Source: Octopus sinensis (lineage: Eukaryota). Taken from it: DNA of 64,000 nt. The stretch lies in assembly GCF_006345805.1 (NCBI RefSeq), contig NC_043004.1:6200001-6264000 (forward strand), given 5' to 3'. Made by a program: the position numbers and the translations under genes. Positions 1-64,000 of the stretch are shown piece by piece (the first letter of the stretch is position 1; every line of letters begins with the position of its first letter). The notes under the pieces are model-generated. The model saw nothing but the letters and a program-made list of their open reading frames with translations. It ran no database searches and was not told the origin of the DNA.

Positions 1-610
1 ATAGCACAGAGTCAAACAAGGCTTTGTGAGTGGATTTAGTAGACAGAAACTGAAAGAAGCTTGTCATGTGTGTATGTATCTATATATGCATGTATGTAGT
101 GTGCATGCATGTGTATGTGTATGTATGCATGTGTGCGTGTGCATATGCGTATGTGTGTATGTATGTGTATGTGCATGCATACATGTGTGTATGTGCATGC
201 ATACATGTGTGTACGTATGTGTGTAAGTGTGTACGTGTGCATGTATGTATGTGTGTGTGTGTGTGTATATGTACATATGTGTTTGTGAGTGCATGCATAT
301 TTGTGTTTCCTTGTCGTGACATTGCATGACAGTTGTATGATTATTATGATACAAGCCATACAGTTCTATATTTAAGCAATGAAGAATTATTTACATTATT
401 TACATTTACAAATATCCGTCAAATGTAAATTATATAAATAAGACACAAGCCATGTTGGTCACTTCCAAATGTCCGTGAAAACACGTCTGGCTATGAGGCA
501 AACACTATCTTGCTTAGAAACAGGTGCAGGTTGGCAATAAAGGTATTCAACTGTTGAAAATCTGTATCAAATTCCATCTGCATGGAAAAGTGGACATTAA
601 AACAATGACG
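1..610 (+). mobile_element. tRNA-head-type SINE with RTE-like tail (head outside the window), central (TG/TA)n expansion at 66-300
   Basis: Shares gctttgtgagtggattt..gaaactgaaagaagc with other SINE copies in the window. Tail ...atggaaaagtggacattaaaacaatga. Confidence 0.7.
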
Positions 611-844
611 AATGAATAACACCTATTCTATAATTTATCTATAAAGAAATCAATAAACTTAAATCTATCAATGAAAAGTAAATTATTGGAAAACTTGGCT
701 GCACCATTTTTAACAATAAAATCTCAACTACTAGCAAGAACATAAACCTGATTTGTGGACAGTCCCTAGAATTGGCCTGCATTAACATGGATCAAACTGG
801 AAACATAACTAGAAAGGTGTAGGCTGTAAGAACAGCAAAATTAA

Positions 845-1245
845 TCATCATCAGCATTGTTTAATGTCTGCTTTCCATGCTGGCATGAGTTGGACGGTTT
901 GACTGAAGTCTGGAGAGCCAGGAGGCTGCACCAGGCTCCAATCTGATCTGGTAATGTTTCTACAGCTGGATGCCCTTCCTAATTCCAACCACTCCAAAAG
1001 TGTAGTGGGTGCTTTTTACATGCTACTGGCATAGGAGCCAGTCAGGGGGTACTGGCATCAACCATGTTCGGATAGTGCTTTTTACGTGCCACCAGCACAG
1101 GAGCTAGTCAGGTGGGTCTAGCATCCATCATGTCAGATAATGCTTTTTACATGCCACTGGCACGAGGGCCAGTCAGTGTGTACTGGCATCAGCCATGTTC
1201 GGATGGTGCCTTTTATGTGTCAGGAGGCACTGGCCACAGCCACAA
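845..1245 (-). mobile_element. 5'-truncated RTE LINE 3' UTR with about 65-bp tandem units
   Basis: Reverse complement of the 58435-59109 tail: (CAT)n, ttccatgctggcatg, ggatgcccttcctaa, then repeated gtgctttttac..gccac units. Confidence 0.8.
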
Positions 1246-3449
1246 TATTGAGTAGCGTTTCACTATTTCTTTTCTGATGAAAAACTTTGCTGAATGTTTT
1301 AGTTTCTCCTCTTCTCACAGCCCAACATACTTCGCTTCAGTTTATATTTAAATGGGACCATGAAGCTATAGCATTTGATGACATATAAAATGCATGTTCT
1401 TTAAAAAATTACCCCAAGTCTGATATGTAAACTTGGGTCTGCCATAAGATAATTTTGCTTAATGTTAAATGTGTGCAATTAAAATAGGGGTATGCCCAAT
1501 ATACCTGTGCATCATTTATGCTATCAAATATGGTATCTCTATGCTTTTGTTTCTCTGAGATTTTGATTCTTCATGACATGAACATCTCAAAAAACCTTAT
1601 GTGGTTTTCTCACAAGACAGTTGTTATACCTAGGTTTTTCTTAATATATAAGCTCAATATTTTTCTGCCTTATTGTATGACAAAAGCACCTATGTACTTC
1701 AAATGACATTTCAACAATAAATGATGATCAACATCATTTAACATCAGTTTTCCATGCAGGCATGGATTGGATAGGATTTGGTAAGCTGTGGGGCTATGTG
1801 GAGCTCTAGTATCAGTTTTGGCACGATTTCTACATCTGGATGCCTTTCTTAATGTCCATCTCTTTACGGTGTATCACAGGTGCTTTTATTCTTTTCTTGG
1901 CATCTTGGCACTAATGTGGTTGCCATATAACTTACAAGACAGAAAAAAAAAAAACCAGAGAAAAATGGAAAAAGCTCTCACTATTAAGTTGGGAAGGCAA
2001 TATTTGGGAAGGAGAGATGCTTTATACCAGTTGCTAAAAGGCTAAAGTTTGATGTAGGGACAAGCAGATGTGCCTTGCTTTAGAGAAGATACGTAGTTAC
2101 TCTGCATTATATAAGGGTGAGTGATAGTAAGTGGGAAGAAGATAAAGATGGTAGTAATGGAAAGTGCCAGAGTAAACTCACAAGGTAGAAGAAGGTGAGC
2201 ATAAGAGAGGAAATGGACAGAGGAACAGTGGGAAGAAGAGGGTGGATAGTAGCACAAAAGCGTGGTTTAATGGTAACTTCTACACAGTAATGCTTCAATA
2301 TTTTCAATTTGATGAAATAGTAAATAAATACTTTTTTTAAATAAATAAAAAATATCAATATTTCTCAACTGTTTGTGGTTATTGCTAGTGCAACATATCA
2401 AAAAGAATAGTTCAGGGGAAGGTTAAAACAGATTGATGGCTAAATATATTAATTTTCACACAACCAATATAGGCTGCCAAATGTTTACATCAATGTATAC
2501 GCATGCATGAATACACACACATGCACGCACACACACACACATCTTCTTTCCTTTCAATTCACTATACAACTACAAACACACACACTCTCTCTCTCTTTCT
2601 CTTGCATCTCTCAGCTTCACTCCCAAAATAAAAAATGACGGCTGAACCATAAATAAATGACCTATTCTATACTAAAGTCAGAACAAAGAACAGAAAACAG
2701 TAGCGCCAAGGGCTTGTAATGAGATGATAAATGGATCGACAAAGCATAAAGGAAAACAAAGGGAAATTTTTCGTTTTTTTTTTTTAGTTGTGTTTACATC
2801 ATTGGTATTATCTTTATCATTTGTATGGTAGTGACGCAGGCATGTCCTTGGAAACTGCAAGAATATCATATTTCCAATCCCACTTTAAATTCTTAGAGGT
2901 CTCATGCTTATGTAAAAAACTAGTATTATAACTATTACTAGCATCATCACCACCATCACTAATCGCTTTCTTATTAGCTACTGTGGCTGTTTTTTTATAC
3001 ATTTACTACTGTGGTAAATACAAGGAAACAAACAGTTAAATAACAAAATGAATAAACAAATAACAAAAAAGGCTGTTAGCAACTTTGTTGAACAAAATTC
3101 TAAGATTTATTCCACACTATTTACTTTGACAAAGGTCTTTTATTTTATTTCTTAAAAGAAACCATATTCTTCAGAATGTATCAAAAGTATTAGGAAAAAC
3201 CTGCCATTGTAAACAAAATGTACACCCAGATGAAGAAAACCAGACTAAACTTTTACCATTAAACACTACACACTACAGAAACCAATTATTGCCATTATAC
3301 TATCAGATCATAGTAAGTGAATAACAGAGATAGGCACATCCACCATATTAGTAGTAACTATTTCAAGAAATTACACAGAATAACCAACCTTACCCAGTTT
3401 TGTCAATTCAAGTTGCGAGGAGTGTAATTTAAGAAAATATCAAACTTAC

Positions 3450-3554
3450 ATTTTCAACAATAGCTAAGATATGTTCGACAGCTTCTTCTTCTTCTCTGAT
3501 GTGCTCTCTAGTAGCAAGAGCAAATGGATCTAAATCCTCATCAAAGGTCTCCAT
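3450..3554 (-). CDS. TRAK: Candidate alternative first coding exon of TRAK (METFDEDLDPFALATREHIREEEEAVEHILAIVEN)
   Basis: ATG at 3554, 35 open codons and donor AAT|gtaagt in phase 0, the same phase as the 11306 donor. Non-repetitive acidic peptide with promoter-like motifs upstream. Too short for the ORF track. Confidence 0.65.
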
Positions 3555-3738
3555 TAAAAACAAAAAGTATAAAAAATTACGCAATTTCTATAAAGGACAT
3601 GGGGATCCGTTCTTCTGCCTACGATGTATCTGATGTAATAATAATCGGCTGCTGCTGCTATGGGAATAATGGTATATAGCACAGTAGTAAGAGAACCAAG
3701 CTAGCTAAGGTTGCAGGAAGCAGACAGAGAGAAAGAGA

Positions 3739-3767
3739 AACTGAGAGAGAGCGGGGAAGGAGGGCGG
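3739..3767 (-). promoter_or_regulatory. Candidate core promoter: Inr TCAGTT (3744-3739), GC box (GGGCGG 3762-3767), GAGA runs
   Basis: The motifs are present about 190 nt upstream of the ATG at 3554. About 8 CpGs survive in 3410-3770 in an otherwise CpG-poor background. Confidence 0.45.
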
Positions 3768-4407
3768 GAGGGAAGGTATGAGGTAAAATTCTGAGTAATG
3801 CTGACAAGAAAGTGTATTAATAAACTGGCTGCTTTCTTCCTCTCCCCATCTCAATTCTAGACCATTCACTCTCACTAATTATTTCTTTGTAAATTATGTT
3901 TTTTTTTTTTTTAAAGAATTATAAAGCAAGTTGCAGAGAGCCAAGAAAAAGCATTAAAATAAACAACTACAATGTAGAAACCAATTTTGTTTTCTTTTTC
4001 TTTTCATTGAAACAATAAAGAATTATCGATTCAAATTTTGGCACAAGGACAGCAATTGGGGGGATGGGTGGGGTGTAAGTTTGTTACATCAACCCCAGTG
4101 TCCCAAAAGGATGAAAGGCAAAGATGACCTCAGTGGAATTTGAACTTTGAACATAAAGACAAATGAAATGCTGCTGAGCATTTTGTCTGGTGTGTTAATA
4201 ATCCTGAAAGCTCATCACTTCACAACAAAGCATTATTGGCATCAAAATTCTAAGATATTTTTACATCTTCTGCTTCAGAGAGTTTTAAAAAACAAAACAA
4301 AAAGCCCCCCCCCCCCAAAAAAAAAACATGAGCATGAATCAGTTAAAGCATTTGGATTTAAGAAAGAATTTGACCAAAGTATGAGGTGTGGAATAAATCT
4401 CAAAATA

Positions 4408-4776
4408 TTTATTCTTTTATTTGTTTCAGTCATTTGACCTCAGGACTTATTTATTCTTTGTAAGCCTAGTACTTATTCTATCAGTCTCTTTTGCTGAACT
4501 GCTAAGTTATGATTGTCAAGTGATGTTGTGGGGACAAACACAGACACACAAACATCATCATCATTGTTTAACGTTCACTTTCCATACTGCACCAGGCTCC
4601 AATCTGATCTGGCAAAGCTTCTACAGCTGGATGCCCTTCCTAATGCCAACCACTCTGAGAGTGTAGCGGGTGTTTTTTACGTGCCACTGGCATCGACCAT
4701 GCTTGAATGGTGCTTTTTATGTGCCACCGGCACAGGAGCCAGTCAGGCGGCACTGGCAACAACCACACTCAAACAT

Positions 4777-4836
<60 letters not shown>

Positions 4837-5012
4837 TATATATATCTATATATGATCTTTTTGCAGCTTCCGTCTACCAAATCCACTCTCAAGGCTTTGG
4901 TCAGCCTGAGGCTATTGTAGAAGACACTTGCCCAAGGTGCCACACAGTGGGACTGAACCCGGAAGCATGTGATTGATAAGCAAACTACTTACCACACAGC
5001 CACTCCTGTGCC
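4408..5012 (-). mobile_element. tRNA-head SINE (cagcatggcc/gactgaaac tail family) interrupted by an RTE tail
   Basis: Head ggcacaggagtggctgtgtggtaag. Body and tail are homologous to 62385-62761. Confidence 0.85.
4556..4764 (-). mobile_element. RTE 3'-tail insertion nested in the SINE microsatellite
   Basis: Flanked by acacacaaacat (4544-4555) and acactcaaacat (4765-4776), an 11/12 TSD. Confidence 0.8.
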
Positions 5013-5735
5013 TATACACAGCCAGGTTAAGCAAAGTTATTAAACAATCATTTCTTTTTCTATCCCTCATCATCAGTTTTACTGTCCAGTTTTCCAATGC
5101 TTGCAAAGGCCATACAGAGTCAGTTGAGGCAGATTTTCTACAGCTGAATGTGTGTCTTGACACTGCATAATTATTACTGTCATACAAGTAATGTCACTTC
5201 TTTCCAATATTCTATGAGAAATAGGTAAAGGTTGGCAACAGGAAGGGCATCCAGCCATAGAAAATCTACCTCAATAAACTCCATCTGACCCATGCAGGTG
5301 AGGAAAAGTGGATGTTAAAATGACAATGATGAGGATTACAAAAACACACACACACACACACAACCAACAAACCCATCATCCACACATAGTACATTTATTT
5401 TCATTACCAGCTAGGACAGGATGTTGTGCACAGCACTCGTTCAATGTTATAGAATCTATCCAGTTTGGTTAAGCTCACAAGTTTTGCTACATATATGGCA
5501 CAAAGGTCCTCTCAGCTGATTTCACAAGCAAACAACATTCAACATTTGGAATTACATTCCAAATAAAAACAAACAAAAAGAAAAAGCAAACATACTGCCA
5601 ATATAACTATTGTTTCCGGTGAATGTCTGGATAAAAATCTGGATAATTCAGAATTTGGACTCTAATTAGGCATACAAAAGGACTGACCGGAGCAATAAAG
5701 AGTTTAAACCTGAGAACAATTGTATGACAAAACCA

Positions 5736-6001
5736 ATCATCATCATCATCGTTTAACGTCCGCTTTCCATGCTAGCATGGGTTGGATGGTTCGACTGGGG
5801 TCTGGGAAGTCAGGAGGCTGCACCAGGCTCCAGTCTGATCTGGCAGTGTTTCTACAGCTGGATGCCCTTCCTAACGCCAACCACTCTGTGAGTGTAGTGG
5901 GTACTTTTTACATTCCAGCGACACAGGGACCAGAGGTGGCAGGCAACGGCCACGATCTGCTGGTGCTTTTTATGTGCCACTGGCATGGAAGCCAGTCAAG
6001 G
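5736..6001 (-). mobile_element. 5'-truncated RTE 3' UTR
   Basis: (CAT)n-cgtttaacgtccgctttccatgctagcatggg; close match to 34289-34585 and 47101-47378. Confidence 0.85.
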
Positions 6002-6203
6002 TGACTACATCAATATAATTTATGAAAACAGAATTAAAAGAACTAGATTACATAATAGAAATATCACAGAATTCAGTTAGCCATGAGCATTCCTAACAAC
6101 AAGCTAGTCCAAGAATAACATTCTGATACTGAAGGGAGATGAAATTCAGATTAAAATCTGTGATCCAGGCCAAGTATGCTTATTCTTTGGTAAAGTTGTT
6201 TCT

Positions 6204-6436
6204 TTTTTCTTTATTGCCCACAAGGGGCTAAACATAGAGGGGGCAAACAAGGACATACAATGAGATTAAGTCGATTACATTGACCCTAGTATGCAACTGG
6301 TACTTAATTTATCGACTCTGAAAGGATGAAAGGCAAAGTCAACCTTGGTGGAATCTGAACTCAGAACGTAATGGCAGATGAAATACCGCTGAGCATTTCG
6401 CCCAGCGTGCTAACATTTCTGTCAGCTCGCCACCTT
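6204..6436 (-). mobile_element. tRNA-head SINE with Nin-like central domain, TSD-flanked
   Basis: Head aaggtggcgagctg and domain gcctttcatcctttc...gtcgataaattaagtacc. ttctttggtaaa(ttt)gttgtttct is duplicated at 6183-6203 and 6435-6458. Confidence 0.85.
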
Positions 6437-6947
6437 CTTTGGTAAATTTGTTGTTTCTATGAGCAGAGAACCTTGTTTGGAGCGCTTTAACAAGAGGATT
6501 TTGAAAGAAATTTCATATTCACCTCATCAATGGGAGCCAGGTTTCTCTCGCAAGCCACTATCATCAGCACTCAAAACCCACCCTTTCATTATTTTGGTCA
6601 TATGTATCAATATCCAAACCCAACTGTGTGTTTGGATTGGCAGTGCCACCATAGCAGGCAGCTGAAGATATGCCAACAGGTCATCAAGGGAAATCTAAGA
6701 TTAATTATTCATTGAAATATCAACAGATTACTATGCTGGAATGCAGATTGCTTTGAAATTAAATCTGACCTGGTCAGTAACAGCCGACCACAGGTGACAA
6801 TTGTTTCAGTCACAAATTCATGAATTGAATGCTAATACAAACAAGAGGACATTAATGAAAACAATAATGTATTTGGTGTCAAGCAACCTGTCCATTTGAA
6901 GGAGTGTACTCAACTAATTATTTTCCAATTGATTAAAAAATTATGCA

Positions 6948-7305
6948 TTTATTACCTCCGCCTCAGTGAAGGCAGAGGTATTGTTTTCAGTCATGTTTGT
7001 TTATTTGTCCGAGGACAAGATATCTCAAGAACCGCTGAATGAATTCAGATGAAACTTTCCGGGATGTTTGGCCTCATGACTGGCACAAACTGATTAGATT
7101 TTGGGATCAATCCGGTACTGGACAAGGATTCTAGATAATCTTTCCTGGTTTTTTAATCAATTTTTGAGAGCAAGCGGGTTCATTTTTAGTCAGTGAAAGC
7201 AGCTGAGTTTTAGATATTCTCATTTTAAAAATCATCTCTGGCTAATTGTTGAGAGGATGCCGGTATTGCCTTGGTAGAGGTTTGTGCTCTGTGAGTGCTT
7301 TTGTT
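6948..7305 (+). mobile_element. Non-autonomous Helentron-type element (HINE/DINE-1-like)
   Basis: 5' attacctccgcc with nearby inverted ggcagaggta, 3' subterminal ggtagaggt, then short hairpin gtgctctgtgagtgc and a T-run. This is the HINE architecture. Confidence 0.7.
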
Positions 7306-9601
7306 ATCCATGTTTCACTATTATTCAGCAACACATTGCTTATCGTTTGTCATTTGTAAAGAAGGAAACCATTTTGCTGCAAATTGAAATATGTGCACGA
7401 GACATTTTGGTACAGCTGTTTTGGCACTGGTATTCTCCACAATCTCACTCACTCTCTCTCCCTCTGTTTAAGTGTGTGAGTATATTTCTTTTTATGTGTA
7501 TGAGGAGAGAGAAAGTATTTGGCAATCTTCTTCAATTAATAAATTGCAATGCCTCTGTGTGTGTATGTGCATGCATGCGCGTCTTCAGTGCCAAAAAGAA
7601 CGGTCACAAAATGCGGCTGGATGTCCAGCCAGCCATGCCAAATCATCAGTGTCCAAACAGCCATGCCAAATTGTCTCATTTTGCTAATACTTTCCCATCT
7701 GCTTGTGATAATATCCACTATATTTACCACTAGGCTTATTTCCAACGCTAATACCACTTAGCATTGCTTCTAGTAAACTCTCTGAGCAAATATTTTACCT
7801 TCACATCCAATCCTGTTCCTATCAACCAATCAGATTTCATTGCACCGTTTTTGCAGTTATTTAGTCACTGACAACACAGCTTTGACTGCAATGTTATTTA
7901 GCAATAACATTACAAAGTAAATTTGTAGTCAAATAACTGAAGTTATAATAGTAACTGACAGAGAAGTAAATCTAAAAATATTATCTAAACAACCAAGAAA
8001 GTTAGCAGCTTTTAGAAGAAAGTTTGGAAATATTTGCAACAAATATGTCACTAAGATAATTTGAAGTGGTTATATCTCAGGTTTACTTGAATAAAATAAC
8101 ATGATAAGGTACAGAAATTAGTTATTAGATATTTACTTAATATGTTTGGTCTTATAAGGAAAAACAAAGAAAATTATATAAATTCACTTGCATATTGATA
8201 AAAAAAGAAAGAAAATATTTTCATGATGTTATACAATCTTATCAATATATTTAATGAAGACATTTCATTTGTTTTGTGTGCGAAAGGGTCTGGATTCAAT
8301 CCTCAACATTTCCAGAACATTTTTATACATGCAGCAAGTAACCAGTCCACACTGTAAAGTGGTTGGTGTTTGAGAGGGTATCCAGCTGTAAAAACCCTGC
8401 CAAAATTGGCCTCACCTATGCTTGTGCCATGTAAATAGCACTGCCAGGTGGTTGATGTTAGGAAGGGCATCCAGCTGTAAAACCCATACCAAAACAAACA
8501 CAGAAGTCTGGTGCAGGCTCATGCCTGGCCAGCTCATGTCAAACTGTTCAAGGCAGACGTCAAACAATGATTTTAGCTGAAAATATTGAGATTATAGTAG
8601 GGTAGTTGTGAAAGGCTGGATCTGGTCAGTTTGGCCATAAAACAGAGAGAATATCTGGGCTGGATTTGACTGGTTTAAATGCTAAACGGTCAATATTTCC
8701 TAATTTCTTTAATGTTTTCTGTTTCTTGCAGCCTAACCAGAGGAATTGTATGATAAGTCATTATTCAATATAGAAAGTATATGACTTCCATAGTACAACT
8801 CAGTTTGACCACCCATAGGGCAGAGGACATATCTGAAGTCAAAGTTAATACATAAAAACAGGAAAAATAAAATCATTTTCTGAGCTATGATACTGTATGC
8901 AGTGTGAACATTCAATTTACCACTGAATATACAAATGGCCAGAAATAACTGAAGTCACCATCACCATTTTAATGTCCACTTTATCAGGCTTGCACAGATC
9001 AGACAAAATTGGTTGAGGCAGGTTTTTTCTAAAGCTGGATAACCTTCCTGATGCAAACCTTCACCTGTTCCAAGCAAGGTAATATTTTTCCATTGCTAAA
9101 CATGGTCATTACTTGAGACAAAAAAATTTCACTTGTATGACGATGATGTTCATTTACAGCCTTCACATAATGTCTAGCCAAAGGTACTCACACAAACAGA
9201 GTTTCCTTCTACCACATCAGCCCACAAGGCTTTTCATTGGCCAGGGGCTACAGTAGAAGACACTTACCCAGGGTGACATGCAGTGGGACTGAATCCAAGC
9301 CCACTTGGTTGGAAAGCAAGTTTCTTAACCAGACAGCCATGTCAGCATTTAAAGTAAAGCCAGAGAAAAGAATATCTATATATTATTGATAGAATTTTAA
9401 ATATTATCTTCTACTTATTATTATTGAGCCATTTATGCATTTGTTGCATAGCAACCCCTGGTTAATTTTGAACACTAATTTATTATGCCTGACATATTGA
9501 TACCAATAAATAATGATACATATCCCAGGTGGTGGTAATCAAAGATATGAATGAAGCCTTTCACATTCACAGTAATAAAATTTATGGACGCCTGGCTGAG
9601 A

Positions 9602-9637
9602 AGAGAGAGAGAGAGAGAGAGAGAAAGAGAAAGAGAG

Positions 9638-9709
<72 letters not shown>
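9602..9709. repeat. (GA)n microsatellite, about 108 bp
   Basis: Direct reading. Confidence 0.98.
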
Positions 9710-9712
<3 letters not shown>

Positions 9713-9809
9713 TGACATAGTCAAATGAGAATTAAAAGGACACTGCTCAATGTTAGCAAGGAATATGCAATATTTTTCCTTTACTCAAAGTGGAGTGTAT
9801 GCCTCACTA

Positions 9810-9946
9810 GTAGGGTATGCCACTAATTTAGTAGGGTGTGGAAATATTTTGATAGGGCATGGCAATATTTCAATGGGGTGTGACAATATTTTGGTAGGGC
9901 GTGGCAATATTTTGGTAGGGTGTGGCAATGTTATGGTAGGGTGTGG
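9810..9946. repeat. 21-bp minisatellite (gtagggtgtggcaatattttg), about 6.5 copies
   Basis: Units start at 9810, 9831, 9852, 9873, 9894, 9915 and 9936. Confidence 0.9.
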
Positions 9947-11305
9947 GTTATTTCAGAATGGGGCATAAGTAAAAAACAAGTGAATAAAACTTGCAATCAC
10001 TGTGGTTATGATGGGGTATCACATTGAAGGGTTTAGTTACATAAATTGAACCCAGTACTTTTTTGAAAAATCTGGTATTTATTTTATTAGTCTTTTTTGC
10101 TAATCCACTAAGTAATAGGAATGTAAACAAACAAATACCAGTTCTCAAGTGGTGGCAGCAGTGGACAAACACAAACACACACTACAGCCTTCCTTGCAGT
10201 TTTCATCTACCAAGTTTATTCACAAGTCATTGGTCAGCCTGGGGCTATAACAGTCACTTGCCTAAGGTGTCATGCAGAGAGACTGAACCCAAAACCACAT
10301 GGTTGCTAAGCGAGCTTATTAATCACATAGCCATGCCATATACAAACTTTGTCCATTCATAGTGGGGTGCATGCTTATGTGTACACACACACATTTCCAG
10401 CAGTATTCAAGTGTACAGATTGTTAGATGGTGTAGGAATGTTCTTAATGGAGTAGCTGAGGTCAAAATGTTCCATATTTTTGAGAGACTAAGTGGTTCCC
10501 AAGGATGGAATGTCTTGACCTTAGCTACTCAGAATAATGTTAAATAGATGCTTTGATTTTAGATTTACGATTTACTGATGATAAATATAACATCATCATC
10601 AAATGTCTATTTTCCATGCTGACATGGGTTGGATGGTTTGATAGGAGCTGGCAAGCTAGAGAGCTTCACCCAGCTCCAATTGTTTGTTTTGGCAAGATTT
10701 CAACAGCTGGATGCCCTTCTGACTGCCAACCACTCAAGGTGCTTTTTATGTAACACACACATTAAAAAAAAAAAGAGGGGAAAAGAGAAAGAAAGCAAAA
10801 AGACTTTCAGTGATGACCACACCACACCTGTACTTTTTTTTTGAAGAGGTCACCATCCTTAAACCCATTCTAATATAATTGTAAATGACTAAATAAATGA
10901 ATGGTGAATAGGAATGGAGATCCCCCTTCTCTCTATCTCTATCTATCTATCTATCTACCTATCTCTCAGCTAATTTACCTACCTATATTTCCATCTATTT
11001 ATTTCCATTGTCATGGAACCTCATCCAAAAAAACCCCAAAAAAACAATGTTCTCTTCTTCTAAACAAAACCGCCAAAAAACATCTGTTTTATATAAATGA
11101 ACAAGATGTTTATACATTCACAAAATTTTATTTGGTAAGTTCCAGAAACAAAAGAAACCGCTAATAATAATGAAGAAATAAAAAGATTTTTTTTCTTAAA
11201 ATTCTGACGACTTGAGACATATGCAACACTTACTGAGGTTTAACGTACCTATTTCAGAAAACAATCAGGTACGAAACACTAATGAAAACTAATTCCATTG
11301 CTTAC

Positions 11306-11382
11306 CTCTTCGAGCAGACGAGTCACAGCCTCAATATCATTGTATGTTCTAGTCATCTGGGTTACACGCTGCGCGCATAAGA
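11306..11382 (-). CDS. TRAK: TRAK/Milton exon (77 nt; phase 1 in, phase 0 out)
   Basis: A+TC then [25 protein letters not shown], matching [29 protein letters not shown]. Acceptor ttttctgttttcag|, donor GAG|gtaagc. The preceding intron is 11383-39905 (28.5 kb). Confidence 0.97.
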
Positions 11383-11851
11383 CTGAAAACAGAAAAGAAA
11401 GCAATTAATATTATAATGAAATAACATTAAGATGTGAAAAGCTGTTTTGTGTCCCATGACACTGCGACCAAAATAAAATAGGTAACAACAATAAAAGGAG
11501 CTGAAAGATAAAAATTTAATTTAGATTACAGAAAAATTTGGATTGTAAAAATATGAGGGTGTATCAGGAAGTTCCCAAATCAGCCCTGTAAAAGTACAGC
11601 TGTACTCCAACAAATAATGTATTTCATATATCATTTATATTCAAGTTCCATCTCCTTTGAAATAGTTCCCTTGAGAATATAACAGCAATCACAGCTCCAT
11701 CATGTATGTCTCAGAAACATGGCAGAAATCCTCTTCCTGAAGGTTGTTCAATGCTGCCTGTGAATCTTTCAATTTTACTTACTATCTGCCACATCACCAT
11801 CATCATCATTTACTGTACATCTTCCATGGTGGTATGGGTTGGATGAGTCAG

Positions 11852-12056
11852 GAGAGCTAGCAGAGCACACTAGATGAAATGCTTAGTGGTATTTTGCTAG
11901 TCGCTACATTCTGAGTTCAAATTCTGCCGAGGTCAACTTTGCCTTTCATCCTTTCGGGGTCAATAAATTAAGTACCAGTTGCATACTGGGGTCAATCTAA
12001 TTGGCTGGCACCCTCCCCACAAAATTTCAGGCCTTGTGCCTATAGTAAAAGGATCT
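11852..12056 (+). mobile_element. Nin-domain SINE nested in an RTE-type tail (about 11793-12190)
   Basis: Perfect 10-bp TSD gatgagtcag at 11842-11851 and 12057-12066. Confidence 0.85.
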
Positions 12057-13876
12057 GATGAGTCAGAGGACTACATTCTGTCTGAATGTCTGTTTTGTTG
12101 TAATTTCTATGGCTGGATACCCTTCCTCATGACATCCACATTACAGAGGGTACTGGGGGTGTTTTCTTTGTAACACCAGCACTGGTGAGGTCACCATTTA
12201 AGATTTAATTTCTTTTTAGTCAAAAAAAATAAAAAAACACAAAACCACAGCAGGAAATGGTCAAGCAAAAACAAAGGGCAATGAACATAATACACATTCA
12301 GATTTTCTGTAAGAATCTCCTGGTAGACTTTATAATTGATTTCAGTCATGAGAGAAGCAAAAGATTGTTTGGTGCTGGGTCTCATGGATGAGTTCATGAA
12401 ATTTCCCTACATTTTCTAATATTTAGTATGACTAGTCACTTTGAAAGCTCATCATCTTCAATCAACACTTCAACTTTGAGAACCTCGTACCACTCAAAAA
12501 CATGTGCTTGACCTAAAGCATGATCACCAAAAACTAGAAACATTTCAAAAGGTCTTGGTAGCAGACTTGCTGCTTTATACAAAATTTAATACAGGTACAT
12601 CATCATCATCATCATCACTGGTTTAACAACCTATGCTTGCATACATTAGACAGAATTTGTTGAGGCAGATTTTCTACAGCTGGATGTTCTCCCTGTTGCT
12701 AACCCTAAACTGCTTCAAAGCAAGTTAATATTTCCCCCATGGTGAAGCATCTTCCACAGATGACTGGAAATGGACAACATTTCTTGTATGGTGGTTAAAC
12801 CTGTTTACAACCATCATGTGATGTCACACACACGTGCACATGGACACATTAGTAAATTGATCAAATTCTGTAGCCATTGTTAATATCACAGACCTGTTCT
12901 AACACACCATTACAATAACTCACATAATTGAAAATGACTAGAAAGTATGAAGCTTATTTGTAGACTGGCTCAGCAGGCTGGCAACAAATGATGTTCAGCT
13001 GTACAGGCAGTTATATTGAACAGCACAATCACAACACATGCAGTCAGAAACTTTCTGATAATATCTCATATATGTCCTCCATATTTGAGCAGTTCCATCC
13101 TGTCATGTAATCTGCCGAGTTTATAACTGCATCACCATCATCATTTAATGCCCACTTTTTTGTGCTTGCATGGATTGGTCAGAATTTGATGAGGTAGATT
13201 TTCTATGGTTAGATACCCTTCCTGTGATTAGCTCTCACTTGGTTCCAAGCAAAGTAATATTTTCTCATAGCCAGACATGGTTTTCATGGAAGACTGGAAA
13301 CAAGCAATATCACTTGTATGATAGTAGAAAATACTTGCCTAAGTTGCCATGCAGTGGGACTGAACTCAAAACCACATGATTGAGAAGCTTATCTACACAG
13401 TTATACCCATGCCTGCATCATGTATATAGGTAAATGGTTACTAACTTGTAAGCAGCAAGATAAATGCTATCAGATTAGACCACTACAAAATGCCAGTGAG
13501 TTTCACCCAGTTCACTTGTGATACAGATTATGGGTTTGTTTTCAACAAGATTAATCATAATGCTAATCTTGAATTATTATTTTGAGAAACATGAGTTTTT
13601 TTTACCTTTTCATTCAATTTGTCCCTGATATGTAAAATATAAACAGTGTAGTTTGGTGCCTTTAGTTAAGAGTTATTAGAAGGCGGAAATACTGCTCTAA
13701 CGATTACAGCAATCAACCAATAGTAATCACCTCATTCATTTATATTGCATTTAAGAGCCACATTCTTTCGCTATCAAAGATAATGCTCTTCAGTGAGTTC
13801 AATGTTCAGTGTCACAAATATTTTACCAATTTTCGTTTTTTGGGTTGTCTCCATGTTGTCTAAAGTATCAGTTGTC

Positions 13877-13914
<38 letters not shown>

Positions 13915-14194
13915 GATGGCATCTTATCACAGGTGATCCTGTTTGTGGAATGCACGAGAAGTGGTTAGTTGATATTTTTAACCGATTAAGATCTACTACA
14001 GGGAGTAGAAAGCAGATAGTTGAACACATAATGAACCAAATGATTTGTAGACCAATTAAAAAGTGAAATCAGCATCATATTATAGGACTGTTATCAACTA
14101 GTTTCATACTAATATTATTTTGTGCTTTCATCTAAGATGTAATACGAATAAAAAAATTTAAGCCATGATCTCCATTATGATTATATCCACCATT

Positions 14195-14246
<52 letters not shown>

Positions 14247-14728
14247 GAAAAGGAAAGGTCAGACATGGAAGCTAATAAAAACTTTCGTGTAAAGAGCATT
14301 TCTTTTAGATAGTAACTTCCTGTATCTTTGATTGAATGGTGTACATCACTGAAATATTTAACATTTTAAAAATATCTATGAAATGGCTTGCATGTGCAGA
14401 GCGAAAATGTCTGCACAGGCTCAACCAGATAATGATGATGCCACCAAAAAGGAGCAATATTATTGTTAAAGGCGTGAAATTGGTGAGATCCTTTGGACAA
14501 TAACTGACAAGGATTTGGTGACATTCTGTTTGCGCTTATATAAGTTGTGTTTTTTCTTTTTTTGAACATAATGTCATGCCATGCACTATCTTATTTTGTT
14601 AACCTTCTGTGAATAAATATATATAAATATACTTTATTAAAAAGCAGCAAAAATATCACAAAAAACTGTTTCTCAGAGTTTCATGTTCCTGTTCGTTGGA
14701 CAGTTTTGTTTAGAATATATATATATTT

Positions 14729-14889
14729 GGTGCAGACATGGTTATGTGGTAAGAAGCTTGCTTCCCAACCACATGGTTCCAGGTTCAGTCCCGCTGCTTG
14801 GCACCTTGGGTAAGTGTCTTCCACTATAGCCTTGGGCCAACCAAAGCCTTGTGAGTAGATTTGGTAGATGGAAACTGAAAGAAGCCATC

Positions 14890-14950
<61 letters not shown>

Positions 14951-15160
14951 TGTGTGTGTGTGTTTATGTCTGTTTGTCCCCACCACCATCACAACCGATG
15001 AGGGTGTCTTTACATCCCCATAACTTAGCTGTTCAGCAGAAGAGACCGGTAGAATAAGCACCAGGCTTACAAAGAATAAGCCCAGGAGTCGATTTGTTCA
15101 ACTAAAAGGTGGTACTCCAGAATGGCCACAGTCAACTGACTGAAACAAGTTAAAAGAATA
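14729..15160 (+). mobile_element. Full-length tRNA-head SINE with (TA)n(CA)n(TG)n core
   Basis: Colinear with 62385-62761 from head to the gactgaaacaag..aaaagaata tail. Confidence 0.9.
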
Positions 15161-15884
15161 TACTTTAAATTTATTTCTTGAGGCACAAGCATAGCTGTGT
15201 AGTTGAGAAGTTCCCAACCATGTGGTTTTGGGTTCAGTCCCACTGAGTAATGCCTTGAGCAAGTGTTTTCTACTATAGTCTTATCCCAACTAGTTTTGTC
15301 AGTGGATTTGGTAGAAAGAAACTGAAAGAAACTTGTGTGTTTGTGTCTCCTTGTATATAAGTGTTACCATCATGCTAGCATGAAAATATGTCCAGCCAAG
15401 GGGAACTATTGCTTACCTTGGAAGCAAGTAAGGGTTGGCAACAGGAAGGGTATCCAACCATAGCATATTTACTTCAGTGAATTCTGTTTGACCCTTGCAA
15501 GTAGGATAATGATGATGATGAGGTGTCATGAATTTATATTTGGTAAGCTTTTCAATGGTTCTTCCATGGTGTAGTTGCTAAAGCGAGGTTATTTAACTTT
15601 ACATATACATACACACCTACACACACAAACATATGTATAGAGATGCCTAGGCTAATTCCATTCTTGAAATTCTTTCATTGGCAATCGCTTATTCCTAACT
15701 CATCATGTCTCTCCTCTGCTACTTCAGTTCTTACTACAATTTCTCTCTCTCTCTCTCTCCTCTTGGTTATATTTATTTCATTTCATCATTATTTGGTTTG
15801 AGTCTGTGCAGATATTTTTACCCCGTACATGCCATCCATTTCATAGCTGTTCTTAAATATTTCAATGATGTGTACTATTCAATC

Positions 15885-16365
15885 AAAAATACAGAAAATT
15901 ACTTGCTTCCCTGGGCATAGATACATTGAAGCTCTGACGTTTGGCAATTGACTTGGTAAACACCCACAAAATTATTAACCATTGTGCCAACCACCACCTT
16001 GAGTATCTTTTTGTGCTCCATGTGTCTAACACATGTAGGCATGCCTACAAAGTCAGAAAACAGCACAGCTTCCATGACTTTCAGAAACATTTTTTCACAA
16101 TCAGAGTTGCTAAAGCATAGAACAAACTACCTGTATCAGTTATTAATTACCGAGACATTGCATCCTTTAAAACCTCCATGCTTCCTGAAATTTGCCAACA
16201 CTACACCTGATATCCCCCACCTCTATATGCATGCACACATGTATATCATGATCCATACACTGTTCACTTTCTTGACTTTTGTACATAATTCTATGTACTG
16301 TACATGCACCTTTGGTGAGTTGTGGTGCACCTGAGTACAATACACAATAATTTCATTATTATTAT
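15885..16365 (+). mobile_element. CR1-type LINE 3' end, degraded
   Basis: Homologous to 19721-20090; frameshifted ORF2 C-terminus; (ATT)n tail. Confidence 0.85.
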
Positions 16366-16757
16366 TTTTTAAACAAATGCTCTTTCCAGGAAAGCTGAAC
16401 ACATACGGTTAAACAGAAGCAACACAAACACACACACATGTATACATATGTATATCTATGTATTTGCTCCCTTGATGACTGGACAAATAAAACATCATTT
16501 CATGCTGTTATGTGGAATCTGGGTGAGGCTTGGGGCTCTATGTGGCCACATAATTTGCTAGAATTAATGACAAAATCTCCTTTAGATTATACCTTTGGAT
16601 AATGTAGTCTTTGATGGACTGTCACAAAAAAAATACAAAAAATAAAACAAAACAATAAAGTATGGTCATAGCTGGAATGCTTTTGATTACAGAGGTATGT
16701 TTGATCAGGGCTGGCCTGAGACTACGACAACAGCCATGTTCACATTATGCACAGTAA

Positions 16758-16788
<31 letters not shown>

Positions 16789-17245
16789 CACACACAAACA
16801 CATATGCACAAAGACATAAATATGTATGGTGCGTGTGTGTATGCACATACGTACATATATATATATATATATATATGCATGTAGTTATTTATTTATATAG
16901 GTGTAGCTGCATGGCACCTTGGACAAGTGTCTTCCACTATAGCCTTGGGCTGACCAAAGCCTTGTGAGTGGAGTTGGCAGATGGAAACTGAAAGAAGCCT
17001 GTCATACATATATATATATGTATGTATGTATACATGTATGTGTGTTTGTGCCCCCACCATCACTTGAAAACTGATGTTGGTGTGTTTACATCTCCGTAAC
17101 TCAGCAGTTCAGCAAAAGAAGTGCTCCAGCATGACTACAGTCAACTAACATATACACACACACACATATACATGCACATACGTATCAATATATATCTCTA
17201 CACAGACACATGTATGTGTCTGTGTGATGCCTGTGTATGTTGTTC

Positions 17246-17285
<40 letters not shown>

Positions 17286-17407
17286 CTACACACACACACA
17301 TGCACACACAAATATACACATACATGCACATGTATTGATATATATCTCTACACAGACACATGTATATGTCTGTGTGCATAGTGTGTATGATGCCTCTGCA
17401 TACATTG

Positions 17408-17453
<46 letters not shown>

Positions 17454-17492
17454 GCAAGATTTTTTATGTGAAGTCGTGTATTGAAACAGATA

Positions 17493-17861
17493 TTGTTATA
17501 TTTCAGAATGGTCATTTTGCCAGCCAATAAAAACACACGCACTATACAAATATTACAGGCATCCCCCCCCACACACACACTAAATAAACATAGACGCACA
17601 TAGAGATATAAACATGCGCATATGAAGGCATACAATAGAAATACAAAATGGCTGACGGTTAGTAAGGAGAGACACAAATAAGAAAGAAGAAAACAAAGGA
17701 CCACTGATGCAGTCACAGGAGTGTGACGAAAGAACTCTGGCCGAAATAAGATTAAGATTAATGTAAAAAATAAATAACACTGAAGCAAAATAACACCAAA
17801 TATATAGTGCGTGTGTTTTTATTGGCTAAACTGGCAAAATGGCCATTCCGAAATATAACAA
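17493..17861. mobile_element. Inverted-repeat (MITE-like) element of unknown superfamily
   Basis: Left ttgttatatttcagaatggtcattttgccag-ccaataaaaacacacgcactata (17493-17546) versus the reverse complement of 17803-17861. They differ by two substitutions and a 5-bp indel. A further end copy lies at about 39812-39842. Confidence 0.75.
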
Positions 17862-17885
17862 AATATATATATATATATATATATA

Positions 17886-18066
17886 TACATACATATAAGA
17901 GGGATGACCTGTAAATGAACATCCATTATGCTAGAAGAAGATCCGTTATGGTCTTACCACTAAGAAAGGAAAGTTCTCAAGAACTTTCTTAGTGGTAAGA
18001 CCATAGCGGATCTTCTTCTAGCATAATGGATGTCCACTTACAGGTCATCCCTTTTATATGTATGTA
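17886..18066. repeat. Long palindrome/foldback: 83-bp arms (17886-17968, 17984-18066), 79/83 complementary
   Basis: Base-by-base comparison gives mismatches at 17899, 17915, 17918 and 17946 only. Confidence 0.97.
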
Positions 18067-18167
18067 AAATAATTTTTTCTGAAACTTCAGATTTTTCAAT
18101 ATGCTAGACCACTGGTTTTAAATTGATATTTAATCAAATTAATATTCAATTTTTCACACTTATTATT

Positions 18168-18241
<74 letters not shown>

Positions 18242-19194
18242 AGGTACATGTATGGTGTCTGTGTGCACATGCAAATCTACAGTCATGAAGAAAAATTATT
18301 ATTTTTTTTATTTTGATAAATTTTTGAAAGAAAAAAGTACTTGAGAAAAAACAGCAAAACTACTATAAAGAAATTCACGGTAACCGAGTATCAACAAGAG
18401 GTAAGTGAATTTAGTAATCGACCAATTATACTTATTATCTTTTTTTGTCTGAATGTCAAGACCAAGAGACTAGTATTGTCCCACTGACCTGTTGCACTCT
18501 GCCAACATATGGAGTTGGTGCATTTTAAACTGCCAAACATAAAAATTACTATGGGAGTAGCAAAATACTTCGATTCTGCAGAACAAAATAAAATATATTG
18601 TAACTTTCTAAATATATTCAATAGGTGTAGGCATGGCTATAGTAAGAAGTTTGCTTCTCAACCACATGGTTATGCATTCAGCCCCACTGAATGGCATCTT
18701 GAGCAGGTGTCTTCTACTATAAGCCTATATGAATTCTAGGACTTTAGACAGTAATGTCCAGGGAACTTACCCCATGATGGCACAGGCTGGATGGTCAGAC
18801 AGGACCTGACAAATTGAAGGAAGTGTCACGTTTCAATGTCTCAAGTTTTGGTAAGGTTTCTATGGTAGGATGCCCTTCCTAACACCAACCACTTTACATA
18901 GTGTGCTGAATTCACTTTTTTTGTGTGTGTTATCAGCACTAGATGTTGTCTTCCAAAACTGAAGAGTTATCTAAGCCCCTTGTCATCTCTACTCAATTTA
19001 CAAACTACTTTACAATGAACTGGGTACTTTTCCTATAGAACCAGCATGGTAAGGCCTCCTTGTAACTTGTTTGACTAAAGAGAGCCCACTGACTATTGGA
19101 TGTAAATTTCTTTTTTGGCCATAAACCTCCTTTGTAAGATAATGAGCAAAACAATTAATTTGACTGTGCAATAGTCTGTAAATATTTACTTTAA

Positions 19195-19402
19195 CCCTTT
19201 GACATTCAAACCGGCTATATCCGGTCAAAATATTTAACCTGTTTTATGCTGAAACTGATTAGATCTAGCTGATAACCACTACCCTACAGTATCATTTTAA
19301 AACTAAACAATCACATCATCAGAATCTCTAAACTACAAGATTATGCATGATTAATTTAAAACAATATAAACAAACGTTACATTTGACAGAATAATCTGAA
19401 TA
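19195..19402. mobile_element. piggyBac-type MITE (one end eroded)
   Basis: TTAA-CCCTTT terminus; body is the reverse complement of the 50936-51155 family. Confidence 0.7.
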
Positions 19403-19685
19403 CTGATGATGATCACTAAATGATTAATGACCTCAGAAGTTGATGTCAATCTTGATGGGATTTGAACCAGGAGCAGGTAGCAACAAATTAGTTGTCTACA
19501 GAACTTCTAGTATAGCTCTCCTATGCTTGAACTAGTTCCACAATCAGCTAAACATTATCTAGCTAGGAAATATTAATACATAATGAATCACTTCCTAATT
19601 TTACATCAAATGGCACGTCTGTAGAAACCACACATAGAAAGCGATATTTTATATCAATGATTCCTGATAATTTTTTTATTTGATA

Positions 19686-20469
19686 CAAGCAGCTGAAATG
19701 GGGTTCCTCAGAAGAATATTGTTTCCCTGGGCATGGATTCACTGAAGCTCCGGCGTCTGGCGACGGACTTGGTAAACACCCACAAGGTTATCAACCACCT
19801 CACCAACAACAACACTGAACACCTTTTTGATCTCCATGTGTCTAACACACGTGGACATGCCTACAAAGTCAGAAAACAACACAGCTCCCATGACTTTCGG
19901 AAACATTTTTTCACGCTCAGAGTTGCTGAAGCATGGAATAAACTGCCTGCGTCAGTTGTTGACTGCCATGACACTGCATCCTTTAAGGCCCTCATGCTTT
20001 CCGAAATCCGCCGAAACTACACCTGATTATATATACACTTTAGATGAGTTGTAGTGCACCTGAGCACTGTACACAATTATTATTATTATTAATGTTACTC
20101 AAAAGGGTGTACAGCTTGGAGATCAGGGAGTCTCTCCAGGTTGAGCCACAACTTCTCTGCACTGAGAAGTCACAGCTCCAGTACTATTATGGACATGTTA
20201 TTAGAATGTCACAGGAAAGAATTGCAAAACAGATTCTTCAAGCCAAGCCAAGCCAAGCTATGCCAGCCAGCAGAAGATTTAGGGGTAGACCAAGAATGAG
20301 ATGGTTGGATAATATCCATAGTCTAAGTTGGTCATACTTGGGAATGCAGCAGGTAAGTGTAATGATGGTTGCTTCTGATAGGACTCTATGGAGGGGAGGT
20401 ACCCAAGGACTCTACCACCATGACCCTCCCAGGAATACTGGGTGGACAAGGTGGATGGAAAGATGGACA
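19686..20469 (+). mobile_element. RTE-clade LINE ORF2 C-terminal remnant split by a CR1 insertion
   Basis: QAAEMGFLRRI (19686-19718) resumes after 20090 as ..EIRESLQVEP..GHVIRMSQERIAKQIL..RGRPRMRWLD..ASDRTLWR. GGAT-like tail. Confidence 0.8.
19721..20090 (+). mobile_element. CR1-type LINE 3' end, young
   Basis: Open ORF2 C-terminus MDSLKLRRLATDLVNTHKVI...TRGHAYKV..FFTLRVAEAWNKLP..FK, then 3' UTR and (ATT)n tail. Confidence 0.9.
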
Positions 20470-22248
20470 GTATACATGTCCTTTTAAAATCTCTTGAATC
20501 AAAAGCTAGAGTAAACCAATCTAACTATTATAAGGTGTCTGGACTGACCTATCAGCCTGCTGTTTCTATGCTAGAAAGAAGGATAAATCAATCTATTGAA
20601 GACTGTAGATACTTTCCTTTGTCCATAAAGAGTCAGATGAATAAAACAGCATTTCATACAATAACACCCTTCTTTTTGCATCTAATCAACATCATTAACA
20701 GTAATTATGCTTAGTACATGTTTAGCAATTTGCATTAATATAGCTAAAGTGTAAATGTTAAAAGTAATTATAAGGGACAATCTTTAGCAATTTACAATAA
20801 TTTCACTAAAGTGCAGATGTTATTGTGGTGAAGTTTCTTTCACTCACTCATTTATATAGAGTTACCAAAAATTATAAATTGCCTGACTGTCCTGATTTAC
20901 ATTTATGACCATTGATGAAGTAACTATAACCAAAGACTGTTTGTCTATGTTAAGCTATAGATATACCACTATAATTTTTCTAATAAATATAGGTGTAGGT
21001 ATGGCAGCATGGTTGAGACGCTTGTGTCTGAAACATGTGGCCTTGGGTTCAATCCTATGGTATGGTATTTTGGGTAAGTGTCTTTTACAAATAGACCTAG
21101 GCTGACAAAAGCCTTGTGAATGGATTTTGTAGACAGAAACCTGTCATATAAATGTGTGTCTGTGCGTGCGCGTGTGTGTGTGTGTACCCTTGTCTTTACA
21201 TCATATGGTTATTGTAAACAAGTATTACCATAATAGAAATGATATTGCTCATTTCTAGTTTTCTGTGGAAAACATGTCTGATCATGGGAAAATATTACCT
21301 TGCTTGGAAACGGGTGAGAATTGGCGACAGGGAGGGTGTCTGGTCATTGAACATTTACCTCAACAAATTCTGTCTGACCTACACAAGCATGGGAAAGTGG
21401 ACATTCACATAATTGGTTACATTGCTGTCCAAACAAGACATATTGCAAGACAATATAAAAATATCACCCACCTTTTTTCATTCTAGGCATTCGCTCTGCC
21501 CTAAACCATAACAACAAGTTTTCTATACCATAACGTACAATATCAAGACGCCGTAGACGTGTCAGTTTGGAGAAATCATTTTGGGTATTATTAATTGTCA
21601 AATTTGGAGTGCTTTCATATTTAAAGACAGACATTGCTGCTTCAACTATTTCACTGTACACTCACTCATCAAATGTTTAGATCATGAGGTGCCGACATAT
21701 AATTACTTTGAAAACAAACTGTTTTCAATATAATTAACAAAGCATACTATTAGATGCAAAAATATATAATGCATAGTTTTATCTAAATGCAACAAGATAT
21801 GCTGAATATTGAAATATTAAGAAATAATCTAGAAATGGAATAGTCTATTTTAACTGATTATTGTCAAATAGTCACCCCCTTTAGCTAAAATGGACTGACT
21901 ATTTAAAGTAAATTTTATGTAAACACATATAGATAATACTGGTATAGTTAATACTGCATTTGATAAAACATTTTTTTTTTAAAAAAAGAGATAGAGCTTT
22001 GATAAAGACAACCAAATGCAGAGAGGTCAAACAGTTCATGTGATTAAGAGTACAAAGTCAAAGATTTTGGTAAATGCCAACTCCTCCTCCTCCTGCACAT
22101 TCCACAGAAGAAGAAAAAACCATGATAATGCAATTACAAAAGAGTTCAATGAATACTTAATATGGACATCAGCAAAGAAGTTATTGGTCAAAGATTGAGA
22201 CAAAATAACAGTTCATGCCAGAGAATCTTCCTAATTTCTTTAAAATAT

Positions 22249-22366
22249 GCTTATGGCCATATCACGTTGAAAGCACTGGTTCTCGTCCGATCACCGAAGT
22301 TAAGCAACATTGAGCCTAGTTAGTACTTAGATGGGTGACCGCTTGGGAAACCTAGGTGCTGTAAGC
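22249..22366 (+). rRNA. Full-length 5S rRNA-like sequence (solitary; probably a retrocopy or SINE head rather than an rDNA unit)
   Basis: GCTTATGGCCATATCACGTTGAAAGCACTGGTTCTCGTCCGATCACCGAAGTTAAGC...TAGTACTTAGATGGGTGACCGCTTGGGAAACCTAGGTGCTGTAAGC. Helix I (GCTTATGGC/GCTGTAAGC) can pair and A- and C-box-like sequences are present. No oligo-T terminator follows. Confidence 0.92.
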
Positions 22367-22524
22367 ATCACACATAACGGCGATGCATCAGCATGGCCGC
22401 AGCTCTGAGCTGAAACTACAGAAGAAAAAAAAAGAAACATTCTGTGGGAAAAAACCCCATCTTTCTATATCAAGCTTCAAATGCTAAAATTGGAGAGGAG
22501 GGTTCTGTAGATTTGCTTTTTTTC

Positions 22525-23110
22525 TAAACAAGGATTGAGGCCACTGTAGCATAAGGACTATAAAGAAAGAAAAGAAAGGTCCTATAAATTCCAAAGGTGT
22601 TGATTTACAGAAAGCTTAAAGGACTGAATATCATAGAATAGAGGAAAAGAAGATGGTGATAATGTGTTCCAGAGAGCAGCAGTTTCATGACACAAGATAC
22701 TAGAATAAAAGGACATGTGACCCAGAGTGGGTGAAATGTTTAAAGATCTTAACAGCAAGTACTTGACGAGAGATTTGAGAGGAATGAACATAGAAATACT
22801 GATAGAGAAGACAAAGACACATTTTGATGATGAGCCAAATATTTCAACTGAATAGAAACAAGAGGAACCACTATGTTGGCAACATGATTCTGAACTTGTT
22901 TAAGCAAGTGAAGACATTCAGATGAGGCATCAGCCCAAAGACAACAGCAATATTCAATGCAAGGTTGAATGGTGGCCTTATACAAGATACTCACAGGTAG
23001 AAGAAACCTGCAAGCACGGAAGAGCGATCCGACCTTTTTGGCAGCTGACATGGCAATGGACAGAACATATTTGTTCCAAGAGAGATTCTTGATCAACTGA
23101 ATGCCATATC
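22525..23110 (-). mobile_element. L2/CR1-group LINE ORF2 C-terminal remnant
   Basis: LSWNKYVLSIA..AAKKVGSLFR..LYKATIQPCIEYC..LW and LWNTL..FP..YDIQSFKLSVNQHL; frameshifted; A-tail near 22525. Confidence 0.8.
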
Positions 23111-23924
23111 AAATATTAACAGTCACAATAGTCAAATGGATCAGTAAGAATCATTTAGTGGAAAAGAATAAAGCATTTCCATCTGAATACTGATGCCAGG
23201 AAACACACTGCACAGTTCTTAATTGACTTTTTTGGCAGTATACCAAAGGAGGGAACAACTTAGTAAAACACTATCAGAAGAACTTGGTAGAACACTAAAC
23301 TAAATAGGAATTGTGAAATAGCTTATTGGCCTATAATACCAAAATGTAATCCTCTTACTAAAAATTTAATGAATGAATTAAAACTAAATACTAAGTTACA
23401 AAATGAGAATGGTGTTTATTTTCAGCGACACTGATTAAGATAAGTGGAATAATATGGTTGGCTGAGAACATAATTTGAATGCCTGATATTTGGATATGTG
23501 ACCCAAAGCTTTAATCCTTTCTAAAAGTAATTTCCATGAGACCAGTGAGTACCTGCCTTAGACATTTCTATTGCTATAATTATGAGAGGGAGGTGTGTTT
23601 GTGTGGTAGTGTTTTATCCAGTTATTTTTGTTGCCAACATCGTGAGAAATAGTGGAGAATTTTCTAGAGAATGAATATATTAATGTCAGAAGTTTTAGTA
23701 ACAAAGTCACCCCACAAAACTACGAGGAATTGTTTACAAAAACAACAAGTGTAAAGAAATGTTTCAGTAATAGATAACGTATCAATCTAGAACAATTGTG
23801 TATTATTAGATTGAATCAAGATTAAATATGTAGGTTATAAAATATATAAATTGCATGGCTGCAATATGCATAAATGGCAACTTTTTTTTTTTTTTTCAAG
23901 AAACAGATTAGAGAGCACTGAATA

Positions 23925-24048
23925 CATACTATCTTCGTGGTGGTTCTAAATTAAAACATAGTATCTTTGTGGTGATTCTAAATTATAACATACTATCTTT
24001 GTGGTGGCTCTAAATTATAACATACTATCTTTGTGGTGGTTCTAAATT
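23925..24048. repeat. 32-bp minisatellite (catactatctttgtggtggttctaaattataa) x4
   Basis: Units at 23925, 23957, 23989 and 24021, with no spacers. Confidence 0.95.
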
Positions 24049-24851
24049 TTAAGCTAATATAGAATAAGCAGCTATAAAAGAAGCTGAATCCATAACATGG
24101 CATCTGTAAATACTGGTACCTTTCCTTGAGCCTTAAGATTCATAGGGGCCAGTCAACCAGTTTTCATGGCATATAGGTAACTGATATGACTATTCTCCTG
24201 GACAGTCCATTTCAGGGTTTGCAGAGTTCAAGGTCAGCAATTTTGAGGGGAGAACTATGGTCAATTACATTGACCCCCAGTATTTAGTATTTGACTGATA
24301 CTTTATTTTATTGACCCCCAAAGGGATGAAAGGTACAGTTGACCTCAGCAGGATTTGAACTTGTAAAGAACTGGAAGAAATGCTGCCAAGCATTTTGTTT
24401 GATATGCTAAACTGCCAGCTCACCGCCTTTCTAGCACCTTTACTGATACTTGATATTACAGTTGAAGGAACTCATAAAGCTAACTGTAGACTCCGTGCTG
24501 TTAAATAGATAAGAGAGAAATCACATAAGAAAGCCTGTGATTTCAAAACTTTACAAAACCAGGTGCCTGTTCTTCAAAACTAATGACTACATAGGTATCA
24601 CAAAAGGTTCATAATCAACATGATTTCATAACCTATAAACTGGGAGTTCACTACTTTACTCATCCACTTTCACCTCGTACAGGGAGAGTGACACTCAAGC
24701 AGTTTAATGATTTATAGACAGCTCCAACTTCCTGGAAACCAAGTCATGGATTATTTCAACAACTTTCAAGACATGTAAAATTTATAGAAATGGAAGTTGT
24801 TAGAATGTAGAAGTTGAAAAACCTATGCTCAAGGCTTTCCAAGTGCTACAA

Positions 24852-25035
24852 GAGGCACATGACTAAGTGGTTAAGGGGTTGCACTCATGATCATAAGATT
24901 GTGGTTTCAATTCTTGGACTGGGTGATACATTGTGTTCTTGAGCAAAACACTTCATTCCACATTGCTCCAGTCCACTCATCTGGCAAAAATGATTAACCC
25001 TGTAACAGACTGCTGTTTCATCCCATCCAGAAGGG
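24852..25035 (+). mobile_element. tRNA-head SINE with V/Meta-like domain
   Basis: Pol III-like head, gtgttcttgagcaaaacacttcattccacattgctccagtccactca, and aaccctg..gactg..cccatccag tail. The domain name is from memory. Confidence 0.6.
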
Positions 25036-25152
25036 GACTGTAGAAACACTGCCAGATCAGATTAGGGCCTGGTGCAGCCTCCTGCCTTCCCAGACCCCAG
25101 TCGAACCGTCCTACCCATGCCAGCATGGAAAACGGACGTTAAATGATGATGA

Positions 25153-25156
25153 TATA

Positions 25157-25187
<31 letters not shown>

Positions 25188-25289
25188 GTATATATGTGTA
25201 TGTGTGTGTATATAATATATATATGTATATATATATGTATGAGTATGTATGTATATATATATATATATATATGTATATGTATGAGTATG

Positions 25290-25381
<92 letters not shown>
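25153..25381. repeat. Compound (TA)n/(TG)n microsatellite following an RTE tail (25040-25152)
   Basis: Direct reading. Confidence 0.95.
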
Positions 25382-27186
25382 AAGTAAGCTTTGTAGGAAG
25401 TGTTGAGATGTATTGAAATACAGATATAGAGATAATTTATTCTTAAGCACAGAATAATGCATGAATAGCTTGAATAGGATATTATCCTTATATTGCAGAA
25501 AAATGTGTTGGTGACCAGGGTAATCACAGAGATGTGAGTTCGAGTCTCATGGGTGACCGCTGACACATTTTCCCGCAATATATATATATCACCTAAAGAT
25601 ATGGAGATAATCTATTCACAAGTGCAGAATAATGCATGAACAGAATCTAGGAAGCCAGCCTTAGGAGCCTATGGCTTGGGAAGGACCTTTGATCCTTTTT
25701 TGTTATATTTAGAGTGGATTTCTATATTCTACTTCAACAGATATCTAGGATTACTTTCAGGAGGAATGGTAATATTCATGATCCTTCACAGGATCTGTGA
25801 GACTGGTGGAGAAGGAGGTGAAAGAAGAATGTATCCTCACATTTGGGAGCTGGCCTTAATACCTGCAATTGAGTGAACTTCCCTACTAGGGCATACCTTC
25901 AAGTTACAAGGTGGTGAATACAATTGAAGTGGAATAAAGACATTGGTCAGGGCGAGTGATAAGTAAGATCATGTGATATTGGAATAAATGATAATTCTCG
26001 AGAACATGTAACATACTAATGTCATTTGTTATATGTGGTTTTTATACCACCAACTCCAAACAAAAACAAAGCAAATTTAACCACACCCACAGCAAATATA
26101 TTTACTTGGCATTCTATCAATTTATCAGTAAGATAGTCTAATATTAATTGTACTTGTTTCAGTGTAATATATAATAATCGACTGAAAGAACATTAGTCAA
26201 TCAGTCAATAGGCACTTGCGTGTGTATACTAATTTACACTTGTAAACTTTTATCATTTGTTATTAATGATAGTTGTAGCCAGAAAAGGTTACAATCAACT
26301 GAAATATTTTTCAACAAAACATCCTCACTGAAGAAAATCAGCCATTCCAATAATGAGAGGCAGGGAGGGGAAGGTGAGTATAAAATTCTTAACTCTTTTG
26401 TGATGAGGTTCATTGCCCATGAATTTCAATTATCTTTTTAAATAATCAACAATTTGGAGAGATTTAGCAAAATAACTCATTTCTCTATTTTGAAGCTGCT
26501 GATGTGAAACAACAAAAAAATCATCATTATCTTTGTTGTCACTGTTTTAATATCTACTTTTCCATGCTGAAACAGGTTGGACTGAATTTGCTGAGGCAAA
26601 TTTTCTACAGCTGGAGGCTCTTCCTGTTGCCAACCCTCACCCATTTCCAAACAAGGTAATATTTCCCCATGACCAGATGTATTTTTCATGAAGATTGGAA
26701 AAGGACACTGCTTATCTTTCTTTTATAAAATTATAAGATATTTTGACTCAAAAATAAACATCTCCAAATGGTGTTTCCTATGACAGAACCAAGAGTGGTT
26801 TCAGGCATGTTGACATCAAAAAAAGGGATAATAATGGTTTTACAATGTTGTAACAGGCCAACTCTAATTGCAGTAGACTTATATATGACCAAGGGTATAT
26901 AATGTGTATATAAAGTCATGAGGTGTGAGAGGTGAAGATGGATTTATTTTTCCATATGATTTTGGCCATTTTGTAACCACTTAATGTAGAATTAATTACA
27001 GTATGCAAAAAATTACACATACCTGTTTGCATTAATATGTAAGCTCAGCATTATGCAATACAATTGTATATTCACAAATTAATGCAAATAATACACACAC
27101 ACAAAAACATATTCCATACATACAAAATATCTTCTCCAACCCCTAATTCTTTTATCAATCTCATCATGTCCACCTCAAGGCCCTGT

Positions 27187-27490
27187 CCTTGTGGTGAGGT
27201 GGCATGTTTGTCTCAACAACCCTGAAAGCTATGCCAGTGGAGTACAAGCTTCTGGTAGGGCCTCCCATGCTGGACAGGTCAAAGAATAGTAGCCACCCTA
27301 ATATGGACCAGCTCTTGCTAAAGAGGTTTGCATAGGGCTAACAACCCTAACTAGAAAAGAGTGAAGTTACAGAAGCATTGATGATGATTCAAAATCAATA
27401 AGACCTGGAAGGGGCAGCCCAGAGTTGAGGACAGTAGAGAAAAGTCATCAATGGCCTACGCTCCATAGACAGCAAAGGGCTTGAGTAAGT
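27187..27490 (+). mobile_element. Internally deleted RTE (5' UTR joined to 3' end), copy A
   Basis: ccctgaaagctatgcc..ggtagggcctcccatgctggacaggtcaaag..agggctaacaaccct followed by tggcctacgctcc..agtaagt. Homologous to 59520-59910. Confidence 0.65.
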
Positions 27491-27768
27491 TTTTCCATAC
27501 TCTATTGGGTTGGACAAGCCTACCTTATACTATCTGTTTCTATGTGATGCCCAACATTCTGAGATGACCTTCTGTCCACACCTAACTTTATTAAATAAAT
27601 TATAATGATGACAAAACAGATGATTGATTACGGAGTTAGATGCTTCACTGTGTTTTTATAAATATTACTAATGAATAATAATAAACTTTTAATTAACTTT
27701 CTAAGAAAATAGATAACACTGATACAATTGATCGAATTTCATTATTGAAACAGCATTGGGTTTTTTTT

Positions 27769-28178
27769 GGATCTTTTCGGTTTGAACAGCAGTTTTTTCT
27801 AGTGGTGTCATATGAAATTGTCACCCATAATTATGACCCTAGTATCGATCTATTGCATTTCAATCTGTTTTAGGGTTAGGGGTGGTGGGAAGGGTATCTT
27901 TTTTTCTTCACAAATGTAAATAAACCCAATCTGTTTCTTAAACGAGGGACATATTCATACAGCACAATGTTTTTTAACTCAATGGATGTCATTGACTGGT
28001 TGAAATTGCAGAAATTGAAGAAAAAAAAACAACAAATATCTTACAAACTATAGAATTTTCTCAATAAAGCCAAGAGAAAAAGATGTTTTATAAACACATT
28101 CTACCAGTATACGAAGTTTAAAATTTTTTAGTTACCTAGAAATTATGTTAAAAACTGCTGTTCAAACCGAAAAGATCC
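27769..28178. mobile_element. 410-bp MITE with perfect 29-bp TIRs inserted in a T-run
   Basis: ggatcttttcggtttgaacagcagttttt (27769-27797) and aaaaactgctgttcaaaccgaaaagatcc (28150-28178); T8 on the left and T9 on the right. Confidence 0.92.
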
Positions 28179-28704
28179 TTTTTTTTTAATAACTTTGATG
28201 AGCAGTATTGTCAACAGCAACAATAGTAAATAGTTTTTTTTATCACAGCAGTCAGTAGAACTATAGTGAACCATTTAGTCAAGTAAATAGGAAGACATAA
28301 GCAGAATGAAAGAGAAGTCATTGTTGTTTAGTCCCAGGTCAGCTTGGATCAAGTAGATCTAAAGCGAAAAACATTCTGATAACTATTTTCCCTTTCCTTC
28401 CCTTTTTTTTCTTTTTTCTTTCTTTTTTATATTTTCAGGTAGCGTGTAACCTGTGTAAAAAAAATAGGTGAATTGAGGGAATCTGGCTGCTGTTTCTAGC
28501 AATTCAAGTAATGACTTTAAAAGCTCCTTTGTTTGATATAACTTTGATACAGTGGTAGAGAGTACACAAAACAGAAAACCAACTAAAATGAACAAGGTTT
28601 AAGGATAGAAGAAACAATAAAAGATTCAGATCATTCCATAAGATAATACAGATTGAAATGTGTTGCAGACCTATCAAACCCACGTCTACAATGGAAATCT
28701 ATTT

Positions 28705-29411
28705 TGTTATCTTTAACTTAGTCATTTGAGTGCAGCCATGTTGGGGCACTATCTTAAAGGGTTTCAGTTAAACAAATCAAGCCCAGCACTTATTTTTAAA
28801 GTCTGGTACTTTTTCTTTCAGTTTCTTTTGCTGGACTACTAAGTCATGGGGATGTTTAAAAAACACCAGTTGTCAAGTGGTGGTGGTGGGGATAAATACA
28901 AAGACATACACATGATGGGCTTCCACACAGTTTCATCATCATTATCGTTTAACATCCATTTTCGATGCTGGCATGGGTTGGATGGTTTGACTGAGGACTG
29001 GCAAGCCAGGAAGCTGCACCAGGCTCCAATCTGATCTGGCCAACCACTATGAGAGTGTAGCAGGTGCTTTTTACGTGCCACTGGCACGGGAGCCAGTCAC
29101 GTGGCACTGGCATTGACCACATTTGGACGGTGTTTTTTACATGCCACTAGCACAGGAGCCAGTCAGGGGTCACTGGCATTGACTACATTTTGATGGTTCT
29201 TTTTATGTGCCACCAGCATGGGGAGCTAATCAAGCGACACTGACATCGACTCCCACTTTAATGGTGCTTATTACGTCTAAAAAATTCACTCACAAGGGAT
29301 TGGTTAGCCTGGTGCTATAGTAAAAGACACTTACCCAAGTTTCCATACAGTGGAACTAAATTCAAAAACCATGTAGTTGCAAAGAGAGCTTCTTAAGCAC
29401 ACAGCTGTGCC
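28705..29411 (-). mobile_element. tRNA-head SINE with nested RTE tail (28934-29273)
   Basis: The SINE motif cacagttt-ccgtcta is split by a (CAT)n-starting RTE 3' UTR with four tandem units. Confidence 0.8.
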
Positions 29412-31078
29412 TAATAAGCAGACATTCACTCAACATTTTATGATGATAATGAAGAAGAAGGAGGAAATGGCGGAGGAGAAACAACTGCAGACATGGTTGT
29501 TATGTACACAATACTTCTTACATAGCAACAATATTCATGTCGTCAATTGTAAACACATGGAACTAACACAATTAAAATCCCACTGGACATCATCAATAAA
29601 AGAAAATCTGGTGATGATAGAATGAAAAGAGTAAAAGATGTCTGATAGGTGGCTGTAAATGAATGCTGTGAGTACATAGGAATAGAGATGGAATCATCAT
29701 CATCGAATTTAATGTGTTTTCATTATTGGCATAGATTGAATAATTTGATAGGAGCTGGTGCACCAGAAGACTTCATCAAGCTCCAATGACTTCACTGGTA
29801 TGGTTTCTACTGTTGGATGCTCTTCCTAACACCGGCCACTCTACAGTTGAGTGTTGGGGTCTTTCTGTGGCACGAACACCAGTGAGGTCACCGAGTAACT
29901 CACAAGACAAGACATCCTCAACTGACAATGGAGTAGTATTGAGGGAGGCGGTTTTATGCCAGGTAATAAGAAGTATGATATAGGTACAGGAACAAGTGTC
30001 TTGCTGTAGGGGAGATACATGGTTACTCTATTGACAGAGGTGCAGGAACAGGCATCTTGGTGTAAGAGGGAACCTACAAAATCTGAATAACAGAATGTAT
30101 ACGCTTTGGGTGATAAACTAAATCCATCATACAGTTTGACACTACCATGTGACCTAAGAGTACCTTTAGCAGAGCCTACTGTGTTACAAGTATTCGAAAC
30201 AGGTTTAAAGTCTGCAACAATCTGTGAGTTATAGTTTGTTTGTTTGTTTGTTTCTTTTTTCCTTCCTTCCTACCAGTCTCAGAAATTCTTGTCACTGGAC
30301 TATGGCTATGCTGGGGCACCGCCTTGAAGGGTTATAGTTGAACTAATTAACCCCAGAACTTACTCTTTAAGTCTAGTATTTATTCCATCAGTCTCTTTTG
30401 CTGAACTACTAAGTTATGGTGATGCAAACAAACCAGTACTAGTTGTCAAGCAGTAGGCGGGGACAAACACAAACACATACAACAGGCTTCCACACAGTTT
30501 CCAATCTATCAAATTCACTCACAAGGCATTGGTCAACCTAGAGCTATAATAGAAAACATTTTTTCGAGGTAGTGTGCAGTGAAACTGAACCCAAAACGAG
30601 CTTCTTGATAACACAGCCAAACCTGTAAGAATGTTATGAGGTCTTTGTTGTGCAGTAAATAATTAAGTGAAAACAACAATGACTGAATTGTAACATGGGA
30701 CACAGAAACAGCTAAGGAGAGAGAGAGAGAAAACATTCTAAATACAGGGGATATTAATCCTTTTGAGGGTGACATTATAAAAGATTTGTACAAAACAATA
30801 GATTAATCTCATTGCTGGTGACATAAATACAAAGGATTTGTTGAATTATACAATAAAATATTTATGTGAATGAAATTGAAATATTTTACAGAGTGTATAA
30901 AAATGTCAGCATATTTTTGTCAACTTTCTAACTAAAATCTAAACTCACTTTATTACAAATGTAGCCAGAAAAATTTCCTCTAATACAACTGTCAGGATTA
31001 TTTTAATTTTTTGAAACAACCTAATTTAGAACTAGCAAAAAGATTAATAAAGAAGCAAGATAAAGCCCTAAATATTAC

Positions 31079-31121
31079 CTGCAAGATCATCCAATGAATT
31101 TATACTGTATAAACCATCCAT
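31079..31121 (-). CDS. TRAK: Candidate alternative first coding exon of TRAK (MDGLYSINSLDDLA + V)
   Basis: ATG at 31121, 14 codons plus G, then donor GCAG|gtaata in phase 1. Splicing to 11382 gives [23 protein letters not shown]. Confidence 0.4.
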
Positions 31122-32543
31122 CACCACTTTTACAACATGGTGTTTGAATCCAATGAAACGAAATCTTTTGAAGAATGTATGTATGTGTATATTTGAGTGT
31201 ATATATATATACATATATAAGTGTTTTTGTTACGAAATCAAATTCTTTCCCAAAAGTAAAGAATCAATATGCATATTATTATTATTATTATTATTATTAC
31301 AACTAGCCTCCATTGTAATATGTAATGCTCTTAGCATTTCCATATAAATATTCTTTTGCATGTACATAGCCATCTTCTGAGTTAAAGATGATTTGCATTC
31401 ATCTGAAAGTGAATCACAGTTATTTCCCATGTGCTCAACCATCTGATTTGGCTGGATAACTTTCCATTAAGAAATAATAACAACAGAATGTGTCAGTATA
31501 CACCTAAAGGTACAGTTACTGTATACCTGAGAGGTAGTCCAAAGCTGATTAAGAAAACTACCATGTGTAGTTGAAACGAAACGACCCAGAGTAAACTTTC
31601 TTTTCTGGTAGGCAGTGCAGTGGTGAAAACAAACCACATGTCGAAATAATAGTTATCCATTATGAGTGACGCTGTCTTGAATTGGGAAATACTGCACAGC
31701 CACTAAAAGCTATATCTTGCATAACTTTTCACTTTTAATCCAGGTAAAAAAAAAACCCAGTGAATTTAAAGAAACACTCACATGGTTGAGAAGACTGTTA
31801 GGATTGAAAGTCAGCCAGCTTGTAGAAGAATTCAACTAGAATTCATGCTTTGACTAGCACTTACTAACAAATTAGCTTGGCTACATTAGTTTGGAGATAT
31901 GGCACCATGCTAAGTTAGTGCTTCTTCAACAGGTAAAGGGAGAAAAATGACAGGTGTGTAATGACAAGAGCAATTGAAAAAAAAACAAAACAAAACAAAG
32001 AGAGATGTTAATAAAAGACAAGTAAGTGGTGATTGAGTCTAGAGTAGTTCTTTAGTAGCAGTAATAATTGTGGGGAAGATAATGATTGTTAGAGTAGTAG
32101 TGAAGGCAGTAGATTGTCTGGAAGTGTTGGTAAGAGGAGAAACAAAGAGAGAGAGGTGATATTGCTAAGAGCAAAAGAGAGAAAGAAAGAAAAGAAGAAG
32201 AATTAGTGTGTCCATGGCTGGTTGCTAATTTCTTGTTAGTAAGGCAAAAAGAAACAGAAATAAAAATAAATAAAAATGCAGGACTGTTGAATCACTCCAG
32301 GGTTAACGACAGGCTTTCATGTCATTCAGACCAATTCAAAGTAAATGAAGAAAGTAAGAAAGAATATTTCAGATATTTCTTTAAGCTGGATCAACTGACT
32401 GACACTCACTTAAAACCATCATTATGTGGAAAATAAAACAAACAGAAAATAAATAAATAGATAAATAATGAAATAAAGTAGAATGTTACCTTCATTAAAA
32501 AAAAAATTATTAATTTTTTTTTTTCAAGAAAGTTGTCATATTA

Positions 32544-32934
32544 GGTGCAGGTGTGACTATGTGGTAAGAAGTCTGCTTTCTAGCCACATGGTTCCAGGTT
32601 CAGTCCCATTGCGAAGTACCTTAGGCAAGTGTCTTCTACCATAGCCTCGCAAGTGGATTTAGCAGACAGAAACTAAAAGAAGCCTGTCGAGTATATGCAC
32701 GTGCATGCATGCGTGTGTTGGTTGGTTTGTTTGTCCCTACCACTGTCTAACAACCGGTGTTAGTATGTTTATGTCCTGATAACTTAGTAGTTCAGCTCAA
32801 GAGACTGACAGAATAAATAACAAGCTTAAAAAATAAGTACTGGAGGGGAGGAATTCGTTTGACTAAAATTCTTCAAGGCGGTGCCCCAGCATGGCCACAG
32901 TCTAACAACTGGAAGAAGTAAAAGATAAAAGATA
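32544..32934 (+). mobile_element. Full-length tRNA-head SINE
   Basis: Colinear with 62385-62761. Confidence 0.85.
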
Positions 32935-33094
32935 TTCACAGAAGATATAGGTTCATGTCTCACCTGCAGCCTTCAACTTTACCTATCCGCAGGGGATTTT
33001 TTTAAAGCCAATATTTACATTGTATTATTTATAATTTCATCTACTTTGAGTTCTACCACTGAAAACAGATTATTTCTGAAATATAATATTTGGT

Positions 33095-33475
33095 CTTTTC
33101 TTTTACTTGTTTCACTCATTAGACTGTGGCTATGCTGGGGCAATGCCTTGAAGGATTTTGTAGTCAAATGAATCGACCTCAGTATTTTTTTTTAAAGCCT
33201 GGTACTTCCATCAAAGTCCTTTGCCAAATCCCTAATTAATGGGGATGTAAACACATCAACACCAGTTGTCAAGCACTGGGGGTGGGGGAACATAAAGACA
33301 CACACAAACACACTCTAAGCTTCTTTCAGTTTCTATTCACCAAATCTACTTGTAAGGCTTTGGTCAGCCTGGGGTTATAATAGGAGACACTTGCCCTAGG
33401 TATCATGCAGTGGGACTGAACCCAGAATCATGTGGTCAGGAAGCAAGCTTCTTACCACACAGTCATGCCGGCACC
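33095..33475 (-). mobile_element. Full-length tRNA-head SINE, inverted relative to 32544-32934
   Basis: The reverse complement reads ggtgccggcatgactgtgtggtaagaagc...ccccagcatagccacagtctaatgagtgaaacaagtaaaag. Confidence 0.85.
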
Positions 33476-34288
33476 TCTGAAAATTCAGTATATATTTCCA
33501 GAAAGTACATGAGGCTGTAATTCTTTAAATTTGCAACTATGTGAGTACTAGAAATAGAATGGACAAATGGAAAACCATATGATTCCAAATTCAACTTCCA
33601 CTTTCAAACAAAATATTTTAGAATCAGAGAGAATTGGTATAGTGAACCAACAAAATAGAAATCAAAGCAAGGAATGTAAAAACAAGCATTTTAAACAATA
33701 GTGCTAATTCAGTAGTTTATACAAGTTTCTGTGATGCGAAACTACAAAAGAAGAAGAATGTAGCCCATTGCTAGGTTACAAAATATATAGTTTAACAGTA
33801 CAATAAAAGAAAGAAAATGGAAAGACTTATTCAAAACAAACATAAAAAATAATCATTAATTTATGAAAAAAATTTGAAAATGGAAAGAAAGTTTTCAGTA
33901 GTTTGCTTATTCTAAACATTTCCCAGACATATTCATGAAGATTTTATCAAATACAACATTTTGAAATTGAAAGGTTTTCGTGAAGAATGTTCTGGTATTT
34001 CTTTAAGAATTTTTTTATAACTTAATTTCTTTAAAAGTATTAAAGCCAAATTTTTATTTATTTATTTTTTACCTTTTACTTGTCTTAGTAATTGGACTGC
34101 AGCCATGCTGGAGCGACGCCACGAAGGATTTTAGTCAAACAAATCTACACCAGTATCTATGTTTTCAGTCTGGTACTTATTCTATCGGTCTCTTTTGCTG
34201 AATTACTAAGTTATAGTGCCACATATAAACTGATACTGATTGTTAAGCAGTGGTGGTGGGAGACACACACACCTACATACACACACAC

Positions 34289-34585
34289 AAGCACCATCCG
34301 GATGTGGCCGATGCCAGCGCCACCTTGACTGGTGTCCGTGTCGGTGGTACATAAAAAGCACCAACCATTCGTGGCCGTTGCCAGCCTCCTCTGGCCCCTG
34401 TGCCAGTGGCATGTAAAAAGCACCCACTACACTCACAGAGTGGTTGGCGTTAGGAAGGGCATCCAGCTGTAGAAACACTGCTAGATCAGACTGGAGCCTG
34501 GTGCAGCCTCCTGGCTTCCCAGACCCCAGTCGAACCATCCAACCCATGCTAGCATGGAAAGCGGACGTTAAACAATGATGATGAT
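34289..34585 (+). mobile_element. RTE 3' UTR abutting the (CA)n of a minus-strand SINE half (about 34060-34288)
   Basis: taaaaagcacc units, ggaagggcatccagctgtagaaac, ccatgctagcatggaaagcggacgttaaac(aat)(gat)n. Confidence 0.85.
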
Positions 34586-36949
34586 ATATCAAAAGGAAGT
34601 GTTATAATACTGTTCCACATATACAAAAACAGCCATACCAACAATCCAAAATACCTCCATCATCAGCCACTCCACAGATATCATTATGGTCTCGACACCT
34701 GGGCAGTACCATTCAGGGCTTCCACAGATTCCATCTGCCAAATTTATTCACAGGTTGGCCAGAGGCTATTGTAGAAGTCACTTACCCAAGATGCTGTGCA
34801 GTGGGACTGAACCCAAAACCACAAAGTTGCAAAGTGAGCTTCTTAACCACACAGCCATGCTTGCACCTATGAAACTAAGGGCTTTGTTTACAGCACTTAG
34901 CTTTCCCAAGCAGTCACTCCATCTAAATACTAACTAGGTTTGACATTAGTTGACTTTGATGATCAGACAAGAACTGGCATTTTCGATGGGAAGAAAATCT
35001 TCAGAGTATGTCATTATATTACTTTAAAAAAAAATTTATAACATAATTTCTTTAAAAAAAGAAGAAAAATAAACACATTAGAACTAGATTTTTTCCTAGA
35101 ATTGTATTTTTAAATGCATTTTGCACAATAAATAACAAGAAAATACTTCAATAAAAATTACCAAAACAGATCTGCACTTCATTTTAGCCATCACAACTAA
35201 GACCCAATCTGGCACTTTTACCTTTATGTAAGCTGGCACTTTTACCCTAATGAAATAGAATGTATGAGTTTCCAAGTTTTGGAGTTTGGAAGAGCTGTGG
35301 AATGAAACACTTCATTAAAATGATTTTGTTTCTATGACATAATGTAATATAACAAGAATCATTTTTTCTTTCTATGCTTAGCTTTGAAGTAAATTATTAA
35401 CCCCTTCTGGACCAAATGACAAAAAAAAAAATTTAAATTAAAGAATTTGAAGTGATTTAGTAACATGATTAATTTTTGACACTTCTGTCAGGATTTGTCA
35501 GTGACAGTTACTAAACCAACGAAACTTATTCCCCTTAGTTTAGTTAGAAGAACATCTGTTGTGATGATTCATAATACTATGATGAAAAGTTTAATGTAAT
35601 TATGGACACGTTCAGTTAAAGGGCTTTCTCTCTCATAGAATCGAAATGGAATGGGACTGATACCAAAAAACTTATGTTAGACAATAAGACATGAAAGGGG
35701 AGATTAGTAAATAAATGATCGTCTGGACCAAGGGATGTTCCCAATCTCTCTCTCTCTCTTCTACCAAAAGCTAAAATAGACTTTTAGTTAACTGAAGTAG
35801 ACAAGACATGGTCACACCAACGTGAATAAGCCAGCAAAGGCTACAGAGAAAGTGACTGAATTTAGCAATGATAAACTTTACAAGTTATACTCAGTACAAC
35901 TCTTTCATAATTATTATTTTCAGCACTGAACTGTAACTGAATAGTTGGCTGGATGATCATTTCAGTAGAGGAGCAACCTTTATAAACCAGCAACAACTTC
36001 AGTTATGGTAAAAATAAATAAATAAAAAAAGAAAATAATTACCTTTAAGAAGGCAGGAAATTAATAGGAGGAATGTTTATTGAGGATAAGTTAGTAATAG
36101 AGTAAATGTATGTATGTGTACGTTTGTATGTTGGTATATACGTGCATGTTTGTGTGTGCTTGCACATACAGATATTACATACACACTGATTGCATTAAAA
36201 ACTTCAGTTGAGGAAGAGATTCTGATGACGAAAAGGAGAAAACTGGAATGAAATATGACCAAATAACATTGAGAGAGGATAGCAGAACTGAACAAAAAGG
36301 CATGATAAAAAAGATACACAGATAATCACCCTCATCACTTCATTTTAACACCCATTTTTCCAGGCTTGCATAAATCAGATGGAGTTTATTGAGGTAGATT
36401 TTCAACGGCTAGATGCCCTTCATATTGCAAACCTTTACCCATTTCCAAGCAAAGTAATATTTCTCCATGGCCAGACATGTTTTTATGGAAGATTGAAAAT
36501 GAAGAACATTCATTCACAACAATCACACAATGTCAACACAAGGAGAGAGACGTGTGTGCACACAACAGGCTTTTTCTCATTTTCTTTCTACAAGATCCCT
36601 TCATGAGGCTTTAAATGGCCCAGGGCTATAGTAAAAAAACACTCCTCAAGGTATTGCACAGTGGGACTGAACCTGAAACCATGTGGTTGGGAAGCAAATT
36701 TCTCAACTATACAGTCACAATTAATTTAATATGTGATAGTACAGATTTGTTAGATGGAAAAATAAAACTTAAACTGTATTTTCATTAAAAAAAAAACATC
36801 TTTTAGGGATTAAAACGGTTCATCAAGAAAAAAAAAAGAAAAAAATTTTGGCAAAGGAAGACAACTGATTTGTCAATATTTAAGATTGAAAAGAAAATTT
36901 TTAAAAAATAAAGACCTGTATATTTTCGCAGATATAATGGTAAATCCAT

Positions 36950-37800
36950 ATTGTCTATTCATAACAAGATTTGTTGTAAATAAGTGAAAATATAAGATTT
37001 AGCAGAACATCAGAAACAAGGCAGGAGTATGAAGTATAATGGTTCAATACTAGTTGTTGGCTGAAACATCATGACACGGATCATATGAAAGGTAATTGGT
37101 GAAGAAACCATAGAGATAGGTGACGTAGATACAAAGAAACATTTATGCTTAAATCCAACTTATGATTTTCTGACTCCCAGAGAAGGCCATCCTCTTTCAG
37201 AAGTTCTTCAATGTATACCAATAAAAAGCAACACCAAATATTGGATTTTTAACAAATCCATCATTCATGAAATTAAAAAAGTGGATTCATTCTTTCAACT
37301 GTGACAAAATAAGTGGGACTGATGAAAATATGAGAGATGGAAACAAACTTTGATATGGTACTGGACAACAGGAGGATGGTTCAAACTGTTTTGATTTCTG
37401 ACCATGTAGTAATACTACTGTGTGTAGTAATCGTTTTAAAAAGATTCAGTAAGTTGTTGCTATTGTTATTACAGTACCATAAAAGTTTTAAAAACTAAAA
37501 TACAGAACTGTATGTCCATGATAAAGATGAGAGAGACAGAGTCACAACTAGATCACTACGTGAACAATTGATTGTTGCTAATAGCAATATCATAACTTTG
37601 AATGCAGCCACTGGACAAAGCTATTAGAGATCAATATCAAATCAATACATAGATTGAAAAATAGATCTATGTCATTTAAATTTGTTATCACAAAACATGA
37701 ATGGGACATGGATTGAAAAACTTGCTATAATGCAGAGTGAAGACAATATTAAGAAGTGAACAGAAAAAGAAAATTTGGTAAAATCAGCAAATGATTAATA
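36950..37800 (+). mobile_element. Possible highly decayed reverse-transcriptase (LINE) remnant
   Basis: Only faint RT-like peptide fragments by eye; no intact motif. Confidence 0.25.
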
Positions 37801-38450
37801 AAAGTTTACCTTAGAAATTGATTTCTTCCCTATTTCCCCAGTTTTGAAAGCAATAATATTTTATCTTCATCTTGAAACAACAAAAACACATAACAGTTTT
37901 GTTTCCACGGCAACTCTTCATTAAAATGTTTTTGTTTCTATGACATGATGTAATATAACAAGAATCATTTTTCTTTCTATGCTTAGCTTTGAAGTAAATT
38001 ATTATCAACTAATTACTATGCAACATAACTAATTACTGAGTAATATATAAATTCCTGTTTCAACACACTGTTTCACACCAGGAATCTTGCAAAATGAATT
38101 GATAAATATATAAATTAATGTTTTAATTTCATTTCTTAAAATTCTTTGCTCAGTTGCTACCAACTTGTCACACATTCAAACATACTACAAAATGAACAAT
38201 CTGCAAAGCTGGACAGTAGCTTAAGAGTGAATACAAGAATCCCAATCAGAGATTAACCTCCAAACATTATCAGATTATCGTTGATAAATAGACTTGCATG
38301 TCCCACACCCCACCCTTCTGCTATTCTCGGAAGTGAGATAATCTTTTAACATTTGGCTGTGACCTGTACTCAAAAATCATGACACTAAAAACAAACACAA
38401 GAGGAATATGCTGAAAGTTATAGTACATAAGCTACACGTGTGTGTGTGTG

Positions 38451-38528
<78 letters not shown>

Positions 38529-39905
38529 ACTTTTATTATTGGCAGTGTCCCTTTTGTGAAACATAAGCAAAAAGGATTTGTATCCTGAGCATGAAAACTT
38601 CCAAGATGAAACTAAGGAAGTAATGGTATTTAGAAAATGGGTGTACACCTATAAGATAAATAGATAAACATAGCAACAGAATTTTAGTAAATCGTGATTA
38701 TCTGTTGATGTAAATGTTAGAAGATGTATCTTTTTATGAAGTACAGAATAGAATAAAAATGAATAACAGATTATAATTAAGATTCATAAAAAAACATTGT
38801 TTCATAAATGAATATTATTTTGTCAATTTTTACGAAATGAATTGAGTCAAAAGAAAAATTATGAGTTAGAATTTATGCAATAAAAAAAATGAACAAATAT
38901 AATACAATACAAACCTAAAATAAAGCAATATTAAAATGCCAATTTGGTGCAGAAGGTAGGAACAGTAAAATTCTTACTGCTTCTATCATGTACACAAGCT
39001 AATATAGGTTAGCACTAATGATCAAAATAATAAACAAGTCCTTTGATAGACAAGGTCAGTGTGTTTAAAGTAACAGCTGCCATCAGATTAGGTAGTCAGA
39101 TGTAGGTTTTATTGGCTTGAGCTGAATTAGTAGAGAGATCAACCAAATAAGAGAAATGTAATATTGATGTACGAACCTCATATCATTATAACTTGCAACA
39201 GAGTGAAAAAAAATTGTGTACTTAGACGATTTTTTTCCACTCTAGTTAGCTAATTAATAGACCATAACTAAGAAGCTAGTATAGTGTCAGGGCATGTATT
39301 TAATCACAGAGACTGTGTTGTATGTGACTTTTGGAAAACACTGAACTTTTTTTATTCCTTTATCCCAACTGAACAACAGACCAGATAAAGGGAAAGGGAG
39401 AGAACAGCTTCTAGTGGCTGACTAACTTCAAACTAAATATGGTTCAAAGTACAGAGATGAAAATCCTCTCACATGAGGACAAATGTGAGAAGTATTTAGC
39501 TACCAGCTATTAGACTACCATCTCTCTTCTCTCCCTCAATATATATATATATATATATATATATATCGTCTTCTATATCGTCTTCTATGAGTTATATCGT
39601 CTTCTATGAGTTATACGTTCTTGTCCATGTTGTATTTTTCTACATACCTTAATATATATATATATATATATATACAAATTGAGATAGGGGTTGTAAATGC
39701 AACCCTCCATGGGATAACATATATCCAATATACTGCTAGTGAAGTACCCAACAAAATTAATACATAAATGATAATGATTGCGATGCAATTAATTCATTTA
39801 CTGTATTATATGGGCTGGCAAAATGACCATTCCGAAATATATCAATATATATATATATATCTGAAGAAAAGATGATGATGATACAATAATAAATAGTACA
39901 CTTAC

Positions 39906-40109
39906 TGAAGTATTTTAAAGTTTCTTCGATTTGTTCAGTAGTTAATTCAAGATCGTCATCCAAAGGAATTAAAGGGGTTTGAATCCAGTCTTCGTTGTCA
40001 TACCCACGGAAATCTGTTATAGTATCAGCCCGAAGTTTGTATTTAGGAATTTGTTCTTCAAGAAGACTTAAGATCTCAACTTCAGGTAAATCTGCCCGGT
40101 TACACACGT
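39906..40109 (-). CDS. TRAK: TRAK/Milton exon, HAP1_N region (204 nt, phase 1/1)
   Basis: Translates (D)VCNRADLPEVEILSLLEEQIPKYKLRADTITDFRGYDNEDWIQTPLIPLDDDLELTTEQIEETLKYF. This is recognisably the TRAK1/Milton N-terminus (DLPEVEIISLLEEQLP.YKLRADT...LTTEQIEETLKYF). Acceptor ttttacag|, donor A|gtaagt. Confidence 0.97.
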
Positions 40110-40449
40110 CTGTAAAATAAGAGAAAAAATTTTAATAATAATAATAAGAATAAATGCCCTGATGCAGGACCAGGATGTGGTTTCAAGGCTTCTCATCTTA
40201 ACTGATTGGAAGTGTTATCATGTACATTGTTTTGACTTGGTATAAAAGATGGACTACAGCAAATATTCTGCTTAATACCACAGATCTGCTTGTCAGTGGT
40301 TTGACCATAACCAGTTGACCATGTCTCTTAGTGGCTGCCAATATGTGCATCTCTAACCACAAGCAGAAGTAGTGGGGGAGCATCATAGCCATGTGTTGAG
40401 AGGGATTCTTTGAGATTTCAATAATTCACCTCTGGAAACATTGGTGTTA

Positions 40450-40546
40450 TAATAAATAATAATAATAATAATTGTGTACAGTGCTCAGGTGCACTACAAC
40501 TCATCTAAAGTATATATAATCAGGTGTAGTTTCGGCGGATTTCGGA
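40450..40546 (-). mobile_element. Short CR1 3' tip, nearly identical to 20001-20090
   Basis: The reverse complement is tccgaaatccgccgaaactacacctgattatatata(ca)ctttagatgagttgtagtgcacctgagcactgtacacaattatt. It interrupts a GC-balanced block at 40155-40795. Confidence 0.9.
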
Positions 40547-43500
40547 TTTCAGCATTCTTAAATAACCCTTATTTGAGCGGGATGGGCTACTCGACCTAAA
40601 GAAAATTCTAACTGGGCCCCACCTGCAAGGTCATGTGCTGTTTCTCTTAATATGAGATCACCATGTTGCGCACATATAGTTGTGATGCATGTGGCTGGTG
40701 TACCCTTAATCAGATGGGTAGACATGATGGGTATATTGGGCTTCATATATTTGTATCCCAGTGTCACTTTGATGTCATACACTGCTCTCTCACACAATAA
40801 TAATAATAGTTATAATTATTATTATTATTATTATTATAATTATAAATTAGTTTATTAGATAAAAAAGCAAATAGGATGGGTTGCTTGTCAGTGAGACTTG
40901 TTGAATTTATATGAAATCTCAGTCAAAATATCAATACAAGATCTGATAGTCTAGAAATACTTTTGCAGAAAAAATTCCAAACTATAAACCCCACAAAAAA
41001 CTCTTTCTTTAAAAAAAAAAATTTGAGGCACAAGCATTGTTAAGAAGCTCACACTGCAACCATGTGTTCTTGATTTCACTGCACAGCACTTAGAACAAGC
41101 ATCTTCTACTATAGCCCTGGGCAAGTGAATTTGGCAGATGGAAACAGGTGGAAACTCATCATGGATCTATGTGTGTGTGGGGGGGAGGGCCCACTGGTGC
41201 AGGTGTAAAGTAAAAAGCACCCAGCACACACTGTAAAGCAGTTGGCATTAGGAAGGACATCCAGCCATAGAAACCATGTGAAATCAGACAGAGCTTTGCA
41301 CAGTCTTTTGTGCTTGCTAGCTCCTGTTAAACCATCCAGCCCATACCAGCATGGAAGACAGACATTAAATGATCATACGCGCGCGTGTGTGTGTGTCTAT
41401 CCTCATCTCCCCTATGACGACTGGTGTTGGTTTGTTTATGTCACTGTAATGATGGAATAAGAACCTGAATGATTGAATAAGTACCAAACTTAAAAAAAAA
41501 ACATAGTACTGAGGATGATTTGTCCAACTAAAACCCTTCAAGGTGATGCTCCAGTATGGCTAGAGTTCAATGGCTGAAATAAATAAAAGAGGTCTTGTCC
41601 AACAAATACCTGAGTTATTCATATTTCTTCCTCTAGAGCCATCTTCCTTTTGTATATTAGGTGTTTTAACACAGCAAATATTTTCTTAATAACAATTACA
41701 TAAATAATAAGGAAGCAAACTTCATTTTACCTTATTCTACTCAAAATCTACATTGGACGGTGGCAGATGTACAAGGATGGCATAAGCACATATTTCCTTT
41801 AAATTTACATAAAGTATGTGAGTCAACAAACGAGATATTCTACAGACTATCTTACCTGACTCCTAATTTCACTTGGGAAGAGATAAAGTATGCATGAAAA
41901 CAAACAAACAACACATCCTTTGAATAAATAAATATATGTATTTTATCGTTTACTTGTTTCAGTCATTAGACTGTGGCCATGCTGGGGCACTACTTCAAAG
42001 AATTTTACATGAATGAATCAGCCCTAGTATTTTTCTTTCAGTCTCTTTTTCTAAACCACTAAGTTACAGGGACATAAACATACCTCTCTCTCTCTCACAG
42101 ACACACACACATATATATTTACTCATATGCACAAGCTTCTTTCAGTTTCCTTCTACCAAATCCACTCACAAGCCTGAGGTTATAGTAGAAGACACTTGCC
42201 CAAGGTGCCATGTAATGGAACTGAGCCCAGAACCAAACTTCTTACCGCATAGCCACACTTGCACACACACACACATCTTAGTTTGTCCATCATTGTCCAC
42301 AATGACCAAGGACATCACATGAGAAAAGAAGACAGGGCACAGTGTCTCCAGCTGTGGCCAATCAGTCTGATGTGTGCTTGGAAGGCTCAGCCACAGGTCA
42401 GGTACTAATGGTCTGCTGGGACTGAAGGTGAGGAGTTGGCTCTGGATTTGTGCAGTTTGTGATTGTTGTTTTTTTTTTTGGTGTATTGTGCCCCCGAATT
42501 CTTGATCTATTTGTTGGAGGTGGCACCCCTATTGATATAGATTCTCTCTCACACACACACAAATTACAACTGGAAATGAAGTTGTCATAATATAAAAATT
42601 CATGAAATAAAAAAAAAGATTAAGTTAAAATTTTGTACAAAATGTGAACTTGTGAATCAAACCCAACTTCAATATAAAGTTTAATGGAATTGCTGAAAAT
42701 TTTTTTATAAATCTTGAGTAATAAATATACTTAGTGAGTTGTGTTTGTTTAGTTTGTGTTGTTCTCTCTGTCCTTCAAATTATCTTGATGTAACATACAT
42801 TAGCTGCCATCTGTTAGGTGCAGTCTGCAGATGTTCTATGTTTAGGAAAGAAACACTATTCTGCACAACACCCAAGAGAGAATGTAAAAATGTTTATGTA
42901 AGTATGGTGGTTTATGTAAGCTGGAGATGCTAAGGTGGGTATAGCAAGTTGGAATATATTTCAAAAGGCAGTTATGGAAAAGAAGATTGTAATAAATCAA
43001 ATCACTACAAGCCCCTATGATTGCTGCAACATTCATAACTCACACATATAAGGTAATAATCAGAACAAAAAAGAAAAAAACAACAAAAAAGAAAGAATAA
43101 TTGGGCAACAAACTGAAAACAAACAAGAAGAAAGTTTCACAAAACCTACCACCAGTCATTATTGTAAAGACAGGAAGCAGCAAAGCAGTGAGGAATCTGT
43201 CATAAAAAATAAACTAATCTAGGTGATACTTGGGGGTTAGGATCATAAACTTCCAGCAACATTTGTAGAATGATGGAAATATCTATTTAGAGTTAGGTAG
43301 TAGTTTGTGTGTGCATATATATATATTCTCACCAACCCACACAGCAGTTTACATTCAAGGGGAGGTAATTTATCTGAAATTATTTTGGATAACTTTAGTG
43401 ATTTTATTTTTACTCCAAAGGGTGGTGGTGGTCGTGGGGGGGGGAGTGAAATATAGTACAATGTATTCATAACCTTGTGTGTGTGTGTGTGTGTGTAAAA

Positions 43501-44483
43501 TATAATTCGTACTGAAGAATTAGTTACATCCAGCTCAAGTGGTTTGCATTTGGAAGGGCATCCAGCTGTAAAAACCATGCCAAAACTGACCCCGCCTGTG
43601 CTGGCACCATGTAGAAAGCACTCAGCCCACTCTATGCGTGGTCCAACAAAAACAAGTTGTATTAAATAACGGGCTAAAATATAACCTACATCTTTGAGAA
43701 ACGTAGCAATTAAAAGCCAAATTTATGCTAAAAAAAACCCCCAAAAAACAGTCCATAGAACAAGAGATGGAATTATCATCTTGAATTTTGTAAAATGATA
43801 CAGTTGTCTTTTGTGGCCCTAAAAGAGATTGTATATTTTGCATAAAAGGATTGTTTATATCTATAGGTAGGTGCATCAGCTGTACACAGAAACGTCTGAA
43901 ACTACATTCAAAAGAAGGCTATTCAATAGATTAGTAACAATTCACTCATCAGCAGGCTGCAACCCTTTGCTTTCAGATACTCTGTTCCCTTCATCTGCCT
44001 CTTCAATACCCTCAGCTCTAAAGAGCAAGCTAGATGTATACCATTTACACTCCTGCTCTCCCTCTCCATTTAGACTCACTGCTTCACCTTCAAGAGCAAT
44101 ACTAACCATCTCTCCAATTCTTCTTCTTTTGGGATTCTAACCCTCTAGAATTCCATCCCTGCCCATGCTTTCCCTGCAAGCAGTGATTCTACAAATTATC
44201 AAAGAGAATATCGTCTCCCTCAACCTACAACTCACCTTCTGTTTAACTTTACTACTACTACTACTACTACTACTACTAATACTAATAATAATAATAATAA
44301 TAATAATAAACAAAAAAAAATTCAGACAAATATATAACCAAAACATCAGGACTTATAAGTGTATATAACACATCCTTCGTATAGCATTTTCAAACAGTGA
44401 AAAATAAGAGCACCATGACAAACCATGGCACATACTCAAGGCACAGAGAGCTGTGAAAGCATGTGATAAAAAGAAGACTACTG

Positions 44484-44707
44484 AATAATAATAATCCTTT
44501 CTGATAAAGGCACAAGGCCTGAACTTTGGGGGGAGAGGGGACTAGTCTATTACACTGAACCCAGTGTTTCACTGGTATTTAATTTATTGACCCTGAAAGG
44601 ATGAAAGGCAAAGTCAACTTCAGTGGAATTTGAACTCAGAATGTAAAGATGGACGAAATGTCACTAAGCATTTTACCTGGCATGCTAATAATTCTGCCAG
44701 CTCGCCA
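44484..44707 (-). mobile_element. Nin-domain SINE, followed by (AAT)n at 44709-44766
   Basis: Homologous to 11852-12056 and 49410-49632. Confidence 0.85.
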
Positions 44708-46187
44708 CAATAATAATAATGATAATAATAATAATAATAACAATAATAATAATAATAATAATAATACTGATGGCTCTAAATTTTGGAACAATGTCAACAG
44801 TCTTTTATGGAAGGAGGAAGTCAATTATATTGACCCCAGCACTTGACAAATACTTATTTTATCAACCCTGAAAAAATGAAAGTCAAAGTCAAATCTAAAG
44901 ACAAATGAAATGCCATGAAGTGCTAGAAATTGTGCCAGCTCACCACCTTGATGGTAATATTAACAGCAACAACAATTTGTTATTAGCAACGAATGATTAA
45001 TAATAGCACAGTAGCATGATATATGAGGGAGATTTAAAGAAATGTAAAAGAAACTGAGACAGTGTGTTGTTTGCAAATGATGTCAAGAAAGGGAGGCAGG
45101 ATGGAAAGAAACAGCTGAAAGTTTTACTGTGTTGTTAGGGTGCAGTCAGCAACTTAAGAATAAATAAATAATATGAAAAAGAAAACTTTTGGGGTAATGG
45201 TAGGGGACAAAAGAGAGATCTGATAAAAAAAGTATCTTCTTGCTGACATTCTTCAATTGGTGAGATAATGCTCAACTGAACTGGGTCAAATATGTCGGTG
45301 GCTCACGGTGCTAAGCAGCAGATATTTATGCAACATTCTAGGATAGGGGAATTTTGAACCCTACCAAAAATTATTCCAGGGTCAAAATTTGACTCTGCAA
45401 AGAAACCTGCAGTTATATTATTTGAATGTCAAATTTCTAACACAAGAATGGTTAACTGACAGAAGACCAATCAATTTTAGATTTGTTACACTAAGATTTA
45501 TCATTTGTTAATTTAGTCCAAGTTAACTCCCCTGATCCATTGTTTGAGTGAGATGATCGTATTTTAACCATGTTAAAACGAATGTCTATTATAATGTGTA
45601 TTATTTATTATTTTGTATTAAGATCAGAGTACAGTTTAGATTAGGTGTGTAGCTGAGTTTTGATATATCATTTCAATTCATGAGGTAATAATCAATGCAG
45701 TCTCTTGACCCAACAGAAACCACCTTAGAAAATGAAGGACTTATGGCTCTAGATAAACTGTCTGAAAGAAGATGAGAAGCTGGGATGATCATGGTTGGAA
45801 TATACTTGACGATAGTTCAACTCAATGAATAACAGCAATGACATATTCGTTATAATCTTATACTTAATACCTTAAGATCAATTTATAAGCAAATGATCTT
45901 GAAAGAACTGCAACACTAAATTATGCTTATTCCATTGTATTGTCATAAGTTATCTTTTGATAAATCTTTAATATACATCATGAGAATTTATTATGAAGGA
46001 TTATTTAAAAAAATTTCTTATCTTATGGGTCCAGGTATGGCCATGTGGTTAAGAAGCTCACTTTGCAACCATGTGGTGTGGGGTTCAATTCCACTCCCGT
46101 GGCACAAAGGGTAAGTGTTTTCTGCTATAACCTTGGGCTGACTAAAGCTTTGTGACGGATTTCGTAAATGGATACCATGTGCAAGTC

Positions 46188-46229
<42 letters not shown>

Positions 46230-47100
46230 TGTCCCCACCCATGACCACCACTAGAAAACTGGTGTTGGTTTGTTTACATCTCTGTAACTTGGCGGTTCCG
46301 AAAAAGGGGTTCATAGAACATCAAGTACTAGGTGGTCAATTTGTTTGACTAAGCCTTTAAGGTAGTCCCCTAGCACAGTCGAAGTACAATAAGTGAAAAA
46401 AATGAAAGATAAAAGACCTTGTTTGCTTCAAAGGTTGCAAAGCACCTATGTTATCATGCTCACATCATTCAACATATTCACAGATGGGACAGCAAATTGG
46501 GATGATTCAAGGATTCTGCTCAACGCTGACTAGAGATTGGGTTTTGGAATGGTTTCTTGTTGCCTTCTCCATACTATATGAAAGAAGACTTGAACTTAAA
46601 ACTGCAAATAACACAATGCTTCTGCTGTTTAAACCTGTACAACATATCTATCAATAGGTAGGATGAACTGAAATAAGAGTTAAATGTATTGTCTATGGAC
46701 ACCATAGCAGCTTTGACAAAATGAAACAACTCAAACTTTCTGTCATGAGTAAGACACAGAACTGTACCTCCTAACACATTTCTAGGCTTGCCATTATTGA
46801 GAAAATAAATGTGTAGTGCAGTCTAAAAACCAAACACCATTAACCTTTTAGCATTTGAACTTGTCATATGCAACCAAAATATTCTACCTGTTCTATGTTC
46901 AGACAAACCAGATCTGGCATCTCATACCAACCTTACAATGTCATTCTAAAAATGGCAAAATTGACAACACAAATGTTAAATGCTAATTTCCATTACTCTT
47001 AGCAAAAAATGTGTTATTTATTTATCTCAAATACTGCAATGTTCCTAAACATAGGTATGCAATGAAATGTGTCTAAGTAATGTATTTTTATGATTATAAT

Positions 47101-47378
47101 CATCATCATTTAGCGTCCGCTTTCCATGCTAGCATGGGTTGGACGGTTCAACTGGGGTCTGGGAAGCCAGAAGGCTGCACCAGGCCCAGTCTGATCTGGC
47201 AATGTTTCTACGGCTGGATGCCCTTCCTAACGCCAACCACTCCATGAGTGTAGTGGGTGCTTTTTATGTGTCACCGGCACAGGTGCCAGACGGGGCTGGC
47301 GGACGACCACAGTTGAATGGTGCTTTTTACGTGCCACCGGCACGGGGGCCAGGCAAGGCTGGCAATGGCCACGATCGG
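47101..47378 (-). mobile_element. RTE 3' UTR, young copy (CpGs retained)
   Basis: Reverse complement of the 58850-59100 region. Confidence 0.88.
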
Positions 47379-47439
47379 GGCAACGGAGAATGACATAAAC
47401 ATTATAGCACAATGTACTCAGTAAAAGATTTACTTTATT

Positions 47440-47822
47440 CATGGCACTCCGTTGGTTACGACGACAAGAGTTCCAGCTGATCCGATCAACAGAACAGCCG
47501 GCTTGTGAAATTAATGTGCAAGTGGCTGAGCACTCCACAGATGCATGTACCTTTAACGCAGTTCTCCAGCAAATTCAGCATGACACAGTGTGTGACAAGG
47601 CTGGCCCTTTGAAATATAGGTACAACAGAAACAGGAAGAAAGAGTGAGAGAAAGTTGTGGTGAAAGAGTATAGCAGGGTTTGCCACCACCCCCTGCCAGA
47701 GCCTCATGGAGCTTTAGGTGATTTTACTCAATAAACACTTGCAACGCCTGGTCTGGGAATCAAAACTGTAGTCCTACAACCGCAAGTTCACTGCCCTAAC
47801 CACTAGGCCATTGTGCCTCCAC
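47440..47822 (-). mobile_element. Distinct tRNA-derived SINE family with 11-bp TSD
   Basis: A box TGGCCTAGTGG (47810-47800) and B-box-like GTTTTGATTCC (47766-47756). TTTACTTTATT at 47429-47439 and 47823-47833. Confidence 0.85.
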
Positions 47823-49409
47823 TTTACTTTATTATTTCTTAGCTGATTACATCAGACATCCAGATGCTGGGCCCTGGTTTGATTATTCCAGTGTTTTGAG
47901 GAGTGAAGAACCACCTCTTAGCCAGTATTGTTCTTAGGTCCAGCACTTATCATGGTCCCAGCAATAGGTCAATTAGCATATCAAGGAATTGCTTCTGAAA
48001 GAAAGTCACTGACAGACAGCCCAATGAACCCAAGGTAGACGAGACCTTACAGATCTTTAGCTGCTCATCTACAAGAAGATAACTCTAAACAAATGCCACA
48101 TCTTAATAATTACTGGGGCTTGTGGAACTTGTTGTACCAACCAATACAAGTTTGAAGGAGGAGAGAGTGGGACTGGCTCTGCACAAACCACACCCTTTAT
48201 AATAATATTCATTGTTCAAATTGTTCAACAAACCAAGACATCAGCACCAACACACTTTCTTCATAAGTCCAGTGGTGATAGGGAAATAGGCAACGGGGAC
48301 AGGTTGAGGATGCTACTGGAAGTCTTCAGCTTTGAAACCTGCACGCAGGTAACCATAGGATGATGGTCGCCTTCCACAGTCCTACACTATGCAGCTTTGT
48401 CTTGCTAAACCATCATTCATCAGAGCAATGAGGGAGTCCACCAGATCAAGTCACAGGTAAAGCTGTGGTTGAGAAGCCATTATATGGCACATTGGGTAAG
48501 TGTCTTCTACTATATCCTAAGGCATACCAAAGTATTGTGAGTAGATTTGGTAGATGGAAGTGGAAAGAAACTTGTGTGTGTGTAAGTGTATGTGTGTACA
48601 GGTAGAGAGAGAGAGAGAGAGGTAGGGAGAGCCACCAGAAACAGCTGTAATTCACTAATACCTGGACATCCTTGTTACTTATTTGCTTCTATTCACCTTA
48701 CTTTGAGCTGTGTGGATAATACCGGACTGACTTGGTGCCTCAACTTAAATACCTAATTCAACTGAATCTTAATATATATATATATATATATATAATGTAT
48801 ATAGGTATTTGTGTGTACCCCTATTTAGACATCATGTGATGGTGGTAAATGAGCATCATCATCATACAAGTGAGGCTGTCCATTTCCAGTTTTCCAGTGA
48901 AAAATATATTTGACCATAGTAAGATGAGATGGCTACAAGAAAGGCATCTGGCTGTAGAAAATCTGCCTCAGCAAATTCTGTCTCACCCATGCCAGCATGA
49001 AAAATTGGACAACAAATGATAACAAGCATAGTTAATAGGTCACTTGTTAATCTATTATAAGTTAACTCCCTTGACTCGATGCTCACCTGACAAGTCTTGC
49101 TGACACACCTGCATGTTACAAGGCTGTGATGAATATTTCCTGTAAGTTGTGATCAAAAATTCCATACTTCCCCAAACTTACCAACTCTACTCCCGACACA
49201 CATCCCACTCCTTACAATCTTTCCATTCGAGTCTTTTTAGGGTTCACTTTGTCTTTTTGTGCATTACACGTACTTTTAGCCTTCATTGCTGTCTTTTCTT
49301 ACTTGAATTATTACTGCTTCCTGTCCCCTCTTTTACCCTCTTCATCATCATCGTTTAAGCATTTCGCCCGGCATGCTAACAATTCTGCCAGCTCGTCGCC
49401 TTTATTATT

Positions 49410-49632
49410 GGTGAGCTAACAGAATTATTAGCAAGCCAGACAAAATGTTTAGTAGCATTTCATCCATCTTACATCCTTAGATCAAATTCTACCAAGGTCA
49501 ACATTGCCTTTCATCCTTTCGGGGTTGATAAGTTAAGTACCAGTTATGCACTGGAGTCAATGTAATCGACTAGCCCCCACTCTCCAGAATTTCAGGCCTT
49601 GTGCCTATAGTAGAAAGGATTATTATTATTAT
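49410..49632 (+). mobile_element. Nin-domain SINE, head-to-head with a SINE head fragment (49357-49400)
   Basis: gcctttcatcctttcggggttgataagttaagtacc; (ATT)n tail. Confidence 0.85.
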
Positions 49633-50269
49633 AAGTAGCAAGGCATTTTCCTCTGATACTCTAACATATTAGCATCCAGATTACTCTGTGTTACATTTAC
49701 TCTGTCAAATATAACACTTATCTATTAACAACATTTTGAATAAATCATACATTATCTTGTAGCTTTGAGATTTCAACGATGTGATTGTTTAGTTATAGAA
49801 TGATATTGTAGGGTAAATGTGAGAGGCTGGACATGGCCAGTGTAAACACAGAATATCTCGGTTGGATATAGCCAGTCTGAATGCCAAAGGGCTCATGAAT
49901 GCCACTCATGAATCACCCTCACAGTAATATTATGGTACAACTCATCTACTTCTTCATTCAATATTTGCAGATCTTCAAGTAAATGTTTTATTGACAAATA
50001 TTCCATCCTCTATTATTTACTAAGGTCAGCTGTGTTCACTGTATTCAGGTGTCCATTGTGAACACCTGAATTTGAAAATCCAGGTGCTTGCTCTTCCTCC
50101 TCCTCTGCAAGCTACTGTCTTAATGACTTTAAAAATTTACATGCAAATAGCTAGGATTTATTTGTGAAATTTCACTAAGAAAACTATAGATTTCGCAGAC
50201 AGAGTGCTGCATTAAGAGACATTTGAATTGAACTGAAGAAGAATTTCAGTGAAAGGATTCCAAAGTTAC

Positions 50270-50490
50270 CTGTTATAACACTGGCGTCAGCTCGAGAATT
50301 CATCCAACACTTATCATGGTTGGTTTCATATAATTCAGGCTCAGATTCTTTGGTTCCCAGCTGCCCTTTATCATGTGATGCCAGCTTGACAGAGTTTGGT
50401 AAGCATTCTAAAATACCCACACAGTGGGCAGTAGAAATGTCATTAGTAAGGAGGTATGGTTGCTCTGGTCTCACCAGCGCCTCAAGGCAC
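50270..50490 (-). CDS. TRAK: TRAK/Milton upstream exon (221 nt; phase 2 in, phase 1 out)
   Basis: Acceptor (t)15-ctgcag|G and donor ACAG|gtaact. The frame is open for 73 codons (CLEALVRPEQ...WMNSRADASVIT). The terminal G plus AC of the next exon gives GAC, i.e. D of the conserved DVC motif. An internal ATG (50303) could be the start instead. Confidence 0.8.
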
Positions 50491-50935
50491 CTGCAGAAAA
50501 AAAAAAAAAAAATTGAAAGTTAATTTTATAAACGTAAACATTATTTGACATTTATTATAGTTAAAACATCAAATAGTGATTCCTCTGTTTTCTTCAAACT
50601 GAAAAATATTCCATGATAAAAGTTTACAAAAACAATACTCTGAAATAAACTTCAGAACTTTTAGCACATTTCAAGCCACAAAGATAATTTATTTCCCTTA
50701 TAGTAGAAGACATGATATTCATAGCTTTTGAGTTGAGTTCACCAATAAAAAGTAATGGAACATTAATCATTTATACACTGTCCTAATTCTGACAATGGAG
50801 AAAGAAGCAAATCTTATGATACCTGTACTGGGAAAGTAAACTGGGTTGTTGAAAATTGTATTTTTGTCAGGAACATTAATCACCAATTATTTACGACTCT
50901 TTGCATTGTCAAAAGGAAAATAAAGTTGCCTTTAA

Positions 50936-51155
50936 CCCTTAGCATTCAGATTCCTTTGTCAAATGTATTCTTTGTTTATTCCTGTTGTTTTGAATCAATC
51001 ATGTATTATTTTGGAACTTCAAGATTTCAATGGTGTGTTTGTATATTTTTTAGAATGATGCTGTAGGGTAGGTGTGAGAGGCTGGATGTGGTCAGTTTTA
51101 ACAGAAGACATGTAGAATATTTGGACCAGATATGGCTGGATTAAATGCTAAAGGG
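50936..51155. mobile_element. piggyBac-type MITE, about 220 bp (related copies near 49670-49890, 52725-52950, 46843-46985, 8600-8690)
   Basis: TTAA|ccctt-agcatt ... aatgctaaaggg|TTAC. Confidence 0.8.
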
Positions 51156-51224
51156 TTACAAATACACATTTTACTTATTGTAACTAATAGTAACAAAGAC
51201 ATCCTTTTATAAAGTACCAAGATA

Positions 51225-51640
51225 CACTTCAGGAATGGGATGTATCATCAGTGATGTTCCCGGGGTCTGAGGGGGTTTTGGGTCTTTCAACATCAAAAAC
51301 CACTTGCCCAATTGATCTAGTTGTGGTTGATCAAATCCTAGGTTGCATTCCAGTTGCAGCAAACCACTGGTTTGCCCTCTTTATCCAAAACCACCTTAGT
51401 GACCTTCGTGGCAGCTTACATGATGAAATTTACAGTCCTTTTCTTTACTGCACCAGTAACTTCATCAATCAGGGCTTCGCAGAATGAATGCTCCACAAAA
51501 CCATAGCAGCCCACTTCAATTGCCTCACAACGTACCTACCAGCCCTTGTTTTTGCACTGCTCTCCTAGCTCCTGGTATTCAGCAGGCTTCCTCATGTGAG
51601 CCACCATATGTTCTTCCCAGGGCACAGTCAGTGCAAAATA
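51225..51640 (-). mobile_element. Hero-like (R2 superfamily, RLE endonuclease) non-LTR retrotransposon 3' remnant
   Basis: Frameshifted LTVPWEEHM..KPAEYQELGEQCKNKGW*VRCEAIEVGCYGF, then a 3' UTR with gatgttgaaagacccaaaacc..gaccccgggaacatcactgatgat. Confidence 0.72.
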
Positions 51641-53043
51641 AAACATTATTTCTGAACTGTTCTAAAAAGCATCTATTGTCGTCTATTAATGAATTGGTAA
51701 ACTAAATGGCTGTATGGTTGCACACACAGAAACTATTTTGGCTCAACACCAAATGCCATTAAGATATTTATAGAAACAAAGGAAACAATAAAACTAATTC
51801 TTACAATGACTTAACGCTCTAACTGCTTCTGCATGATTTATTATTAATACAGTTTTAAAAAGATACTTCCATATTTACTTGGAAATTTAAACATCTACAT
51901 CACATATTAAATGTCCAACGACTCGACTGAACAAGAGATAAGGCTGTTACCGGTGAAGTTAAATGAAGCATGCAGAGTTATGTACCTTTACAAGTTAGTA
52001 CAACAGTTGTGTTTGTCGAGTTTTCGTATCTATATACATTAGGTTGGAAAGAAAGCCGAGGCGCTTTGCAACCAAGTGTTTTCAGGTTCAGTGCTACTGC
52101 ACGGCACTTAAAACAGCCATGAACCGACCAATACCTTGTGAGTGAATTAGGTAGACGGAAATTGTATGGAAGTCCATCGTATGTGCGTATGTGTGTGTGT
52201 CCCACTACTACTTGACAACCAGTGTTGATTTGTTTACGTCCCTGTAGTTTTGCAGTCCCCAAAAGAGACCGACAGAATAAGTACCGAACTTTAAAAAAAT
52301 AACTTTTGGAGTTGATTTGTTCGACTAAAACCATTCAAGGCAGTGTCCCAGCATGGCTGCAGTCCAATGACCAAAGTGAAGGGTAAAAGTTAACAACAGT
52401 CGGTATTTAATTCATGGCTAGATACCCGCTGCCCGCTTTTTCAACCACTTTATCTCTTCTGAGATAAGTTTTTTTAATATAGAGTCACTATTGGTCAAAG
52501 CTGGTTACCTATCAACACACAAATATGTGCAGGCCTGGGCAAGATTTTTCTAAAGACTGGCAGTTGTCCATGAAAGTAAATCTCCCCTCCACTCCATTAC
52601 AATGTTTATCCAAAGGAAAAACTGCCAACTTGAGCCCATACAACTAGGTACCACTGTTGTCATAGCCATCACTGTCAGAACACAAAGAACCAAAATAAAT
52701 ACTGCCAGGCGTCTTGCATCAAACTCAACCCTTTTCGCATTCAGATTACTCTGTCATATGTAATGCTTACTTAAAAAACATTGTTTTGAATTAATTATGC
52801 ATTATCTTATAACTCCAAGATTTCAATGTCACTGTTTATTTTTGAATGATATTGTAAGCTAGGTGTGAGAGGCTGGATCTGGCAAGTTTGAATATACAAG
52901 ATAGGATATTTGTAGCCAATATGGCTGGTTTAAACACTAAAAGATTAACAGTTCTACCAATCCATGGCAGGCTACTTGATGTCCTCCACAGTTATGATAT
53001 AAGTATCACTGGATCTATGTCAGGATATCTGATGTGTAAATTC

Positions 53044-53079
<36 letters not shown>

Positions 53080-55269
53080 GTTTCTTTCAGTTTCTGTTGA
53101 GCAAACCAATTCAAAAGTCTTTGGTTGGTCCAGAGCTACAGTAGAAGATATCTGTCCAAAGTACTGTATAGTGGAACTGAACCTGAGACTATGTGGTTGG
53201 AAAGCAAGCTTCACAACCACACAACCACGCCTGTACCAATTACAATTAATTTATTTGTAACCGCTTTCGATTTCTTCACATCGTCACAATATAATAGATG
53301 ATGTTAGCACCAATAACAAAGATAAAGATGAAGTAAATGAGACAAGAAATTATTCAATTTTCCATTTCTTTTTTTTATTAGCACTGACTTGTCAAAAACT
53401 GGGTCTCTAAATTCTTCCCCTGAAGCTAGCCATTGAAGAAATACAATTTTTTTTTAACATCAAAATATCAACTGCATCGATTAACCAACCAAATATCAAT
53501 CTAGAAAAAATGCATTGCTCTCATTGTATATATTTGTTATCCAAGATGATGCCATAAAATATTTCACATGTAATCTTTGAATATATTTACTTCATTCAAT
53601 GAGAAGAGACAACGAATTTGAAGCTAAGGTTGAACTTTTGGTTATGTTTAGTTACTGATCAAATAATCAAGTCATAACTTACTACAGACATTGTGTATTG
53701 TCTCACAGCAAGGAACATACAATCAGGCATGTGATCCCAGATAAATAGAGTTTAGTGTTTCTTCGCATAGATTCACAGTATAAAATATGCGTCAACATGT
53801 GAACTCGTGACCAAGAATCATTTATGATGAACCTTATTCACACAACTATTCTTTTCATCATTTATGTCTTATGTCTTATGAAATCTGAGACTTTGTTTTG
53901 GAGCAAAGAAAAGGGAGAATAAATGATGTTATATAATTCCCAAGGACATTACCAATGTAAGTCAAATGACTCCAAACAGGAAGTTAAACCAGGTCACAGT
54001 GACCCAACTAGCTACAAGTTTACTAATGCCTCTGTGATAGATGCTGAATTGAAGTTCATGTTTCAGAATGAGGAATGTAAATTTGAGTGTTGGATAATTT
54101 TCAGAAGTATAACTCTCAACTATTAAAAAAAGGAAGCTAAATATTTTGCAAAATGTTGGAAATTAATTGCACTCATTTACAACAATCATACAATGTCAAG
54201 AGATAATGGGACACACATTAAAGTTTATTTTTATGTTAAGTTCTAATAAAACAAGTTTGCATTAAATACTCAATACATTTTGTAAAGTACAAATTTATTG
54301 CTCTTTAACATAAATAGTATTTTACAGCAATTTTGAAGTTTCAACTAGCCAACCATCATATATATGTATGCATGTGTGTGTGATAGGTTTCTTTTAGTGT
54401 CTGTCTGACAAGGCTTTGGCCAGTCTAGGACTATAATAGAAGACACTTGACCAAGGTGCCATGCAGTGAAACTGAACCTGGAACCACAATTACACTTGCA
54501 TCTATAAAAAGAGTAAAAAAGAAGCAACATCACTTTAGAGAATGATAGAGTCAGTAATACATTTTCATTATGAGGTCTGAGAATGACAGCAGTTAAGGAA
54601 TAGGCTTTGCAGTTACGTGGCTCTGGGCCTTGGGCAAATGTCTTGCATAACAGCTGAAGTCAGCCAAAGCTTTGTAGGAATTTGGTATGTGGAAACTGTA
54701 CTCAATATCATTAGATATGTGCCTGTGTCCCCGAGCCTAGCAGCTCTGTGAGTCAGGGCTGACCATGTCTGTAACTTGTTTAGGCAGGCCTGGATGAGGC
54801 TCTATTTGAAAGAAGATTGTCATTTGCCCATGTATCCTTTTCCCCCTCTCTATGCAGCTGATGTTAGCAAAGAAAAAGTCTGCTGTTTACTATGTGAGAT
54901 AGTATGAACTTAAAGTAATAATTATATCAGGTTAGTTGTGTAAAGCTAATAAGAGAAGCTGGTTGTTTAGAGTTAGACTAATTATATTATAAGTATTATG
55001 TTACACCAGACGGCAGTAATACTGAGTAAATAGATTCTTAGTTGGTTATAGTACTTAATGAAACTAATCTAAGCCATAACAACCACCTAATACCATCTCT
55101 ATGCCATTGCATTCCTCAAAATCACTATCATGAATTTGTCTTTTGTATTTTTAACACAGATTATTTCTTAATGAAATAACTTGTTATTCTGTAATGATTC
55201 CATCTTAGAACTCAGTTTGATAACTTTGGAGCTAAAATGTGTATTGTTGTCAGTCAATCTGCTGTGTGC

Positions 55270-55275
55270 ATGTGC

Positions 55276-55332
<57 letters not shown>

Positions 55333-55350
55333 TGTGTGTGTGTGTGTGAG
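55270..55350. repeat. (TG)n(AG)n(TG)n compound microsatellite
   Basis: Direct reading. Confidence 0.95.
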
Positions 55351-56769
55351 TGTGTGTCAGAGTGTGCATGTGTGTGCGTGTCAGTGTTTCAGTGTGTGGG
55401 AGTCAGTGTGTGTGCATGCGCCATGTGTGCGCACATTTGTGTATCTCTGTCTTGACATCCACCTGTAAAAAAGTCTGCCTCAATCAACTCCACCTGACTC
55501 ATGCAAGCATGGAAAAGTGTAAGTTAAAATGATGGTGATGCTGATGATATATATAAAAGACTAATTAAAGCTTATATAATATGAAATATGATTATATGAT
55601 TTATATGGAATAATGTTGAAGTATGTCAGAAGAAATCTATTGATTCTCTCCTCTTAAATACCATTTTCTCAATTCTTTCCAAGAAGCTAGCTAAACTAGA
55701 CTAAACCAGAAAATGACATTGATTTCGATTTGCCTTCTCAAAATTCTTAATGGTAAAAGGCATTCAGAAACTACAAAGTGCATGTATTCCAAGAAGTTCA
55801 CTGAAATCTCTTACAACATCAAATTACATCATATCACACATGACTGACAGCTACCAAGAGCTGCTGAAATAAAACAATGAACAGTAATAGAAACTGGCTG
55901 AGAATCGCTAGAATTTATGATTGAATCTGTAATTCGGTTGAATGGATTTACTAAAAAGAAAAATTCAATGAAATAGCAAAACTATTTTTAAAAAATAGGT
56001 GAGAGTGATCCATGAAAAACAGCATTAAAAGAAAACAAGAATTGACAACCTTCTTGAAGAGTAATACATGTTGATAAAGGATAGAAATAAGATGATTCAA
56101 AAAAAGGCAAAAAACCTGTTTTCTACAGTCTTTATTGTATAATATAAGAACTACTGAAGAGAAACAGAGAGGAAGCTTTTTGATACCAACCAAACTTGGG
56201 ACTGTATCTGGTTCTGTGATATAAACTTAAAAACCTATCACAAAAATTTCAGATTAATAATGACAATGTTATTTTACTAAATTCATCATTATTTAAAAAA
56301 TTAATTGAGGCCAAGGCAGTATATCTCAATGGAAAAGGGTTAAATAGTGCACAATATTTTGAGTTTAGTTTATGATGGTCCAAAAATGGAATTCATTAAC
56401 ATATGCTTAATTCCAGATTACCTAAAAACCAAAATAATGGTTGATCCATCCTAAATCCTTGTTCTGATTAAAAATCCATGCCACTACCAGCTGAAAAATA
56501 AAATTGTCTCTTATATCCAATGTATTGCATTCAATCAGACACACAAAATCACCTAGTCTACATCAGGCCTGCTTGATGTCTACTAACGGATTAAAATAAA
56601 TGGCATGGTTTAAAATCAGTTCCTCAATATTTTCCATCCAACTATTTTGACATTATGATGGAACTTTGCAAAAACAAAGATACTGGTTACATCTTATGTC
56701 AATTAATTTCAAAAGTAATGAAGAATTTAGTAAAATAACTGTCATTATTCATCTGGTGTTTGCATAATC

Positions 56770-57130
56770 ATTTATTGTCCATTTTCGATGCTGGCATGAA
56801 TTGGACTGTTTGACATGGAGCTGGCCAGTCGGATAGCTGTCTAAACTCCAATAGTCTGTTGTGGCATGGTTTCTACTGCTGGATACCCTTCCTATTGCCA
56901 ACCACTCTACAGAGTGTGCTGGGTGCTTTTATGGATGACTGCAATTTTACTTGGCTTGTTGTGTTTTCTTAAGTACAACAAATTGCCCCAACTCCCAATC
57001 TTTTATCATTTCCTCAGTGAGACCCAGTGTCTGAAGATCCTTTATCCCTCATCTTCCTGGGTCTACCCCTTCCGCAGGTTCCCTCCACAGTTAGAGCTCA
57101 GCACTTCTTTATGCAGCTGTCCACATCTAT
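56770..57130 (-). mobile_element. RTE ORF2 end plus 3' UTR, nested in a piggyBac-type MITE (about 56670-57390)
   Basis: Minus strand gives ..CGRGRPRK..TLGLTEEM.., sharing ggtctcactgaggaaatga with 58439. MITE sequence resumes after 57130 and ends ggtatgaaaaaggttaa. Confidence 0.7.
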
Positions 57131-58434
57131 ACGAAACATAAACTGAGTTTTAATTTTAAATATTTTAAACAGGAAGCTTGTACCATAGAACCAAGGATGG
57201 TCTCAGGTAGTTTTTAATAATTTTGAAAATAGTGAAGAATTTAATAAAATAACTTGTAATTAATTTGGTACTTAGAACATAAATTACATGAAATTTTAAT
57301 GAAAGATTTTAATTTAGATCACTATGAAACAGGAAGTTTGCATCATAGAATCAGGGATGGTCTTATGTTATTTGGTATGAAAAAGGTTAAAATTCATTGA
57401 AAATAATTAATAGGAGTTAAATGATAAAAGTAATAACATCCAATTTAAAAATAATTATCAACTTCACCATTAAAGTGACTAAGAATACAAACACTACCAC
57501 TATAAACTTTATTTTATCCATAAAATTAATCAGCGAAAACTATGGCAGATATTTAATCTTTACTCAATATCTAATTATTCTTTATTCGGATTTTTAATTA
57601 GATGATTTTAGAACAGACATCATCATCATTTGCAACAAAGTTGAATGAAACCTTAAATTAACGAAGGCAAATTCAAATATTAACCAAGCTGCATAATTAA
57701 AAATATCTGTTAAAAGGTACAATAATGGCGACGATGGTGGTGGTGGTGGTGGTGATGATAAAATATGAGAAAGATTGCAAAAAGAAGAAAATGCACATAA
57801 AGGGTTTAATGCAAAAGTTATTTAGAAGAACAAAACCAAAACAGAGAAAATGGTTCCGTGCAACATTTTTACTGCAATAATTAGATGAAAAAGAAAAAAT
57901 AGCAGTAGAGGTTGCAAGCTATATGCTTTATCTAAACATCAAAACCTAACACACACACACAGATGCTAGTAGCCAATGAAAGTCATCTCAGAAGTAATAA
58001 ACATGTGATTCAATCTAATACAGTTTTTATCAAAGAGATTCTTAAAACATCACTTTAGCACATGTCTATAAACTTTAGCAAATGAACTGTTTAAACTGTT
58101 AATAATAACAAGAATATCATCTTAAAATATCTTCTAATAATGGTTCAATAATAAACTCCACACTAGCAGTCTAATCTAACCCCTCCCCCTGCACCTCCAA
58201 CTGCCTCCCAAATAGCAATATATTTCTCTTCATTCAGCAAGGTCAAATACATTAATATCATTAGTAGATAATTATTCTTTTAAGCCTGAGGTTATACCAA
58301 TATCAATTTCAGGAACATTGATGAAATTAATATGGTATCTCAGATACATTTATATTAATATGATTGAAGTCCAACAGCCAACAATGTGATATTAATTATA
58401 CTTCCTGCCTTCAATGTTGATAGATATATTTAAG

Positions 58435-59109
58435 TTGAGGTCTCACTGAGGAAATGACTAGAGACCGAGACCTCTGGAAGTGTGCTGTGCGCGAGAAGAC
58501 CCGGCAGGACAAGTGAGTCCACAACCCGTGGCCTTCTACATGGGATGGAGCCAGCCTACGTATGCATACTTCCCTTCTTGGGACACAAAACTCTACTTGT
58601 GAAGACGTGTTGAGGCAAGTGAGGATCAGAATCGAAATCGATCAATGGAAATTGCGGATGTGCTACCAGTGCCGGTGGCATGTCAAACTCTGCTTGTGAA
58701 GACCTATTGAGGCAAGTGAGGATCAAATCGAAATCGATCAATGGAAATTGCAGATGTGTTACCAGTGCCGGTGGCATGTAAGAGAACTTTCCGTTTCGCG
58801 ACCGTTGCCAGCACCGCCCCGTTTCGTTCCGTTGCCAGCCTCGCCTGGCCCTCGTGCCGGTGGCACATAAAAAGCACCATCCGTTCGTGGCCGTTGCCAG
58901 CTCTGTCTGGCACCAGTGCGGGTGGCACGTAAAAAGCACCCACTACACTCACGGAGTGGTTGGCGTTAGGAAGGGCATCCAGCCGTAGAAACACTGCCAG
59001 ATTTGACTGGGCCTGATGAAGCCTTCTGGCTTCACAGACCCCAGTAGAACCGTCCAACCCATGCTAGCATGGAAAACGGACGCTAAATGATGATGATGAT
59101 GATGATGAT
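58435..59109 (+). mobile_element. RTE LINE 3' end: ORF2 stop, complete 3' UTR and (GAT)n tail
   Basis: 58439-58516 = GLTEEMTRDRDLWKCAVREKTRQDK*. The UTR carries an approximately 96-bp tandem duplication (58588-58684, 58685-58779) and the palindrome ccatgctagcatgg. Confidence 0.88.
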
Positions 59110-59269
59110 ATAATAATAAACATAGGTATAATGATAATGATATGGCAATCTTAATATTTGCTCTTTTAATATAGACTTCGTTAAGAACTGCAATTCTTGC
59201 AGTCGGTTTAGAAATAATATCACTGTTTAATTCATACGTCATTGTAGTTTCCCTAAACAGAGTAGCTTA

Positions 59270-59361
59270 AGACAGACAAGCAGACAGACAGGCAGACAGA
59301 CAAGTAGACAGACAGGTAGACAGACAAGCAGACAGACAGGCAGACAGACAAGCAGACAGAC
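59270..59361. repeat. (CAGA)-derived 12-mer array with 24-bp alternation
   Basis: agacagaca + agc/ggc/agt/ggt/agc/ggc/agc. Confidence 0.9.
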
Positions 59362-59519
59362 ATACAGTAGCTTCTTTTAGCTTCTGTGTACCATGTGGTT
59401 TGGAGTTCGCTCCCATTGCAAGGATCTGACGGCTAGGGTTTTCTAGTATTACAATGGGTTGACCAATACACTATGAATGAAGTCTGATACGTGGAAATTG
59501 GACGAAGCCCATTTCTAGA

Positions 59520-59910
59520 TGTGGTGCTGTGGCTAGTATGTTTCAACAACCCTGAGAGTTATGCCAGCGTAGTACAAGCTCCTGGTAAGGCCTCCCATAT
59601 TGGACAGGTCAAAGTATAGTGGCCAGATTAGTATGGATCACCTCTTCCAAGAGGTAAAAATGGGTTTGTGTAGGGCTAACAGCCCAACTTCAAAAGAAGC
59701 CAAGTTACAGAAGCACTGATGACAATTCAAAGCCAACAAGACTTGGGAGAGGAAATCCTTCCCCCAGGGAAACATATAAAGGATACTGTGGCAGAGCTGA
59801 GAAAGCAAGAATCCAATTGGAAACAAACAGAAAAAGAGAGCCAAGAGTTGGTGAAGGTGTAGATAAGACGCTGATGACCTATGCTTCATAGGAGCAAAAA
59901 GCCGAAGTAA
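59520..59910 (+). mobile_element. Internally deleted RTE (5' UTR joined to 3' end), copy B
   Basis: Homologous to 27187-27490; retains an ORF2-end-like TVAELRKQESNWKQTEKESQE before the tail. Confidence 0.65.
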
Positions 59911-61875
59911 AATTTAGTATGAGAAGTGTGTGTGCACAACTGAATGTATATTATTTTTTTGACATGTGCATGTTTATTGTAAACAAAGAGTCACTGTTCA
60001 TACAAATGGTTGTTTGTTTTTGATTACGATGTATCCAATTTCACTGACAAAGCTATTTTTAATGTAGATTTACAGATGAAATTTCACTTCCTTTCATTAT
60101 CATCGTCATTTAACACCTGTTTTCCATGCTGGCAAGTGTTGGACTGTTTGATAGGAGCTGGTAAGGTCAGGGGCTGTACACTACTCCCACTACCTGTTTT
60201 GGCATGGTTTCTAAGTCTGAATGCCCTTCCTAATGCCAACCTCTTTACAGAGTGTACTGGGTACTTTTTACATGGCACTCGCAAATCATTCCCTCGGGAT
60301 AGCTCAGCACTATTAACAAATATTGTTCCAAATTGTTATCAACCTTTTCTTTCTATTTTGTGGTAAAACACACATAAAATACAGTCATGATATTCTGATT
60401 GTTCCCTATCGACTTTATCAGAAGAAATCCATCCAGGGTTGTTGCTTGTTTTTGCAACTTCTATGATAGCAAGAAGATTCTAAAGTATTACAATGAATTG
60501 CTCTTTTTATCATATCACTTTAGTATGAGGCCAGATTACAATAATAATCCAATCAATTAACAAACATCCTTATTACATAATAATACAATTACATCAGTTA
60601 TTAGGTGGGAAACGATTCAATATTTTACAAGCTATCTATAAGTCTATTATGAAAAACAACTTTTCAAAATGGAGTAAGCCATATAATGATGTATATATTT
60701 TATAAATTAACCCCTGCTGGTCATTACTATTGGGACAGCTCTTGATGTAGGAATAAGCTAGATATTTTATATACATAATGTGTGTGTGTGTGTGTGTGTG
60801 TAAGTTGTACTGTTTTATACTTGATTTTAGAAGAAAAAACTGTAGTGTGCCATATACAGGGCAAAGTTTGAACATGTGGGGAAAAAATTTTGTACCAAGA
60901 TCTAACACTAAATTAGGGGTGCAACTCATGCATGAGTAAATCAAGAGTGTGTGTGTCCCCACATAATAATCGTTTAATTTCCCATTTTCCATACTGGCAT
61001 GAGTTGGACAGTTTGACATGAACAGACAAGCCAGAGGGCTGCGTCGGGTTCTTATAGTAATAAAAGTCTTGATTAACAATGCTATACAAAATACAGCAAT
61101 GATGAGAATATTTCTCAAAAGAAATTATTGCCAATATATAAACAGAATAATCATAATTGATATATCACCTTCAAGGTGTAGTAGAACTAAACTGTACTGT
61201 TTATAAAGTAATAACTAAAAATAAACAAAACAAATATGACAAACATAAACATGAGACATATGCAAATAATGAGAAGCTAAAATTGTTGCCTGTTGAGATA
61301 TTAGATGCAATTAATTATGAAGGCATTTAATTTGGTTTCTAGACATTAATTAATCAGTTGAGAATTATCTCCAATTTCAATAAGAAACCAAAGAAAAAAA
61401 TACAAATATCAAATTTACTGAAAATTGGATAATTTATTTAATTAAATGAACGCCTATGAAAATTATTTCATATAAACTACGAAGTTGAGCTCTTTATATT
61501 GTATTGATACAAACTCTTACTCAACAAACCAATGTAGGTTTAATATGTACAAACACGTCCACTGTCTTTGTTACATAATGAATTTCCTCTGAACTTTACT
61601 TCAACAGTAACAAAAAAAAAATTATCGATTCCAAATAACAAAATAAAAAATAAAAAATAAATGCAGATCTGAAATCTTATAGCTGTTATTGGATTCAGTC
61701 ATTAGATTGTGGCCATGCTGGGGCACCATTTTGAAGGGTTTAGTTGAACGAATGGACACCAGTATTTTCTTTTAAAAGTCTAGTACTTATCCAAATGATC
61801 GTTTTTGCCAAACTGCTAAGTTACAAGAACATAAACAAACCAACATCAGTTACCAAGTAATGGGGGTGGGTGTGA

Positions 61876-61907
<32 letters not shown>

Positions 61908-62228
61908 TCTATCTATCTATCTACCTCTGTGTGTGTGTGTACATACACGAGGGGCTTTCATATCAAATTCACTCCCAAGAGATTGATCAGTTTGGGGCTA
62001 TTGTGGAAGACTCTTGCCCATGGTGCCATGCAGTGGGACTGAACCCAAAACCATGTGGTTGCAAAGTAAGCTTCCTAACCACACAGCTATCTCTTCAAAT
62101 ACAACCAACTCTCTTATACATGTCGACAAGTACCTTTAATTCTCAGCCACCTTTCCAACTTACACAAGTTCTACTTTACAGTCATACTAGTTAATGCGCC
62201 TTCGGTATTTCACGTTTTACTCATAACT

Positions 62229-62290
62229 GTGCAGTGGTTCTCAGCCAGGGTCCACATGACCCTTGGGGGTCGTTATAAAATTTTGTCGGT
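62229..62290 (+). mobile_element. hAT/Charlie-like terminal fragment
   Basis: cagtggttctcagccagggtcc..gaccc..ggggtc resembles hAT MITE left ends; no matching right end found. Confidence 0.35.
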
Positions 62291-62384
62291 GAAATTTATC
62301 TGCAATCAATTGATTATAATTCTACAATACACAAAATGTTTTAATTTTTTCTATACAATTCCTAATAATATCTAATAATAATTA

Positions 62385-62528
62385 GGCGCAGGAGTGGCTG
62401 TGTGGTAAGTAGCTTGCTTACCAACCGCATTTTTCCAGGTTCAGTCCCACTGCATGTCTTCTACTATAGCCTCAGGCCAATCAAAGCCTTGTGGGAGGAT
62501 CTAGTAGATGGAAACTGAAAGAAGCTTG

Positions 62529-62566
<38 letters not shown>

Positions 62567-62761
62567 TCTCTCTCTCCCCCCAACATCACTTGACAACCGA
62601 TGCTGGTGTGTTTACATTCCCATAACTTAGCAGTTCGGCAAAAGAGACTGATAGAATAAGTATTAGGCTTACAAAGAATAAGTCCTGGGGTCAATTTGCT
62701 CAACTAAAGGCGGTGCTCCAGCATGGCCACAGTCAAATGACTGAAACAAGTAAAAGAGTAA
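62385..62761 (+). mobile_element. Full-length tRNA-head SINE (best-preserved copy)
   Basis: ggcgcaggagtggctgtgtggtaag head, (TG)n core, tail ggcggtgctccagcatggccacagtcaaatgactgaaacaagtaaaagagtaa. Confidence 0.9.
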
Positions 62762-62977
62762 CCCTTTTGTTACTGTATTTATTTTGAGATGCTCTGTGTT
62801 TCTTTCAATTACTTTAAATATAACAAAGAATTTAGTAAAATAACTTATCATTTAGCTAGTGTTAGGAATATAAATTGTGACTTAGGTTTGGTGGAAGATT
62901 TTAATTCAAAACTTATAAAAACAAGATATTTGTACGGAGAGCCAGAGCTGGTTTCAGCCGGGTTGGTAACGAAAGGG
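62762..62977. mobile_element. piggyBac-type MITE (second family) abutting the SINE tail
   Basis: TIRs cccttttgttac / gtaacgaaaggg (11/12); flanks GTAA and TTAA. Confidence 0.8.
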
Positions 62978-64000
62978 TTAATAAAAATATGAAGTTCTAG
63001 AGCATATTTCAAACCGTCTTTGAAATCCTCACCACATATATATGTGAGGGAGAGAGAATGTATGTGTGTGTGTGTGTGCAGATGCGTGCGTGTGCACTTG
63101 CCTATTTATATGTTTTGTATGACAATTGTTGTGAATTAGGAAATAAACACTTGAAAAATTATTCCCAACCCAATTTTAAATTCCTTTATTTCTATTAATG
63201 TGTTTCAGGATATGTATGGTGAATGTTGTAGCCACATCACCATTGCAGCCACAACAATTGTACATTGAATATCTATTGCGCATTTATATTTTTATATTTC
63301 ATCAAATATTGAAAAAAGTAAAGTCAGAGAAGTAAGTTTTAAATAAATGTGATGGCAAAAAATAAGAAGATTAATAAATCAAAATAAACCAAGAAATCAA
63401 CTATATATATATAAATGTGTACTTTATTTGTGCTTAACCAATGGTTTCAGGTGAACAGGAATCTTCATTATCAAGTCTGCACATGGGAACATTGGTACTC
63501 GTTTTCCACTTGACGAAAACTGTTAAGAAATTTCTCTTTACATGAAACCATTGGTAGACTTGCTAGATCCACAAATAAAGTTTATCCACCAATGCAATGT
63601 TGAGCACTCATTCTCGCTGTTTGATATTAGCATGCTTGCATGCGTGTGTGTGTGCATACATACATATACTTTTGTACTTTTTAAAATTTATTTGTATTTA
63701 AATTTTAACTTCAAACTATGATACAAATAAATTAACTTTATATCCCCAACTCTCCATTTTCTTACCTTATTAAGAATACTTGTTATAATAATCCCAAACA
63801 TATCACTGATATTTTCTTCTAATATGATGGAGATTAAATCAGTGAAATTTTGGATTTATTAATCCTTAAAGAGGACATTACATCCGTGAAATGACTGGCC
63901 AGTGTCGGTCACATAACTGGCCTGTTTAAAAGTACAATTCAATTTGTTCCCTAGAAATCTTTCACCACTGTGGTTATTTGTACCCTCTGCATTCAATGTT

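What the first reader, a model, noticed from the sequence alone, without database searches (positions are those of the whole stretch)
3450..3770. Hidden intronic promoter and first exon predicting an N-terminally truncated TRAK/Milton isoform
Seen: ATG(3554), 35 codons, then AAT|gtaagt. The phase-0 donor matches the donor of exon 11306-11382, so it can splice to the same downstream exon. About 190 nt upstream are a TCAGTT initiator, a GC box about 20-25 nt before it, GAGA runs and retained CpGs. The leader has one 7-aa uORF (3600-3577). The peptide end EEAVEHILAIVEN echoes the [10 protein letters not shown] helix it would replace. Established: the next TRAK exon carries the AAxxG CC1 box of dynein adaptors, and Drosophila Milton has alternative N-termini that differ in kinesin association. 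Inference: this isoform keeps the CC1 box and C-terminal mitochondrial-adaptor region but drops the conserved HAP1_N start, which could bias motor choice.
Basis: partly seen in the sequence, partly recalled or inferred. Interest (0 to 1): 0.72.

Follow-up and report, generated by a model that had tools for sequence, protein, structure and literature searches.

The report
Annotated alternative first exon of octopus TRAK
The predicted intronic first exon is real: it gives a short-headed form of the octopus mitochondrial motor adaptor TRAK/Milton, but this form is already in public gene annotations of three Octopus species, so it is a correct call, not a discovery.

Summary
The sequence observation is confirmed. 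On the minus strand there is an ATG at 3554, 35 codons (METFDEDLDPFALATREHIREEEEAVEHILAIVEN), a phase-0 AAT|GTAAGT donor after 3450, a 7-codon uORF (3600-3577), TCAGTT at 3744-3739 and CCCGCCC at 3768-3762.

The central interpretation is also right. Public proteins start with exactly this peptide joined to KERDLELAARIG: O. sinensis RefSeq TRAK1 isoform X9 (XP_029639958.1), O. vulgaris CAI9726885/86/88/89, and O. bimaculoides A0A0L8GQ25 and others with two substitutions. So the exon is not hidden.

New here:
- The frame is under purifying selection (6 synonymous to 2 nonsynonymous changes and an in-frame codon deletion against another octopod; dN/dS 0.08).
- A cuttlefish-type mRNA carries an orthologous first exon spliced to the same acceptor, so the exon is shared by both coleoid branches.
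- The peptide is predicted to extend the CC1-box helix.
- The proposed GC box and initiator lie in a 26-nt stretch absent from the related octopod, so those motifs are unsupported.

The isoform keeps the CC1 box, HBS1, the Spindly motif and the Milton domain. Any bias in motor choice is untested. Unlike fly Milton and the other molluscs sampled, the cephalopod short forms join one exon further downstream.

The parts
3450..3554 (-). Coding part of the alternative first exon: 35 codons, METFDEDLDPFALATREHIREEEEAVEHILAIVEN, phase-0 end
   Evidence: Read. The identical peptide opens annotated proteins P0001, P0002, P0015, P0017 and P0149. dN/dS is 0.08 against L001.
3444..3449 (-). Splice donor GTAAGT
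   Evidence: Identical in the other octopod, L001. Its use is implied by the annotated VEN|KERD junction.
3555..3742 (-). Probable 5' untranslated leader; the upstream limit is uncertain (somewhere between about 3716 and 3860)
   Evidence: 89.5% identical to L001. It shares TTACATCAGAT (3638-3628) with the 154-nt leader of Sepia mRNA L004, whose 5' end aligns near 3716.
3577..3600 (-). Upstream ORF MSFIEIA*, with its uATG 46 nt before the main ATG
   Evidence: L001 has MSSFIEIA* at -46 and Sepia has MK* at -47.
3739..3770 (-). CT-rich tract holding the proposed GC box (3768-3762) and TCAGTT (3744-3739); not conserved
   Evidence: Present in the window. 26 of the 32 positions fall in a gap in L001-L003.
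3771..3860 (-). Conserved block upstream of the CT tract; candidate core or proximal promoter
   Evidence: 92% identical to L001, against 79% further upstream. That it is a promoter is inference only.
11306..11382 (-). Canonical exon (I)[25 protein letters not shown], which the alternative exon replaces
   Evidence: It matches HAP1_N profile positions 50-75 at 37.7 bits. Present in canonical proteins P0014 and P0016.
39906..40109 (-). Canonical exon DVCNRADLPEVEILSLLEEQIPKYKLRADT...EETLKYF (start of HAP1_N), absent from the short isoform
   Evidence: Matches P0014 and P0016.
50270..50490 (-). Canonical upstream coding exon (..CLEALVRPEQ...MNSRADASVIT)
   Evidence: Matches P0016 and P0014.

Best explanation
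Window 3450 to about 3742 (minus strand) is an alternative, intron-embedded first exon of the octopus TRAK/Milton gene, presumably with its own promoter just upstream.

Transcripts starting here carry a leader of about 150-190 nt with one short uORF. They start translation at ATG 3554 and splice from the phase-0 donor after 3450 to the exon beginning KERDLELAARIG, which lies outside the window.

The product is the isoform already annotated as TRAK1 X9 in O. sinensis, with equivalents in O. vulgaris and O. bimaculoides. It lacks the first 105 to 188 canonical residues. HAP1_N profile positions 1-48 are lost, and the 26-residue helix ILCAQRV...LLEE is replaced. It keeps the CC1 box (AARIG), HBS1 (QLKH), the region corresponding to the kinesin-binding region mapped in human TRAK1, the Spindly-type motif (SLASELE), the Milton domain and the C-terminus.

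Residues about 10-35 of the new peptide are predicted to form a helix continuous with the CC1-box coiled coil, so the exon re-supplies an N-terminal extension of that helix.

Shown: exon, frame, junction, conservation, selective constraint. Inferred: own promoter and transcription start, and any change in kinesin or dynein recruitment.
For: - A padded query scored on residues 1-48 found O. vulgaris proteins at 100% identity and O. bimaculoides proteins at 96%, all starting with the peptide joined to KERDLELAARIGQTLL.
- Cluster listings give accessions. P0149 is both CAI9726889.1 and XP_029639958.1 'trafficking kinesin-binding protein 1 isoform X9 [Octopus sinensis]'. Others are CAI9726885/86/88 and A0A0L8GQ25/GQ22/GPR6.
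- In the O. vulgaris annotation, alternative forms came from PASA updates using Iso-Seq and RNA-seq (PMC10700109).
- Another octopod (Logan contigs L001-L003) keeps the ATG, the frame (in-frame 3-nt deletion) and the GTAAGT donor. It shows 6 synonymous against 2 nonsynonymous changes, dN/dS 0.08, binomial P = 0.0011.
- The block 3860-3350 is 89-94% identical to L001, against 79-81% in the far flanks.
- A spliced 2666-nt mRNA contig from a Sepia-type cuttlefish (L004/P0172) starts with MDVIIKPVHLSCRQNGQRTMDAVDKLLTLVEG|KERDLELAARIG. Anchored at the junction and ungapped, its BLOSUM62 score against the octopus peptide is 28-38, reached by 0 to 1 of 20,000 shuffles depending on the length compared. 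Its leader shares an 11-nt word with the octopus leader and has a uATG at -47 against -46.
- Pfam places HAP1_N profile positions 49-307 on residues 11-262 of the isoform, against 1-307 for the canonical form.
- AlphaFold2 predicts one helix over residues 10-99, with pLDDT rising from 70 to 95.
- The motifs retained are listed.
Against: - A search for 88-280 aa fragments found none, so octopus transcript support rests on the annotation methods as published.
- The transcription start is not measured.
- The proposed GC box and initiator are absent from the related octopod.
- An untranslated exon further upstream cannot be excluded.
- BLASTP alone does not align the octopus and Sepia peptides.
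- There are no functional data for any cephalopod TRAK isoform.
Confidence: 0.9

Rival explanations
1. Chance open frame next to a chance GTAAGT in intronic DNA; not an exon.
For: The bare pattern is common. There are 9 ATG-initiated frames of at least 30 codons ending in phase at GTRAGT in this window, with 2.7 expected by simulation. The 35-residue peptide alone hits no Pfam family.
Against: - The identical peptide and junction appear in annotated proteins of three Octopus species, including RefSeq.
- Substitutions are biased towards synonymous changes and the indel is in frame in a fourth octopod.
- An orthologous exon is present in a spliced cuttlefish mRNA.
Confidence: 0.02
2. A real exon, but not a first exon with its own promoter. 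It would be an internal or 5'-UTR-extended exon of transcripts that start at the upstream canonical promoter, with translation re-starting at ATG 3554.
For: - No transcription start data are available.
- TTTATAG|AAA at 3589/3588 could serve as an acceptor.
- The specific promoter motifs are not conserved.
Against: - An in-frame TAG at 3590-3588 blocks read-through from upstream coding exons.
- The Sepia mRNA leader of 154 nt aligns, partly loosely, with octopus genomic DNA directly upstream of the ATG, back to about 3716, with no sign of a splice.
- The conserved block continues to about 3860.
- CpG observed/expected is twice the window average.
- Every annotated protein starts at this Met.
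Confidence: 0.08
3. The exon is a diverged tandem duplicate of the canonical exon 11382-11306 (exon duplication turned into an alternative start), rather than an unrelated sequence that merely forms a helix.
For: - Pfam's HAP1_N alignment runs into the new peptide: residues 11-35 fall on about profile positions 49-74, the same positions as the canonical exon.
- A profile of canonical sequences gains 6 bits for octopus (shuffle p = 0.028) and 9 bits for Sepia (p = 0.003).
- Junction-anchored BLOSUM scores give p = 0.0007-0.06.
- Both exons have the same phase-0 donor.
Against: - The similarity is weak and is mostly a heptad-like hydrophobic pattern that any coiled-coil extension would share.
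- The peptide alone gives no Pfam hit.
- No similarity at the DNA level was looked for or seen.
Confidence: 0.25

Closest known systems
Annotated isoform: trafficking kinesin-binding protein 1 isoform X9 [Octopus sinensis] XP_029639958.1 (= O. vulgaris CAI9726889.1), also CAI9726885/86/88 and O. bimaculoides A0A0L8GQ25, A0A0L8GQ22, A0A0L8GPR6
   Same: The same 35-residue N-terminus, identical in O. vulgaris and O. sinensis and differing by T15M and E23D in O. bimaculoides, joined to KERDLELAARIGQTLL.
   Different: Nothing at the level of the exon. The window simply holds the genomic copy. The isoforms differ among themselves only in downstream cassette exons.
Drosophila Milton N-terminal isoforms A-D (Glater et al. 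2006, PMC2063864) and the human TRAK1/OIP106 alternative N-termini mentioned there
   Same: Alternative 5' exons give divergent N-termini on a common coiled-coil and mitochondrial-adaptor body. In flies the choice changes kinesin heavy chain association: milton-C does not bind it.
   Different: - Fly transcripts converge at residue 129 of milton-A, with Met138 inside the common exon. This spacing matches the VLCxxRVxQM start of the exon equivalent to window 11382-11306. That is my inference; the fly sequence was not fetched.
- The octopus METFDED and MSDLD exons join one exon further downstream, at the CC1-box exon.
- Chiton, abalone, oyster and scallop isoforms sampled here also converge on the VLCxxRV exon.
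Cuttlefish-type TRAK transcript P0172 / L004 (Logan SRR8281687)
   Same: A first exon spliced to the same acceptor. Its C-terminal motif AVDKLLTLVEG compares with octopus AVEHILAIVEN. The leader shares the word TTACATCAGAT and has a uATG at about -46/-47.
   Different: The N-terminal two thirds of the peptide are not alignable. It is 32 codons long, not 35. BLASTP gives no hit.
CC1-box dynein activating adaptors (TRAK1/2, BICD2, Spindly, HAP1)
   Same: The isoform keeps AAxxG (AARIG, residues 43-47), QxxH (QLKH, residue 77) with an acidic patch after it, and a Spindly-type motif (SLASELE). This is the layout described for human TRAK1 (PMC10011603; preprint 10.64898/2026.04.25.720804).
   Different: Only about 42 residues precede the CC1 box, and they are isoform-specific. 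No biochemical data exist for the octopus protein.

Membership tests
TRAK/Milton family | HAP1_N domain (PF04849) followed by the Milton domain (PF12448) | tested here: met
   For P0001, HAP1_N scores 240 bits (profile positions 49-307) and Milton 29.4 bits. For canonical P0016, HAP1_N scores 353 bits over profile positions 1-307.
TRAK/Milton family | Complete HAP1_N N-terminal part (profile positions 1-48) | tested here: not met
   The alternative isoform starts at profile position 49 and the MSDLD isoform at position 75. This is an isoform-level truncation, not a reason to exclude the gene from the family.
Alternative first exon / alternative promoter | Open frame from an ATG with an in-frame stop upstream, and a donor whose phase matches the downstream exon | tested here: met
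   TAG at 3590-3588, ATG at 3554, phase-0 GTAAGT donor. The junction VEN|KERD is seen in annotated proteins.
Alternative first exon / alternative promoter | Transcripts that begin in this exon and splice to the common exon | tested here: inconclusive
   - Direct evidence comes only from the cuttlefish-type mRNA L004.
- For Octopus, support rests on the annotation method for O. vulgaris (PASA with Iso-Seq and RNA-seq). The method behind the O. sinensis RefSeq model was not checked.
- No octopus fragment was found in the protein collection.
Alternative first exon / alternative promoter | Measured transcription start and open chromatin | not testable with these tools
   No CAGE or ATAC data are available. 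The 5' end of the Sepia mRNA aligns near 3716.
   CCCGCCC at 3768-3762 and TCAGTT at 3744-3739. CCCGCCC is unique in the window, whereas TCAGTT occurs 44 times on this strand.
   26 of the 32 positions of 3770-3739 fall in a gap in L001-L003, whose flanks are 89-92% identical.
CC1-box dynein activating adaptor | An AAxxG CC1 box, an HBS1 QxxH/Y motif and a Spindly motif on the coiled coil | tested here: met
   AARIG at residue 43, QLKH at 77 and SLASELE at 282 in P0001.
CC1-box dynein activating adaptor | [quoted passage not shown] | not testable with these tools
   This needs reconstitution with purified proteins.
Milton-type N-terminal isoform series (Glater 2006) | The variants converge at the start of the VLCxxRVxQM exon (milton-A residue 129) | tested here: not met
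   The octopus METFDED and MSDLD forms converge at KERD, one exon downstream. The fly position is inferred from the 129-to-138 spacing given.

The most novel reading that the evidence does not exclude
Coleoid cephalopods have an old pair of internal TRAK promoters (METFDED-type and MSDLD-type first exons) not seen in the other molluscs sampled. They splice directly onto the CC1-box exon, one exon deeper than the Milton/TRAK alternative starts in flies and the other molluscs sampled. The METFDED-type exon re-creates a helix ahead of the CC1 box. It thereby tunes binding of the dynein light intermediate chain or of kinesin-1, giving neurons or other tissues a TRAK form with a different motor balance.
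Probability: 0.2. Interest if true: 0.5.

Novelty: already known. Interest (0 to 1): 0.2.

Why it matters
For the scan, this is a useful positive control. A reader using raw sequence alone recovered a genuine alternative first exon, its start codon, its donor and its splice partner.

Biologically the exon is already annotated, so there is nothing new to claim at that level. The added value is modest:
- The exon is constrained and is shared by octopods and a cuttlefish-type decapodiform.
- Together with a second short first exon (MSDLDTTQSEIFQ), it joins the gene one exon deeper than the published Milton variants.
- It is predicted to extend the CC1-box helix.

These points would help anyone choosing constructs to compare cephalopod TRAK isoforms in motor-recruitment assays.

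Tried and rejected
- Looked for the KERDLELAARIG exon and the MSDLDTTQSEIFQ exon in the window. Neither is present.
- Tested whether 3450-3770 belongs to a repeat family. It does not.
- Searched 1.84 billion representative proteins with the 35-residue peptide. This found only a 49-aa genomic ORF from another octopod (P0012) and one hit of marginal E-value with no aligned stretch (P0013, 3205 aa), which I disregarded.
- Searched for 88-280 aa transcript-derived fragments carrying the N-terminus. None were found.
- Looked up P0001, P0002 and P0162 by exact sequence to get genomic loci. They are not on record, because only the longest product of each gene is indexed.
- The Argonauta hians locus spans 127 kb, so no DNA was returned.
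- The peptide alone against Pfam gave no hit.
- BLASTP of the octopus peptide against the Sepia peptide gave no alignment. Homology was instead shown by scoring anchored at the junction.
- The SRA run numbers were not found in the literature, so the species of L001-L003 and L004 are inferred from sequence identity only.
The in-register alignment is the one the profile finds.

Full report
**1. The observation**

- ATG at 3554, followed by 35 codons giving METFDEDLDPFALATREHIREEEEAVEHILAIVEN.
- AAT|GTAAGT directly after 3450.
- A short uORF, ATG 3600 to TAA 3577, encoding MSFIEIA.
- TCAGTT at 3744-3739 and CCCGCCC at 3768-3762, inside a CT-rich tract.

The canonical TRAK exon at 11382-11306 ends ...LLEE|GTAAGC in the same phase. 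The stop-to-stop frame is only 52 codons, and an in-frame TAG lies 11 codons above the ATG. The segment is single-copy in the window and lies between SINE-like repeat families without belonging to them.

The pattern by itself would not be convincing. Nine ATG-initiated frames of at least 30 codons end in phase at GTRAGT in this window, against 2.7 expected in simulated sequence. The others fall in repeats or low-complexity DNA. TCAGTT occurs 44 times on this strand. CpG observed/expected is 0.54 in 3450-3770 against 0.27 for the whole window.

**2. The gene around it**

The window holds the 5' part of a TRAK/Milton gene on the minus strand.
- Coding exon 50490-50270: ..CLEALVRPEQ...MNSRADASVIT.
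- Coding exon 40109-39906: DVCNRADLPEVEILSLLEEQIPKYKLRADT...EETLKYF.
- Coding exon 11382-11306: (I)[25 protein letters not shown].

The next exon (KERDLELAARIG...) lies beyond coordinate 1 and is not in the window.

**3. It is an annotated isoform**

A query made of the 35 residues, the start of the common exon and padding was scored only on residues 1-48.
- The search returned O. vulgaris proteins at 100% identity and O. bimaculoides proteins at 96%.
- Their sequences begin METFDEDLDPFALATREHIREEEEAVEHILAIVEN|KERDLELAARIGQTLL... The O. bimaculoides versions differ by T15M and E23D.
- Cluster listings give the accessions: CAI9726885/86/88/89 (O. vulgaris); XP_029639958.1 'trafficking kinesin-binding protein 1 isoform X9 [Octopus sinensis]', whose sequence is identical to CAI9726889.1; and A0A0L8GQ25, GQ22, GPR6 and others (O. 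bimaculoides).
- The O. vulgaris genome paper states that alternative splice forms and UTRs were added by PASA from Iso-Seq and RNA-seq alignments (PMC10700109).

The exon is therefore not hidden.

The same listings show at least five N-termini for the octopus gene.
- A long form starting MSLKEL...
- A form starting at MNSRADAS...
- MDLPLYVRKYA|VLCAQRV (O. bimaculoides isoform X11). Its window copy, MDLPLYLRKYT, is at 36949-36916.
- METFDED...VEN|KERD, the form in this finding.
- MSDLDTTQSEIFQ|KERD, whose exon is not in the window.

**4. Independent evidence that the exon is functional**

*Another octopod.* A search of 1.84 billion representative proteins with the 35 residues found a 49-aa ORF, P0012, on three Logan contigs of 1.3-1.6 kb (L001-L003). 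These contigs are colinear with the window, and their peptide differs from those of the three annotated Octopus species, so they come from another octopod.
- The ATG, the frame and the GTAAGT donor are all kept, with an in-frame loss of one Glu codon.
- Of eight substitutions in the coding part, six are synonymous. pS is 0.30, pN is 0.024 and the ratio is 0.08. The binomial probability of six or more synonymous changes out of eight is 0.0011.
- The block 3860-3350 is 89-94% identical to L001, whereas the far flanks are 79-81% identical.

*A cuttlefish-type mRNA.* Among the members of a cuttlefish-like cluster is an 820-aa protein, P0172, from a spliced 2666-nt Logan contig (L004, run SRR8281687). 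Downstream it matches Acanthosepion pharaonis TRAK1. It begins MDVIIKPVHLSCRQNGQRTMDAVDKLLTLVEG|KERDLELAARIG.
- BLASTP does not align the two short peptides.
- Anchored at the junction and ungapped, they score 28 over the last 12 residues and 38 over the last 26. These scores were reached by 0 to 1 of 20,000 shuffles, depending on the length compared.
- The two leaders share the 11-nt word TTACATCAGAT (shuffle p about 0.013).
- All three species have a uATG 46-47 nt before the main ATG.

The exon thus appears to be orthologous in both coleoid branches. In the cuttlefish-type species there is direct transcript evidence for the splice.

**5. The promoter claim**

However, 26 of the 32 positions spanning 3770-3739, which hold the GC box and TCAGTT, fall in a gap in all three contigs of the related octopod, although the sequence on both sides is 89-92% identical. 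These motifs therefore carry no comparative support, and TCAGTT is frequent by chance.

What remains in favour of a nearby start site:
- The upstream in-frame stop.
- The doubled CpG ratio.
- A conserved block reaching about 3860.
- The 154-nt Sepia leader, which aligns (partly loosely) with octopus DNA back to about 3716, with no sign of a splice.

The transcription start itself is unmeasured.

**6. What the isoform keeps and loses**

Pfam places HAP1_N profile positions 1-307 on the canonical proteins, 49-307 on the METFDED isoform (residues 11-262) and 75-307 on the MSDLD isoform. The canonical exon alone matches profile positions 50-75 at 37.7 bits. The 35-residue peptide alone matches nothing.

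The isoform retains:
- AARIG, the AAxxG CC1 box, at residue 43.
- QLKH, the HBS1 QxxH motif, at residue 77.
- SLASELE, a Spindly-type motif, at residue 282.
- The Milton domain.

This matches the layout described for human TRAK1 (PMC10011603; preprint 10.64898/2026.04.25.720804). The kinesin-binding region is mapped there to about residues 100-360 or 110-270 of human TRAK1, which begins close to or just downstream of the junction.

*The 'echo' of the replaced helix.* This is weakly supported, and only in register with the junction.
- A profile built from 51 canonical segments gains 6 bits for octopus (shuffle p = 0.028) and 9 bits for Sepia (p = 0.003) when the alternative exon is added to the common anchor.
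- Junction-anchored BLOSUM scores give p between 0.0007 and 0.06.
- AlphaFold2, run with a 26-sequence alignment, predicts residues 10-99 as one helix, with pLDDT rising from 70 to 95. A break follows at residues 100-118, as described for TRAK1 CC1a. This is a monomer model of a coiled coil, so it speaks only to helical propensity.

Whether the resemblance reflects an old exon duplication or convergence on a coiled-coil pattern cannot be decided here.

**7. Comparison with what is known**

Glater et al. 2006 showed that Drosophila milton makes four proteins with divergent N-termini that converge at residue 129 of milton-A. Milton-D starts at Met138 inside the common exon. Human OIP106/TRAK1 variants converge at the same point. 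Milton-C fails to bind kinesin heavy chain.

The 129-to-138 spacing equals the V-to-M spacing of the conserved VLCxxRVxQM motif that opens the exon equivalent to window 11382-11306. The fly convergence point therefore appears to be that exon. This is my inference; I did not fetch the fly sequence.

In the clusters I could list, the chiton, abalone, oyster and scallop isoforms also converge on that exon, or start at its internal Met ([11 protein letters not shown]...). The cephalopod METFDED-type and MSDLD-type exons join one exon further downstream.

**8. Verdict**

- The structural interpretation is correct: an alternative first exon spliced to the CC1-box exon, giving an N-terminally distinct TRAK isoform.
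- 'Hidden' is wrong, and the named promoter motifs are unsupported.
- The motor-bias idea is a reasonable analogy to milton-C but is untested.

As an item for follow-up it is ordinary. It is an already annotated isoform, with a few comparative details added here.

Noticed in passing
window 36916-36949 (minus): Another short alternative first exon of the same gene: ATG GAT TTA CCA ... ACA G|GT, encoding MDLPLYLRKYT. Its phase lets it join the exon at 11382. It corresponds to O. bimaculoides isoform X11 (XP_052825965.1), MDLPLYVRKYA|VLCAQRV. The donor, GTCTTT, is weak.
   Followed up: partly
outside the window (beyond coordinate 1), seen in P0018-P0020, P0024, P0025, P0027, P0148 and P0159: A third kind of short N-terminus, MSDLD(T/A)TQSEIFQ, also joins directly to KERDLELAARIG in O. 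vulgaris, O. sinensis and O. bimaculoides. Its exon is not in the window.
   Followed up: partly
window 3577-3600; L001 about 491-517; L004 108-116: A uATG sits 46-47 nt upstream of the main ATG in the window, in the other octopod and in the cuttlefish-type mRNA. The uORF peptides differ (MSFIEIA, MSSFIEIA, MK). The position seems conserved, but not the peptide.
   Followed up: partly
window 836-1240, 4551-5000, 5728-6000, 8350-8500, 10583-10735, 11793-11845 and many other places: Families of SINE-like interspersed repeats lie in both orientations through the introns. One recurring translated form is ...LEWLALGRASSCRN...SDWSLVQPP... Related tandem units account for the CpG-richer kilobase at 58001-59000.
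   Followed up: no
window 66-390 and 9480-9780: Long imperfect microsatellites: (TG/CA)-rich at 66-390 and (CT/GA)n at about 9540-9720.
   Followed up: no
window 50270-50490 and upstream: The long isoform's first 21 residues (MSLKELSLTVAVWNRPTIPYR) are not encoded anywhere in the window. That 5' exon must lie beyond coordinate 64000, more than 13 kb upstream of the exon at 50490.
   Followed up: partly
P0179, P0187, P0188, P0196, P0208 (chiton, abalone, oyster, scallop): Several molluscs have annotated TRAK isoforms that start at the internal Met of the VLCxxRVxQM exon (MT(K/R)(T/A)(Y/F)NDI...). This looks like the same start as Drosophila milton-D (Met138).
   Followed up: no
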